Positions 1-63,154 are shown, counted from the stretch's first letter. The stretch is 63,154 nt of DNA from Stramenopiles sp. TOSAG23-2 (GCA_900128395.1 LT649247.1:1-63154), one strand, 5' to 3'. Notes: a model not told the origin generated them from the sequence alone. Numbers and translations: made by a program.

Positions 1-23
1 TCAATAATTTACCGTCAAATATA

Positions 24-1850
24 ATGATCTTTTTCTTTGGTGGTTTTGGTGTAATCTTATCGTTGTATATATATAGTATAAATAATTTTTCAAAGACTGT
101 ATTTGTAAAATTGACGAAGGATACAGACATATTGATAAATATTGTATGTTTGACTGTGTTACTTTTACTCGAATTTTCAAACATATTTAAAAGCTTAAGT
201 TTCATGGTTGCAACTATTACTATAATGTTTCAAGATGTTTTTGAACTTAAGAATCATAAAATTGTGATATTGTCTTTAGTATTCTTTGCTGTGATAATGA
301 TTGCACGGATTTTAGTGTTAATATACCAAAACAATCATGAGTTTGATATCATTTTATTTCAATTCAACGAAACCAATAGTTTGAAGCTGGGATCGATGAA
401 AATTGCAATCTTTTTTATGCTGTTTTTCGTTCATATACAAACATTAATGAACGCAATTAACGATCCATCGGAAAAGAAATTGTATGTTATTACTTTTCCT
501 ATGTTAATCATAATATCTGCATAAATTTGTTTTAATGCTATAAATTGCAAAATTTTCTAACATATTACAAACTTTATTTTTGTTATAAACAGATTATTCT
601 TATTTGGAGTTGTTCATAAACCAAAAGTATCGATAGAAGAAACATTTGCAATACGGAGAAAAATGTATTCATATGGTACGATAATTGTCGCATTTATATT
701 GTTGTTAATGTTCGTCATAAGTGGTTTTTTTGAACCTGATCTTATTACTCAATTTCTGTGGTACAAAGTATTGTTTTATTTATTTGCTTTCGCTTTATTA
801 ATTTTCTTGATTCCCCTTTTTAATAAAAATATAAATACACAGAATATGAAACGAAATTTTAAAGAGCCGTATGTTTGGATTGTTGGATTGTTACAAATTA
901 TGTATACAACAGTCGACATTATGCAGGCGATTTTAAGTCATGGAAACCTTTTTATAGTAGAATGGTTTCTGTTTGTTTTGCTGACAGCTAGCCTCATTGC
1001 AATAGACTCACTTACATATCGATATCGTGGGTTGCAACTAGGAGCGTTTGTCGTTTACATAATAAATTGTATCAATTTAATAACTAAATGGACATTTAGA
1101 GATGCCAGTACGAGATTTATATTTGGTGAAAATGGAAATATGTCAGACCAAGAATTAAAACGATCGATAATGATGAATATGTTATCTGTAATGATACCAG
1201 CATTTAAACGTGCCTTATTTGATAAAGATAATAAATGTTTAGCTTTTTCTGTATCACCTATTTTTCGCTTGACTGGAACAACAGATGTTGAATGGTTTGA
1301 TCAGAATTATTACATGCGAAAAAGAGAGTCTACGGCATCAAGAAATGTAAGACTTACTACAGAAGCCGCTGAAGAAAGAACTCTGTCTCAAAGAAACCGT
1401 GAAAGTATAATAGTGAAATCATTATCCATTTTCTTCGAAGATAATTTACTTACTACAGAAGCCGCTGAAGAAAGAACTCTGTCTCAAAGAAACCGTGAAA
1501 GTATAATAGTGAAATCATTATCCATTTTCTTCGAAGATAATTTGGACGAAGTTGAGAAAGCGAAACATAGCACTAAAAGTGACAAAAAAAAAAATCGTAA
1601 GCAGAAAGGTAAAAAAAGTAACAATAAAAAGGAAATTGGACAAAGAGGTTCTATATTTGTCAATGTTAAAACGTTTCACAATGATGGTAGTAACGAAGTA
1701 TCAATGACAGAAAAGGAAATGGTGCGCGTAGAAATATCACAGGAAGCTGATATCATAGAGCAACACGAAGAAGATAATGCTATTAATACAGATGCAAAAG
1801 AGGATGAAGCAAAAAAAGAATTGGATGACTATTTAGATCTATGGAGTTAA
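24..1850 (+). CDS. Multi-pass membrane protein of unknown function; 2 exons (<=24..481, 593..1850), probably 5'-partial
   Basis: ORFs 24..524 and 663..1850 join in frame through a GTATGT...TTCTAAC...AAACAG intron at 482..592 (KKL|LFLFGVVHKPK). Many hydrophobic segments and a charged C-terminal tail. Confidence 0.7.
482..592 (+). other. Spliceosomal intron (GT-AG, 111 bp)
   Basis: GTATGT donor, TTCTAAC branch-like motif, CAG acceptor; removal restores the frame. Confidence 0.75.
1352..1543. repeat. Exact 96-bp tandem duplication inside the CDS (32 aa repeated in frame)
   Basis: 1352..1447 = 1448..1543; LTTEAAEERTLSQRNRESIIVKSLSIFFEDNL occurs twice. Confidence 0.9.
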
Positions 1851-2209
1851 TTTTGGCCTCTAGCTCCAACTCCCGGACTAGCAGTCATGGCCTTCGCTAT
1901 GTTATTTAAGTATAACTTGTTTTTCATATTATCATAGTAACATCCTTTTGGTTTTTTATCCTCTGTTTGGTCTACGGCAGAAAGTTGCTTCCACGACCAG
2001 AACACTCTCATTGCAGCATTACATTCTTGCAACGTTTGAATATTCTTATCACAGCTCGCAAGATATTCAGTAGGATCTGTTTTTCCGGATTTTTTTTCAT
2101 ATATTAGTGGCCTTATACATTGTCCCGCATTTATACATTGAAAATAAAAAGCAAGATATAAAATCAAATTAATTGTAGCATAATAATATAATAACTTTTC
2201 CATCGCCAT
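1847..2209 (-). CDS. Small secreted Cys-containing protein, possibly truncated
   Basis: N-terminal hydrophobic signal-like segment and an ECNAA...PKGCYY Cys motif; its stop overlaps the convergent gene's stop at TTAA 1847..1850. Confidence 0.5.
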   Translation of the reverse strand: MAMEKLLYYYATINLILYLAFYFQCINAGQCIRPLIYEKKSGKTDPTEYLASCDKNIQTLQECNAAMRVFWSWKQLSAVDQTEDKKPKGCYYDNMKNKLYLNNIAKAMTASPGVGARGQN

Positions 2210-2293
2210 ATAATAATCGTATTCGTAAAATTAATGTATTATGAATGTATATGTGGAATTTTCGTCTGGCCACAAACAATCCTAAGTACACAC

Positions 2294-2470
2294 ACAATCG
2301 CCGAATCTCTTTGGTGGTGATGGAAACACAGGTACTCCGCTAACGTGCTGATATGGAATTTTTATATATATTTATTTATATATATATATATATACAATCG
2401 CCGAATCTCTTTGTGGTTGGTGATGGAAACACAGGTAATCCGCTAACGTGCTGATATGGAATTTTTATGT
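2294..2470. repeat. Imperfect ~100-bp direct repeat (2 copies) separated by (TA)n
   Basis: acaatcgccgaatctctttg...gatggaaacacaggta.tccgctaacgtgctgatatggaattttta at ~2294 and ~2394, with small differences between copies. Confidence 0.85.
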
Positions 2471-3014
2471 ATATATATATATAGATTTATACAATCGTTT
2501 TCAAGCACCTCAACAACGTTCAACTGAAATGATTTTTTATTTATTTTTTTAGTACGGTACAGGTATAATACCTGGTACTAAAATTATCATATTATCAGTT
2601 GGTATTGATAGGTAAAATGGAATTTCAGTAATATGAATAATCGTACTTAATCTATGCGCCAGAGTTCCATGCTATCACAAATGATTATGATACTTAATGG
2701 TAAATTTAGAATAATACTATACTGCTGTTAATTTATGTTTTATGTCCCCCCATAATTTCGAATTTTTATAGCAACAGGTATACTGTGGTATACTGTGCTA
2801 CTTATACTACGTAATCAGAAAGTGGTATTACGTAATATGTATAGATATCTATTTTATATAGTTATAAATATATATTATTTACTAAAAACAATGTCTTATC
2901 ACAATATCTGGTTGTTTTCTCTTTCTTAGGGAAACGGAGAAGGTTCAAGTGTGTGTGTGTGCGCGCGAGTGTGTGTGACACATATATAGTGTAGGTGCAA
3001 GAGACACGAACATT

Positions 3015-4271
3015 ATGTCTAATAAAACAAGTCCAAAAAGGACAGCAGCTGGTAGAAAAACTGCAGGTGCTGTATCCAAATTGGAGGTAAAAAAGAAAAA
3101 AAATATAGTTGTAGAAGAAAAAGATGATGATTTAGCAGTAAAACCAGTAAATCCATATATTGATTTTATATTGGGTTTAACATTTATCTTATTATGCATT
3201 TATTTAGTGCTTACGTTAAGTAATAAATCCACTTATTACATGCTTGGTTTTTTCATGATTTCGTTGGTAGTTGTTGCATTTGGTAAGTAAATTCTATCCC
3301 CCTGAAACCTGATAAAAAAGACACCCTTCTCTAACACATCACGCATAATATTCATATACGCTACGCTCCATATAGGCACTAATTTAGTTGCATATGTATC
3401 AAAATATGTTGCATTATTTATATCAAGTTGTCGAACTGGGAAAAATATTCCACAGGATTGTAGAAATCCCATGAAATCAAAATTAGCATTGAGGAAATTT
3501 TCTGATCAAGCTTGGCAATTAACGATTCATACAACCATGACATTGTTTGAGGTATATCTATTATTTGTTGTTGTAGATGAAGATAACAATACATCATCAA
3601 AATGGTGGACCAATCCAGAAACATGTTTTCAACCATGTGCCATCGAATTTGCTGAAGGACGAAAAAGAAGGCCTATGGTTTTGAATCAATTTTATTTGTT
3701 TCAATTGGCAATATGGGTTTATACAGGGTTTTCATGCAAATGGGTAGAAGCTAGACGAAAAGATTACCTTGAAATGATGACACATCATGTTGTTACAATT
3801 ATGTTAGTATTATTTTCATTTGCAAATGAAAATCAACCTATTGGGTTAGTGATTTTATTTGTTCATGATTTCAGCGACATATTTTTAGATTTAATGAAAA
3901 TGTGTAATTATATGAAACTTGAAGGGACACATGGTATGTTTATAGTAGAAGCTGTATTTGCATTGAATACATTTATCACATGGCCATATTTACGACTTTA
4001 TTATTTTCCAATACGTGTCATATATAATGGTGCAATGAAAGGTTATATCAATAATTGTGGCGGTGGTGATGAAACAAATAATTTATCGCTTCAATTAAAA
4101 TTATGCCAAGATTTAAGCTTTTGTTTCAGTGGAAATATACTTTTATGTATATTAGCAAGTTTACATTTTTTTTGGTATTATTTAATGCTTCGTATATTGT
4201 ATAAATTAGTTACTGGTAAAAGCAAACCAAATCGTGCAGGGAAAGAAGTATATGAAGGCGAATCTGATTGA
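3015..4271 (+). CDS. Ceramide synthase (LAG1/LASS, TLC domain); exons 3015..3282 and 3376..4271
   Basis: Lag1p motif RKDYLEMMTHH...LFVHDFSDIFLDLMK and acidic C-terminus; intron 3283..3375 joins ORFs 3015 and 3471 in frame. Confidence 0.9.
3283..3375 (+). other. Spliceosomal intron (GT-AG, 93 bp), putative introner-like copy 1
   Basis: GTAAGT donor, TCTCTAAC branch motif, TAG acceptor, phase 1 in a Gly codon; shares blocks with intron 61219..61304. Confidence 0.85.
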
Positions 4272-4804
4272 ATATTTCTATATATACAGAGATCAACATG
4301 TTTCGGTAATTTAAATTACAATGCACCAATACCTTATGTTGTGAAGAAGGAAAATGCATAATTTAAATTTCAATATATTAATAAATTAAAATAGTATACT
4401 AGTACTATGTAAAAGGTTAAGGTGGCGGCATCAGTGTCTCGGATAAAAATAATGATTTTAAGTCTAATAATAGTATACTGTATATACAGAGTATATAGTA
4501 TATAGTACTATAATTTTATAATTTGATAGGAAACCGAATGAATGCTGCTTTAACGCTTTATAATAACTAATATTATTTATTATTTGGAATAAATAGCACG
4601 ATTATTATATAATAATAAGCACATAAGATAATAATAATAATAATAGGCCAAACTAAAACTACTATCATTTGTATAATCATATACATCAACATATTTCCAT
4701 ATATACATAGTTTGTGGCATATGATATCAATATTCATATTTACAAACATTATTCATTATTCTAAATACTGTATAGTATATATTATTTAGAATAGCCAGAA
4801 ATAC

Positions 4805-6745
4805 ATGGGCTGCAATCAAAGCAAGGCATCACCAAACGCGGAATATTTCACTGAGGATCCTGACTTAATTGAAACTGGTGTTGTTCAAAAAAAAAAGATG
4901 CAAAATCCCCAAGAAGTTCAAGATATTGATGATAATAATAATAATAATAATAATATTGTTACAAAAAATAATATCGATACAAGTAACAATAATAGCAATG
5001 ATAATGATACAACTAATATTGCAAAGACAAGTAAAATTGACGAAACAGGTACAGAAAAATTAAAGAATATGCTAATAAAAAAGATAAATGATGAAGATAA
5101 TACAAATATTAATATTAATGATATTAAGTTAAATAATAAGAAAAAAGAAAGTATAGAAAGTAACTCTGCAACAACAACAAGAAACGATGTAGACGATAAT
5201 GCACTTGCACCATCACCATCACCAACAATGGAATCAATGCTTCAAGTTCCCGGAAATAGAAATCAAATTGATGAACATTTATTGTCGAAAAAAATATGGA
5301 ATGCATTTACAGATGGTACTATGCAAAAAATTAAAGAACAAGATGCACAAACATGTACTATTATGCACGAAACAACAGGTCAATTTTTAAATTTATATAG
5401 TAACCATCTTGAACGGTTACATGAATTAAAACATATATGGGAATGCAAAATAGATAATAATAGTAATAGTGGCAATAATAATAATAATAAATTGTCTTTA
5501 AATGCATCCATTTCAAATAATGTATCAAGTATTGTTGCTTTAATCACAAAACATCAAGAGGCAAAAAATCATTTAAATATAAATATATTAAATCCATTAA
5601 TTGAAAATAGTGATACGTATTTACAAACGATTGATTTATTAGTTGAAAAGCATCAGCAATTAGTAGATCAATTAGCAATATATAATGATGAATGTACTAC
5701 AATTGAAATGGAATATCATGAAGCATGTGATCGCGTCGATGCAGCGATCGAGCGACGAAATAAATATGCAAATGAAGAAAATCAAGATGGCCGTTTAAAA
5801 TTAAAGAAAAATGTTGATGCTGCATTGGAATTTATGATTCAAAAAGAAAACGATTACAAAGAAGCATTAGCAAAATATCATCAACATCAAGAAGATATGC
5901 AAAATGAAATTTCACAACTTTTATATGAATTTCAACAATTAAAAGTGAATCGTACGAATTATTGCCAACAAGTTTTTCAAAAACTTGGAGTTGAAATGCA
6001 ACATTCCTCAAAATTATTACTTGAATTTTCACAAATATTGTTAACTTGTTCTACAAACATATCAACTAGTATAGAAATCAATACTGTTGTTAATAGATAT
6101 GAATCGGAAGGTACATTTGAGAAAAATCTACGAGAGTTCAAGAGTGGCGAATCGCAGTCTACTTCAAACCAAAGGAAACAATACCACCAAGCAAACAATG
6201 CATATAAGCATGATGGTGGTAAAAGTGGTGAAACAGATTTCTTAAATACAATGAAAAGCGTTAACGCAACAACAAATAGTGGTGGTGGTAGTGGTGATAA
6301 AATATCATTGAAGAAATTAGAAGCAAATCATCGTAATTTAGATGCACAATCTAAATGGAAATTGAAACATGGTGGTGGTGGTGTTATGGATAGTACAAAT
6401 CCATTTGCTGCTCTTAATGCAAATGCATCGAAAAACATGAAAGGTGGTAATAGTCCAAATAACGTTAAAAAATCACCACCAAGTTTTAAAAAGCCAAGCT
6501 TCAAGAAGCCAACTTTTAAAAAGCCATCATCTTCTTCCACAGAATTAAATAATAAAAAAGTAGTAGCAGCTTCTGTTGGGAAAAATAATATTCAAGGTGA
6601 TGTAATAGTAGTAGAAGATGATAATAGTAGTAGTAGCAGTAACAACAACAATGGTAGCGATGATGATGATGATGATGATGAAGGAAGGGCAATTGAAACA
6701 AATAATGTAAACCCCTTACGAGGTGGAAATAGTGATTCGACATAG
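4805..6745 (+). CDS. N-acylated coiled-coil protein, F-BAR-like
   Basis: MGCNQSK myristoylation/palmitoylation motif; central helical coiled-coil region resembling F-BAR; NPF motif; poly-N and poly-D tracts. Confidence 0.6.
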   Translation: MGCNQSKASPNAEYFTEDPDLIETGVVQKKKMQNPQEVQDIDDNNNNNNNIVTKNNIDTSNNNSNDNDTTNIAKTSKIDETGTEKLKNMLIKKINDEDNTNININDIKLNNKKKESIESNSATTTRNDVDDNALAPSPSPTMESMLQVPGNRNQIDEHLLSKKIWNAFTDGTMQKIKEQDAQTCTIMHETTGQFLNLYSNHLERLHELKHIWECKIDNNSNSGNNNNNKLSLNASISNNVSSIVALITKHQEAKNHLNINILNPLIENSDTYLQTIDLLVEKHQQLVDQLAIYNDECTTIEMEYHEACDRVDAAIERRNKYANEENQDGRLKLKKNVDAALEFMIQKENDYKEALAKYHQHQEDMQNEISQLLYEFQQLKVNRTNYCQQVFQKLGVEMQHSSKLLLEFSQILLTCSTNISTSIEINTVVNRYESEGTFEKNLREFKSGESQSTSNQRKQYHQANNAYKHDGGKSGETDFLNTMKSVNATTNSGGGSGDKISLKKLEANHRNLDAQSKWKLKHGGGGVMDSTNPFAALNANASKNMKGGNSPNNVKKSPPSFKKPSFKKPTFKKPSSSSTELNNKKVVAASVGKNNIQGDVIVVEDDNSSSSSNNNNGSDDDDDDDEGRAIETNNVNPLRGGNSDST

Positions 6746-7077
6746 TTTGTGGCGGGTGAGATATTGCGTTGCGTGTATGTTTTTTAATATTTTATATTTT
6801 TATTATTTTAAATAATTATATATATAAAATTTAAATATTGTGACCATATAAAATATTTCTCCTCTTTATAATAAAAAAAAACATATATATAAATATACAG
6901 TATATATATAAAAATGTAAATCGTAATACAAAAAGGATCTGTACATCAATAATCTCTCTCTCCATTTCAAATATAAAAATGAGTTTTATCATATACAAAG
7001 ATATATTTTTTAAAAATCATTATATACATCATCTCACACTAGTTGCTTCAATTTGGCAATACCCTCTCTTAAAAAAT

Positions 7078-8279
7078 CTACAATCTACTTGAGTTTGTAT
7101 TTGCATTGGAATTATGAATTGCTTCAATAACTTTTTGATTATATAATGTATCAGCAAAACTACATGCATCATCCAACGCACGTTTATTTCCACCTTCAAG
7201 ATATTCTTTAATTTGAAGAGCAATGTTAAATGTCCCTAATGCAGGTGCACCGCCATGATTTCCAGCAGCTTTACGCAAATCTTCTGGTAATCTACCATCT
7301 TTTCTCTCCAATACTACTTTACCTTTTGCGTTATAAAGTACAAATGAATTGCCACTTAATTTAGCGGAACCTTTTGTTCCATTGAAATATGTTGCACCGC
7401 CGCCTTGGCCAGTCATTACACCAGTGATACTTAACGTACCCAATGCTCCACCATCGCAACGGAATTGTGCAGCAACATATTCCTCTGCAGTGCATGGCAC
7501 CATTTTGTTTTCGTCCTCCTTTGTTTTCCAATCTTTTGGATGCATTCTTTTTTCTTTCACAAAGGTTTCTGTCATAGCATTTACGTGCGTAATTTTTTGC
7601 CCAGTAATATAGTGCAACTGATCTATGGAGTGTACACCAGCAGCACCAAGGATACCACCTCCCTTTTCTTTTTCATTCCACCAAACATGATTCCGACCAA
7701 AGGAACCAAAATTCATCATTTGTTGCATATCAAAATGTCTTAATTCACCAATTGCCCCATCAATCAAAATTGCTTGACGTGCTGCTTGAACAGCTGGCGT
7801 GAACCGCATCTCATGGTCAATAATAGCAAATTGATTTGGACGTTTTGATGCTTCATCAAACATCTCTTGGACTTCTGGTACATTTGCTCCACCAGGTTTA
7901 TCCGATAATACGTGTCATGGTCAATAATAGCAAATTGATTTGGACGTTTTGATGCTTCATCAAACATCTCTTGGACTTCTGGTACATTTGCTCCACCAGG
8001 TTTATCCGATAATACGTGCTTGCCAGCGCGTAATGCAGTCAACGCATGTTGTGCGTGCAAATATGTTGGCGATGTAACGGATACAACATCAACCTCTGGG
8101 CAATTACATAGCTCCTCGACAGAATCAAAGGCATATTTCACATTTAGTTTATCACACAATTTTTGTGCTTTTTCTTTTTTCCTTGAATAAATTGCTACTA
8201 CTTCTAGACCTGCTGCCCGGAAGATTGGCGTTTGTACTTTTCCACCCCAATTAGTCCCGATAATTCCAACTTTTACCAT
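7078..8279 (-). CDS. Gfo/Idh/MocA family NAD(P)-dependent oxidoreductase, frameshifted by a 104-bp duplication; C-terminal SRL
   Basis: VGIIGTNWGG Rossmann motif, GKHVLSDKP, GGGILGAAGVHSID; ORFs 7764..8279 and 7078..7863 join when one duplicate copy is removed. Confidence 0.85.
7811..8018. repeat. Exact 104-bp tandem duplication causing a frameshift
   Basis: 7811..7914 = 7915..8018. Confidence 0.9.
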
Positions 8280-8330
8280 GATTATTATATTTATTGTTCT
8301 TAAATATTGTATAGCTTTTTGTTTCTTCTG

Positions 8331-8534
8331 TTTTGTTTTCTTCTATACATCTATATTATATCAGACAGAACATATATCTATAAAGGATATATATATCGAT
8401 ATATCTTTATACTTGAATGATGGATCTTTTTCTTTTGTTTTCTTCTATACATCTATATTATATCAGACAGAACATATATCTATAAAGGATATATATATCG
8501 ATATATCTTTATACTTGAATGATGGATCTTTTTC
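8331..8534. repeat. Exact 102-bp tandem duplication in the 5' region of the oxidoreductase
   Basis: ttttgttttcttctatacatc...tggatctttttc occurs twice. Confidence 0.9.
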
Positions 8535-8975
8535 TTCTATTATCTGGTGAGGAGCCAGTGAGGTGAGACAGAAACAAAATGATATGATGATGTATGGTGT
8601 ATGGAGCTAAGATCAGTGTTTTAAGGTTTTTATAATAGATTTTCACAGTTAAATTTTATGAGACCCAACGTGTCTTTCACAAATAGTCTTGTAAACTTTT
8701 ACACTAGTCGTCTATAAAACTGTATAACTTTTGTTAGTCTGTACAGATAGTACAGTGTTAATATATTCTATACAAAAACGAAATGTCATAACAAAACGTA
8801 ATAGTATCACTACTAGAACATATATATATATATATATCATATTTTATAACACATACAAATATACAAAATATACAACAATTTAGAGAATAAAATAACAATC
8901 AATAATCAACATCATTACCACACACAAACTACAAATAACAAACACACACAAAAAAAAAAAAAACAAAAAAAAAAC

Positions 8976-9176
8976 ATGTTTAGAAGACGTAAAAGTAGTG
9001 ACGTAAAAAGACGTTTATCAAAAGAAGGTCAATCATTATTTACCACAATGAATGAAGAAAACCATGAACAAAGTCCCTTATCTGCAAAAGGCAAATCACT
9101 ATTCAATTGCTTATTTTATACAAAAGATGACAAATATATTGAAACGTTACTATCAGAATGTAGAAAGTCATCTTGA
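8976..9176 (+). CDS. Putative small basic protein (66 aa)
   Basis: ATG follows an A/C-rich leader (aaaacATG) like other genes here; coding-like composition; no recognisable family. Confidence 0.4.
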   Translation: MFRRRKSSDVKRRLSKEGQSLFTTMNEENHEQSPLSAKGKSLFNCLFYTKDDKYIETLLSECRKSS

Positions 9177-9829
9177 TTCGTTATAATACAAGAGTAGATG
9201 CAAAATTGTGATTGTAAATTATATATTCGTGTACAATTATTATTATTATTATTGCAAGGTACACATGCAATTATATTAACGGTATGATTATGATATATAT
9301 TCGTACAATTCGACATTTTGTTTCGATTCATTCTCTTTGTCTATTTGTAGTGTGTATTTGTCATTAGCTAAATGTATATCTGTATCACATGTATTATTGT
9401 ACATATACAGTGACATATGTACACTAATAGTATTGATACACATTACAAAAATATATAAAAATTAAAATGCTGTTGGTCAAACAAATTGAAGATTGATTGA
9501 CGCCTTATATACTGTATAAAATAACACTACACAGCATCCCGTATTATGTCGCTTTGCTTGCACCTTAACCTAACCTGATTAACCTTATTCGACCCTTCTT
9601 CTGTCTAATCAATAATCAGAAGAAACAATTCACCATATTTAGTCTGCGTCGTCAGACTCTTTCCGCACACCATATTCACCAAAAGGATATAGAACAAACA
9701 TTTATTCATATTATATAAATTTAAATAATGAATTGGTGCAATCTCCAACGATGTGGAAGAATCTCGTTATATATGTCAATTAATATACTACATTTGAAGA
9801 GGCAAAGAGTATTGAAAAGATAGATAAAG

Positions 9830-10729
9830 ATGAGTGGAATTAACGGACCACCATTGGAAGAGGAAGACTTTGAAGCATTAGCATATTTTTTATTAGCACA
9901 ACGGGAAGATAGTGGTTCAATCACGGATCCGACGAAGTTATTCCCATTAGCAAGTATTGATGAAGCATATACGATACATAAATATATGACGAAAACGATG
10001 TCTACCCTTGGTAAACATGCGGGTTGGAAGTGTGGTGCATGTGGAGAAAAAGCATGGAGTGGTATGGGACTCACAGAGCCTTTCCGTGCACCATTATTTT
10101 TAAGACGTATGTATAATTCACCTTCGCAAATTAATAAAATTGATGATAATGTTTTTTTATTAGAAGCAGAATTTGCTTTTGTGATGAGTAAAGGTTTACC
10201 GCCTCGTGATAATAAACCATATACCCCGGAAGAAGTTTGGGATGCCGTTGCATTGCTCGCGCCAGCAATGGAAATAGTAGGTACTAGATGGGCTGGAAAA
10301 GCACGGGAGGAATCTGGCGATTTGCAAAGAATTGCCGATGCTGGATTAAACGTTGGTGCCGTATTAGGACTTGGAACACCTTTAAATGCTGATTGTCGAA
10401 GAGATTTGGATGCTGTTGAAGTGAAATTTTTAGTTAACGATGAAGTTGCTGTAGTTGGTTCCGGAAAAAATGTATTAGATCATCCTATTAAATCATTAAC
10501 CTGGTTAGCAAATAATTTATGCGATGCTGGTATTTCAACACAAGATGGAAATTGGGGTGGTGCTGGCCCAGGTTTAGCAGAAGGTGATATTATAATGAGT
10601 GGCGCATGCGCAATGTTATTTGATAATAAATTTAAAGTTGGCGATGTAGTGAAAGCAGATTTCGGTGACTTTGGTACAGTGGAAGTTCTTGTTAATGGAA
10701 GTGCTGAAAAATCGAAAAGCAAATTATAG
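9830..10729 (+). CDS. 2-keto-4-pentenoate hydratase-like enzyme (MhpD / fumarylacetoacetate hydrolase superfamily) with C-terminal SKL
   Basis: AGWKCGA, LEAEFAFV, APAMEIVGTR, GSGKNVLDHPIKSLTWLAN, GDIIMSGAC, ADFGDFGTV motifs. Confidence 0.85.
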   Translation: MSGINGPPLEEEDFEALAYFLLAQREDSGSITDPTKLFPLASIDEAYTIHKYMTKTMSTLGKHAGWKCGACGEKAWSGMGLTEPFRAPLFLRRMYNSPSQINKIDDNVFLLEAEFAFVMSKGLPPRDNKPYTPEEVWDAVALLAPAMEIVGTRWAGKAREESGDLQRIADAGLNVGAVLGLGTPLNADCRRDLDAVEVKFLVNDEVAVVGSGKNVLDHPIKSLTWLANNLCDAGISTQDGNWGGAGPGLAEGDIIMSGACAMLFDNKFKVGDVVKADFGDFGTVEVLVNGSAEKSKSKL

Positions 10730-11225
10730 AAATGCACGCGAAGCGTATATACTGTAAATATATATATATATGGTATATGTACACTGTGTTTTCCATGCGG
10801 AGAGTTGGTGTTGATAAACTCCTTTTGTTTTTTCCAAAACATTTTTTTTTAAATATTTTTTAATATAAAGAAAGGACTTTACAAGAAATACTTTAATACT
10901 TTCTCTTCTCGCTTGTCAACACGAAGTATGCGTGTGTTTCCTCTCCTCTCCTCTCGGTATTGGTAGATTGTGCAGCCGGAAATATTGTTTGAGGAACGCA
11001 TGTACGCTCATATAATGTTATTGTTTCTGTTTATTTTATCACACGATAGAAAAGTTTATATACCACCTTCTTAAACATGGCGTAGCCTCATCATCCGGCC
11101 TGCTGTTGTGGCTGGGCTGGGTGGGCCAGGTTAAGGTTAAAGGTGTGGGATATGGAGCTATTGCCTGTATTGGCTGCAAAACCTATCAAGTATAGTAGTC
11201 TTTTTTTGAGAATTAACCTTAAGTC

Positions 11226-11261
11226 TTGGAGATACGCCCCAAATTTGGGGCGTATCTCCAA
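11226..11261. repeat. Perfect 36-bp palindrome inside the TIR element
   Basis: TTGGAGATACGCCCCAAA|TTTGGGGCGTATCTCCAA. Confidence 0.95.
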
Positions 11262-11271
11262 CTTTCCATTA

Positions 11272-11923
11272 ACAGGTAATAGCATTGACCGCCCAAAATA
11301 TATTACGTTTTGCCATTCGTAAATTATTAAAACTGGTCAATATACCACAAATAAATTGACAAAAGCGGATATTTAAATCATTTAGTGCTATTTAATAACC
11401 CAAAATTGTCATTTTAGTCGTATATTTGATATATTTGGATATTATAAATAAAAGGTAAAACAATAAAAATATATTGTAATGGAAATATATACCTTAATAT
11501 GTACAAAATTATGTATAATATTATATATGTAGTGTATTGGTACAAATTATATAGATTAAATAGGTAAATTCAATCTCAGGAAATTTATTGGATTTATACA
11601 GGTAATAGCATTGACCGCCCAAAATATATTACGTTTTGCCATTCGTAAATTATTAAAACTGGTCAATATACCACAAATAAATTGACAAAAGCGGATATTT
11701 AAATCATTTAGTGCTATTTAATAACCCAAAATTGTCATTTTAGTCGTATATTTGATATATTTGGATATTATAAATAAAAGGTAAAACAATAAAAATATAT
11801 TGTAATGGAAATATATACCTTAATATGTACAAAATTATGTATAATATTATATATGTAGTGTATTGGTACAAATTATATAGATTAAATAGGTAAATTCAAT
11901 CTCAGGAAATTTATTGGATTTAT
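11272..11923. repeat. 326-bp tandem duplication inside the TIR element
   Basis: 11272..11597 repeated at 11598..11923. Confidence 0.9.
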
Positions 11924-12329
11924 ATGTATTTTATAAATTTTCTATATTTTCATTAAAAACGGAGATATTAGGAAAATATTTATATATTTTTCAAAGTTTC
12001 TTCGATGCTTAGACTACAAAAGAAATAGGTTTTGCAGCCAATACAGGCAATAGCTCCATATCCCACACCTTTAAGGTAACATTAAAAAAGCTATAGAACC
12101 ACGTTTATCTCTATTAAACGTTTATCTCTATTATTAATTGTGCCTCATCCCTCTCTCACTCTCATCATCCCTCTCTTCATGTGTGTGCATGCCCATATAA
12201 TTGAAATAATATAGCAATGCAATACAAGAAGATACTATAATATACATATTACATATATATGCATGATACATATAGATGCAAAATAGAAAAATAGTAATGG
12301 TTGTATTTTAAAAAATATATGAACAATAG

Positions 12330-12758
12330 CAACGTATATATAATACTATATCAAAAGCTGCTAAAGGAATTGAATTAGCACAAAAAGGTGTTGATGCAAT
12401 ATTAAAAGTAGCTACTGGTGGTAGAGGAGCTGACTTTGATTTTAAAAATATGTGGTTACCAGGTCGTGTAAATAGCATAGCTTACGAATATAATGGAATC
12501 ACAGAATTTATTAAAAACAAGGCACAGGGTACAGAAAAAATGCATCTAAAGGATCCATATGTTGTTGATGGAACGAAGTCACCGATTGAAGTTGAAAAAA
12601 AAAATATGCTTTGTTTGCATGAGGTGCCAAGAAATCATCCAAGGGTTACACGCTGTGTAATGGATGTAAGGTGTTTGCTCGATCATATGATGCCTAATTA
12701 TTTACGGCATCTTGCTGAATTGTATGAAAAAACACCTGGCAAAGATGTCTTATTGTAG
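12330..12758 (+). pseudogene. Gene fragment, possibly the C-terminal part of a class-3/DAG lipase-like protein
   Basis: Frame open from 12330, preceded by in-frame stops; ends with LLDHMMPNYL, resembling the catalytic-His motif of lipase_3 enzymes; no GxSxG region seen. Confidence 0.3.
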
Positions 12759-13226
12759 GTAAAATAAAATTATAAATTTACGTTCGTAAGAATTGTCAAA
12801 TGTTGATATGAGTGTGTATTTAAATTACGAGTCGTAAAAAACAAATATTTACTCTGCGCTGTGCAAACTACTCAATTTTTTTTTAACTCGCTATATATTA
12901 TAAAAAATAAAAATAATTACGAAGCGTAATAAAAAAGAGAATTTTTATAAAAAAAAAATATTAAATATTAGTATTTTAAAAAAAAGGGTACATAAAAAAC
13001 AAATATAAACTTTTATACGGTTCGTAAAAAAGAATTTTTTTGAAACATCATTAATTATGAACCAACAAATACGCTTTGTGTCGTTACGAAGACGTATGAA
13101 AAAATCGAGCGAGAGATTAAAATGGTGTATTAGGAAATGTAAAAACAAATCCCAATACACATCTCTCATCTGTATTACTGAAAAAAAAAAAAAAGAGGCG
13201 AGGATCAAAAAAATTGAAGCACATCA

Positions 13227-14858
13227 CTACATACGTGCCAATATAGGAGTAGCAACTTGATCTTTCAATGGAAATAAATCAGCAATATATGCTGTCAATG
13301 CAACAACTGGTGCACCATTTGATCGACCACCCATACTTGGTTTACCACCGGTAGAAGTTCGTCCAATCATATCTACGTGAACATATGGAATTGGCATATC
13401 ACTTGTGACGCCATGATCATTCAACCCACTTGCAATGTTTAAAAATGCCATCGGAAATTGATGGCCACGCATTGTCTTTGCACTACCTTGAGCCGTACTT
13501 TGAATGACATCCAAATCACCACTTTTTGGAGAGACAGTGAAGTAATCTTCTCGTCTTAATGTACTTTGTTCAAATGGATCTGCTAATTCTTGTCCTAACG
13601 CAGCAATTTTAACACCTAACTTTAAAAAGGATGATACACCATTTAAATTTACGGAGCTGTAAGGCCCAAAGGCCAGGTATGCATGGCCAGTCAATGTTGC
13701 AATACTAAATACATTTACACTATCATTGTTTTTTTCCTTTTTTATGCGTGTACGTGCTAATGATAATAAATCAGCCATTACCATTCTTCCTTCAGCATCT
13801 GTATTTACAACTAATACTCTTCGTCCACTATGACCTTGTATAATTTCATCGGCAACATATGCATTTGAACCAATTGAATTTCGGACCATACCGAGATAGG
13901 CAATGACTTTAACACCTTTTGGTTTAATATGTGCTATAGCACGCATTATACCAGCACATGCACCAGCACCACCTTTATCAGTTTTTAATCCATTCATAGT
14001 ACCTCCAACTTTTAAATCTGCCCCGCCAGTATCATACGTAACACCCTTTCCAATCAAATAAATTGTTTTTTCAATTGCATCTGTTGGAGGCGTATATTCT
14101 AATTCAATTACTGCTGGCGCATGACGATCTACACTAGTTCTTGATACTGCTGATAATAATGGATACTTTGAATTTATGACAGATCTATCCCGTTCTATAT
14201 TTACTTGTACATTATCTACACCTTGAAATGATTCATCTACATAATCAGCAACTTTAAGTGGCGCCATTCTTTCTGGATCTCCATCCGTTATATCTCTAGC
14301 AATTCTTTGACCTAAAGCCATTCCAAATGCTATCTTACATTTTTCATTTAATTCATCTGCTGTATATTTACGCAAATGACCTTGCCATACTATTCCAATA
14401 TCTTCAATATTTTCAATTGAATGTTCATATCGCTCCCTTGTTTGTAATTTTGCGTGACAGGCTTGTGTAGCAGCAATAATACCAACTAAGCAAGATTGAT
14501 CATATAATGGTCCCGGGTGATCACAGTCTGACGTTAATATTAAGCAAATTTTCTTACTTTGTTTCATTGATTTTGCTTTTGTAATGCCTTTTGAAACTGC
14601 ATCATGTATTGAACGTACATCGTCATAATCTCGATTTAAAGGTCCACATCCAGAATATACATATACATTTCCACTATCATAAAATGTTGAAACACCTTTA
14701 CATACGGATGGATCCATTGTAGATGCATTTTGAATAATTTTATCAAATATTGGTATTCCAGTTGTTGTATTAGGAGAATTACCAATAGCTACAATAATAT
14801 TATATGTTTGCAATGCATTTTCTACATTAGATATATTGGTTAATATTGGTGGATACAT
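13227..14858 (-). CDS. M17 leucyl aminopeptidase family protein; C-terminal ARM
   Basis: GKGVTYDTGGADLK, KTDKGGAG, NTDAEGRMVMAD and IATLTGH motifs; first ATG at 14858 (the ORF-track start 14885 is TTG). Confidence 0.92.
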   Translation of the reverse strand: MYPPILTNISNVENALQTYNIIVAIGNSPNTTTGIPIFDKIIQNASTMDPSVCKGVSTFYDSGNVYVYSGCGPLNRDYDDVRSIHDAVSKGITKAKSMKQSKKICLILTSDCDHPGPLYDQSCLVGIIAATQACHAKLQTRERYEHSIENIEDIGIVWQGHLRKYTADELNEKCKIAFGMALGQRIARDITDGDPERMAPLKVADYVDESFQGVDNVQVNIERDRSVINSKYPLLSAVSRTSVDRHAPAVIELEYTPPTDAIEKTIYLIGKGVTYDTGGADLKVGGTMNGLKTDKGGAGACAGIMRAIAHIKPKGVKVIAYLGMVRNSIGSNAYVADEIIQGHSGRRVLVVNTDAEGRMVMADLLSLARTRIKKEKNNDSVNVFSIATLTGHAYLAFGPYSSVNLNGVSSFLKLGVKIAALGQELADPFEQSTLRREDYFTVSPKSGDLDVIQSTAQGSAKTMRGHQFPMAFLNIASGLNDHGVTSDMPIPYVHVDMIGRTSTGGKPSMGGRSNGAPVVALTAYIADLFPLKDQVATPILARM

Positions 14859-15582
14859 TATTTTTTCCCCTCTTTTTTCAGTCAAAGTTATTCTTATTGT
14901 TATGTTCTACTTTTAAAACATATATTTTTCACTTCATATACAGATTATAGTGTAAAGATAAATTCTTACATTGGTGCATTGTAATTGTCAAATAATATTA
15001 TTGAAATTATATTATTATTATACACATATGTGCATATGCGATATATAATATGTGATGGGAGTTGTTGTTTTGGATGGGAGTTGTACTGAGCTGCTGAGCT
15101 GAGGGCTGAGGCAAATAATGATAGGAAATATCTTAAAATCATACTCTTAGTATATAAATCCATACCAGCTCCATCATAGCATCATATAGCATAAGCCCAG
15201 ATTAAGATAGAGCTAGCTGGCTAGCTCCATATTAATATATCCAGCTATCCAGCAGTGTATTATATAAGTCCACAACTGTACTATTATAGTCTAACAATAG
15301 TCGTCTATAGTCTATATCATTTTTCTTGCTGACCTCACAATGCTATGTACCTCTTCTTCTAAATATTAATAATGTCCTTGATGTTGTCCTTCCTCATTGT
15401 TGATAGGTTGCATAGATCGGATCCTCTCTAATTGTTGACCATTCCAGGCATTGTTGACCATTAAAAACACACCTCTTTTTTATTATTTTTATATATCGAT
15501 AGAGATGTATATACATTCCCACATGGAATAGATAAAGGCACATAAATAACAACAATATAAAACAAACAAATTAAACAACATC

Positions 15583-16104
15583 ATGTCGGAACCGCCAAGA
15601 AAGAAACAAAAGAAATCAAAGAAAGAAAAAAAATCAAAAAAAGAGAAAAAAGAAAAAAAACGTTCTTCTGATGAAATATCTTCTTCCGATAATAGTAGCT
15701 CAACAAACGAAAATAAACCATTAGTTATATCGCCTATTGCACAACCACTTGCAGATGCAGAGTTAACCAAAAAGTGTTTGAAATTGGTGAAAAAAGTCGC
15801 AAAAGCAGACAGCAAAAAGTTGCGACGAGGTGTGAAAGAATGTGTGAAATATATTAGAAAAGGTGAAAAAGGTTTATGTTTAATTGCTGGTGATATTTCT
15901 CCAATTGATGTAATAACACATTTGCCAATATTATGTGAAGAACAAGATATACCATATGTATATGTACCATCAAAAGCTGAATTAGGTAGTGCAGCTATGA
16001 CCAAACGACCAACCAGTTGCGTATTAATCAAGGTAGAGAAAGGATCTTCCTTGCGGGATTTATTCAAAGAATGTGTAAAAGAATTACCAAAGGGAAACTT
16101 TTAA
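15583..16104 (+). CDS. NHP2: H/ACA snoRNP subunit NHP2 (L7Ae family)
   Basis: SPIAQPLA, LRRGVKEC, IAGDISPIDVITHLPILCEE, YVPSKAELG, TKRPTSC; Lys-rich N-terminus. Confidence 0.92.
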   Translation: MSEPPRKKQKKSKKEKKSKKEKKEKKRSSDEISSSDNSSSTNENKPLVISPIAQPLADAELTKKCLKLVKKVAKADSKKLRRGVKECVKYIRKGEKGLCLIAGDISPIDVITHLPILCEEQDIPYVYVPSKAELGSAAMTKRPTSCVLIKVEKGSSLRDLFKECVKELPKGNF

Positions 16105-16680
16105 AGCCTAATATGTATATATATAAATATATATAATATATGGTACGATATGATATGATAGAGGTGTGTGTTACTTTGAGAAATAAAAAATATTAATAAT
16201 AATAAGTGTTATATTTAATTTTTTTATTTTAATTCTCTTTAAACGTACTCGTAAAATAAAAATATACGCGTATTTTTTAATATAATACGTACATCGTACC
16301 AAAACTTCGTAAAACAATCGTACTCGTACGAATAATATATATAATATACGAAATACGAAGTATATATCATACGAGTACTTCGTACGAATACGAATATATA
16401 TATACACTTAATGTGGTATGATAAGAGAAAATTTTTATATGCTATATCATACGTGTATATCATACGAATATCGTATAATGTAATATTTTTAAAAAAAGAA
16501 ATTTTTCTTTTAATTTTTTTCAAAAAGTCTTTTAATATGCACTTTCTTTTCTCTAAAAAATGCCTTTTTTTTCAGACGCACACACACTATGTATCATATA
16601 TATTATATATGAAACAAATACAGAGCAGATATATAATAATATCCAATTTTGTGATTGTTCCATCAATTATATTATAAAAT

Positions 16681-19600
16681 TTAATCATTTGGTCGAACGA
16701 CAAATTGCTTTAATGCGTTTCGCATTGCTGTTACACGTTGCGTGAAACGATCTCGATTTGTTGGTTCTAAATTCCTTTCAATATCCACTAATAATTTATC
16801 AAACTCTGCACTCATCTGCGCATGATTTTGAGGCGGTTGAGTAGCCAATAAATGTTGTTTAGCATCGATAAATGCTTGTTGATTTGCTAATATAATACTT
16901 AATACAGGACGTGATAATGACCAATAACTTTCGACGCCTTGGAAAATTAACTTTTTAAACAGTGAGATTAAGAAAACGCTAAATAAATTTGGACAATTTT
17001 GCAAATGTTGCGCCAATGCTCTTGCCTCTGGTTTATCCCGTCGTGCAACACGAAATTGAAATGATGCTAAATGATCAATGGTACTAGCACAGAAAATAGA
17101 TACCGTACTATCTAATGATAGCAAACCTTCTTCTAATGATTTAATAATATGCAAAAAGGTTTGCGTAGGTACCAATACGATTGTTTCTAATTGATGGCGA
17201 AAAATAACTTCGATAAAGGTAAAATACGACCTTGCTACTTTTGGATATGCCATAACTTCACTCAATGGGATGGATAATAACATGTTTAATGACATTTGCA
17301 ATGCATTTTGCAATGCCGGGTCACGATATAATTTAAACACGCCAAAGTTAACATATGAACCAATTAAACTGTACGACATGATATCTAAAGCTAAACTTAT
17401 ACCTTTATAACGTGCTTTGTAAATAGTAGATGTATCCGTATGTGGTGGCATTTGGGAAATTTTATTCCCATATGTGCATATCAATGCACTTGCCTCACGA
17501 AACAATAAAATGCCATTTGCACTGGATTGGCCAAAATTTATTCGTTGGGATTTATTCCTACATAATTCACCAAAAAATTTCAAAAGCGGTGATGTGACAG
17601 ATGGATCATGATACCAAACTTCAATTGCATGTTTAAATACTTGCATGTATGCCGGGTTCAAACAATCAAAAAGTAAAATATACGTCCGTTTATTCGCACT
17701 GGATTCTAATACACCTCTTAAATCTCGACAAACACCAATAATAGCACGTCGAACGTTTTCATTATTATAATCCGTAGTGCTGCGTAATTGTACCAATACA
17801 TTTAAAATAGGTTCCATGAATGGCATTAATAAAGTATGGTAATCACCGAGAAATACCAACCGCGTCAATGTTTTGTAAAATGTTGTTCTACTTTTTGTAT
17901 TTTCTGGTAAATCTAAAAATGGCAAATATTGCGATGTGTGATGAGTCAATAAATATTTCACACTATCCAATGTTAGCATGAAACGTCCACTTCCATAACC
18001 AGCACTTAACCAAAAGAAAACATTTAATGACTTCGAAACAACCTCTTGGTTATCCGCCCAAAATTTCATATTATTACAAACTTTCGTTACGAGCATATTC
18101 ACCACTACTTTGTGATCACCTAAACCCATCAATTCAAACATTCTTAAATACATTGCACGTTTACGTTGCGCCGTTGTTTGTGGTTTCTTTTTATTCGCTG
18201 ATTTTTTCGTACCGCCACTACTTCCCATGACATCATCATCGTCATCTGAATCCGATGACATTCCACTTTTTTGTGCATTTTTCTTCTTTTTATACTCCTC
18301 CATCTCTTGCTCAGTTGGCATACCATGATGTTCCCCAATGTAGCATCTTCGAAATTCTTGGAAAAAATACATCAAGGACAATTCCAACTTTGGATCACAC
18401 TTGCCACTGCCATTTGTTTGCACTAAACGTTGATCTACTAATTGCATTAAACGAAAAATACCTTGGCCTAATAATGCATCTGTCTTCTCATGGCCTTCAC
18501 GCCCTGTAGATGCCATAGTCATATGACCGCCAATTTGTGCACCTATAATATAAGTCAACCATGTCAATTGCGTCTCCAATAAAAGCAACGTTTGAGGGCC
18601 TTGATTCGTTGTGATAGCTTGTTGGTATTGAACAGCAATTGGATCAAATCTTGATTTTAAAAATGTCCCAGCTTGTGCATATTGATACCGTGTAATATTT
18701 GGCAATTGTTCTAATTGTTCTTGAACTTGATCTTCATTATCCAATGGATTTTCCAATGATTGGTCGTTTACACAATCAACAGCACTTTGCAACCTGGCAT
18801 CAACATAGCTTTGAAAGACACGAGGGGAATAGACTTCCAATAAAGGTTTGACCAATGTTTGCGATGCACGTACAAATGGAGTCACGGATACTAATCGACT
18901 CCATAAATATAAAATATAATGTGTACTATTTTGTGACCATTGCCATTGTTTAAAACTTTGTACGGAAAATTCTGTTACCAATACTATAAATTCACTCCAT
19001 TGTTTAGCACGCAACAATTCATTCAATTGATAGGTATTTTTCATACGACCTAATAAACGGCAAAAACTGTGGTAATTATCCTCCTTGTTCAATCCACTTT
19101 TATTTTTCATAACATTATTCAAAACATCTAAGATCCTATCCAAAAATTCTGCTCGATCAGTTTCTTTTATAAAGATCGAACGACGACAACTACTCCATAA
19201 CATTAACAATTCCATCGCTTTGGAACTGGTTGGTGGTTTCGTCGACATGTACAAGTCAACCATTACTTGCATATATGCCGGGTCGGAAAACAAAGGCCTC
19301 CATGCAATAGGCACTTGTATAGCATCGTTGTCATCCGATGATTCATCCGATCGCATTCCAATAAAATCGAAATTTAAACAATTTATACTTAAATCAGCTG
19401 CATAATTTGTCATGTAATTTACTTCATCAGTAGATGCTCGTACTTGCCCTGCATTGATTTGTTGCAACATTGTAATTGATGTTTTAAATATTTCTAACAA
19501 TGATAAATCACGAAACGATACAGCATGTTTCCTATGCACAGACATGGTTATCCCTGGCAATAAAACATTCATTTGCGTGACAAACTCGTTTAAAATACGT

Positions 19601-20166
19601 AAACCAATGATACAGTGTGCAACCGTAGCTGACAAAAATTTCTTACAATCCTTTGCAAGTGCTTGGTGTTTACTAGAGTTTTCATCAAACCACCCTAAAC
19701 GAGTGATACGGCATAGTAACTTGACTAAATATTGTATCACATATGGTTTTAATGAGGGGCCGCGTTGTGCTAGATAATTCAAGATATAGTCACGAATTTG
19801 TACTCGTTGGTCAGTAGTGAAATTATTCCAATGTGTAGTTATTAAAGACGTTAGTGCTTGACTTGCAGCTACTAAAGCATATGGATTTTGTGAACTTGCT
19901 AATACTTGTTGACATAATGGTATATTATCCGTAGAGGTTTGCAATTTGTTTAACTCTGCTTGTGCCATTTGCTTTTCTTGCGGCGTGCTTTGGCCAAAAA
20001 CTTTATTACATAAATTTTCAATATGTTGCGTAGCATTATTATTTCCACCTTGTTGATTATTATTTCCTAGACCACCTCCCATATTTGCATTATTATTATT
20101 GCTATTATTTGGATTTGGTTGTGCTGCACGCATATGTGGTGAATTATGCGGTGATGGTTGATGCAT
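16681..20166 (-). CDS. XPO7: Exportin-7 / RanBP16-17
   Basis: Importin-beta N-terminal region, ITRLGWFD, SFRDLSL, YHSFCRLLGRMK, YVNFGVFKLY, WSLSRPVL, NRDRFTQ motifs. Confidence 0.92.
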   Translation of the reverse strand: MHQPSPHNSPHMRAAQPNPNNSNNNNANMGGGLGNNNQQGGNNNATQHIENLCNKVFGQSTPQEKQMAQAELNKLQTSTDNIPLCQQVLASSQNPYALVAASQALTSLITTHWNNFTTDQRVQIRDYILNYLAQRGPSLKPYVIQYLVKLLCRITRLGWFDENSSKHQALAKDCKKFLSATVAHCIIGLRILNEFVTQMNVLLPGITMSVHRKHAVSFRDLSLLEIFKTSITMLQQINAGQVRASTDEVNYMTNYAADLSINCLNFDFIGMRSDESSDDNDAIQVPIAWRPLFSDPAYMQVMVDLYMSTKPPTSSKAMELLMLWSSCRRSIFIKETDRAEFLDRILDVLNNVMKNKSGLNKEDNYHSFCRLLGRMKNTYQLNELLRAKQWSEFIVLVTEFSVQSFKQWQWSQNSTHYILYLWSRLVSVTPFVRASQTLVKPLLEVYSPRVFQSYVDARLQSAVDCVNDQSLENPLDNEDQVQEQLEQLPNITRYQYAQAGTFLKSRFDPIAVQYQQAITTNQGPQTLLLLETQLTWLTYIIGAQIGGHMTMASTGREGHEKTDALLGQGIFRLMQLVDQRLVQTNGSGKCDPKLELSLMYFFQEFRRCYIGEHHGMPTEQEMEEYKKKKNAQKSGMSSDSDDDDDVMGSSGGTKKSANKKKPQTTAQRKRAMYLRMFELMGLGDHKVVVNMLVTKVCNNMKFWADNQEVVSKSLNVFFWLSAGYGSGRFMLTLDSVKYLLTHHTSQYLPFLDLPENTKSRTTFYKTLTRLVFLGDYHTLLMPFMEPILNVLVQLRSTTDYNNENVRRAIIGVCRDLRGVLESSANKRTYILLFDCLNPAYMQVFKHAIEVWYHDPSVTSPLLKFFGELCRNKSQRINFGQSSANGILLFREASALICTYGNKISQMPPHTDTSTIYKARYKGISLALDIMSYSLIGSYVNFGVFKLYRDPALQNALQMSLNMLLSIPLSEVMAYPKVARSYFTFIEVIFRHQLETIVLVPTQTFLHIIKSLEEGLLSLDSTVSIFCASTIDHLASFQFRVARRDKPEARALAQHLQNCPNLFSVFLISLFKKLIFQGVESYWSLSRPVLSIILANQQAFIDAKQHLLATQPPQNHAQMSAEFDKLLVDIERNLEPTNRDRFTQRVTAMRNALKQFVVRPND

Positions 20167-20839
20167 TATTGTTGTAGCACCAAAATTGTAAAATATAAAA
20201 TAGAATACAGTATATCTGTTGTAATTTACAATTCAATTTATTTCGTTGTATATGTATTATACAATATATTTCTCTTCAATATATTCCTTTTCTGTTAGTA
20301 TTTGTAGTATGATATATATTTTTAAAAATTGCTTGATTTTATTAGTGTGTAGTACAATGGTGGAATGGCACTACTAATTCGAAATAGTTTTAGTGTGATG
20401 AGTATTTGATGTATTTTGGGAGATGAAGCTCGATCTGAACAATATTCATTTACAGTTAATGTACATAGGAATAGCATTGGAGTGATACAACCAATATTAC
20501 AGTTAGTTCCTCCTCCTCGTAATCTTTTTCTGGCGGCTTTAGCTTACCAGCTTACATGTACCACTACTGTTGTGGTACATGTAGTCGAACTACTACTAAA
20601 ATCAAAAATTTTACTAATGTTATTTACCTATTATACTATTACTGTAATATCCACACGCCGGCTGGCCCGAGCTGGCAAGCCTGGCAAGACGTTACACTCT
20701 CTCTCCTCATCATCAAAAAAAAACAACACATAATAATAATTAAAATAGAAAATCGCGCAAAAAATTTATTGATTATCAATGTTAATGTCCTACAACAATC
20801 AAAAACAAATACAAACAAACAAGAACAAACAAACAAACC

Positions 20840-23467
20840 ATGCCTACCCGTATGCAACAACGTGGTGTTATCAATTCCATGAAACGACCATCGCCATTTG
20901 CTAATGTTGGAAGGCAAGCGACAACAAATAGCACATCAATATTGAATAATAATAATAATAAAAATAATAATGCAAGGCCACCTATATCAACAACAACAAA
21001 AACAACAAAGAATAACAAGCAACATCCATTGATATTCAAAAAAAAATCTTCGAATAATAATGGTAGAACTCACATCAAAGGTCCTGTACCACCAGTACCA
21101 AGTATTCGTAGAAATCAAAATATTCCTAGCAATAATAATTACAACAATAATCACAATGTATCAAAGCCAGAATCTACTGGTGGTAATCAAACAGCTGCTA
21201 CACATCAATTAACGGAAAAAATTGCGATATTACAAGAAAAAGGACATATACAAAAAGTAGAAATTGATCGCCAAAAATTAATTATTAATGGTTTGCAACG
21301 TAATTTAGAACATATGACAACATCGACTAAAAAAGACAAGCAAACAATTGAACAATTAAATTCAAAAATTTATCAATTGAAAAAAGAAAAAGGACAAACA
21401 GATGATTTATTATATTCACCAAGTAGTGCAAAATTAATGGAACAAACCCATGTAAATCAAATTGAAAATTTAAAAACAAAATTTACGAAAGATTATAGCG
21501 CATTGGAGCATAAATATGATATAAATGCAAAATTGTTAAAAGAAGCAAATCATATGAACCAAATGTATAATGATAGAATTAAACAATTTGAAAAGGATTT
21601 ATTATCAAAGTCATCTACTGAAGTAACATTTAAAAAGCAAATGGAAACTGTTAGTGCACATGCGAAACGTATGGTTGATGAAAATCGTAAATTAAAAGAA
21701 CAATTGAAAAATTCTATGAATGCAAAGGATGAAATTGTTAAATTAAAATCCAATGTCGCAAACTTAACTGATAAATGCAATAATTACGTACACGAAATTG
21801 AAAAATTAAATTATCATAATATGGAAAAAAATAAAAAGTTGGAACAATATGAAAATGAAATAGAAATTATGAAAGAAACGAAAGAGAATGAAATACAACG
21901 ACGTAAAAAAGCAATTAAAGATTTATCCTCCAAAAGTGCAAATTTATCACAATTGAAAAAAGAATATGAAGTATCAAAAGCAACGATTAAAAAATTAAAC
22001 GATCAATTAAATAACTTTGAATATGAGAAAAAAAAAGAAATCAATTCGATACAAAAAGAAATGAAAAATGTAAAAGATGATTTAAATTGGACAATTAAGG
22101 AGAAAAATGATTTACAAGATGCATTAAATAAAATGAAGCAAAATTATAGCATTTTAGAAATATCAGCATCAAAAAGTAGTGTAAAAATACCTGAAATGGA
22201 AAGTCGTTTACATGATATGGAGAAAAAATACAATAATATGAAAGCAGATCGTGATTTATTTGCACAACAATTGGAAGATTTAAAAAGGCAACAAAAAAAA
22301 TCAGTTGCAGGGTATGAAAAAGAGAAAAATATATTGAAAATTGAAAATAAATTATTAAAAGAAAAAATATCTTCATTAGAAACTGGTAAATCAAGTGATA
22401 AAAATGACTATGAACAAGAAATCGAACGATTGAAAAAATTAGTTGAAAATATTAAAAATGAAGCTAGCAACGGTATTAAAAAGGCACAGATACAAGTTGA
22501 TGAGATACAAAATCAATGTAATCTTTTATTGAACCAATTAAATATACAACGAAATTTAGTATCAAGTGAATCCGAACGTGCAAATAATGCATTGCAAAAG
22601 TTAAGTGCTATTGAAAAAGAACGTGAATCAGAAGTACAACAAATTGCATTTTTGGAAAGGCAATTAGAAGATCAACGTGCAAGTAGTGCTAGCGAATCAA
22701 GAAGAGCAGAAAGTGCATTGGAGGAAGCATCTAGATGCAGGGATAGATATGATAATGAACATGATCGTGCGCAAATATTGACAGGAGAATTAAGTGAATT
22801 GCGCCATGCACATTTAAAATTAAGTGAAAAAGTCCAAGAATTAAAATTGCAAAGTGGTGAGAACAATGACATGTACATACGTTACGAGAAAGAAAGGGAT
22901 ATTGCACAAGCAGCGTTAGCGGAATTGCAAAATGCAATGAAAGAACAAGCAAAATTATATGAAAAAGTACAATATGAATCCAAAGAAAAAGATTTCTTAT
23001 TTGAAAAGAAACAAAAAGAATTACATGAAGTGCAAACGAAATACAATGAATTATTAAATGATGCAGCAGATGCAAAAGAAAATGCACGATTAGCAAATAA
23101 ATTAAAAGAAACAGAAAAAGAATTACGTAATACATTAGCAAAAATATTAAAAACAGAAGAAGCGACGGAAAGTGCATTTACATGTTTAAAATGTATGAAT
23201 ATATTTGATAAGCCAATTACATGTATTCCATGTGGACATTCATTTTGTGAAAAATGTGTCGGTGACTTTAATAAAAAACATAAAGCAAATGGTGAAAAAG
23301 GTGAATCTTGCCCGGAATGTAGTGAAGATGATGCAAAGAAAAAAAATGGTGGGGATAAAGTAGATTATTTCATACAAAATGAATTGTTAGAAAATTTATC
23401 TTCACGATTTTTATTTCGTAAACAAGCAATAGAAAGTTTAAGTATTATGGTTGGAAATTTAAAGTGA
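20840..23467 (+). CDS. Long coiled-coil protein with C-terminal RING finger (putative E3 ligase)
   Basis: CLKC...CIPCGHSFCEKC...CPEC RING pattern after several hundred residues of heptad-rich sequence. Confidence 0.85.
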   Translation: MPTRMQQRGVINSMKRPSPFANVGRQATTNSTSILNNNNNKNNNARPPISTTTKTTKNNKQHPLIFKKKSSNNNGRTHIKGPVPPVPSIRRNQNIPSNNNYNNNHNVSKPESTGGNQTAATHQLTEKIAILQEKGHIQKVEIDRQKLIINGLQRNLEHMTTSTKKDKQTIEQLNSKIYQLKKEKGQTDDLLYSPSSAKLMEQTHVNQIENLKTKFTKDYSALEHKYDINAKLLKEANHMNQMYNDRIKQFEKDLLSKSSTEVTFKKQMETVSAHAKRMVDENRKLKEQLKNSMNAKDEIVKLKSNVANLTDKCNNYVHEIEKLNYHNMEKNKKLEQYENEIEIMKETKENEIQRRKKAIKDLSSKSANLSQLKKEYEVSKATIKKLNDQLNNFEYEKKKEINSIQKEMKNVKDDLNWTIKEKNDLQDALNKMKQNYSILEISASKSSVKIPEMESRLHDMEKKYNNMKADRDLFAQQLEDLKRQQKKSVAGYEKEKNILKIENKLLKEKISSLETGKSSDKNDYEQEIERLKKLVENIKNEASNGIKKAQIQVDEIQNQCNLLLNQLNIQRNLVSSESERANNALQKLSAIEKERESEVQQIAFLERQLEDQRASSASESRRAESALEEASRCRDRYDNEHDRAQILTGELSELRHAHLKLSEKVQELKLQSGENNDMYIRYEKERDIAQAALAELQNAMKEQAKLYEKVQYESKEKDFLFEKKQKELHEVQTKYNELLNDAADAKENARLANKLKETEKELRNTLAKILKTEEATESAFTCLKCMNIFDKPITCIPCGHSFCEKCVGDFNKKHKANGEKGESCPECSEDDAKKKNGGDKVDYFIQNELLENLSSRFLFRKQAIESLSIMVGNLK

Positions 23468-23967
23468 AGAGGGAAGATGTGAAAAAGAGATAACGCACGG
23501 CGCGGTGTCGTGAATCCGGAATGTTCTTAGCTATATCAGCAAAGGACCCTTCCTTGGGATAATTGGATATTGGCGTATTGGCAGTGCAAGGAGAGACGGA
23601 AAAAGATAGACGATGTATGTACGCGCATAGGCTGTATATGTAGAAAAGTAGAAAATATAAAATTATACATGTGTAGAGCTAATTCCTATCAAATATGTTA
23701 ATATACTAATTTTTGTACTATTACACTTGGAATATGCGATAATTCTCGAGGGTTCGACACACACGCCGACGATGATTTCCAAGGATAGAAGATAAAGATA
23801 TAGTTGTTATTTGTTCTATTTGTATGAATTTTATAAATAGAAATAATATCCAAGAGAGAAAGATTAACAAAATAATATATATATATATCTGTCTTCCGTC
23901 TGTGTATTCGTATATATATTATAACATTTATAAATATATATAATATAATATTAACAATAATAGAACC

Positions 23968-24993
23968 ATGACCTACAATATGTATGGCCTAGATCAAGTG
24001 GCTAATTTTAGGGATTTATGTGGTGATGATGAACACCCCATGAAAGTAAAAGGTGGGTATTTAAAACGTAATATAATTTACAGAACATCACATTTACATT
24101 TTGGAACAACACGAGATATTGGATTTATACGTGACGTGATTGGTATTAAAACATACATCGATTTGAGATCAGATGAAGGAACCATGGAACGGCTTGATGG
24201 GGAAGTTTTTGATACATATGGCCCTTCCCCAATTCCTCGTGTGGAACAAGGTATATATCGAAGGAGAGGCGAAACACGTCGTATAAATTTGCCATTAAAT
24301 AAATATGTATCACCACGTAAGTTGACACAAGCAGAACGTGATGGGGATAAACATGCATTACCAGATACATGGTTTCAATTAAAACAACGAGATCCGGTAA
24401 CATTGAGATATATACCATTTGGAAAGGATGGGGCAACAATGGAAGAACGATTGTTTATTAATAATGAAGGATCTTTACATTTTTGCCAAGATATAATTTT
24501 GGATTGTTTAAAAGAATTTACTTATGAACAGAATTATCCAATGTTATTTGGATGTGCAACGGGAAAAGACAGAACAGGATTATTAGGTTGCTTATTGTTA
24601 GGTGCACTTGGTGCAAATGATGAAGATATTGTAAAAGATTATCTAATATCTAATAAAAGTGTAATACATAATGGTGCATTAGCAAGAAGAAATTTTATCA
24701 TTGCTCGTAACATGTATCCAGAGGAATATGAAGATATGAAAGAAGACGATATGCCATTTAGCCCTGCATCGTCTGATTCAAAAAATCAAAGCATGGCATC
24801 TGTTTATCGTAGTGTAATGGTGAAAACAATTGAAGTTATTAAAAGAGATTTTGGTGGATTTAAGAAATATTTTGATCTGATTGGATTTACTAAAAAGGAT
24901 AGAAAAAATTTTCGTAAACTTGCTGTCGTAAAGCACCCAGAGAAAAAGAAAGATATCCATATATCACAATATCAACCAACATCCAAGTTATAA
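23968..24993 (+). CDS. Protein tyrosine/serine phosphatase, IphP/Y_phosphatase3 type; C-terminal SKL
   Basis: ANFRDLCG, IDLRSDE, catalytic CATGKDRTG (CX5R), IVKDYLIS. Confidence 0.88.
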   Translation: MTYNMYGLDQVANFRDLCGDDEHPMKVKGGYLKRNIIYRTSHLHFGTTRDIGFIRDVIGIKTYIDLRSDEGTMERLDGEVFDTYGPSPIPRVEQGIYRRRGETRRINLPLNKYVSPRKLTQAERDGDKHALPDTWFQLKQRDPVTLRYIPFGKDGATMEERLFINNEGSLHFCQDIILDCLKEFTYEQNYPMLFGCATGKDRTGLLGCLLLGALGANDEDIVKDYLISNKSVIHNGALARRNFIIARNMYPEEYEDMKEDDMPFSPASSDSKNQSMASVYRSVMVKTIEVIKRDFGGFKKYFDLIGFTKKDRKNFRKLAVVKHPEKKKDIHISQYQPTSKL

Positions 24994-25015
24994 AAATAAA
25001 AATAATTTTAGTTTA

Positions 25016-25090
25016 CGCATTAATTTATTTTTAATTTACTCATGATAATTCCTACTCTTCAAAAGAATAAAATAAAACTGAAATAATCTA
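25016..25090 (+). repeat. Dispersed 3'-flanking element, copy A (itself duplicated in a 109-bp tandem, 25021..25238)
   Basis: taatttatttttaatttactcatgataattcctactcttcaaaagaataaaataaaactga; matches copies at 30271, 33317, 41808, 46497 and 50521 (rc). Confidence 0.85.
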
Positions 25091-25602
25091 GACTACGCTT
25101 CGTAATCTCACGCACTCTAGTATATGATGTAATTTATTTTTAATTTACTCATGATAATTCCTACTCTTCAAAAGAATAAAATAAAACTGAAATAATCTAG
25201 ACTACGCTTCGTAATCTCACGCACTCTAGTATATGATGTTATATATATATTAACACATATACAAGAGCGAGAGACTGTGTGTTTGTCTTTTTTATGATAA
25301 TGATAAAATATAAAATATTATGAGATATTCGGAAGAATGGGCCAAGAACCAAGAAAATCTACTCGGGTTTGATTTTTATTACAAAATAAAAAGAGTATTT
25401 TTTATTTTTTTTCAAAAAAAAAAATATTCGTTCGCGTGTTCGCGTGATAATAATGTACGAAATTTAATAAATATATATTTTTAAAAAAAAATACACAAAG
25501 TAAAAGGTGGATGTATACCTTATTGTCTCTTGTAAAAAGAAATTTTTATGCAAAAACATTATTACCCCCTCTAAATGCAACATCAATTTATGTCATGTGG
25601 TT

Positions 25603-26484
25603 TTATTCTTCATCATCCTCTTCTCTTAAGAAAAATGGTGACGATGCATCTAAAAATTTCACATCTAAATGAACACCTTTTCCCATAGTTGTACTAAGTG
25701 TAGCTTGTCGTAAATATTTACCTTTTGCACCTTCTGGTTTATTATTTACTATTGCTAACATCAATGCACGTAAATTTTCAATTAAATCTTCATCATCAAA
25801 GCTTACTTTACCAAATCCAGCTTGTAAAAATCCAAATTTATCAACACGATATTCTACTTGGCCTTGCGATGCTGCACCAATCGCACCAGCAACATCCATC
25901 GTTATCGTACCTGATTTAGGATTTGGCATTAAACCACGTGGACCTAATATTCTTGCTACACGGCCAACTATTGGCATCATATCTGGTGTCGCTATACATT
26001 TTGTAAAATCAATGTTGCCTTTTAAAATATCATCTACTAGATTTTCTCCACCTACTAATTGCGCACCAGCATTTTTTGCTTCTTCAATCTTTTCCCCTTG
26101 TGCAAAAACTGCGATACGTTCTGATTTTCCAGTACCTTTGGGCATCGTAACAGAGCCTCTTAAATTTTGATTTGGTTTCCGCGGGTCTAAACCTAATCCT
26201 ATTGCAATTTCAACAGTTTCATCGAAATTTGCTTTCGCATTTGTCTTGATCTCCTTGATTCCATTTAACACAGATCTTAACCCATCATCTGTTTCTTTAT
26301 TTGCTGATGATTCAGTCGAAAAAAATTGTTGAAAATTATTATTACTATTATTATTACATTTGTTATTATTAACTACGACAATAGAATTATTATTATAACA
26401 ATAAATGGATTTATTATTATAAATAATTTGTTTCATATATTGTTTACGTGTAGTACGTAATACGTTCTTTGTAATAAATTGCAT
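25603..26484 (-). CDS. MRPL1: Mitochondrial ribosomal protein uL1m with N-terminal transit peptide
   Basis: AKANFDETVE, LGLDPRK, CIATPDMMP, LGPRGLMPNPKSGT, STTMGKGV; bacterial-type L1 with a basic presequence. Confidence 0.92.
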   Translation of the reverse strand: MQFITKNVLRTTRKQYMKQIIYNNKSIYCYNNNSIVVVNNNKCNNNSNNNFQQFFSTESSANKETDDGLRSVLNGIKEIKTNAKANFDETVEIAIGLGLDPRKPNQNLRGSVTMPKGTGKSERIAVFAQGEKIEEAKNAGAQLVGGENLVDDILKGNIDFTKCIATPDMMPIVGRVARILGPRGLMPNPKSGTITMDVAGAIGAASQGQVEYRVDKFGFLQAGFGKVSFDDEDLIENLRALMLAIVNNKPEGAKGKYLRQATLSTTMGKGVHLDVKFLDASSPFFLREEDDEE

Positions 26485-27221
26485 TTTCTTTTTAAAGTTT
26501 TTAATATTATATATAATATTATTAATGAAAATGAATGAATAAAACGGAAGAAATAAACATCCTATTAATGTTTCTATTTATTTTCCTCAATATATATATA
26601 TTCCTATATATATATACATGTATAATAATTATAATTATAATGGCCTCATCATTATTTAATTTTTTTTTAATAAATCTGAAAATTTTTTTGCTGTATTTAT
26701 ATTATGTGCTTATGTTGCAAAAATAAAAAATTGGTACTTGTATTTGTACAAGTATACTAATATCGTACCGATCTGTTTACCTAAAATATCTATACCACTA
26801 TATTAGCACATTAGCACTATGATCTATAATCACAGCCTTTTTTTTTCATTGTTATTATCAGAGGCCAGCCCAGCCAGCTGGCCAGCAGCCATTCCAGCAT
26901 TACAGTATAAGTATCATCAGTTTCTGGCGTTCTTTTATTCTGGCATTATATAGTATATTATTCTAACCATCATCATATTATTTATTATCATCAGGGTATA
27001 AGGAGAAGTTATTATTATATTATGATGTGATGTTATTTATTATATTTTATTATAGCTTTATTTATTATTATATTATATAATATAATATTTATATAATAAT
27101 AGGGATGGAGGCATTGAAGGAACCAGTAGCAACCTTTGCAGTTCTAAGCTGATACTCAGGATCGTATACTCGAACAAAAAGATTCTGATTTAAGTAGATC
27201 ATTTAACAAGAAAAATAAAAG

Positions 27222-28115
27222 ATGCAAGTACAACAACTTCCAAAGAAAACGGTCTTATTCATTTCCGTACCAGGAAATACAGACGAAAATACACTTACTT
27301 CGATTACAAAGGTTTTGATTAATACTATTGTTCTATGCGCGATGATGTTTATATGGCATGTGGTAATGGTATCTTTGGATAGAAATATTATCGGTTTGTT
27401 TATAAATCTCCTAACAATTATTGGAGTATTTCTTTGCGCCATTCTCGGTATAACACAAAAGAATATAGCATTGATTAAAATGCTATCTTGCTGTAGTTTT
27501 TATATGGTGGGTAACATTGTCTTAGGAATTTTCTGGGTACTTTTGATTTCAAATGGTAGGTATCAACGCTGTTTAGACTGCCAGCGTACGGGACAAGAAG
27601 AATGCCGTTCCGATCAAAACAACGCCAATAGTGGTATATTAGATACAACAGATTGTGATCAGTATCAAATTGGGAGAATAGGGAGTGCCATTTATTATCT
27701 CGTTATGGCATTTATATGTCTACTTTTGTTTATAGGTCTTGGCACTTTCAGTTGTCAATTATGTACTACTAATTCAAATTATTTTGAGAGGAAAATTAGT
27801 CCAATAGGACAGCAACAATACTATTTCCAAAGTGGGCCAACGATTGTAGCAACTCAGCCTATGGTAATCGCTGGACAACCAATAATAGCCTATAGACAAC
27901 CCACAATGGTTTCGGGGCAACGTACGATAGTCTCATCGGGGCAACGTACGATAGTCTCATCGGGGCAACCTACGATAGTCTCATCGGAGCAACCTACGAT
28001 TATTGATAACAATGCTTTGCCCCCACCATTTGAACCCACAATTGTCTCGGCATCCATAAGTGTACAAAGCCAACAATTTACAAATGGGAACAAAGGTACG
28101 AGTAGTAATATTTAA
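27222..28115 (+). CDS. Four-TM membrane protein with a Cys-rich loop and repetitive Pro/Gln/Thr C-terminus
   Basis: Four hydrophobic helices; SSGQRTIV-type 24-bp repeats at ~27905-28000. Confidence 0.65.
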   Translation: MQVQQLPKKTVLFISVPGNTDENTLTSITKVLINTIVLCAMMFIWHVVMVSLDRNIIGLFINLLTIIGVFLCAILGITQKNIALIKMLSCCSFYMVGNIVLGIFWVLLISNGRYQRCLDCQRTGQEECRSDQNNANSGILDTTDCDQYQIGRIGSAIYYLVMAFICLLLFIGLGTFSCQLCTTNSNYFERKISPIGQQQYYFQSGPTIVATQPMVIAGQPIIAYRQPTMVSGQRTIVSSGQRTIVSSGQPTIVSSEQPTIIDNNALPPPFEPTIVSASISVQSQQFTNGNKGTSSNI

Positions 28116-28744
28116 AACACACACCATAAATGTATTACGTGCACATACTTTGTGTGAATTTCAGCACGCATCAACATAAAAAATGTATTGCTGGATTGAC
28201 TACTTTAAATATTTTAATAAAACTTGAAGGCCATACAATAATATCGAAAAATCCCCGAAGACCAACAATAATATTCTATCAGGGCGGGAGGAGGAGTAAA
28301 GGAAATTCCTTAAACAAAATCCGAATTTATTGCATATAATGTATATTGGTAATATAATGCTATTTATACTAATTAGAATACACTTATGATTTAAGGGTAT
28401 TTATTATTAATAAATAATGTAATAAAATTTAAATTGATACAAAAAATTGAATATAGCTATAAAAATCTTAGTTCAATATTTTTTAAAGAAATCATTTTAC
28501 ATACTAAAGACATTACACTTCTAATTCTTTCCCCGCATCTAATTTGTAAATTGTGTTTTGTGTGTGTGTGTGTGTCTTTCATTATTTTTTATACCATATC
28601 AATTTACTCGTATCGTTCATTTATTTTTGACGTTGTAGTGCTGTTAATATAAAGATAATATTAACCATTATATATATATATATATTATAAGTTTAGGTCA
28701 CTTTTTGTTGTTTGTATCTTTTTTCAACATTTCTTTAAGAAATC

Positions 28745-30184
28745 ATGTCGAGTGAAGAAGAATACAATTACGAAGATGAAAGTGGTGAAGATTATGTTTA
28801 CTCCGATGATGATGGTGGTAACGATTCTGATCAATCATCAGAAATAGGATCTGATGTTGAATTAGAAAATAAATTTTGGGAAGCTGATGGTTGTAAAAAT
28901 GATGAGCCAACAGAAGCGTTGAAACTATTTAAAGAATATTTAGTAAATGAAGAAAATAGGGTAAAAGATCCAAATAAGCAGCGATTGGAACATGAAGAAG
29001 TCGGCTCCTTAAGATTCCATGCCTTGCAAGAGGTCATCTTAATAAGTAATAATTTTAAACAGTACGAGGATATGTTAACAAATTATCAATTGTTACTTGA
29101 TTTTTTACCAAATGTTACTCGTAATGAACGTTCTAGTGCAATATCAAATATTATATCTTCGTTATCAGCAAACTCATCATCAAAATTAGTAGGCCAAGAG
29201 CGTGATCATGAAATTGTAATGAAGATATATGAAATGACATTGGCAGTATTGGAAGAGTCTAATATCGATTCTAGTTTGACATTTTCGACAAAAAAAAAGT
29301 TAGGAATGTTGTATTTAGAGAAAAAAGATTATCCAAAAGCATTGTCGATAGCGCGGGAATTACATCAAATGTGTAAAGTTAATGGTCAGGACGATGTTAG
29401 TAGTAAATCTGAATGGTTGTTAGAAATGTATTCATTAGAAATACAAATATGCAATGCAATGAATGACTCGGATCGTGTAAAAAGTATATTTGCAAAAACT
29501 TCTATGCTAAGCAATGCAATTAAAGATCCGCGAACGATGGGTGTTATTCATGAATCAGGTGGCAAGATGTATATGAAAGAAAAAAATTGGAACGAGGCAT
29601 ATAATCAATTCTTCGATGGATTTAAAAATTATCAAGAAACTGGAGATCCACGTGCACAATCATGTTTGAAATACGTTGTGCTTGCCAATATGCTTGCATC
29701 ATCTGATATCAATCCTTTCGATGGACGTGAAGCAAAAGCATACCAAGATTATCCTCAAGTCAAAGCTGTTATTGAATTGCGCAAAGCATATGAAGATGGA
29801 GACGCCAAATTATTTGAAAAATCCTTAAGAAACAAAGATGCAAATTTGATGGAAGATGAATTTTTAGTACCATTTATTGAACCATTAATGTTAGAAATTC
29901 GTTCGAAAGTATTGCGTAAAATGGTAAAACCATATAAATCTGTTCGTTTAAATTTTATTTCCAGGCATTTAAATGTCCCAGACGAAGATGTGGAGGCTAT
30001 TGTAATGCGTTTAATTATGGATGGAATGTTAGTTGGAAAAATAGACCAAATTAATGGAATCTTGCATTTAGGAGCAGTTGGTAAAGATGAAAAATATAAA
30101 GCATTGGAAACATGGACTGCAAAATTAAAAAAAATGAAAAATTCATTTGCGGCACATCCATCTCAGATTGTAATTGATGCCTAA
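28745..30184 (+). CDS. COPS2: COP9 signalosome subunit 2
   Basis: Acidic N-terminus, LENKFWEA, LLEMYSLEIQ, MGVIHESGGKM, CLKYVVLANML, DINPFDGREAK; PCI domain ending GKIDQING. Confidence 0.93.
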   Translation: MSSEEEYNYEDESGEDYVYSDDDGGNDSDQSSEIGSDVELENKFWEADGCKNDEPTEALKLFKEYLVNEENRVKDPNKQRLEHEEVGSLRFHALQEVILISNNFKQYEDMLTNYQLLLDFLPNVTRNERSSAISNIISSLSANSSSKLVGQERDHEIVMKIYEMTLAVLEESNIDSSLTFSTKKKLGMLYLEKKDYPKALSIARELHQMCKVNGQDDVSSKSEWLLEMYSLEIQICNAMNDSDRVKSIFAKTSMLSNAIKDPRTMGVIHESGGKMYMKEKNWNEAYNQFFDGFKNYQETGDPRAQSCLKYVVLANMLASSDINPFDGREAKAYQDYPQVKAVIELRKAYEDGDAKLFEKSLRNKDANLMEDEFLVPFIEPLMLEIRSKVLRKMVKPYKSVRLNFISRHLNVPDEDVEAIVMRLIMDGMLVGKIDQINGILHLGAVGKDEKYKALETWTAKLKKMKNSFAAHPSQIVIDA

Positions 30185-30270
30185 AAAGTTTAGAGGATTT
30201 GATATCATACATGCATATACATTTTTTACGCAAGATGTATTTTTTTATTTGGGGGTATAATTAATCAAAA

Positions 30271-30375
30271 TGCATATATGATAACTAACTTATTTTTTAA
30301 TTTACTCATATGACCTAATTCCTACATACTCGCCCCAGAAAGAATACAATAACTGAGACAATAATATCTATCTCA
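30271..30375 (+). repeat. Dispersed 3'-flanking element, copy B
   Basis: ttattttttaatttactcatatgacctaattcctacatactc...cagaaagaatacaataactgagacaataatatctatctca. Confidence 0.85.
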
Positions 30376-30737
30376 TGGTGTATAAATATTCTTTTTAATA
30401 AAAAAATATTTTTTTAAATACGAAGCTCGTAAGAAACAAGCATATACACACTTTAATCAAAAAATATATATTTTTTTGACAACGAAGAATTTAAAATTAA
30501 GAAATTGATGTGTGATATGTGCTGGTATGAGGTATGAGTTTGTATGCCTCATCAAGTTCTTTTTTTTCACACCTCAAATTCTCATCAATATCGCACATAC
30601 CCAGTTTTTCAAATTGTAATATTATTAATATTTTCGTAAATTGCTTTTAAAGACATTTGTGATTTTTCTATTAAGTGGATCATAACACTTGTTCCGTTCT
30701 CTATGTATGTAATAATCATATCACGTGATCATGCCAT

Positions 30738-31139
30738 CTAAGTCGCTTTGTACAAAAGAATTGCATTCTTACCACTATAGAAAAAAAGAAACGTTTTTGC
30801 TTCGTGTGTAACAAACGCTTTAAAGTTACCACCAACAACACAGTGCCACGTTGGGCCATGTTTATCATCAAAGTACAATTTTATTTCTTTAGATATAGCT
30901 GATTCATCACCATCACATTTTTGCGTTGCCTGGGCTGCTACTGTTTCAGCTTCACTGATCATACCACTATGCTCATCCTGTAATATACGGGTGTAAATAT
31001 GAAAATGGGAAATGTTAGTTGTTAATAATAAGTTAAGTTTACATTGTTTGGCAGTGTGAAATATATATATGTAGGATTAATTGTGTATACATACCATATC
31101 AGTGACGCGCTTTTGATTTCCCGAAGTACCTGCTGACAT
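30738..31139 (-). CDS. Dynein light chain type 1 (LC8 family); exons 31139..31095 and 30977..30738
   Basis: FDDKHGPTWHCVVGGNF...VTHE...LLYK; phase-0 GTATGT..CAG intron 30978..31094 gives N-terminus MSAGTSGNQKRVTDM|DEHSGM. Confidence 0.9.
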
Positions 31140-31761
31140 TTTCAAACACTACTTCTCTATATATAATATGTGTGTTCTTTGATTTAATCTTGGTGATATA
31201 AACAAAGACTCGACTGTTTGTTTCGTTAAAGGTCATACAAAGTTGCTAATGTTGTTGTGTATTATGTAATATATATATATATGTTATGTGTATATATATC
31301 TATATAAAGCGTTAAAACTACCCAGCCTATTTCTATGTTAAAATAAAATGGTTTTGCAATGTATACATATTAATACAAGTTTAAAAACTTATTCAAAATA
31401 CTAATTTTGGAAAAAAAAGCTGTAGCCGTTGGGTTTCTCATGCTATGTTTATGCTAAAACCAGCCTTTTTGTCCTTTTCATTTTGCTATCTTTTTTACTA
31501 GTCTAATATTGTTAGTCCTGGTAGTATATGACTTATCAACAAAAAACAACACAAACAACTGCAAAAACACTCAAACTGGCCCAAAAACAACAACACTTCT
31601 TTTTTTCCCCCTACTACTATTTATTATCATTCAATCCAATTTAATAACGTCCATACTAATATTTATAAAATGTTGCATCTAATAGCAATTCCAATAATGA
31701 AAACATTTCAAATATATGATATCTCATATACATATATTCATCCATACAGAAATACTTTAAA

Positions 31762-33234
31762 ATGGATGCTATATTGAACCAAGCAACTGCAGGTCTAGAG
31801 AAAGATATAAAGCCACAAAGAGAGCCAACACCGGAAAAAGTAGAGGAGGAAGCAGAAGAGGAATCGGAGGAAGAAGCAGAAGAGGAATCAGAGGAAGAAG
31901 ATGAGGAATCGTCTGAAATTTCAGAATTTGTGATACCGAAGGAAAGGACAATGTGGCAAAAATTTACGCAAATAAGGACGATTAAGGGGCTTGATGGCGA
32001 AGATATTCATCCTTGGTGGGTTAAACCACAAGGAGAACATGGAGCATTGAGAACAGTAGATGTAATGGAACGATATCGAGCGAAAATGAAACGTAGACGA
32101 GACTTATTGGATGAATGGCAGGAAAAAATTGATGAGGAAGAAAAAGCATATGAAGAAGAAGAAGCAGCGCGTTTAAGAAAATACCATTTTGATGCTAAAG
32201 TAAGAGGCTTGAAAAGGGTGAAAGAGGAGAAGAAAAGGATTAGAACAACTAAAATAAAACAAGACTATAAACGTAAAATAGCGGAATCAAGAGTTTATAA
32301 TTTGCTTATTATTGGTAGAGAAGGGGCAGAGCGTAAAAAAAAGGCAGATGCAGAAAAAAAAAGAATAGCTGATGAAGAAAAACGTTTGCGTGAATATACT
32401 GCATACATGAAAGCTAAAAATGATAGATTAAAGGAACAACAAGATGCAGAAGAGGAGCAAAGGCAAATAGATGCAAAAGCTGATTTGTTGATGCGAAAAT
32501 TTGGTGTTATGGAAGCAGTGCCTAAACCGTATGTACCGAAAAAAGAAGCTCCACTACAAGGAGATGAAGAATTTGTTGATTTATATTATGAACATCCACA
32601 ATTGGAAGATGGGACAAAATTAGATGCAGTTTTATCAGCTGATTTAAATGATTATCCATATTGCCGGGCAATAAACTGTTTTAAAATTGGCAAATATGGG
32701 GCAAAAGAATTGTCAATTACAATAAGTCCACGCCAAATTTTAGGTACAACTGATATTGCTCCCGGGGCATGTGAGGGTTTAAGAGAATTAAATATGGCTG
32801 GTGCAAAAATTTTAGCACAAGGTATAAATGACATGAGAAAAGCGTTTTTGAAAGGTGCAGTACCAAAATTACAAATATTAAAATTAGATGATAATAACTT
32901 TGGTTGTACAGGCGCACGTTGCATTGCTGAATGTTTGGAACACGAGCATGCATTATCAAAATTAAAATATCTTTCAATGCGAGGAAATTCAATACAAGAT
33001 CATGGTGGCATGAGCTTAGCATCAGGTTTGTATAAAGGATTAACTGGTAAACTAGAAGAATTAGATTTATCACAAAATATCATGCGGCGAGGTGGTGTTT
33101 TATCATTAACAAGAGCGCTTCAAACGTTGCCATATAAGAAAAAATTTAAAGTTTTAAGAGTTCGAAATAATCGGTTGAAAGTAGAGGCAATGCGACATTT
33201 ATCAAAGACAAGCCCACCTTTCTTAGTTTTTTAA
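31762..33234 (+). CDS. Coiled-coil plus RI-like leucine-rich repeat protein
   Basis: LQILKLDDNNFG, LKYLSMRGNSIQD, LEELDLSQNIM LRRs; charged helical N-terminal half. Confidence 0.8.
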   Translation: MDAILNQATAGLEKDIKPQREPTPEKVEEEAEEESEEEAEEESEEEDEESSEISEFVIPKERTMWQKFTQIRTIKGLDGEDIHPWWVKPQGEHGALRTVDVMERYRAKMKRRRDLLDEWQEKIDEEEKAYEEEEAARLRKYHFDAKVRGLKRVKEEKKRIRTTKIKQDYKRKIAESRVYNLLIIGREGAERKKKADAEKKRIADEEKRLREYTAYMKAKNDRLKEQQDAEEEQRQIDAKADLLMRKFGVMEAVPKPYVPKKEAPLQGDEEFVDLYYEHPQLEDGTKLDAVLSADLNDYPYCRAINCFKIGKYGAKELSITISPRQILGTTDIAPGACEGLRELNMAGAKILAQGINDMRKAFLKGAVPKLQILKLDDNNFGCTGARCIAECLEHEHALSKLKYLSMRGNSIQDHGGMSLASGLYKGLTGKLEELDLSQNIMRRGGVLSLTRALQTLPYKKKFKVLRVRNNRLKVEAMRHLSKTSPPFLVF

Positions 33235-33316
33235 AAAAGAGAGAGTATCATAAGAATTTAGATTATGAAGGGGCGAGGGGAGATGTACATATTTATAAAA
33301 TTTAATTTAAATTGAG

Positions 33317-33410
33317 ATGCATTAAAATTTAATTTTGTTTTAATTTGTACTCTCATGTAATTCTTACTCTCTTCCAAAAGAATGACAATAACTGAGGCAG
33401 TGATACTCAC
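33317..33410 (+). repeat. Dispersed 3'-flanking element, copy C (diverged)
   Basis: ttttaatttgtactctcatgtaattcttactctcttccaaaagaatgacaataactgagg. Confidence 0.75.
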
Positions 33411-33609
33411 ACACTGGTGGTGCGTTGATATTCCACCAAGATTTAAGAACAGATCGAATTTACGAAGGACTTTCGTATGATAGTTCTTTTTTTTAATATA
33501 TTACGAACAAATATTTATATGTGGAGATATAATTATGATAGAGTTAATGATAATATACGAAGCGTTCTCATAGTAAACTTTATTTTTACACACACACACA
33601 CCATTTTTT

Positions 33610-36600
33610 TCATTGATGGAGAAGACTCTTTGACGGTATATGCACAGTTAAAAGTATTTCTTCATCATCATCATCATCATCATCCATTTCACCAGTAGCT
33701 GTTCCATTAACTTCAACAACACCAAAAATTGGATTCATATTCTGTTCTGGCATAGGCAAAAGTTGCTGTTCTTCTTGGTGCTTCTGTTGTTGCTGATGAT
33801 TATAATTATTGTAAAAATTGTGATGAGTCTGCATAATATCATTACCCCCTTTTCTTTCACCGTAAATTTGTGTTCGTAAGTATTTCAACTTCTCCTTTTG
33901 TTCCTTGATTATGTTTAACAGGCCAGCTGATTTGTGGCCTACTCTTTCAAGCTTTAAAATACGCTGATGTAATAGCTGTGCTGAGACTTTCATTCTATCC
34001 AAATTAACCGAATGGCCTTGCTGCAACTCCTCTTCAACAGTATTACTACCACCTGCCAAGATTTCATCATCGCTATTGCCTCTCCACATTCCATTATATT
34101 CAGGAAATAACTTCATTGCCTTTGCCTTTAAAGTGCCTGCTATTACTGTTGGCTCTTGAATTGATTCAAATATAGATGTAGTCAATAGTTGAATCTCCTT
34201 GGATGGAGCTTTAGGTGCATTATTTTTCAAAATGCAACTGTAAGCACGATTAAACCATTCTTCTCCTGGTGGCAATAAAGTGATATTATCAACCACAACG
34301 GTACTCATAGATTTACCAATTACAAGAGCACTTGCACATACACCACGAACAGTCCTTCCATTACCTTGGCCATGTCCACTAGCATAATGATTGAGTGCAA
34401 CAGAAATAAAGCTAAGATTACCAACTAATGGCTTCTGCTCCTGCTTTGTCAAAACATCTTTCACCCACTCAGTCGATTCAAATGTCCATGCAGCTGATAC
34501 ATCGCCAACCAATTCAAAAGTTAGTGGGTCATCGGTAGCCCCAACATTGTCTTCGTCATCATCTAATTGCTTCCTTACAAATATCACTTTTTTCCGTATA
34601 TTTGTTCGTGATTGTATATTCATTAAAATCCTAACTGGAACAGGAAGATCTTTGATGATACTATTTTTTATTGATTCTATGCTACTATCATCATTATCAT
34701 TATAAAACGTAATTGAACGTATATTTTTATTTGTAGAACTGTTTGATATTTTCTTTGCAGTAGGAAATAATTGATTCAATAGCGATTTTTTAATTTGTTT
34801 GCACCCTTTCACATTAACATGGTGCAAAATTTTCGATTTCATCTTTTCAATGCAAATTTCAATAAATGTTGGACATACACTTCTTAAATATTTAAACTTT
34901 CCAGTTGAATTGTTTGAAATATAGTCATTCCCAACGGTGTCGAATACATAAAATGGTATTTTTTTTTCGTCATTCTTTCCTTTGTTTTTATTTTGTATAT
35001 ACGTTAAAACACCTTTCGATAAAAATGTCTTTGATATTAAATACTTTATTCGCTCTGCATTTGGATTGCCTGAATCTGCCCAAGATTTCAAAATATATGC
35101 CTTACCAGATTTGTTTTCAATGTCACGAATCCAACGAACATGTACTTCATTGGAAAACGTTTGAAATAACATGTTTTCAAATCGTTTATTAATATTGCTT
35201 ATTGTTTTCGCATTCATGTTACTATTGTTAGTATTTTCATTACTGTGGTTACTGCTGCTGCTGTTGTTGTTGTTATTGCTTTCATTTTTTAGCATATGGT
35301 GAACTGTAAAATGACGCAAATGAATATCTTTTATTTCGAATGTGTCTGCAAAATGACCTTGCAAGACTTTCACCAAATGTTCTGCTTGTACCTCTGATGG
35401 CCCTTTTAACTGCAAAACGGTTCGGTTGTATTCCATATCATGTACAATTTTAGATTTTGTACTAACAATTTGGTTGTTGAAAACCCAGAACAATGATAAA
35501 CGTAAAGCATTAGCAACGTAACTATCGTTAGATGGATCAACCAATGGGCTGCTTGAACTTGTAAATGTCATTACTCTAGCTTCTAAATGTTTTGCTGTAT
35601 TGTGAAATGTTTTCAATCTTGAGCGTACAAGTCCGTAACGTCCAAGATTGCGATCACCGTTTTTGCGATACCATATTAATATTCGTAATAACATGATAGG
35701 TATTGAATAATGTCCATCATCAAATTCTATTTGCCCCATCAATGTTGTAGTTATAATATTGTTCATCTCTTCATATGTATGTATAAAATGTGAAGCTGTT
35801 CGAAATGGCGAACGATCTAAACTCAATGCAGCAGCTATACATGCTGCTTCCCTCCCAACACCTAATCGTATACCATGGATTACCAATTTACACAGACTAA
35901 GATCTAATCCTATCGTTGCTGCTAGCGTGCCTTCCGTCGTTAGTTCACCATCATCAGAAGGCTCTGTGAAAAAAGATAGACGATATAAACTATCAAATGC
36001 TGGTTGTATTTGATCTATATTTGGAGATGTAATTACATTTTCTAAAATAGACACGACAGGTCTATTCAACATCGCCTTTAATCGTAAAATGATATGATCC
36101 AATGGCGTTTGTAATATTTCTGGTGGATCGAATGGATCAAACAAATCATGAAGAGATTTAGTATACATCCTCCACACCGTACCAGGCCTTACCCTTGCCG
36201 TTCTACCAGCTCTTTGAGTAGCAGATGCTTTTGAAATCCATGCAGGAACTAGACATACTTGATGTTTAGTTACATTGTATTCAATGCGTTTTTCCGTTCC
36301 TAAACATATGACATTGTCGCAATCTGGTAATGTGATAGATGATTCAGCAGAATTTGTTGCAACAACAATTTTTACAACTCCATTATTTTCATCAAACGCT
36401 GCCATTTGCTCCTCGTGTGGAATATTTGAATGTATTGGTATGACTAAATATTGCTTATTGGAATTCCTGCTTTTAAGCTGGTCGAATAAATTCACGATGT
36501 TATATATTGCATTGATACCATCAACAAAAATCAAAACAGAGCGACCAGGGACACCAACTACCCTTGATAAATGAAATGCAATTTTGCATTGCGATTGTGT

Positions 36601-39180
36601 AATACTAGTAATACCACTATTAATTATTGTTGTCACTGATGCTTTTTTTTCAAAATCTTTTATTAATTTTGAAACACTTTTTTGTTGTGCATTACTCAAT
36701 TGTATATTTAAACGTTTGTTCAATAGATCATTTAAATAATATTCTTTCAAGACGCATCTTCTGGACCCAACAAAAAGTGCATTAGCATCAATATTAAAAT
36801 ACTCTCGATACGTATCAGCTGCTAGGGTTGCGCTCATTAAAATCAATTTCAAATTTGGAAATTGTTGCAATAAATCTTTTGCAATGTAGCATAATAGATC
36901 CGTATCGACACTTCTTTCATGTATTTCATCAATGATTAGATGTGTATGATCGCGAAATATTTCCGGATGGTGAGCGGCCACTAATACCAAGTATCCAGCC
37001 GTGCAAAACCAAATGCGAGTTGACTTTGTATCAATTGTTTTCACGCCATGTCCCATTCTTAGACCTACTATACTATCAAGATCATGTTTCATGATCAATG
37101 GATTATTATTATTATAGTTATTGGTATTAGCTAAAATATTGTCTTTGATCTCATTTGATACCCTTGTTCGTAAGGATGTTGCAGCAATACGCCGTGGCTG
37201 GGAAATAAACATCTTTACATTTTCCATTCCTACATCATTAATAATCATTTGCGGTAATCTTGAGGATTTACCACACCCTGTTTCACCATGGATAATTGTT
37301 ATTTTATTATTGCGTATATGTTTACATATTCGATCACGATGCTTATCAATTGGTAGAGTATTTCTGCTTTTATTATTTGTTATACTGTTATCCCCATCAT
37401 CACCATCATCGTTGTCGTTGTTGTTGTTGTTGCTTTTATAAGTATGGTCTCTGTGCTTATCTATCTGCGTGGATTCTTTTTGAAAGTTTATTATTGGTTC
37501 ATATGCGTTTGTTACGGTAGAAAATCGTTTACTAGCAAGCATATGAAATGTTGGTCCATGATACCAATACATGGGATTTAAACCTATGGATGGGACATCA
37601 TTATCAATTAAAAAAAACAAAAGTTTTTTACATAGTTTTTGATACATTTTCTGAAATTTAATATTATGGTATTCCATCGTTCCATCAAATGAATTAATAT
37701 TTTCATGAATAATAGCATTGCACTGTTTATCTTCGATATTATTGTTGCTATTCCTATTACTTGTTAAGCTCTCCATGGCAGCTACTTTTTGTGCAAAATA
37801 TGTCAATGCGCGCTTTTGCTCTGATGTCATTACCAACATATCGTCACTTTCATAAACTTCTTCCTTGTCTTCACGGTATTCATTATTATTGTAATGCGTA
37901 ATAACTTCTAGAACGATTTCAATTAATGGTGCTGAATTATTTTTACGCATATGGTTATGATCATTTAAATTTTGTGTGACTTTTTCTATACATTTTAAAT
38001 ATATCTCTTCCTCCATGGTCTGTTTATAGTTGATACCATGTACGTTATTGTTATTATCATTAATAGTAATTGGCACTTCCCCATAATCGTCTTCATCATC
38101 ATCGAATGGAAACATATCTAATGGTTTTAACTCATATAATAATCTGGAAAATGTTATCGCTTCATTCAGTTTTTCATTTACTGTACTTGCATCTAAATTA
38201 TCTTCATCATATTTACTAAATAGATTAGCAATAGAATGCATATCATTACTTTCTAATAAATAATCTACAAGTTCTTCTTCGTTTTCGAAGCTAAATAAAT
38301 TTTTAGAAAAGTGAGATGTATAATCATTGCCTAAATATATAGCAAAATCAATAAATGTAGATTCTGACATATCCAAGTAATTGGTTATTATTTTTCTTGT
38401 ATACACGATAGCACTTAGTACATTATTGTTATTATCATTACTATTAGCAGTGACAGCGTTTTTATTAGATGTTACTACCTTTGTTTTCAGCTTTGATTCC
38501 TTGAAAAAACTACCAAAAGTGACATACCTGGCATCTTTAAATAGATAAAAATCACTATCGTTTCCATATATTACACATTGATTTTTTTCAATCATATTAT
38601 TTTGTACATTATTTGTTTCATGCTTATTATTATTATTATTATAATTATGTATAAAACTATCACTGGATATTTTGCCTAGAATATGGTCAGCTTCTTCGTT
38701 ACAAAAAACTTGTTTTATATGTAATTCTTTCAATACATATTGTATTTGATACTTTGCTAATATTGGTAAAGGATACTCATTTTCATTATATTTTACACCA
38801 TCTATACAATATTCAAATAATTTCGTTTCTGAGTCTAATATATCATTTCTTCGTTTTATATCAGTTTCCAGCTTTAACCTCCTTTTCTTACCATCCCAGT
38901 AGACAATCGGTTGGATCTTTGCATTTAGAAAGGTAATCATTTCTTCCTTTGTACGTTTATATATCTCATAAAAGTCGCCTCCATATTTTCTCTCAACAGG
39001 TGGCATTATATTGTTTTCATCTTTGTTGGTTTGTTCATTAATACAAATATAGTGGTTCAAAATGTAAAATAAAAACCCATTACCATCTATTAATAATTTG
39101 GAATCTGGTGAAAAAGTTGATGGTAGAATAGATTCTTTTATATTTTCCTCTATAAATTTTTTTAATTTACGAATACCCAT
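33610..39180 (-). CDS. Fusion of an Asteroid/XPG(FEN)-like PIN nuclease domain and a DEAH-box RNA helicase (TDRD9/Spindle-E-like)
   Basis: N-terminal MGIRKL, LIDGNGF, VYWDG, EEAD, GNDSDF, LGNDY; helicase motifs GETGCGKS, SQPRRIAA, DEIHER, MSAT, ATNSAESSITLPD, QRAGRTAR, then an HA2-like region. Confidence 0.88.
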   Translation of the reverse strand: MGIRKLKKFIEENIKESILPSTFSPDSKLLIDGNGFLFYILNHYICINEQTNKDENNIMPPVERKYGGDFYEIYKRTKEEMITFLNAKIQPIVYWDGKKRRLKLETDIKRRNDILDSETKLFEYCIDGVKYNENEYPLPILAKYQIQYVLKELHIKQVFCNEEADHILGKISSDSFIHNYNNNNNKHETNNVQNNMIEKNQCVIYGNDSDFYLFKDARYVTFGSFFKESKLKTKVVTSNKNAVTANSNDNNNNVLSAIVYTRKIITNYLDMSESTFIDFAIYLGNDYTSHFSKNLFSFENEEELVDYLLESNDMHSIANLFSKYDEDNLDASTVNEKLNEAITFSRLLYELKPLDMFPFDDDEDDYGEVPITINDNNNNVHGINYKQTMEEEIYLKCIEKVTQNLNDHNHMRKNNSAPLIEIVLEVITHYNNNEYREDKEEVYESDDMLVMTSEQKRALTYFAQKVAAMESLTSNRNSNNNIEDKQCNAIIHENINSFDGTMEYHNIKFQKMYQKLCKKLLFFLIDNDVPSIGLNPMYWYHGPTFHMLASKRFSTVTNAYEPIINFQKESTQIDKHRDHTYKSNNNNNDNDDGDDGDNSITNNKSRNTLPIDKHRDRICKHIRNNKITIIHGETGCGKSSRLPQMIINDVGMENVKMFISQPRRIAATSLRTRVSNEIKDNILANTNNYNNNNPLIMKHDLDSIVGLRMGHGVKTIDTKSTRIWFCTAGYLVLVAAHHPEIFRDHTHLIIDEIHERSVDTDLLCYIAKDLLQQFPNLKLILMSATLAADTYREYFNIDANALFVGSRRCVLKEYYLNDLLNKRLNIQLSNAQQKSVSKLIKDFEKKASVTTIINSGITSITQSQCKIAFHLSRVVGVPGRSVLIFVDGINAIYNIVNLFDQLKSRNSNKQYLVIPIHSNIPHEEQMAAFDENNGVVKIVVATNSAESSITLPDCDNVICLGTEKRIEYNVTKHQVCLVPAWISKASATQRAGRTARVRPGTVWRMYTKSLHDLFDPFDPPEILQTPLDHIILRLKAMLNRPVVSILENVITSPNIDQIQPAFDSLYRLSFFTEPSDDGELTTEGTLAATIGLDLSLCKLVIHGIRLGVGREAACIAAALSLDRSPFRTASHFIHTYEEMNNIITTTLMGQIEFDDGHYSIPIMLLRILIWYRKNGDRNLGRYGLVRSRLKTFHNTAKHLEARVMTFTSSSSPLVDPSNDSYVANALRLSLFWVFNNQIVSTKSKIVHDMEYNRTVLQLKGPSEVQAEHLVKVLQGHFADTFEIKDIHLRHFTVHHMLKNESNNNNNSSSSNHSNENTNNSNMNAKTISNINKRFENMLFQTFSNEVHVRWIRDIENKSGKAYILKSWADSGNPNAERIKYLISKTFLSKGVLTYIQNKNKGKNDEKKIPFYVFDTVGNDYISNNSTGKFKYLRSVCPTFIEICIEKMKSKILHHVNVKGCKQIKKSLLNQLFPTAKKISNSSTNKNIRSITFYNDNDDSSIESIKNSIIKDLPVPVRILMNIQSRTNIRKKVIFVRKQLDDDEDNVGATDDPLTFELVGDVSAAWTFESTEWVKDVLTKQEQKPLVGNLSFISVALNHYASGHGQGNGRTVRGVCASALVIGKSMSTVVVDNITLLPPGEEWFNRAYSCILKNNAPKAPSKEIQLLTTSIFESIQEPTVIAGTLKAKAMKLFPEYNGMWRGNSDDEILAGGSNTVEEELQQGHSVNLDRMKVSAQLLHQRILKLERVGHKSAGLLNIIKEQKEKLKYLRTQIYGERKGGNDIMQTHHNFYNNYNHQQQQKHQEEQQLLPMPEQNMNPIFGVVEVNGTATGEMDDDDDDDEEILLTVHIPSKSLLHQ

Positions 39181-39202
39181 TATTGTTATTATTATTTACA
39201 AC

Positions 39203-39228
39203 GTGTGTGTGTGTGTGTGTGTGTGTGT
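39203..39228. repeat. (GT)n microsatellite just upstream of the helicase ATG
   Basis: gtgtgt... run. Confidence 0.9.
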
Positions 39229-39780
39229 ATGTATTGTTATTATTTGATTTCCGTATGTTTCTATTTCTTTCTAACGAGATGTTGTGTCATTATTTTTTAT
39301 TTATTTAGTATATGATTTACTTTTACTCTCTTCTCCACTAACTGTTGTCATTATTTTTTATTTTTTTTTATGAGATGATGTATCATTTTTTTGATCTCAT
39401 CTTGTGGGAGGTCATTTGCTTCCCCACAATGAGGGCCGATCGATATTGTGGTCTGGGGCCATAGACACAGCATCGGACTATATATAGCATATACACAGCA
39501 TTGGGATACCCGTCTGAGAGTAATTAGTGCAATAGTATACTGTATCAGTCAGACACACAGGCAGCACACAGTATGAGACTAAAAAATTACAAAAAATATA
39601 TAATAATGCACTTATATATGCATATATATTAATGCTAAATATAACTAAATAGAGATAATAATGTTGAACAAGAAACAAGTATATATAGTGGAGAGAGCAC
39701 GGATAGGATTACTAAGCATAAAAAACTTACTGTTTACAAAACGTAAACAAAAAGAATAGCAAAATAAGTATAAAAGGAGG

Positions 39781-41532
39781 ATGAATCCAGAATTATATCA
39801 ATTTGTGAAAAGTTTATATCTTCAAGAAAATATAAACAATAATAATAATTTTGAGGATGATAATAATAATAATAATGATAAAAAAGAAGAAGATATGATT
39901 ATCAAACCATATATATGGAACAATATTGATAATACGTTATTGATGTTTTTATTTGGTACGTTGGATGATCATTCGCCAATATCATTAATGCGTGGACAGA
40001 GGGATCTTTTGCGTGTCATATTCATGCTAACATGTGAAGAGTATTGGGAAGAACATATCATTAAAATGAAAGATTCATATCATGTGCATGCACATAATAG
40101 TTTTGCTACATTTAAAAATACCCCAAAACCAAATAAACATATACAAATTAATGGTTTGCCGAAATTATTGCCAAAATTAGGTGCAGGTGACTATAAACAG
40201 ACAGATCCTCAATTCTTTGGTGGGGTACCTGCAGCAACAATTGCTGAAAATGTTGAATTTCCAAAACCTTTAAAGATGAATTATAATGATGATAAAAAAT
40301 CTACTTCATCATCATCACAACAACAATTTTTTGTTAAAGACATTACCGATGAAAATATTGGACATTTATATGTAAATATGCTACCATTTAATTTATGCGA
40401 TAAAAATACATTACCAGATTGCTTAATGCAATATTGGGACATCATTGAAATATGTACAAAGAAAATCAGACAAACAAAAAAAGAATGTGCCTATTTAACA
40501 ATTGATGAACGCCCTGTAACCTCTGGCCATTCGCAAAGAAGAGCGGGTGTGCACACTGAATCACCTTCTATACTACCTATTTTCAAAATAGGCGAAGAAA
40601 ATAATAACAACAACAATAATAACTACAGGGTCGAATATTTAGCAAAAGAGAAAAATGGTTCATGGGTACCCGGAGCAGAGCATCATTGGGGTAGTGGAAT
40701 GCTTATGCGAAGGGATCAAATAATTGGTGGCATTTATATGGTCTCCAATGTTGATAATAGTACAGCAGTTTGGAATCATTATATAAATGATATGCATGGT
40801 GAAGTCATTGGTCCATATGGAGATTTAGAACATGTTCGATCATTATTAAAAAAACCGAGTAAATTGTTAAAAAAAGGTGAATTGGTTTGGATGACAGATA
40901 AAACACCACATGAATCATTGCCATTAAAACATAATGAAAAACGCCAATATTTTCGTCTAGTTTGTGGTGATGTTAGTGCATGGTTTAGCAATCATAGTAC
41001 AAAAAATCCTAAATTTAATGTAGAAGATCATGTACGAATAGTTGATGGAAATAAATTTAAATTAAATGTTGGAAGATTTTCAAAGCGTTGGATATCTGGT
41101 ACCAACAAGGAACTTGAACGTTTGCGTGGAGAGAAAGAATTATATTCAACATTGCAAGAATATGGTTTGTGTCATTTAGCAGAAAGGTGGATTGTAAATG
41201 GTGTTAATAATATTAACAAGTTATATTTTGTACTGCTTCGTAACTTTTCAAGCGGTAAGGATGGTCTATTAATGAAGCATAGGACATTTGAATTATATAA
41301 TCCACTTCGTACTTCTTCTCGTATGAATGGTACTGATCCATATAAAACACTTGTTAATACCACTGGCTTTCGTTACTTTGAAAGAGATCAATTACATCGT
41401 TTGATGGAGGTTTTAGGGGAAAAGTATGAACATCAAAAGGCAGTTTTACAGAAAATCAAAAATGAAGTTTCTCAGCAAATCAAAGATGATAAAGCAATTT
41501 TAAAAATGGGAAAATTGAAATTGAAGGAATGA
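39781..41532 (+). CDS. Putative 2OG-Fe(II) dioxygenase-fold protein with a possible C-terminal SAM-like region
   Basis: SQRRAGVHTES (HxE), GGIYMVSNV, WMTDKTPHESLP (distal His), RQYFR (2OG-binding Arg); LQEYGLCHLAERWIVNGV is SAM-like. Confidence 0.6.
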   Translation: MNPELYQFVKSLYLQENINNNNNFEDDNNNNNDKKEEDMIIKPYIWNNIDNTLLMFLFGTLDDHSPISLMRGQRDLLRVIFMLTCEEYWEEHIIKMKDSYHVHAHNSFATFKNTPKPNKHIQINGLPKLLPKLGAGDYKQTDPQFFGGVPAATIAENVEFPKPLKMNYNDDKKSTSSSSQQQFFVKDITDENIGHLYVNMLPFNLCDKNTLPDCLMQYWDIIEICTKKIRQTKKECAYLTIDERPVTSGHSQRRAGVHTESPSILPIFKIGEENNNNNNNNYRVEYLAKEKNGSWVPGAEHHWGSGMLMRRDQIIGGIYMVSNVDNSTAVWNHYINDMHGEVIGPYGDLEHVRSLLKKPSKLLKKGELVWMTDKTPHESLPLKHNEKRQYFRLVCGDVSAWFSNHSTKNPKFNVEDHVRIVDGNKFKLNVGRFSKRWISGTNKELERLRGEKELYSTLQEYGLCHLAERWIVNGVNNINKLYFVLLRNFSSGKDGLLMKHRTFELYNPLRTSSRMNGTDPYKTLVNTTGFRYFERDQLHRLMEVLGEKYEHQKAVLQKIKNEVSQQIKDDKAILKMGKLKLKE

Positions 41533-41807
41533 GTAACATTGATATGTATATATCATATTACTTGAGCTAAAGAGGACACATTCGTTCATAATAAATTCAA
41601 TAAATATCATCTTGTGTGCGATGCATACATGAAATATTATGTTATTAAATATTACAAACCGGTAATATGATCAAATACTTCTCGTATATCATACGCGTAT
41701 ATATATACGACGTACAACTTCGTATATACATTAATATGATATTTAAATTTACGACGCATAATTTATAAATATATATTATTTTTACAAGGAATAAAAATCA
41801 AGTACAC

Positions 41808-41880
41808 GTATTTTAATTAATTTTTATTCTCTCCTCGTGATAATTCCTATACTCTCAAAAGAATAATTTAACCAAAGCCA
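41808..41880 (+). repeat. Dispersed 3'-flanking element, copy D (diverged)
   Basis: ctcgtgataattcctatactctcaaaagaata. Confidence 0.65.
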
Positions 41881-42446
41881 TATGATATTATCATATATTT
41901 TGTTTACATATATATATATACTCTCTGACTCTCTAACCTGGCTCTCGTTGTTAATTTAAATTTGGTATAATTTATTGATAGGCATTATTCTCTCATTAAA
42001 TAAGTATAATATGTTATATAGTAGTATTAATAGAATTGCGAGGAAATTTCCATAAAAATAAATTAATAATAAATATCTTTGTTTATATGTTTGAATAAAC
42101 ATTAACATGAACTATATAATTATAGTAAAAGAAGCAAAAAGGATGTCAAAGGTACATGTTAATGTATATCATTCAAATATATTTTATATTAGAAATATTA
42201 AGATATTAATAAAAGAGATTATATATTTATCTACATCACACACACGCGTCGTATTGTATAATACATATTTAATTTTTGTGATCCAATATTTTGTTATTAA
42301 TTATAAATCCAGTAGACATTTCTAGTGTTTTTTGAATATATTTTTTAGTTGTATACATCTATATATATATATTGTAAATTTTTATTTTTTTTTAAATACA
42401 ATATAACGCATAATCCTATATATATATATATCTTTAAAATAAGAAC

Positions 42447-43265
42447 ATGTCGAAACGTGTAGTAGTACATGAAAACAAACATGGTGCAATAGGAAAAATT
42501 ATCGTATTAAAAGGTAAAGTTGATTTTAAAAAATTAAAATCTATGGCTAGTAAAAAATTAAATATACGAGGTGTGAAACGAGTGTTTCAAGCAAATGGAG
42601 AGGAAATAGAAGGAATGGAAAATGTACAGAATAATGACCAATTGTATATGTCTACAGGCGCAAATTTCTTTAAATACAATAAGCGTGGAAGTGGGACTGG
42701 CGAGGAAGTATATTCCATTTCTGTATTAGGCACAGGTGGTGTTGGTAAAAGTGCGTTAACATTACGTTTTATACGTGATATATTTGTAGAAGAGTGGGAT
42801 CCAACTATTGAAGATGCATATAGGAAAACATTATCAGTTGATGAAAAGTTATGTACAATTGAAATATTGGATACTGCTGGGCAAGATGATTTTTTAACGT
42901 TAAGACCACAATGGATGTTAGAAAAAGATGCATATGTCTTTGTGTACAGCATGACATCACAGAATACATTGAAAGAATTAGAACATTTTTATGAATTACA
43001 TGAACAAATGAATGAAAATCGTCAAGTTCCTATTATATTAGTTGCAAATAAAAAAGATTTAATTAACAATAGCAAAGAAGTTGTAACAAAAGATGACGGG
43101 ATGGAAATGGCAAAAGCGTGGAATGCAACATATCTGGAAACTAGTGCATATAACGGGGAAAACGTTGAAAATATATTTAAAGATTGCATACGTGAAATAA
43201 GAAAAGTAAATAGCCCACCAGAAGAAAAGAAAAGTGGTTTCTTTAGTTTTTGTAGTATATTGTGA
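42447..43265 (+). CDS. Ras-family small GTPase with an N-terminal KHA/DCX-like (ubiquitin-fold) domain
   Basis: GTGGVGKS, WDPTIEDAY, DTAGQ, NKKD, ETSA and CAAX CSIL; N-terminal ~75 aa (GKIIVL...ASKKLNI...VFQANGEEI...NDQLY). Confidence 0.88.
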   Translation: MSKRVVVHENKHGAIGKIIVLKGKVDFKKLKSMASKKLNIRGVKRVFQANGEEIEGMENVQNNDQLYMSTGANFFKYNKRGSGTGEEVYSISVLGTGGVGKSALTLRFIRDIFVEEWDPTIEDAYRKTLSVDEKLCTIEILDTAGQDDFLTLRPQWMLEKDAYVFVYSMTSQNTLKELEHFYELHEQMNENRQVPIILVANKKDLINNSKEVVTKDDGMEMAKAWNATYLETSAYNGENVENIFKDCIREIRKVNSPPEEKKSGFFSFCSIL

Positions 43266-43484
43266 AGAAGATATTATTTAAATACGTAGAGAGGAGACAG
43301 AGATCTATATGTCATAATATAGCGCGAATGTTTGGAGTGTGTATATGTGCATTTACGTCGTTCGTAATTTGTTCTATAAATTATATTTAGGGGCACACAG
43401 AGAGATGTATATATATATTTAATTTTTAAAATTAATTTATTTCTAAACACCGTATATATATAATATATATAAATATATATAATT

Positions 43485-44453
43485 TTATGCAGTACTCTCC
43501 TCCTTTTGTTGTTTCTGTTCCATCATCATTTTTTTCTTTTCTTCATTTTGTTTCTTCACTTCTTCCAATCCTTTACTAAAACTATCCATTAATATTTTTT
43601 TCTTTGCCATTGCTTGCATAGCTTTCATAATGAAAGGAATGTAATTATGCCTACGACGTTTATTTTCTTTAGAATATTTCTCATATTTTGCTTCCTCTTC
43701 TGCTATGATTTGTTCCAATTCTTCTTTACGACTTTGATTTGCTTCATTATTTTCAAGTGTTGCTAATTCTGCTTTTGCTAATTTACCTGTATTTTCAACA
43801 ATAGCCATTAAATTAAAATTAATCTCAGAATTATCAAATTGTCCAATACGTCGTTGAATTTCTTCTTTTGCTACGTCAATCCAATTTTGATTTTCAGTGA
43901 CAGTATTTATTAAGATAGGTCCATCTCTTAAACCATCCAACTCATATACATTACCATTCACTGGTGTATATGCAACAAAATGAAATGCATCACCTTTCTC
44001 TTTATCTTTGTCGTCATTATCATCAGCAGATACAAATGGATCATTACGTGCAAAGCTATTGTGTTTTGCTCGTATCAATTCTTGCTGTCCTATCATATCA
44101 CCTCGCATATCATATGGTAATGTAGATGTAAATTCTTTAAAATTTTTCAACGTATCTCCAAGTTCAATTTTATTTGAATTTAATAAAATATTAATAATAG
44201 CTTGTGTTGCACAGGCATTTTGTATCGTTTGCCTTGCAAAATAGACGGTTTGATTCGCCTGTGAAGATATCCCGTGCCTATTATCATTAGCATATAATTC
44301 TTTTTTGAACTTAAATAAAAATATTAGTCCAAGTGTTTTGGATGGTAACGTATCAAGAGTTATGACTTCTTCTAACTGAACATCTGTGCAACCAATAGAA
44401 TGTATTAATTCTGTAAATACACCAGGATCAGATTCAATTGTACACCAATCCAT
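43485..44453 (-). CDS. UCHL5: Ubiquitin C-terminal hydrolase UCH37/UCHL5
   Basis: WCTIESDPGVFTEL, QTIQNACATQA, FHFVAY, YELDGL, ENKRRRHNYIPFI. Confidence 0.93.
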   Translation of the reverse strand: MDWCTIESDPGVFTELIHSIGCTDVQLEEVITLDTLPSKTLGLIFLFKFKKELYANDNRHGISSQANQTVYFARQTIQNACATQAIINILLNSNKIELGDTLKNFKEFTSTLPYDMRGDMIGQQELIRAKHNSFARNDPFVSADDNDDKDKEKGDAFHFVAYTPVNGNVYELDGLRDGPILINTVTENQNWIDVAKEEIQRRIGQFDNSEINFNLMAIVENTGKLAKAELATLENNEANQSRKEELEQIIAEEEAKYEKYSKENKRRRHNYIPFIMKAMQAMAKKKILMDSFSKGLEEVKKQNEEKKKMMMEQKQQKEESTA

Positions 44454-45045
44454 TTCTGTTTTGTTATGTTCGGGTTTTTGTATAGACTAATCTATGATAT
44501 ATCTTCTGTATACATATGTTTGTTTGTTTTAGTTGTTTGTTGTTGTGATGAGAGTTTTAAATAATATATTTAAATCAATATTGATAATAATAATTCTATT
44601 ATTATTTATAAAAAATAAGGACGGAATAATAGGAAGAAGAAGACGTTTTCGAATTCCTTCTAATTTTACTAATGCTATTTCTATATACATTATTTGATGT
44701 ACAGTTTTATACCTTAACAAACCGCAATAGATCAGGCACACACCGTTAGTGCATGCTGTCATGCAGAAAGACTTAATGTTATTTAAATGCTAATCAGTAC
44801 CTTAAATTGAGACTCTAATAAAGGACATTCACTTTTTAAAAAAATGTTGTTGTTTAGCTCACGCACGCAAAATACTAATATACTGATGTATATACGTTTG
44901 TTTACATAATAATGTTAAGTACAGCAGGAAAGAAACAAAAATACAAACAAAAACAAAGTAAAAGTACAAAGAAACAAAAAACAAAACAAACAAACAAACA
45001 AGAAACAAACAAACAAACAAGAAAAAGAAAAAAGAAATACAAGAA

Positions 45046-46278
45046 ATGATACATCAATCAGCTACAGTTGTCCCATCATCAACACAACAACGTCGTAAAA
45101 AACGTAGACGTAACGCAGTATGTGCTTCAATGATTTCAGAAACACTTCGAAAAGAATTATTAGCTTTATCATTTGAATATGCAGATGAAGAAATGAAAGG
45201 TATTGATGAGGAAGAAAAGTTTTCGACTATATCAGCATGTGGTGATAAACCAAGTACTGATTTTCAAAATAGAAATTTAATTGGTCATATGATACATTTA
45301 AATCAGACTAAAAGTTATCGAAGAAATACATTTGATATTCATGAGTTTGCAAAACTAGCTACGGATAAGTATGTTTTGCCAGCAATTGCAATGTCCATCT
45401 TTTATGATTTAGATGCAAATTGTGGTGGGATGTTTCATAAATTGAATATTAATGCAGAGAAATTACAAAATTATCTTGTCGATATTGCAACTAAATATGT
45501 AAGCACAAATTGCTTTCACAATTCAATCCATGCAGCTGATGTTGGCCAAACTATCTATTCCCTCCTATATAATAATCCAAATTTATTAAAACGTTTGAGT
45601 GACTTGGATCAATTTACATTATTGCTCTCTGCATTTGTACATGATGTAGCACATAATGGAACAAACAATGATTTTTTAATCAAAACGTTATCCCCATTGG
45701 CATTACGATACAATGATCAATCCGTTTTAGAAAACTTCCATATTTCAACAGCATGGGAAGTCATTACTTTACATGAACGGAATAATTTCATGGAAAACAT
45801 GACATTGGAAAATAAAATGCGATTTAGAAAATTATTGATTAAAGTCATTTTAGCTACTGATAATTCAAAACATTTTGAGAAATTAATGCAATTAAACAAT
45901 ATGAAATTTTCTGGTATAAATGTTGATACAGATTTGTACAACAATAAAGATTTTATCATGGAAATTTTATTACATGCATCCGATATTTCAAATCCTGCAA
46001 AATCATATAAAATTTATGGCCAATGGGTTGATAGAATCATGGAAGAGTTTTATTTACTTGGTGATTTGGAAAAAAGAAATAATCTTCCAATTACAGAAAT
46101 ATTTAAACGTGGAAAGTCAAGAGCAACCGTTCAACATGGATTTTTAAAATATTTCGTTCAACCATTGTTTAAATCAATTGAAGAAAATATCGATGGTGTC
46201 AACGTAACAAAATTGTTACAAAATATCCAATCTAATATGGATCATTGGGAGAAATTAATGGAAAATGAAAACGTTTAA
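45046..46278 (+). CDS. Class I 3',5'-cyclic nucleotide phosphodiesterase
   Basis: FHNSIHAADV, HDVAHNGTNN, YNDQSVLENFH, ILATD, LHASDISNP, EEFYLLGD. Confidence 0.93.
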   Translation: MIHQSATVVPSSTQQRRKKRRRNAVCASMISETLRKELLALSFEYADEEMKGIDEEEKFSTISACGDKPSTDFQNRNLIGHMIHLNQTKSYRRNTFDIHEFAKLATDKYVLPAIAMSIFYDLDANCGGMFHKLNINAEKLQNYLVDIATKYVSTNCFHNSIHAADVGQTIYSLLYNNPNLLKRLSDLDQFTLLLSAFVHDVAHNGTNNDFLIKTLSPLALRYNDQSVLENFHISTAWEVITLHERNNFMENMTLENKMRFRKLLIKVILATDNSKHFEKLMQLNNMKFSGINVDTDLYNNKDFIMEILLHASDISNPAKSYKIYGQWVDRIMEEFYLLGDLEKRNNLPITEIFKRGKSRATVQHGFLKYFVQPLFKSIEENIDGVNVTKLLQNIQSNMDHWEKLMENENV

Positions 46279-46496
46279 AAAGGGAATACCAATGAAGGTA
46301 AATAGATGGTACTGGTATGCATATGATAATTAAATATCAACATTATGAACTGTACTGATAATATCATATGTACGAAGTAATATGCATATCAATATATGAT
46401 ATCATACCCCAGTCTATTAAATATTTACACACACATGTGACCGCACAAGACATCTGATAAAAAGATATAGTGTGTGTATAAAAGTAACAATTAAAA

Positions 46497-46575
46497 ATGC
46501 ATATATATGCATAACTTATTTTTTAAATTTACTCAAATGATAATTCCTATCATACTCTCCAGAAAGAAAATATAT
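46497..46575 (+). repeat. Dispersed 3'-flanking element, copy E
   Basis: tgcataacttattttttaaatttactcaaatgataattcctatcatactctccagaaagaa. Confidence 0.8.
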
Positions 46576-46833
46576 TTATTATGATACAATAAAACTCGTA
46601 TGATATGCATATCATATGATATAATTGATGGTTAAAATAACTCCGTATGAGTATATAATATTAAAAAATTTAAACCATCTCATCATATAAAAATAATTTA
46701 AATTTACGAACTTCGTATAGATATTACTTTTCGTACAAAATAAAAAATACGAAGTGTATGGCATTTATGTTAATACACCAGAACGCGCGTAAATTTTAAT
46801 ACTTTCATATTATTTAACACACACAAACCCAAA

Positions 46834-48352
46834 TTATATTGCTGCAAAACGATCTATTGTTGTCACCATTTCTACATCAAAAATTCCTCTTTCGTCTTCT
46901 TCCTCTACCTGTTCATTATCATTATCGTCGTCTATATCATCATCATCATCATCATCATCAAAACTATTTACTTGTTCATATTTCTGAGATTTCAATATTG
47001 TATTATTATTATTATTTTGATGATTACGTTTAAATTTTGCAAAAAGTAAAATACCACAAAATACTAAAAGCAAACCAAAAATATTTGTAATTGATAATTT
47101 CTCATCGTAAACAATTACAGCCATACCAATTAAAAGAATATCTTTGACTTTTGCAATTACATCTGTTGTTAAAGCAGATGTATGGTGTATTAATTTGAAT
47201 TCTACTATTAATAATAATAACGCAAATAATCCGCCACACATGGAAACAATAATAAATTCTTCAAGAAATTGAGAGGCTAATGATGGGTTGTTCAAACTGT
47301 TGTAATAATTTACAAATCTATCTTTTTCTACATATAATGAAGCTATAAATGTAAATATCGTAGCACTTGGTGATAAAAATAAAACTAAATTCACAACTGA
47401 TATTTTTTCAATTTGCAATGCATATTGTGTCAAAGTCCATCGCATTGCACCAAAAACAACAGCAAGAAATGCAAACAACATACAAATGATATTGAATTCT
47501 GGGTTACTCCACAACGCCAATACAGCACCAATTGCTATTAAAAATATGTATATACCTAATTGTGCTTTACATGGTTGAAGCTTTGAACAAATACCAAATA
47601 ATAACGTTAGTAATATTCCACAATTTTTCACAACAGTTACAATGGATATCTGTCCATATGTTACAGCTAAATTTGTAAATCCAATATCAGCCTTTTAATT
47701 ATTTATATAAATATATATATATATGATGAATGAATGAATAATATATATAATATATATATATATATATAATATTATAGTACAGTATGTTTCTTATTAGTAA
47801 ATCTCTTGTATTGGTAGTAATATAGATAATAGTATTAATAATAATGTAACTTACACCCGTAAAAATGCCAATTGGTACAATATATAATGATAATACTTTT
47901 AATGATGGAAAGACAATTTCAAATGTGTTGTTATTATTATCTACAGCTCTATTATTTGAACGAATACATTTAGAAATTGATACAATAATAAGCAAAAAAA
48001 ATCCTTTCAAAAACATATGACAGGACGATAATAATAATGGAAAATTTAATTTTGTTTTGCTAAATACTAATTTATTATACAAACCAAAACAAATAGATAT
48101 AGCATACCACGATACTGTATATGTTAAAATTTCAAAATAGATCACATATTTTCTAGTAAAATGAGAATCATGAAAACATGATTTCAATATTAAGACAATT
48201 AAATAAAAAGTAAGTGCAACTCCAAGTAAAGCACCACCAAATTCACTAATTTCTAAAAACATAGTTAAAACATTATTATTATTATTATTATCATCAATTG
48301 TTTTTGTTACATTATTATTATTATCATTATTTCTTATTAATTTTCTATACAT
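46834..48352 (-). CDS. TPT/SLC35C2-like nucleotide-sugar transporter; exons 48352..47855 and 47691..46834
   Basis: YNKLVF...NFPLLLSSCHM; splicing at GTAAGT(47854)..AAG(47692) gives IGIFTG|ADIGFTNLA; MRWTLTQ and TSALT motifs. Confidence 0.85.
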
Positions 48353-48877
48353 CCTAATTGCCAAAATTATTTATTTGTATCTCTATATAATTTGGAATAT
48401 ACTGTATATATATATATAACAACTTTTTTATAAATGAATAAAATTTTTAATTCATTCTAATTCATCAGGCCTGCCGGCAGGATTATTTATGTATTTATAT
48501 TTATGCATGTATATTTTTAAAATTGATAATTTCAATAATAATACCTGTAAATTATGATGAGATGCGACGACGATATGGATGAATTTTGAATGATGAAGAA
48601 GAAATGATTACAGATTCCTCAGGCCTAATCTCTGCCCCTACGCAACACCTATAATATCTTAATCTTCTCTAATAATTAATATAGAGTGGTGTGTGGTGCA
48701 TTATTTATTTTAATCCAGCGGGCCAGGTCGTAGTAATGATGCAATAATATATATATATTAATTTAAATAATAAATAATAATAATACACATTATGAATAAC
48801 GGTATTTGATATAAATATTATATATATATATATATATATATGTATATACATAGAAATACAGAAAAAGGAAAGGGAGT

Positions 48878-49777
48878 ATGGATATTAATCAATACGATGA
48901 TGAACAGAAACCCATATTAGTATCGTCCTCTAACTTACCACTTGGGTATGCCAAACGTCCATTTATACATAATTATTATAGATTAAATCATGGTTTTTTG
49001 GATTGTATGAAAAGTATTTTTGTTCTTCATAATGAGACTATGAATATATGGTCTCATATTATTGGGGTCGTTATATGGTTATCTATGTATCGAAATTGTG
49101 CTGCTAGTGAAGCATATATCAAATCAGATTACTTAACTCAAATTTTTATCAATATTTCATACACGTTTTGTATATTTATGCCGTTCCTTTCATCAATATA
49201 TCACACTTTCAACATATCCACTAGTTGTTGCTGCATGTTATTTAATAATAAAAAAAATGAAATAAATAATTATGGAGTTATAGACAAGTTATTTTTGAGA
49301 TTCGATTTATTTGGCATAGTGTTATTGTGGTTTTCACGAGTTTTATTAGAAGGCCATCTTGTATTTTGGTGTGAACGAGATATTTTTAGCAATTTAATTA
49401 TGCTTGCTATTGTTTCATTTTTGATTTTTTCACCAATTATTTTGTACAAGATGCAAATTCTTGCATTTGGACCATTATTTATTATTGTCCACATACCAAT
49501 TGTATCAATGTGCATATCACTGTTTTGGAATACATACCATGCGTCGGTTTTAATATACATGGCTTATAGCATATCTGGTACTATATGTGCATTTGTTGCT
49601 TTTTATATTTATATTAACAAAATTCCTGAAGTATGGAGCCCTGGTAAATATGATTTATTTGGTCAAAGTCATAATTATTGGCATTTTCTTACATGGCTAG
49701 GACCTACCTTAGTATTGGTTGGATTTGATTACATGTTAAAATACCGTGTATTGAGTGACTTCAAATGTAGTTCGTAG
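48878..49777 (+). CDS. PAQR / adiponectin-receptor (hemolysin III) family membrane protein
   Basis: FIHNYYR, HNETMNIWSH, SSIYHTF, RFDLFGI, IPEVWSPGKYDLFGQSHNYWH. Confidence 0.92.
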   Translation: MDINQYDDEQKPILVSSSNLPLGYAKRPFIHNYYRLNHGFLDCMKSIFVLHNETMNIWSHIIGVVIWLSMYRNCAASEAYIKSDYLTQIFINISYTFCIFMPFLSSIYHTFNISTSCCCMLFNNKKNEINNYGVIDKLFLRFDLFGIVLLWFSRVLLEGHLVFWCERDIFSNLIMLAIVSFLIFSPIILYKMQILAFGPLFIIVHIPIVSMCISLFWNTYHASVLIYMAYSISGTICAFVAFYIYINKIPEVWSPGKYDLFGQSHNYWHFLTWLGPTLVLVGFDYMLKYRVLSDFKCSS

Positions 49778-50520
49778 TAGTGTAATCTCTATATATCTTA
49801 TATACGGGGTGTAATAATATTAAAATATAATTTTAATATATACATGAGAGCTTTATTAATATGATAGTAGGAGCAAATCCTTTTTTTAGATTGAGAGGAT
49901 ATTAACATATTATTTCTGGAGATTGAGTATTGAGCGTAGTCTCGGCGGTACATAGTATTTTCCATGGAAACAAAAATTATTTATTTTGTATCAAGATATC
50001 ATATATAAAAATTCTCTTATATTCATATTTACTTTATTATTTTAATATGATGTGGTTAAAATCTAAGTTATAAAATATTTATTTTTTTATTTATTAAAAT
50101 ATATATATAAATAAAAATTACGTACTTAAAATTAAAAATATTTTTTACTTTTTTTTTATTTTTATGGTATCATATTATTAATTTTAAAATAAATATTATA
50201 TATTTATTATACTTCGTGTAATCGCAGTTCTGATGCCCAAATATCTTTACACAACCTTGTGCCGATTACTGACTCTGATGCGAGTCATATTCATTGCACT
50301 TTAAACTGTATATGCAAGAAGGATCATGATATACTCTACCACGGTACGATGTATCACACACCTTTGAACAATACGCAGTTTTCAATTGATGCATATAATG
50401 CGTTAATTGCATCTATTTACCTCCACCAATATTTTTGTATCTTAAAAATATTGGCACACTCTGTGGATTTCAATGAACTCTATCGCAATGTTACGATTCA
50501 TTGTCCATCTTTCAGTTTAG

Positions 50521-50604
50521 TGAGATAGATTTGTCTCAGTTATTGTATTCTTTCTGGAGAGTAGGAATTATCATGAGTAAATTAAAAAATAAATTATGCA
50601 TTAA
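50521..50604 (-). repeat. Dispersed 3'-flanking element, copy F (reverse strand)
   Basis: Reverse complement: ttaatgcataatttattttttaatttactcatgataattcctactctccagaaagaatacaataactgagacaaatctatctca. Confidence 0.88.
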
Positions 50605-50679
50605 TTAAATATATTATATTATATATAAAAATAAAGAAAATGTTCAAACAGTACAGACAAAACGAGATATCACATCTAT

Positions 50680-53600
50680 TTACAACCGCCTCATCCTCTC
50701 TAGCCTCCTAGTGCATGCTACGCTATTTTGTTGAATTGTAGAGCATAATTTATCATCACTAAAATTATCACCAGTACAAGTTAAATGTTTAATAATGTTC
50801 TGTGCGATGTTCCAAACCGTATCTTGACCTGCGAAAAAAGCTTTTATCATAGGCTCAAATGGACCACCTTTAGAAACTAAACCTAATTGTGCCGCCAATG
50901 GACCACATTCTTTTAGTGCTCCTTTACAAGTTGATCTACAACTCTTGCGTTCTTTGCAGTCGATAGAGCATGATGGGAAAAATAAACTGCACATTTCTTT
51001 ATTTATTGACGGTATACATGTTTTTGGAATGCCTGGTAATAATTGTTGTACCATTGGAAGTGCTTGCTTGAATATCACATTAAATGCAGTTGCAACATCC
51101 TTTTGGTCCAAACCAAATGTGTTAGTACCACTAAATGTTTTCTCGCCACAACCTGCAAGTTTCGAAGCATCAATTTTGATACATTTTGAGCTCTCTTTTG
51201 CTGCCTTTTCTTTGGCTGCCTTTTCTTTGGCTGCCTTTTCTTTGGCTGCCTTTTCTTTGGCTGCCTTTACTTTGGCTGCCTTTTCTTTCTCTTCCTTTTC
51301 TTTTGCTGCCTTTTCTTTCTCTTCCTTTTCTTTCTCTTCCTTTTCTTTTGCTGCCTTCTCTTCCTTCTCTTTGTCTAACTCTTCCGCTTCATTATTAATA
51401 TCTTTTACAACGTCTTTCACTTTATCATCATTGCCACTCTCATCAGTTGTGCCAGAGCTAGCAGTTGTATCTAATGATTCACTTGCTCCAGTCGAAGCTT
51501 GTGGCTCTAATAATTGTTTTTTTATGCCTTTATCTTCCTCTACTTTTTCATCATGGGTTCCTGAGCCATCTATATCTACAGGATTTTTTATGTCTTTATC
51601 TTCCTCCTCCTCCTCCTCATTAGTCTCATCCGTGCTGCCACTACCAGTACTGTCACTACCAGTACTGCCACCGGTCGATGCTGGTGAAGAATCTACTTTT
51701 TCATCATGGGTTCCTGAGCCATCTATATCTACAGGATTTTTTATGTCTTTATCTTCCTCTTCCTCCTCATTAGTCTCTTTTGCTTCCTTCTCTTTTTTGG
51801 ATTTTTCAGCAATAGCTGCTTTTTTATCTTCTTCCATCTTCGTTTGTTTCTCCCTCTCTGCTACTTTTTTATCTTCTTCCATCTTCGTTTGTTTCTCCCT
51901 CTCTGCTACTTTTTTATCTTCTTCCATCTTCGTTTGTTTCTCCCTCTCTGCTACTTTTTTATCTTCTTCCATCTTCGTTTGTTTCTCCCTCTCTGCTACT
52001 TTTTCTTGAGCCTTCATCTCATGTGCATGTTTCTTAATGGTAGAAACATATCTTTGCATTGCTTCCATTGCAACATCTTCTGCCATTTTTGGCATTTTTT
52101 CTGGTGTACAATTTATTTTGTTTTCTGATAATAATGATGAGCATCCTTCTCTACTAGGATCATAAATGTCATCTGTGCATTGTTTTGAAATATTAAGAAC
52201 ACGTTGAAACAACGGCATGTTTTCACCCATAATACCTGTAACTATGGTGTTCAAAGCGCCACCGTTTCTAAATACGCTCAAAGAAATTGGTGTCAGAATA
52301 AGTTTGCACTCCTCTGCCGTTTCTTCACATGTACTTTTACATGGTGGCTGTGCTTCACATTTATCATTACAGCGTGGTAATAATGCGTTGCAAGTTGATT
52401 TTTGTAATAAACGTAAACATTTATCTGTCATTCGTTTGCCAAAAAATCGTTTTGTAGCTTGAAATGCTTTTTTCAATCTGTTGAAACCATCTGCAATTTT
52501 TTTGTGCGAATTGCTTAGTAAAGCTGATGTCGATGATGCCTCAAAAGATTTTGCATTACACATAGGCATGTTGTGGAAAGATTCGCATTTATTCGTTTTC
52601 AATTGGAGCAATTTAAATTTACCTGCAGCTTTTTTATCTGTAATAGATTTATATGTTTTTTCCAACTGTTCCTTGCTCAAAAGTTTTAACATTTCCGGCC
52701 CAGACGTTGTTCCCACGAGAGCTTTCACTACTTTTGAATCAAACAAGGCATACTTGGCATGTTTTGCTAATGTCTTTTGAAATTTAGATTTTAAACGTTC
52801 AAAATCATCTTCTTCTTGTTGCAATGCAATGGGTTGTAACAAATCTGAGGAAAAACCTTCCTCTAATAATCGCTTTCTTAACCTTTGGCTCGATTGGCAA
52901 GCTTCGATTAATTTGTATTGTGATTTTCGAGTTAACGATTGTTCGAAATAAAACAAAGTATTTCTATCCATTCTAAATACCATATGTTCAAACCGTTTAA
53001 TATTATCAGTCTCTTCATCCATTACTTCATTTGCTTTAATTACATCATGGATTAATTTTAGTGTTACTAATGCTAATTTCGGTTCTTGTTCTTTATTTGC
53101 TTCAATAAGTTTTGATTCTACATGCCTCATGGTATCTCGAACATATCCTCTGACAAATGGTCGTACATTTGATAGAATTTCTTTAATACGATCCCGTTTT
53201 TCATAATCACTCCATCTATTGATAACAATTGCTGCACTTTCCGCAGTCTTATGATTAAGCGCTTTCCATTGTTTCAATATTTTGCCTTCTTCATGCGTAG
53301 TTCTTTCTGGAACTAAACCTGCTGATGTATTCTTAAAAACAATTGGACCGTCATATACAATTTCTCCCGTAGTTGTTGCATCCTTGTCCTCTCCATCTGT
53401 TTCTATACCATCATCATCGCATGATCCTCCTTTGATCCACAAATTTGACCATTTCACTTGGATTTTTTTCCCTTCATGATACATTCCTCGTTTGAAAACT
53501 CCATATTTTCTCTCATCCTCCGTGCAACCGGTGCAATCTGGGAAATGACCTAATGCGCCTAAAAGACCATCTGCTCCACTGCAATGTTCATAACTACTCC

Positions 53601-56600
53601 AAGCGAAAAATACGTTTTTTGTACCAACTTTTGTTGGATAAAATGCACCTTGATTCGCACATTTATGATGCCCTGCTTCTGCAGAGAAGCCCGGCCCTTT
53701 TGTGTTTCCGAGCCACAATCTTAACTTTGCATTAGACCCATTCGTCGCTGTTACGCTGCTAGGAGTACCTGCAAATGTGTCTTGATCCCATGTATATGTC
53801 CTATGGAGAGTCTCCTTTTGGCCTTCGAGTTTAATTTGTTCCAGTATTTCTGCACCTTTTAAATTTTTGAAATTCATAAAATTTGGGTTTATGCATGATG
53901 TTTTATCAAATGGCGAACAAAATGGCATAATGTAGCGATCTCCACTTTCATCGCCTTTTACAAATTTTTCCATTTCAAATCTGGTCCCAACATTATGCGC
54001 AAGTAAATGGTAACCATATTGGTCGAGGTAGGATTCACATTTTTTACCAATCATATTAAAAGTGTGTGTATATCCGTTACCGGTCGCATCAGCTCCAGAT
54101 AAAGCTTTCTTGATCGCATCCGGGTCGCACATAGCACCAGTGTATTTTGGACTTAAACAAAACTCGTCAGAAGTTAAATGCTCCGATTCGCAAGTGTTTA
54201 ATTTACTTAACCATGCATCCATAACTTTTATTGTCGCGGAATTTTCTCCACCTGCTTGCATTGAAACCATTGAGCGATATGCACCACCTGGAAGAATCAT
54301 ATTTAATTGGCTACGAAATGCATCTGGGATACAATCACTCTTCAAATCTCCGCATGCCGATTTACACTGTTTCATTGGTTGGCATTTATCATCGCAACGT
54401 GGTAAAAGTTGTTGCATCATATCCGTTTTGTAGTCATTTTTGCATTTTTTAATAGTTGCAACAGTATCTGCTGGGAAAATACCAAAGTTACTGACCATAT
54501 CAAGTAACAAGATGATCTGGTTTGATCCATCAATCACTTCTTTCGCTGTAAATCCATCTGCGATGGTACCATAAAATTCATTGCCATTTAATCCTACCAC
54601 TTTTTTGCATCCTTCCATGAAAGGATTGCCCGTTCCAGTTTCATCTTCTTGTTCCTCTGGTCCTGTTGACTCCGATTCGTTATCAGTCGGTTCTTCTGGT
54701 ACATCTTCTGATCCAGTTTCATCTTCTTGTTCCTCTGGTCCTGTTGACTCCGATTCGTTATCAGTCGGTTCTTCTGGTACATCTTCTGATCCAGTTTCAT
54801 CTTCTTGTTCCTCTGGTCCTGTTGACTCCGATTCGTTATCAGTCGGTTCTTCTGGTACATCTTCTGATCCAGTTTCATCTTCTTGTTCCTCTGGTCCTGT
54901 TGACTCCGATTCGTTATCAGTCGGTTCTTCTGGTACATCTTCTGATCCAGTTTCACCATCTGATCCAGTTTCACCATCTGATCCAGTTTCACCATCTGAT
55001 CCAGATTCACCATCTGATCCAGATTCACCATCTGATCCAATAGCGCCACCAGTGGTTGATCCTGTTTCAGATGGTGATGCACCACCTACAACATCTTCAT
55101 CAACACCTGTCATATCCGTCTCACTGCCCGTACTGCCCGTATTGCCAGTAGGAGCCTCTTCCGTTTCACTTGGAACACCGATATCAACTTGTACGACATC
55201 CATATTATCGTCTCTTCTATATGGAACATCCATGTCGCAACCTGCCATGCATGGTTTTTCATCTTGCACACCATGTGGGCATTTATCTGTCAAGTCACTA
55301 CACTTTTGACACATATCATATTTAAAACCTTTCACCTCCAATGAGCAACCGTTTTGCTTACCATCGCAATAGTTCGCTTTGCAGTCTTTCTTACTCAGGC
55401 CTGAATCTCTCATCCTTATCATACATGCTTGTGCACAGGATAATAATTGATTACTTCCAGTCTTATAATCGTTGCAACAGAAACTTTTACTTTGGCAATA
55501 ATCGTAACACATTTCAGCATCGGTTTTATTTGCTTTGACAATTTGTTTGATTACATCATCAGTATTAGTTCTATTATTATTATTATTATTATTCGTATTA
55601 TATGAAAGAGTTTCTTCTTTATCGTCATCGTATAAAAATCTATTTTCTTCACGTATCTTATCACTAATATGTTTTTTAATAATCGTGGCCAGTTCAAGAC
55701 TGTATTTATTGTTTCCCATAGCTAATTGCTCTAGTTGAAATCTTAACACTCTTTCTTTGTATTTTGGCAGCGATATTTGAAACGATAGTCTCATACCTTC
55801 TGGGTCATTACATTTACCAGACACGCCAAGGAATCCCATATGATTTCTATCAATATTGAAATGCGATACGTAAAAATCAAGTAGTTTAGTAAACACTGAG
55901 ATAAGATCGGATCTTGTAATAGCATCGATACGTTCTGCATGGAATACTAGTTCTTGCTTTATTGTAGATTTAACTTGCCACGTAGGTGGCTCTTGTATAT
56001 GCTGTTGCCTGTGAAGGGTTAAATATTGCCTTACTAAACGGCTACCCATACCGGCACGTGATATCCAAGAAAATTGTGCATATTCATTGCCTTTCTTATC
56101 GACACGACCTTCAGATATTTCTTTTTGCGCCTTTAAAATATCATCAACACTAACATCTTTCTTGTCTTCAACTAAGGATGGCACAGGCTTGTGTTTGCTG
56201 CACCAAGTGCTGCACTTTGCTTCTAAATCTTCTTTTGTTTCTAACTCTGGTATTGGCTTACTAGTAAAAATTGGTTCTTCTGCTACTTCTAATAATGCAG
56301 CGTTATTTTTGCTATCACAATAATCGGTGCATTCTTTTTCCAAATTTTCAACTGGTAAATCGATTGGCGGTGTATTTGCTATTACGGTTGTAGCACTAGT
56401 TGCTGCACCGGTGGCTGTGCCAGTTGCTGATACGGCAGGTGCATCTGCAGGATTACATGGTGCACCTGTGTACTTTGCACTCAAGCATACTTTTGCATCT
56501 GTTACATATTCAGAGTTGCATTTATCCAATTTTTCTAACCATGCATCAATCACTTTCATAAATGGATCGCTTTCGCTCAATCCAATCATTGGAAGCATAC

Positions 56601-57231
56601 CACGCATACTACCACCTTTCTTTACCATTGGGAAATATGCTTGTAACGATGCTGATATACATTTTGATTTAAGTGCTTCACAACTAGTTTTACATTGTTT
56701 CATAACTTGACATTTCTCATCACATCGTGGTAATAGCTGTTCTATAATATCTTGTTTGTAATCATTGCCACAACGTTTTACCTGTGCACCAACCGTTGCA
56801 CCTAACAATCCACTAGCCATACCAAGTAAACTTATCAATTTATCAGCACCTTCTACAACTTGTTTGCTTGTAAATCCAGATGCAATAGTGCCATAAAATA
56901 CTTTCCCATTAACTGTAATCTCTTTACAATCTCTTGATGGCGTATTTGGTTTAGCAGCTTGCCTTTCCTTTTCAGCCTCTGCTATTTTTTGCAGCTCAAT
57001 CTTCTCTGCTAATACATTTTTCTTTGTCTCCAATTTCAAAAGATTTGCATTACCTTGTTCTACTGCATCTATCGTATGTCGGATCTTTTCTTTCACGGTT
57101 TCATGCTCTACAAATAGATCACGTACAGGTTTATTGCTTCTAATATTTCCACCATGAACTAAACTACCAATATAAACAAGAGCAAATAAAAGAAAAACGA
57201 ATAACCTCATTGATTTATGTAAATAATTCAT
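50680..57231 (-). CDS. Very large secreted protein with four Frizzled-CRD-like Cys-rich domains and acidic/charged tandem repeats
   Basis: Signal peptide; repeated LLPRC..KC...QCK..C...K..C and CSLFFPSC...CRSTC patterns; 26-aa acidic repeat x4, 15-aa repeat x4, KAAKE repeats. Confidence 0.75.
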   Translation of the reverse strand: MNYLHKSMRLFVFLLFALVYIGSLVHGGNIRSNKPVRDLFVEHETVKEKIRHTIDAVEQGNANLLKLETKKNVLAEKIELQKIAEAEKERQAAKPNTPSRDCKEITVNGKVFYGTIASGFTSKQVVEGADKLISLLGMASGLLGATVGAQVKRCGNDYKQDIIEQLLPRCDEKCQVMKQCKTSCEALKSKCISASLQAYFPMVKKGGSMRGMLPMIGLSESDPFMKVIDAWLEKLDKCNSEYVTDAKVCLSAKYTGAPCNPADAPAVSATGTATGAATSATTVIANTPPIDLPVENLEKECTDYCDSKNNAALLEVAEEPIFTSKPIPELETKEDLEAKCSTWCSKHKPVPSLVEDKKDVSVDDILKAQKEISEGRVDKKGNEYAQFSWISRAGMGSRLVRQYLTLHRQQHIQEPPTWQVKSTIKQELVFHAERIDAITRSDLISVFTKLLDFYVSHFNIDRNHMGFLGVSGKCNDPEGMRLSFQISLPKYKERVLRFQLEQLAMGNNKYSLELATIIKKHISDKIREENRFLYDDDKEETLSYNTNNNNNNNRTNTDDVIKQIVKANKTDAEMCYDYCQSKSFCCNDYKTGSNQLLSCAQACMIRMRDSGLSKKDCKANYCDGKQNGCSLEVKGFKYDMCQKCSDLTDKCPHGVQDEKPCMAGCDMDVPYRRDDNMDVVQVDIGVPSETEEAPTGNTGSTGSETDMTGVDEDVVGGASPSETGSTTGGAIGSDGESGSDGESGSDGETGSDGETGSDGETGSEDVPEEPTDNESESTGPEEQEDETGSEDVPEEPTDNESESTGPEEQEDETGSEDVPEEPTDNESESTGPEEQEDETGSEDVPEEPTDNESESTGPEEQEDETGTGNPFMEGCKKVVGLNGNEFYGTIADGFTAKEVIDGSNQIILLLDMVSNFGIFPADTVATIKKCKNDYKTDMMQQLLPRCDDKCQPMKQCKSACGDLKSDCIPDAFRSQLNMILPGGAYRSMVSMQAGGENSATIKVMDAWLSKLNTCESEHLTSDEFCLSPKYTGAMCDPDAIKKALSGADATGNGYTHTFNMIGKKCESYLDQYGYHLLAHNVGTRFEMEKFVKGDESGDRYIMPFCSPFDKTSCINPNFMNFKNLKGAEILEQIKLEGQKETLHRTYTWDQDTFAGTPSSVTATNGSNAKLRLWLGNTKGPGFSAEAGHHKCANQGAFYPTKVGTKNVFFAWSSYEHCSGADGLLGALGHFPDCTGCTEDERKYGVFKRGMYHEGKKIQVKWSNLWIKGGSCDDDGIETDGEDKDATTTGEIVYDGPIVFKNTSAGLVPERTTHEEGKILKQWKALNHKTAESAAIVINRWSDYEKRDRIKEILSNVRPFVRGYVRDTMRHVESKLIEANKEQEPKLALVTLKLIHDVIKANEVMDEETDNIKRFEHMVFRMDRNTLFYFEQSLTRKSQYKLIEACQSSQRLRKRLLEEGFSSDLLQPIALQQEEDDFERLKSKFQKTLAKHAKYALFDSKVVKALVGTTSGPEMLKLLSKEQLEKTYKSITDKKAAGKFKLLQLKTNKCESFHNMPMCNAKSFEASSTSALLSNSHKKIADGFNRLKKAFQATKRFFGKRMTDKCLRLLQKSTCNALLPRCNDKCEAQPPCKSTCEETAEECKLILTPISLSVFRNGGALNTIVTGIMGENMPLFQRVLNISKQCTDDIYDPSREGCSSLLSENKINCTPEKMPKMAEDVAMEAMQRYVSTIKKHAHEMKAQEKVAEREKQTKMEEDKKVAEREKQTKMEEDKKVAEREKQTKMEEDKKVAEREKQTKMEEDKKAAIAEKSKKEKEAKETNEEEEEDKDIKNPVDIDGSGTHDEKVDSSPASTGGSTGSDSTGSGSTDETNEEEEEEDKDIKNPVDIDGSGTHDEKVEEDKGIKKQLLEPQASTGASESLDTTASSGTTDESGNDDKVKDVVKDINNEAEELDKEKEEKAAKEKEEKEKEEKEKAAKEKEEKEKAAKVKAAKEKAAKEKAAKEKAAKEKAAKESSKCIKIDASKLAGCGEKTFSGTNTFGLDQKDVATAFNVIFKQALPMVQQLLPGIPKTCIPSINKEMCSLFFPSCSIDCKERKSCRSTCKGALKECGPLAAQLGLVSKGGPFEPMIKAFFAGQDTVWNIAQNIIKHLTCTGDNFSDDKLCSTIQQNSVACTRRLERMRRL
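51820..52005. repeat. Coding tandem repeat, 45-bp unit x4 (KVAEREKQTKMEEDK)
   Basis: Visible in both DNA and protein. Confidence 0.9.
54633..55038. repeat. Coding tandem repeats: 78-bp unit x4 plus 18-bp unit x5
   Basis: ETGSEDVPEEPTDNESESTGPEEQED x4; GSDGE(S/T) x5. Confidence 0.9.
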
Positions 57232-57868
57232 TTTAATGAATACGTACTACTCTACTGAACACAAAGTTTATTGGGTGTAAATGTTATCTATAACTATAAA
57301 TAAATGATACTGTTCTACATGAACGATACATGGTATGTGACATAGTTATTTAGACATTATTCATTGTCATCTCTCGATCATCTCATTCCAGGCATTCCCC
57401 CTCCTTTTATAAAAAAAAAAAAATACATCATCAAAAAGGAAGAAACTCTGGATTCCATCTTACTATGGTTTTAGCATCGAATTAAATATTTTGATAAGCC
57501 TGCACCGTGTTGGCATACAGGTCCACACAGCTGGACGCTGGACGACACCTCTATAGCACTATACAGCTAGACCTATGTAAGTATAAGGCTGGAAGGCCAG
57601 CAGGCCTTATTATAGATCTAGCAGGCGAAGAGATGAGAACTCTGCGCTTGTGCCTTCTGCCTTCTGGCTTCTGGCCTTCCAGCCTATAGGTTTTCGAGTT
57701 TCGAGTTTCTTTTTCTTTTTCAAGCGATGCCAGAGATATTCTATAGGTTTTATTATTCTAATTATGCCTGGTGGTATTAGTACAGTATCAGTATATGGCC
57801 TCCTCCTACATTTTTTTTTTTTTAACATGGCAACATGGCCGTGCATCATTATTATATTTATCCTTATC

Positions 57869-58101
57869 CCCGATATAATTTTTACTGTGCCGGCCAGTCA
57901 TAAATTTTCGGTACAAATTGTTTATTATACTTAAACACTATTTATACCCATCAAATACACAAATTAATCGGTTTTCAGGTTTTCGAGTGGTTGAGTTTTG
58001 GATTAATTTGTGTGTTTGATAGTTAAATATAGTGTTTAAGTATACCAACAAATTTGTACCGAAAATTTACGACTGGCCGGCACACTAAAAATTATATCGG
58101 G
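57869..58101. mobile_element. MITE-like element: ~100-bp imperfect inverted repeats around a ~30-bp spacer
   Basis: cccgatataattttt..tgtgccggccagtc.taaattttcggtacaaatt...cacaaattaatc pairs with gattaatttgtg...aatttgtaccgaaaattta.gactggccggcaca..aaaaattatatcggg; no clear TSD. Confidence 0.7.
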
Positions 58102-58267
58102 CTCTGGCATTATTATTACCTGGTATATTATTAATATATGAAATTATTATCTATTATTATTTGAATGAACAAATATACGATATACATATACACTGATATA
58201 CATAGTATATATTTCGGTTCTGTGATTATACCACCTATCATCAATAAAAGATTGCACCACCACCACC

Positions 58268-60404
58268 ATGGGTAATTTGTGTGGATCCACTGCAAGTACG
58301 ACGACTAATGGTTCAACCACAGTATCTAGACAATCTACAGTTGATGTTGATAAAGAAATTTTTGGACAATTAATAGGTACGATACGTGATCAAAGATGGG
58401 AAGACAATTATAAAATTGTAAAAAAACTAGGTGCTGGTATAACCGGTGCCGTACATGTAGTCGAGCATAATAAAGAAAGGAAAGGACAAAAATACGCATT
58501 AAAAAGTGTGAATTTGAATAAATTAGACCCTGCGCAATTAAAAGAATTAAGGAACGAAGTTGCATTGTTGAAAAAATTAGACCATCCACATATTGTACGT
58601 TTATATGAATGTTACGAAACAGACAAATCAATGGATTTAATTTTGGAACTTATGGAAGGTGGTGACTTACATGATGCATATCATAAAAAGCCTAAAGAAT
58701 TCACCGAGGTAAAAGTATGCGAATTAATAAGACAACTTGTAAGTGCAGTTGCTTATTGTCATAGTTTAGGGATAACGCATCGTGATATCAAACCAGCAAA
58801 TATTTGCTTTAGTAAAGGAGATTTTGAAAATATTAAATTAATTGATTTTGGTATTGGCAAATTGATGGGTCATGGTCAAAACCGGGGTAGCTTTTGGGGG
58901 AAAAGGGAGAAGCAAACAATGTGTGGAACTGTTATATATGTTGCTCCGGAAGTATTTACTGCTAATTATGACAATCGTATTGATATTTGGGTAGGTACCT
59001 GCTACCTACCTGCCCAAGGTTGGCCGACATTCTTACCTGCAATTTTAACTGCATTCTTACCTACCTGCCCAAGGTTGGCCGACATTCTTACCTACAATTT
59101 TAACTGCAATTTTAACTCCATTCTTACATATATATTCAAGACATACTAACAAATTATTATACACTGCAGGCAATCGGCGTTTTGACTTATTTTTATCTAT
59201 GTGGCCGAACACCATTTCAAGGTCGATCGCAAAATGAAACAATTGATAATATTGAACGGCATAAAAAATTAATCTTTCGCGGTCAACGATGGCATAATAT
59301 ATCCAAAGAAGCAACAGAGTTTATTCAAAGCTTATTGACACCGAATCCAAAAAAAAGGTGAGTACCAAATTCCTGCCAAAATCCTGCACCGTGTTGGTGG
59401 AAGAAAATCCTGCACCGTGTTTGTGGAACGTAGTGCTGCACCATGTTGGTGGAAGAAAATCCTGCACCATGTTGGTGGAAGAAAATCCTGCACCATGTTG
59501 GTGGAAGAAAATCCTGCACCATGTTGGTGGAAGAATACGTTCCACAAACACGGTGCAGGATTTTCTTCCACCAACATGGTGCAGGATTTTCTTCCACCAA
59601 CACGGTGCAGGATTTTCACACGGTGCAGGATTTTCTTCCACAAACACGGTGCAGGATTTTCACACGGTGCAGGATTTTCACACGGTGCAGGATTTTCTAA
59701 CATGTGATACTTATAATTATTCACCAAAAAAAAAAAAAAAAAAAAGACCACAAGCGGAAGATGCTTTGCAACATCCATGGTTTACAAAATGGTTAAAGGA
59801 ACGTAAATCAGCTAGTAATAGGCTTATTGATAAGGATGACCATCTACCAATCCCTCCCGATGTTCTTCGTAATATTTCACAATATGCAAAATTTAGTCCT
59901 TTGAAAAAAATGGCATTGATGGCTGTCGCGCAAGATTTGAATGGCCCGCAATTGATTCAATTACAAGACACATTTGAGGAAATTGATACAAATAATCTTG
60001 GAACGATTGATCAAGAGGAAATGTTACAAGCATTGAATGGAATCATGTCGGAAGAAGATGCTAAAAATATATTCAAAGGGCTAGATTTTGATAAAACAGG
60101 TAAAATAAGATATGGTGAATTTTTAGCAGCTGCGATGGATACAAGTAAAGTAATGGAGAAAAATCAATTGCGCGTTGCATTTAATAAATTGGATAAGGAT
60201 AATTCAGGGAGTATAAGCGTACCGAATTTAATTCAAATTGCTGGTAAAGTTTATGGTGAAGATATTATCAAAGCAAATTTAAAAGAATTTGATATTAAAG
60301 AAAATGGTGTAATTGATTTTGAAGAATTTGTAGCGTTAATGGAACAGAAGAAAGGTGGTGTTGCTGCTGCATCATCAGTTGCAGGTGTTCAATTGGAAAT
60401 GTAA
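58268..60404 (+). CDS. CDPK: Calcium-dependent protein kinase; exons 58268..58990, 59170..59357 and 59747..60404
   Basis: MGNLCG acylation motif; HRDIKPAN, DFG and APE kinase motifs; splicing yields DIW|AIGVLTYFYLCGRTPF and KKR|PQAEDALQHPWF; junction region and four EF-hands. Confidence 0.92.
58991..59169 (+). other. CDPK intron 1 (GT-AG) containing a ~56-bp tandem duplication
   Basis: GTAGGT donor, TACTAAC branch, CAG acceptor; ctacctgcccaaggttggccgacattcttacct occurs twice. Confidence 0.85.
59358..59746 (+). other. CDPK intron 2 filled with inverted arrays of a 26-bp unit (foldback structure)
   Basis: GTGAGT donor, TTCTAAC branch, poly(A)-AG acceptor; AAAATCCTGCACC(A/G)TGTTGGTGGAAG units forward at ~59377-59533 and reverse at ~59536-59697. 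Confidence 0.85.
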
Positions 60405-60627
60405 AATTTTTGTGTGTAAAATATTTTTAATTTTTATATTTTTAATAAAATATTTTTTTATATATTTATATATTAATGCATATTTAATATTTTATATTTT
60501 AAAGTAAAATGTCTCTTAATTTTTACTCGCACTTGTTTTTTATTTTCAAACTACATATAAAAATTTTAATTCCTGGCTTTTCATAAAATAAACCTCCAAT
60601 ACCTCCAACTGGAAGTTGCAAGCTCTC

Positions 60628-61671
60628 TTACTTCTGCTTCTTGAAAAATTTCACGTAAGGATGATTGGATTCGCTTTTCTTCTCATATTTCCTTCGTTGT
60701 TTTCCAATGTGATCACTGATTTGTTCTAATATCGAAAAAAAGAAAAAGAAAAGAAATACATTTTGTGTTAGTGTCTTAGATTTGGAAATAATATTCATAA
60801 GAGATAGCTAGGCAAAACTTACTCATGGTACGTTCGCCGCCCAATCTGTCGTGAATTTTTCGATGTCTCTCATTGGACGATAAATTGCAATACTTGTTAA
60901 ATGTCTTTAAACACATTTGTCTGGATTTTTTGCTCCAACGACCGTCCTTTTTCTCCTTTTTTGCACGTTTTTGACGTTTTTCAGCACAATTTTTTTGACC
61001 TTTTTTAGCACGTTTTCTAGATACAAATTTCACAGTAGTATTTTTGATAGTCTTCTTTTCCATTTTTGAACGTTTGGAACGTTTAGGTGTTTTTAAATGG
61101 TCTTCCGCTTCTTTTTTCACCTCATCTGCAGTGTACATCACATTTTTACCTGGCATGTCGACTTCTCGAATTTCCATTTCCCAAATGGCAGGTGCTTCAA
61201 AATCTAATTTTGCTGCACCTGTGGAGCGTAGCGTATGAATGAGTGGTAAATAGTTAGAGATGATATTCTTCATTCAGTTTAGGAGAAGAATAGAATTTAC
61301 TTGCCACTTGCAAACAATGCTATTGGAATTTTTGGGATTTCAATATTTTCCTTGTATACATCATTTATTGGATCAACACCACGAACACTTTCAGTAACAT
61401 TTAAATTTGTGTTGACAGCATGTTCGTTGTTATTTAGAATTGCCCCTTCTAACATAAATGTATAGTCAAAAGAATCGTCATCATCATATCCAGGGCTAAC
61501 GTCGTTTGATGATACGTAAATCCAATTGTATGGAGGGTGTTCGGGGGGATATAAGTCACCGTCTTTATTAATTCTGGCGGTGCTGCATTCACCTTCCATC
61601 ATCAAGGTCGTTAATGTTTCCTTGGTATCATCATACATTTGCTCGCTTTCAATCAATGGTTGAGAAAACAT
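60628..61671 (-). CDS. Myb/SANT-like (SHAQKY-type) DNA-binding protein; exons 61671..61305, 61218..60823 and 60725..60628
   Basis: Two frame-restoring introns join ORFs 61297..61707 and 60776..61273 and add a last exon, giving DGRWSKKSRQMCL...IHDRLGGERTM|KQISDHIGKQRRK; basic NLS-like region. Confidence 0.7.
60726..60822 (-). other. Spliceosomal intron (GT-AG, 97 bp)
   Basis: GTAAGT donor, CACTAAC branch, pyrimidine tract, TAG acceptor; completes the Myb helix. Confidence 0.8.
61219..61304 (-). other. Spliceosomal intron with GC donor (GC-AG, 86 bp), putative introner-like copy 2
   Basis: GCAAGTAAATTCTAT...TCTCTAAC...ATACGCTACGCTCCACAG; phase 1 in a Gly codon; restores the frame. Confidence 0.75.
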
Positions 61672-61699
61672 TTTCTTTACTATATTTGTATATATGGAA

Positions 61700-61968
61700 T
61701 ATGACAAAAAATGTTGAATATATAACGTTATAATTAACAGCGATGATATATGTTATATATATAATATGACAAAAAATATTTAATATATAACGTTGTAATT
61801 AACGGTGACGATATATGATATATATGTAATATGACAAAAAAATATTTAATATATGACGTTGTAATTAATTGCGACGATATATGATCTTATATATATATGA
61901 TATATATGTAATATGACAAAAAATATTTAATATATGACGTTGTAATTAATTGCGACGATATATGATCT
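61700..61968. repeat. AT-rich tandem repeat, ~4 degenerate 60-80 bp units, upstream of the Myb-like gene
   Basis: atatgacaaaaaatatttaatatat.acgttgtaattaa...gacgatatatg recurs four times. Confidence 0.85.
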
Positions 61969-63154
61969 TAATAGATAAATATTCTTTAAAAATGTAAGTG
62001 AAATGTGTATGTTATACGTGTTATTTATTGTATTGTATTTTTAATATACTATGGTATATATATATATATATATAAATGTTTGTCTATGTATATGTAACGA
62101 CTCTTGTGATGGGATATATATATATATTACATGATATAATATTCAAATTTATACATGTGTACATGTATATTTTTTTGATTATTTTAAAGGTGATGGCATC
62201 GTAATGGTACTGCCCTGTATTATTATACAAATTTCTACATGCCATTCATTTTTATAACATTTCATCCTTCTTCTTCAATCCATTCAACCCCATCCTCAAA
62301 TTATTCAAACTAGCCGGGCTAATCAAAAAATGAATTTTAAAAAAGGATTTATGATTTCATTTTTTTTAAATAAATAAATGAATCGATATGCCATTTTACA
62401 AAATAAAATCGGATATTTGTATGTTAATAATATCCATAATCGGCATTTTTTGATCCAATTTGGGTCCCATTGATTTGGGTCCCATTGAACCCTACTCTTC
62501 AACTCTAATATAATGCTATTCCTATGCTAATGATTTCGTTCCGCCTCTTCCGCATTTAAAAATCTACCGGGCTAGCTGTATTCCTTGTAATCCCCCCGGA
62601 TTTGCAACTGAGATAAAAGATAAAAGTGCACCTCTCGATGATATGCTTAGTAGACTATACAGAAATTATTAATATACATATCACACCTGAATTTACACAT
62701 TAACATTTTTATAAAAAAAAAGATACAGCTCAGTGGCTGGACAGCACTGCAACCTAAACCGTGCCACTCTATACTACTCTACTATAAAATATATATAATA
62801 ATAACTACACACACAGCCACATACACAAAAGATTATTTTAAAATTAAATATATAAAATACTAGTATATAAATATCACCAGAGAGAGAACTCCAGGAACTC
62901 CTGGAACTCCTAGAACTCCCAGAACTCTCTTTACTTCATATTTACCACCGGGTTTTTTTGCTCCTTTCTTCTCTGATGATGAAGAAGATATTGGCACATT
63001 GAGATTGGTTGCATATTGCTATTATCAGATAAAAGATTCGTATATATAATATGTATCTTTTAATTACCACCATGGTGGTAGTTGGATGAATTACATAAAC
63101 CATACGAAACAACGTTCTTCATATATTAATACTGTATCATATTGTAATTACATT

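Follow-up and report, generated by a model that had tools for sequence, protein, structure and literature searches.

Introduction

The origin of new spliceosomal introns is an old question. To our knowledge, no mechanism other than introners adds introns at the scale of a genome, and we know of no demonstration of the reverse-splicing (RNA) route that has been proposed for the fungal elements. Introners of the MITE type have a TSD and/or a TIR, and one of their two splice sites may come from the TSD.

The survey of Gozashti et al. 2022 counts 548 introner families across 175 genomes, with an excess in aquatic protists. Median lengths are 30–654 nt, some of the families lack a TSD or TIR, and most introner families look DNA-based (PMC9860276). 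In a later survey of 1,093 families in 201 species, the mechanism is unknown for about 72% (PMC12130899). MITE-type introners generate introns on a genome scale in the marine picoeukaryotes Micromonas pusilla and Aureococcus anophagefferens (PMC9860276), and in a marine stramenopile, Parmales sp. 'scaly parma', a single family dominates whose insertion mechanism is unknown (PMC12130899). The introner-like elements (ILEs) of ascomycete Dothideomycetes each amount to an entire intron, lack both TSD and TIR, are strongly biased towards genes and decay, in sequence as in length, towards ordinary introns; ILEs are longer than regular introns and have a stable predicted structure, and reverse splicing has been proposed for them (PMC3609843, PMC4457414, PMC9860276).

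The family described here, two copies of which lie in a stretch of 63,154 nucleotides (the window, meaning throughout the whole stretch of DNA that was analysed), is very probably a real introner of this already established class, and would add a further example of intron gain. Like the introners of other marine protists (Micromonas, Aureococcus, Florenciella and Chrysochromulina, among others; PMC9860276, PMC12130899), it occurs in unrelated genes of an aquatic unicellular host with similarity bounded by the splice sites, and is gene-enriched, non-autonomous and short, its 79 nt falling within the range of 30–654 nt. However, a TSD or TIR is present in 78.5% of the non-ascomycete families with assessable ends (PMC9860276/PMC12130899), and neither is present here. 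Unlike the MITE-type introners, the family carries both splice sites on the element itself, with no duplication and no inverted repeat. In being a complete intron, confined to genes and free of TSD and TIR, it resembles the ILEs, whereas it is unstructured and no longer than the ordinary introns of the window (97–117 nt), and its host is a stramenopile-like protist rather than an ascomycete. By its description, the family of 'scaly parma' is also alike, being a single family of a marine stramenopile.

We found no literature linking introners to MAST-4, the group to which the host is probably close. The words 'MAST' and 'stramenopil' are missing from the main texts of both surveys (PMC9860276, PMC12130899), and the literature on MAST-4 introns, in the portions drawn on here, describes no intron family. 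Eukaryotic genomes from Tara Oceans, a set that includes MAST-4, were nevertheless part of the 2022 survey's material (PMC9860276 for the survey), and thus the present family may already stand in the survey supplements.

Two related introns in unrelated genes

The first of the two introns (intron A, 93 nt; 3283..3375, plus strand) lies in a ceramide-synthase gene, of which exon 1 (3015..3282, plus strand) extends from an ATG (MSNKTS...) to a split Gly codon, and exon 2 (3376..4271, plus strand) encodes the TLC domain (PF03798, E 9.4e-30). The second (intron B, 86 nt; 61219..61304, minus strand) has GC-AG ends and is intron 1 of a Myb-like gene. The open frame upstream of it (61305..61752, minus strand) contains exon 1, and exon 2 (60823..61218, minus strand) is bounded by intron B on one side and by an ordinary intron on the other. 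The later exons of this gene are Myb/SANT-like by eye; a Pfam search of the separate exon pieces returned zero matches. Against the family profile described below, introns A and B give E values of 1.7e-12 and 3.6e-14, respectively.

The earlier note had reported that the two introns share three blocks, and inspection of both stretches bears this out. The 5' block, comprising the donor and a family-specific extension, reads GTAAGTAAATTCTAT in intron A (3283..3297, plus strand) and GCAAGTAAATTCTAT in intron B (61290..61304, minus strand), the form common to both being G[T/C]AAGTAAATTCTAT. The branch block TCTCTAAC is located at 3328..3335 (plus strand) and 61253..61260 (minus strand). The 3' block, the 15-mer ATACGCTACGCTCCA, occupies 3356..3370 in intron A (plus strand), with the acceptor TAG five bases downstream, and 61222..61236 in intron B (minus strand), with the acceptor CAG directly after. 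Exact matches to this 15-mer in the window are limited to introns A and B, and with up to three mismatches it has three matches in the window against a shuffle mean of 0.44. The 5' 15-mer has two exact matches, its looser matches being at chance level (14 versus 11.7). Aligned over their full lengths, introns A and B agree in 66 of 96 columns (69% identity).

Both introns are in phase 1, and their excision leaves long open frames on either side, 304 and 893 nt for intron A and 448 and 440 nt for intron B. The spliced ceramide-synthase junction, VVVAF-G-TNLVAY, aligns without a gap to VVVAFGTRCVAF in a 79%-identical orthologue, and the junction proposed for this gene agrees with RNA: an oligo-dT RNA contig (run X15, 1262 nt) omits exactly the 93 bases of intron A, with GT..AG ends. 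Run X17, from the same study as X15, has the same 93-nt skip but only 26 nt on one side, and this short-sided joint, like the parts that RNA does not cover, is not counted as evidence. A DNA contig of run X1, the probable source run of the window, is colinear across intron A, and a contig of run X6, an RNA library from a different study, retains intron A unspliced, which could be DNA carry-over or pre-mRNA. Intron B is supported by its restored frame and by the family alignment.

A second contig of run X1 matches 56 nt of intron A (window 3287–3342) and then continues into unrelated flanks, with a 3' end of the family type. It is a third copy of the family in the source genome, at another locus, so that no more than three copies, this one and the two of the window, are tied to the window's own source.

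A family of introns in metagenome contigs

Public metagenome contigs were scanned for the branch motif CTAAC followed, after a gap of 10–40 nt, by the 15-mer, which yielded 84 contigs. Including the window, the 15-mer occurs 89 times; six occurrences were dropped, namely L049, L052 and L059 (no family features), L072 (truncated where its contig stops), and L041 together with L119 (unmatched by the donor rule). The remaining 83 introns represent 56 distinct flank contexts, or sites, the two of the window included. A family profile was then applied to the 449,699 bases of these loci and the window, and gives 112 matches at E ≤ 1, of which 23 are without the exact 15-mer; 97 near-full-length matches correspond to 69 distinct sites. 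In the 63-kb window, the profile matches only introns A and B at this threshold. The earlier note had held that many dispersed copies at lineage-specific positions would speak for a mobile intron family, and dispersed copies are indeed found, in unrelated genes, at 56 sites by pattern and 69 by profile. Similarity bounded, to within a few nucleotides, by both exon–intron borders, which is part of what defines an introner for Gozashti et al. 2022 (PMC9860276), is found at the 56 sites and, with the profile, at 69.

The family consensus is 79 nt long, and the members at the 56 sites align to it from the first base to the last. The similarity begins and ends at the splice sites, and the exons on either side have none. 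The consensus is poor in G (6 of 79 bases) and has all three splice signals built in, namely GTAAGT as donor, CTCTAAC as branch site and CAG as acceptor. Of the 56 sites, 47 have the donor GTAAGT and 48 the acceptor CAG. Counted over the columns not forced by the search pattern, identity to the consensus averages 85% (range 54–98%), with the best copies reaching 95–98%, and one natural copy (L081:1624-1702, minus strand) is a single base off the consensus.

Introns A and B thus very probably belong to an introner family, a set of short spliceosomal introns that has multiplied through insertion of its copies into the coding exons of many unrelated genes. The unit would be the whole intron and nothing else, bringing its own donor, branch site and acceptor to each new position, and the copies would have arisen by copy-and-insert, as the features of ends, variants and divergence described below together indicate.

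The contig L040 (5.6 kb) has four family introns at 350–2337, within a leucine-rich-repeat gene, and a fifth, weak match on the antisense strand at 4192–4252. Four to five copies on such a contig is a density far above that of the window (2 in 63 kb), and L040 alone reaches, for its organism, the threshold of at least four such introns per genome used by Gozashti et al. 2022.

In viral contigs, the 15-mer alone has 35 matches, with the branch motif upstream in none of the 35, and the 21-nt 5' block has no match in the viral collection; the viral sequences searched thus give no indication of the family. In prokaryote genomes (596 Gb), the full pattern has one weak match (L120:841-920), on a 4.3-kb contig of a bacterial MAG with 41% G+C, which scores 16.6 bits against the profile and has a weak family likeness (AATTCTATTCC, ACTAAC and the 15-mer). 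This locus may be a mis-binned eukaryotic relative or a chance match.

Coding context and phase

Of 68 evaluable sites, 61 regain the sense reading frame when the family intron is excised. The remaining seven are limited by a contig end or by short neighbouring exons; an additional site, for which no acceptor was found, was left out. Together with the junction of intron A, the one copy checked in RNA, the restored frames identify the family members as real spliceosomal introns. Among the 68 evaluable sites, none is clearly antisense or intergenic. Long open frames cover 69% of the window, so that random insertion, tolerated in non-coding DNA and in coding DNA in the sense orientation, would place about 47% of the copies in non-coding DNA (P(≤7 of 68) = 1e-10). 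The contigs that carry copies have 29–36% G+C, like the window. Prokaryote-style gene calls break at the intron (for example, the 266-aa call P0002), and the family profile improves gene models in such genomes.

The phases 0, 1 and 2 are represented by 18, 13 and 30 introns (p = 0.023). Since phase 1 is the rarest of the three, the suggestion of the earlier note that the element is perhaps target-preferring is not borne out in that form. The similar upstream exon context that it had seen in the two genes likewise fails to generalise to the flanks of the 56 sites, where, apart from a weak enrichment of G at positions −2, −1, +1 and +2, no base is conserved. G is present at −1 and at +1 in 20 of 56 sites each, against a background of 20% (p = 0.004 each, uncorrected).

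Ends of the element and mechanism of insertion

The absence of a TIR or TSD, which had been noticed in the two window copies, holds at the scale of the 56 sites. The boundary ambiguity is 0–1 nt at 44 of the 56, the longest k-mers shared by the two flanks are as expected from shuffled partners, and the adjacent 3-mers are equal (L[-3:]==R[:3]) at two sites only. As for a TIR, the inverted matches are short and locus-specific, and none is common to the three copies examined. The element also appears free of RNA structure: the near-consensus copy has an MFE of 0 kcal/mol (z +1.21), all 200 shuffles folding at least as well, and the folding z of the window copies is +1.34 and −1.37.

We lean towards a splicing-coupled RNA route, in which the excised intron would reverse-splice into a transcript and the product would be copied back into DNA. 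The lean follows from ends that coincide with the splice sites, from the lack of a TSD or TIR, and from the fact that no copy is found outside coding sequence. The last argument is weakened by the search pattern, which requires exact splice-related blocks and under-detects decayed non-coding copies. The RNA route is the best fit, though unproven, as it alone would explain element ends that equal the splice sites and leave no scar. It is argued from negative signatures only, and we put it a little short of an even chance. An element this small, with all three splice signals, scar-free and confined to coding sequence, is a clean candidate for such a route. Tentatively, the family could be a minimal, structure-free introner of 79 nt that spreads via the spliceosome, the first such family outside ascomycete fungi, although on balance we doubt that all of this description will hold.

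The same family could instead be a DNA-level, non-autonomous transposon without a TSD, of Helitron, Crypton, single-strand or other type, whose bias towards sense-coding positions would result from insertion preference and selection. We regard this as a serious possibility, if not the one we would expect. Most classifiable introners in the published surveys are DNA elements, and gene-biased insertion is common (161 of 175 genomes; PMC9860276), while about 72% of the published families are unclassified (PMC12130899). Orientation alone is uninformative on the mechanism, because antisense insertions into exons would be purged, and the weak G enrichment at −2 to +2 could reflect a target preference. 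On the other hand, the ends of the element coincide with the splice sites at all aligned sites, and there is no TSD, no TIR and no flanking dinucleotide like the A|T or TT|TC of Helitrons. In addition, no site is clearly non-coding, against the 47% expected under random tolerated insertion. Helitrons and single-strand elements usually end in a hairpin, and no hairpin is present here in RNA or DNA (MFE 0). If the RNA route is the true one, sites with and without the intron might be observed in public metagenomes and metatranscriptomes, which would put the long-proposed reverse splicing to the test.

Divergence among the copies

Groups of variants defined by the interior of the intron (ATCCTCTCTAAC, ACCCTCTAAC and CTGATA..GACACC) recur at unlinked loci, and intron A falls into the last of them. 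Identity to the near-consensus copy is 78% and 81% for the copies in the window, compared with 69% between these two. Being closer to the consensus than to one another, they have the star pattern expected under independent descent from sources within the family. With the best copies at 95–98% of the consensus, these values also fit the description of the element in the earlier note as older and diverging. The window copies would be older, partly decayed members that have kept their ends and the branch block.

Intron B has an orthologue at the same position in L075, a contig whose aligned pieces are 83–97% identical to the window. The two introns differ at 8 of 86 positions, all between positions 25 and 59, so that the first 24 and the last 27 nt are identical. 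Across the Myb-like gene, the window and L075 disagree at 4 of 62 four-fold sites and at 64 of 502 sites in codon positions 1–2. The confinement of the differences to the interior hints at constraint on the intron ends, with numbers too small for a claim. It is also what could be said for a reading of the shared sequence as a selected element, such as a regulator or small-RNA site, acquired or kept independently in many introns. We consider this very improbable, since the similarity is colinear over the full length and, with the star-like divergence and the variant groups, indicates common descent and not convergence. Moreover, the functions of the host genes are unrelated, the intron has no RNA structure, and constraint on the ends is expected from the splice signals anyway.

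Intron A likewise has an orthologue, in L066 (94% identical over 1674 nt), which differs in the intron by one substitution and two small indels. The flanks of overlapping contigs are 93–100% identical, and the contigs may come from several related populations. Wherever several contigs cover a site, each has the intron, and no empty-site allele occurs among them, a nearly blind comparison in that all of them were fetched for carrying the element. Sequence similarity alone suggests that mobility may have been recent.

The only length differences among overlapping contigs are internal to family introns. Between L060:4779-4928 and L071 on one side, and L101:120-203 and L104 on the other, the exons are 99–100% identical, and the introns differ by an insertion or replacement of about 66 nt inside the family intron; a similar internal length difference separates L055 from L097.

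Local hopping as a general rule was considered and rejected, as copies in the same contig group are no more alike than others. Same-group pairs (n = 17) have a mean identity of 0.749 versus 0.785 elsewhere, 4612 of 5000 permutations reach the observed value, and the nearest neighbour is a copy from the same region for 1 of 26 sites. The one exception is L114 (and likewise L063), where a single gene contains two family introns (L114:558-629 and L114:919-1005) at a distance of 360 nt. Each has the other as its nearest relative, and rare variants are common to both (extra T's after GTAAGT, GATAACC and CATGT). L114:558-629 is without the entire 3' 15-mer block, yet ends in ACAG. The pair hints at a copy made within one gene.

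Other introns of the window

Intron-poor eukaryotes often have strict, extended splice signals, and the blocks of introns A and B do take in the donor and the branch site as well as the stretch that precedes the acceptor. Were they no more than the extended ordinary consensus of an intron-poor organism, there would be no family. This is improbable in the extreme. At least five other introns of the window carry only GTAAGT/GTATGT, CTAAC and YAG and are without the family blocks. Three of these ordinary introns are seen in full, at 482–592 (plus strand), 30978–31094 (minus strand) and 60726–60822 (minus strand, the second intron of the Myb-like gene); one is placed by its acceptor side (ending at 59169, plus strand) and one by its donor side (starting near 47854, minus strand). 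The family share in the window is thus 2 of at least 7 introns, and the profile has no match in the window, at E ≤ 1, beyond these two. The statement that the blocks are distinct from ordinary splice consensus therefore stands. In addition, the similarity extends to the parts of the interior outside the splice signals, and there are variant groups. A crude predictor of frame-restoring introns, applied to the fetched loci and the window, proposes 60 introns of the family and 36 others; as it yields false positives and the loci are ascertained, these two counts give no family share.

Host genes and host organism

Flanking frames have a Pfam match in 41 of 53 cases, with 33 different best families, and the host products include a SET-domain protein, an acyl-CoA oxidase, ion channels and ABC transporters. 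Seven Pfam families host twice each (ACOX, FA_desaturase, Sulfatase, PhyH, MFS_1, adh_short and Ank), which is what could be said for tracing the likeness of the introns to paralogous or segmentally duplicated host genes, but this has a negligible chance of being right, as the similarity ends at the exon borders, the 56 flank contexts are unrelated, the best Pfam families number 33, and the hosts in the window itself are a TLC-domain enzyme and a Myb-like protein. The hosts are thus, apart from the few same-family pairs, not paralogues of one another.

The window is matched in marine metagenomes and metatranscriptomes of 12 studies. Its UCH37 protein is 61% identical to a protein labelled 'Stramenopile-MAST_4' by one source, and 73–80% identical to marine proteins, compared with 45–46% for oomycete proteins. 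Single-cell genomes of MAST-4A have 33.9% G+C and 0.56 introns per gene (PMC5269757). The host is an uncultured marine protist with AT-rich, gene-dense DNA, and from the UCH37 identities and these published values of G+C and intron density, our best guess is a MAST-4-like stramenopile. If so, it would rank with the most abundant of the uncultured bacterivores that live in the surface ocean. As this lineage of abundant, uncultured marine grazers is repeatedly sampled by metagenomics and metatranscriptomics, the gain, loss and splicing efficiency of the introns could be tracked in nature.

Other features of the window

At 7730–7960 (minus strand), a gene for a GFO/IDH/MocA oxidoreductase is split into two overlapping frames, and a stretch of about 46 nt (..EASKRPNQFAIIDH..) occurs twice, about 100 nt apart; the cause may be duplication of part of an exon, an intron that has gone unrecognised or an error of assembly. 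A single open frame of 2183 aa at 50683–57246 (minus strand) has an Fz domain near its C-terminal end, a G+C content of 37–39% versus about 30%, and a strong negative GC and AT skew. A calcium-dependent protein kinase at 58226–60401 (plus strand) is divided between two frames, kinase and EF-hand, with the acceptor at 59169 following CATACTAAC. The start of the EF-hand frame reads through repeated units (..TVQDFHTVQDF..), which suggests that further intronic or repeat sequence may be present there. Finally, a (GT)n microsatellite (39203–39228, plus strand) lies directly upstream of an intron-like stretch (39227–39308; GTATGT...TTTCTAAC...TTTAG), within the spacer that precedes an open frame at 39760.
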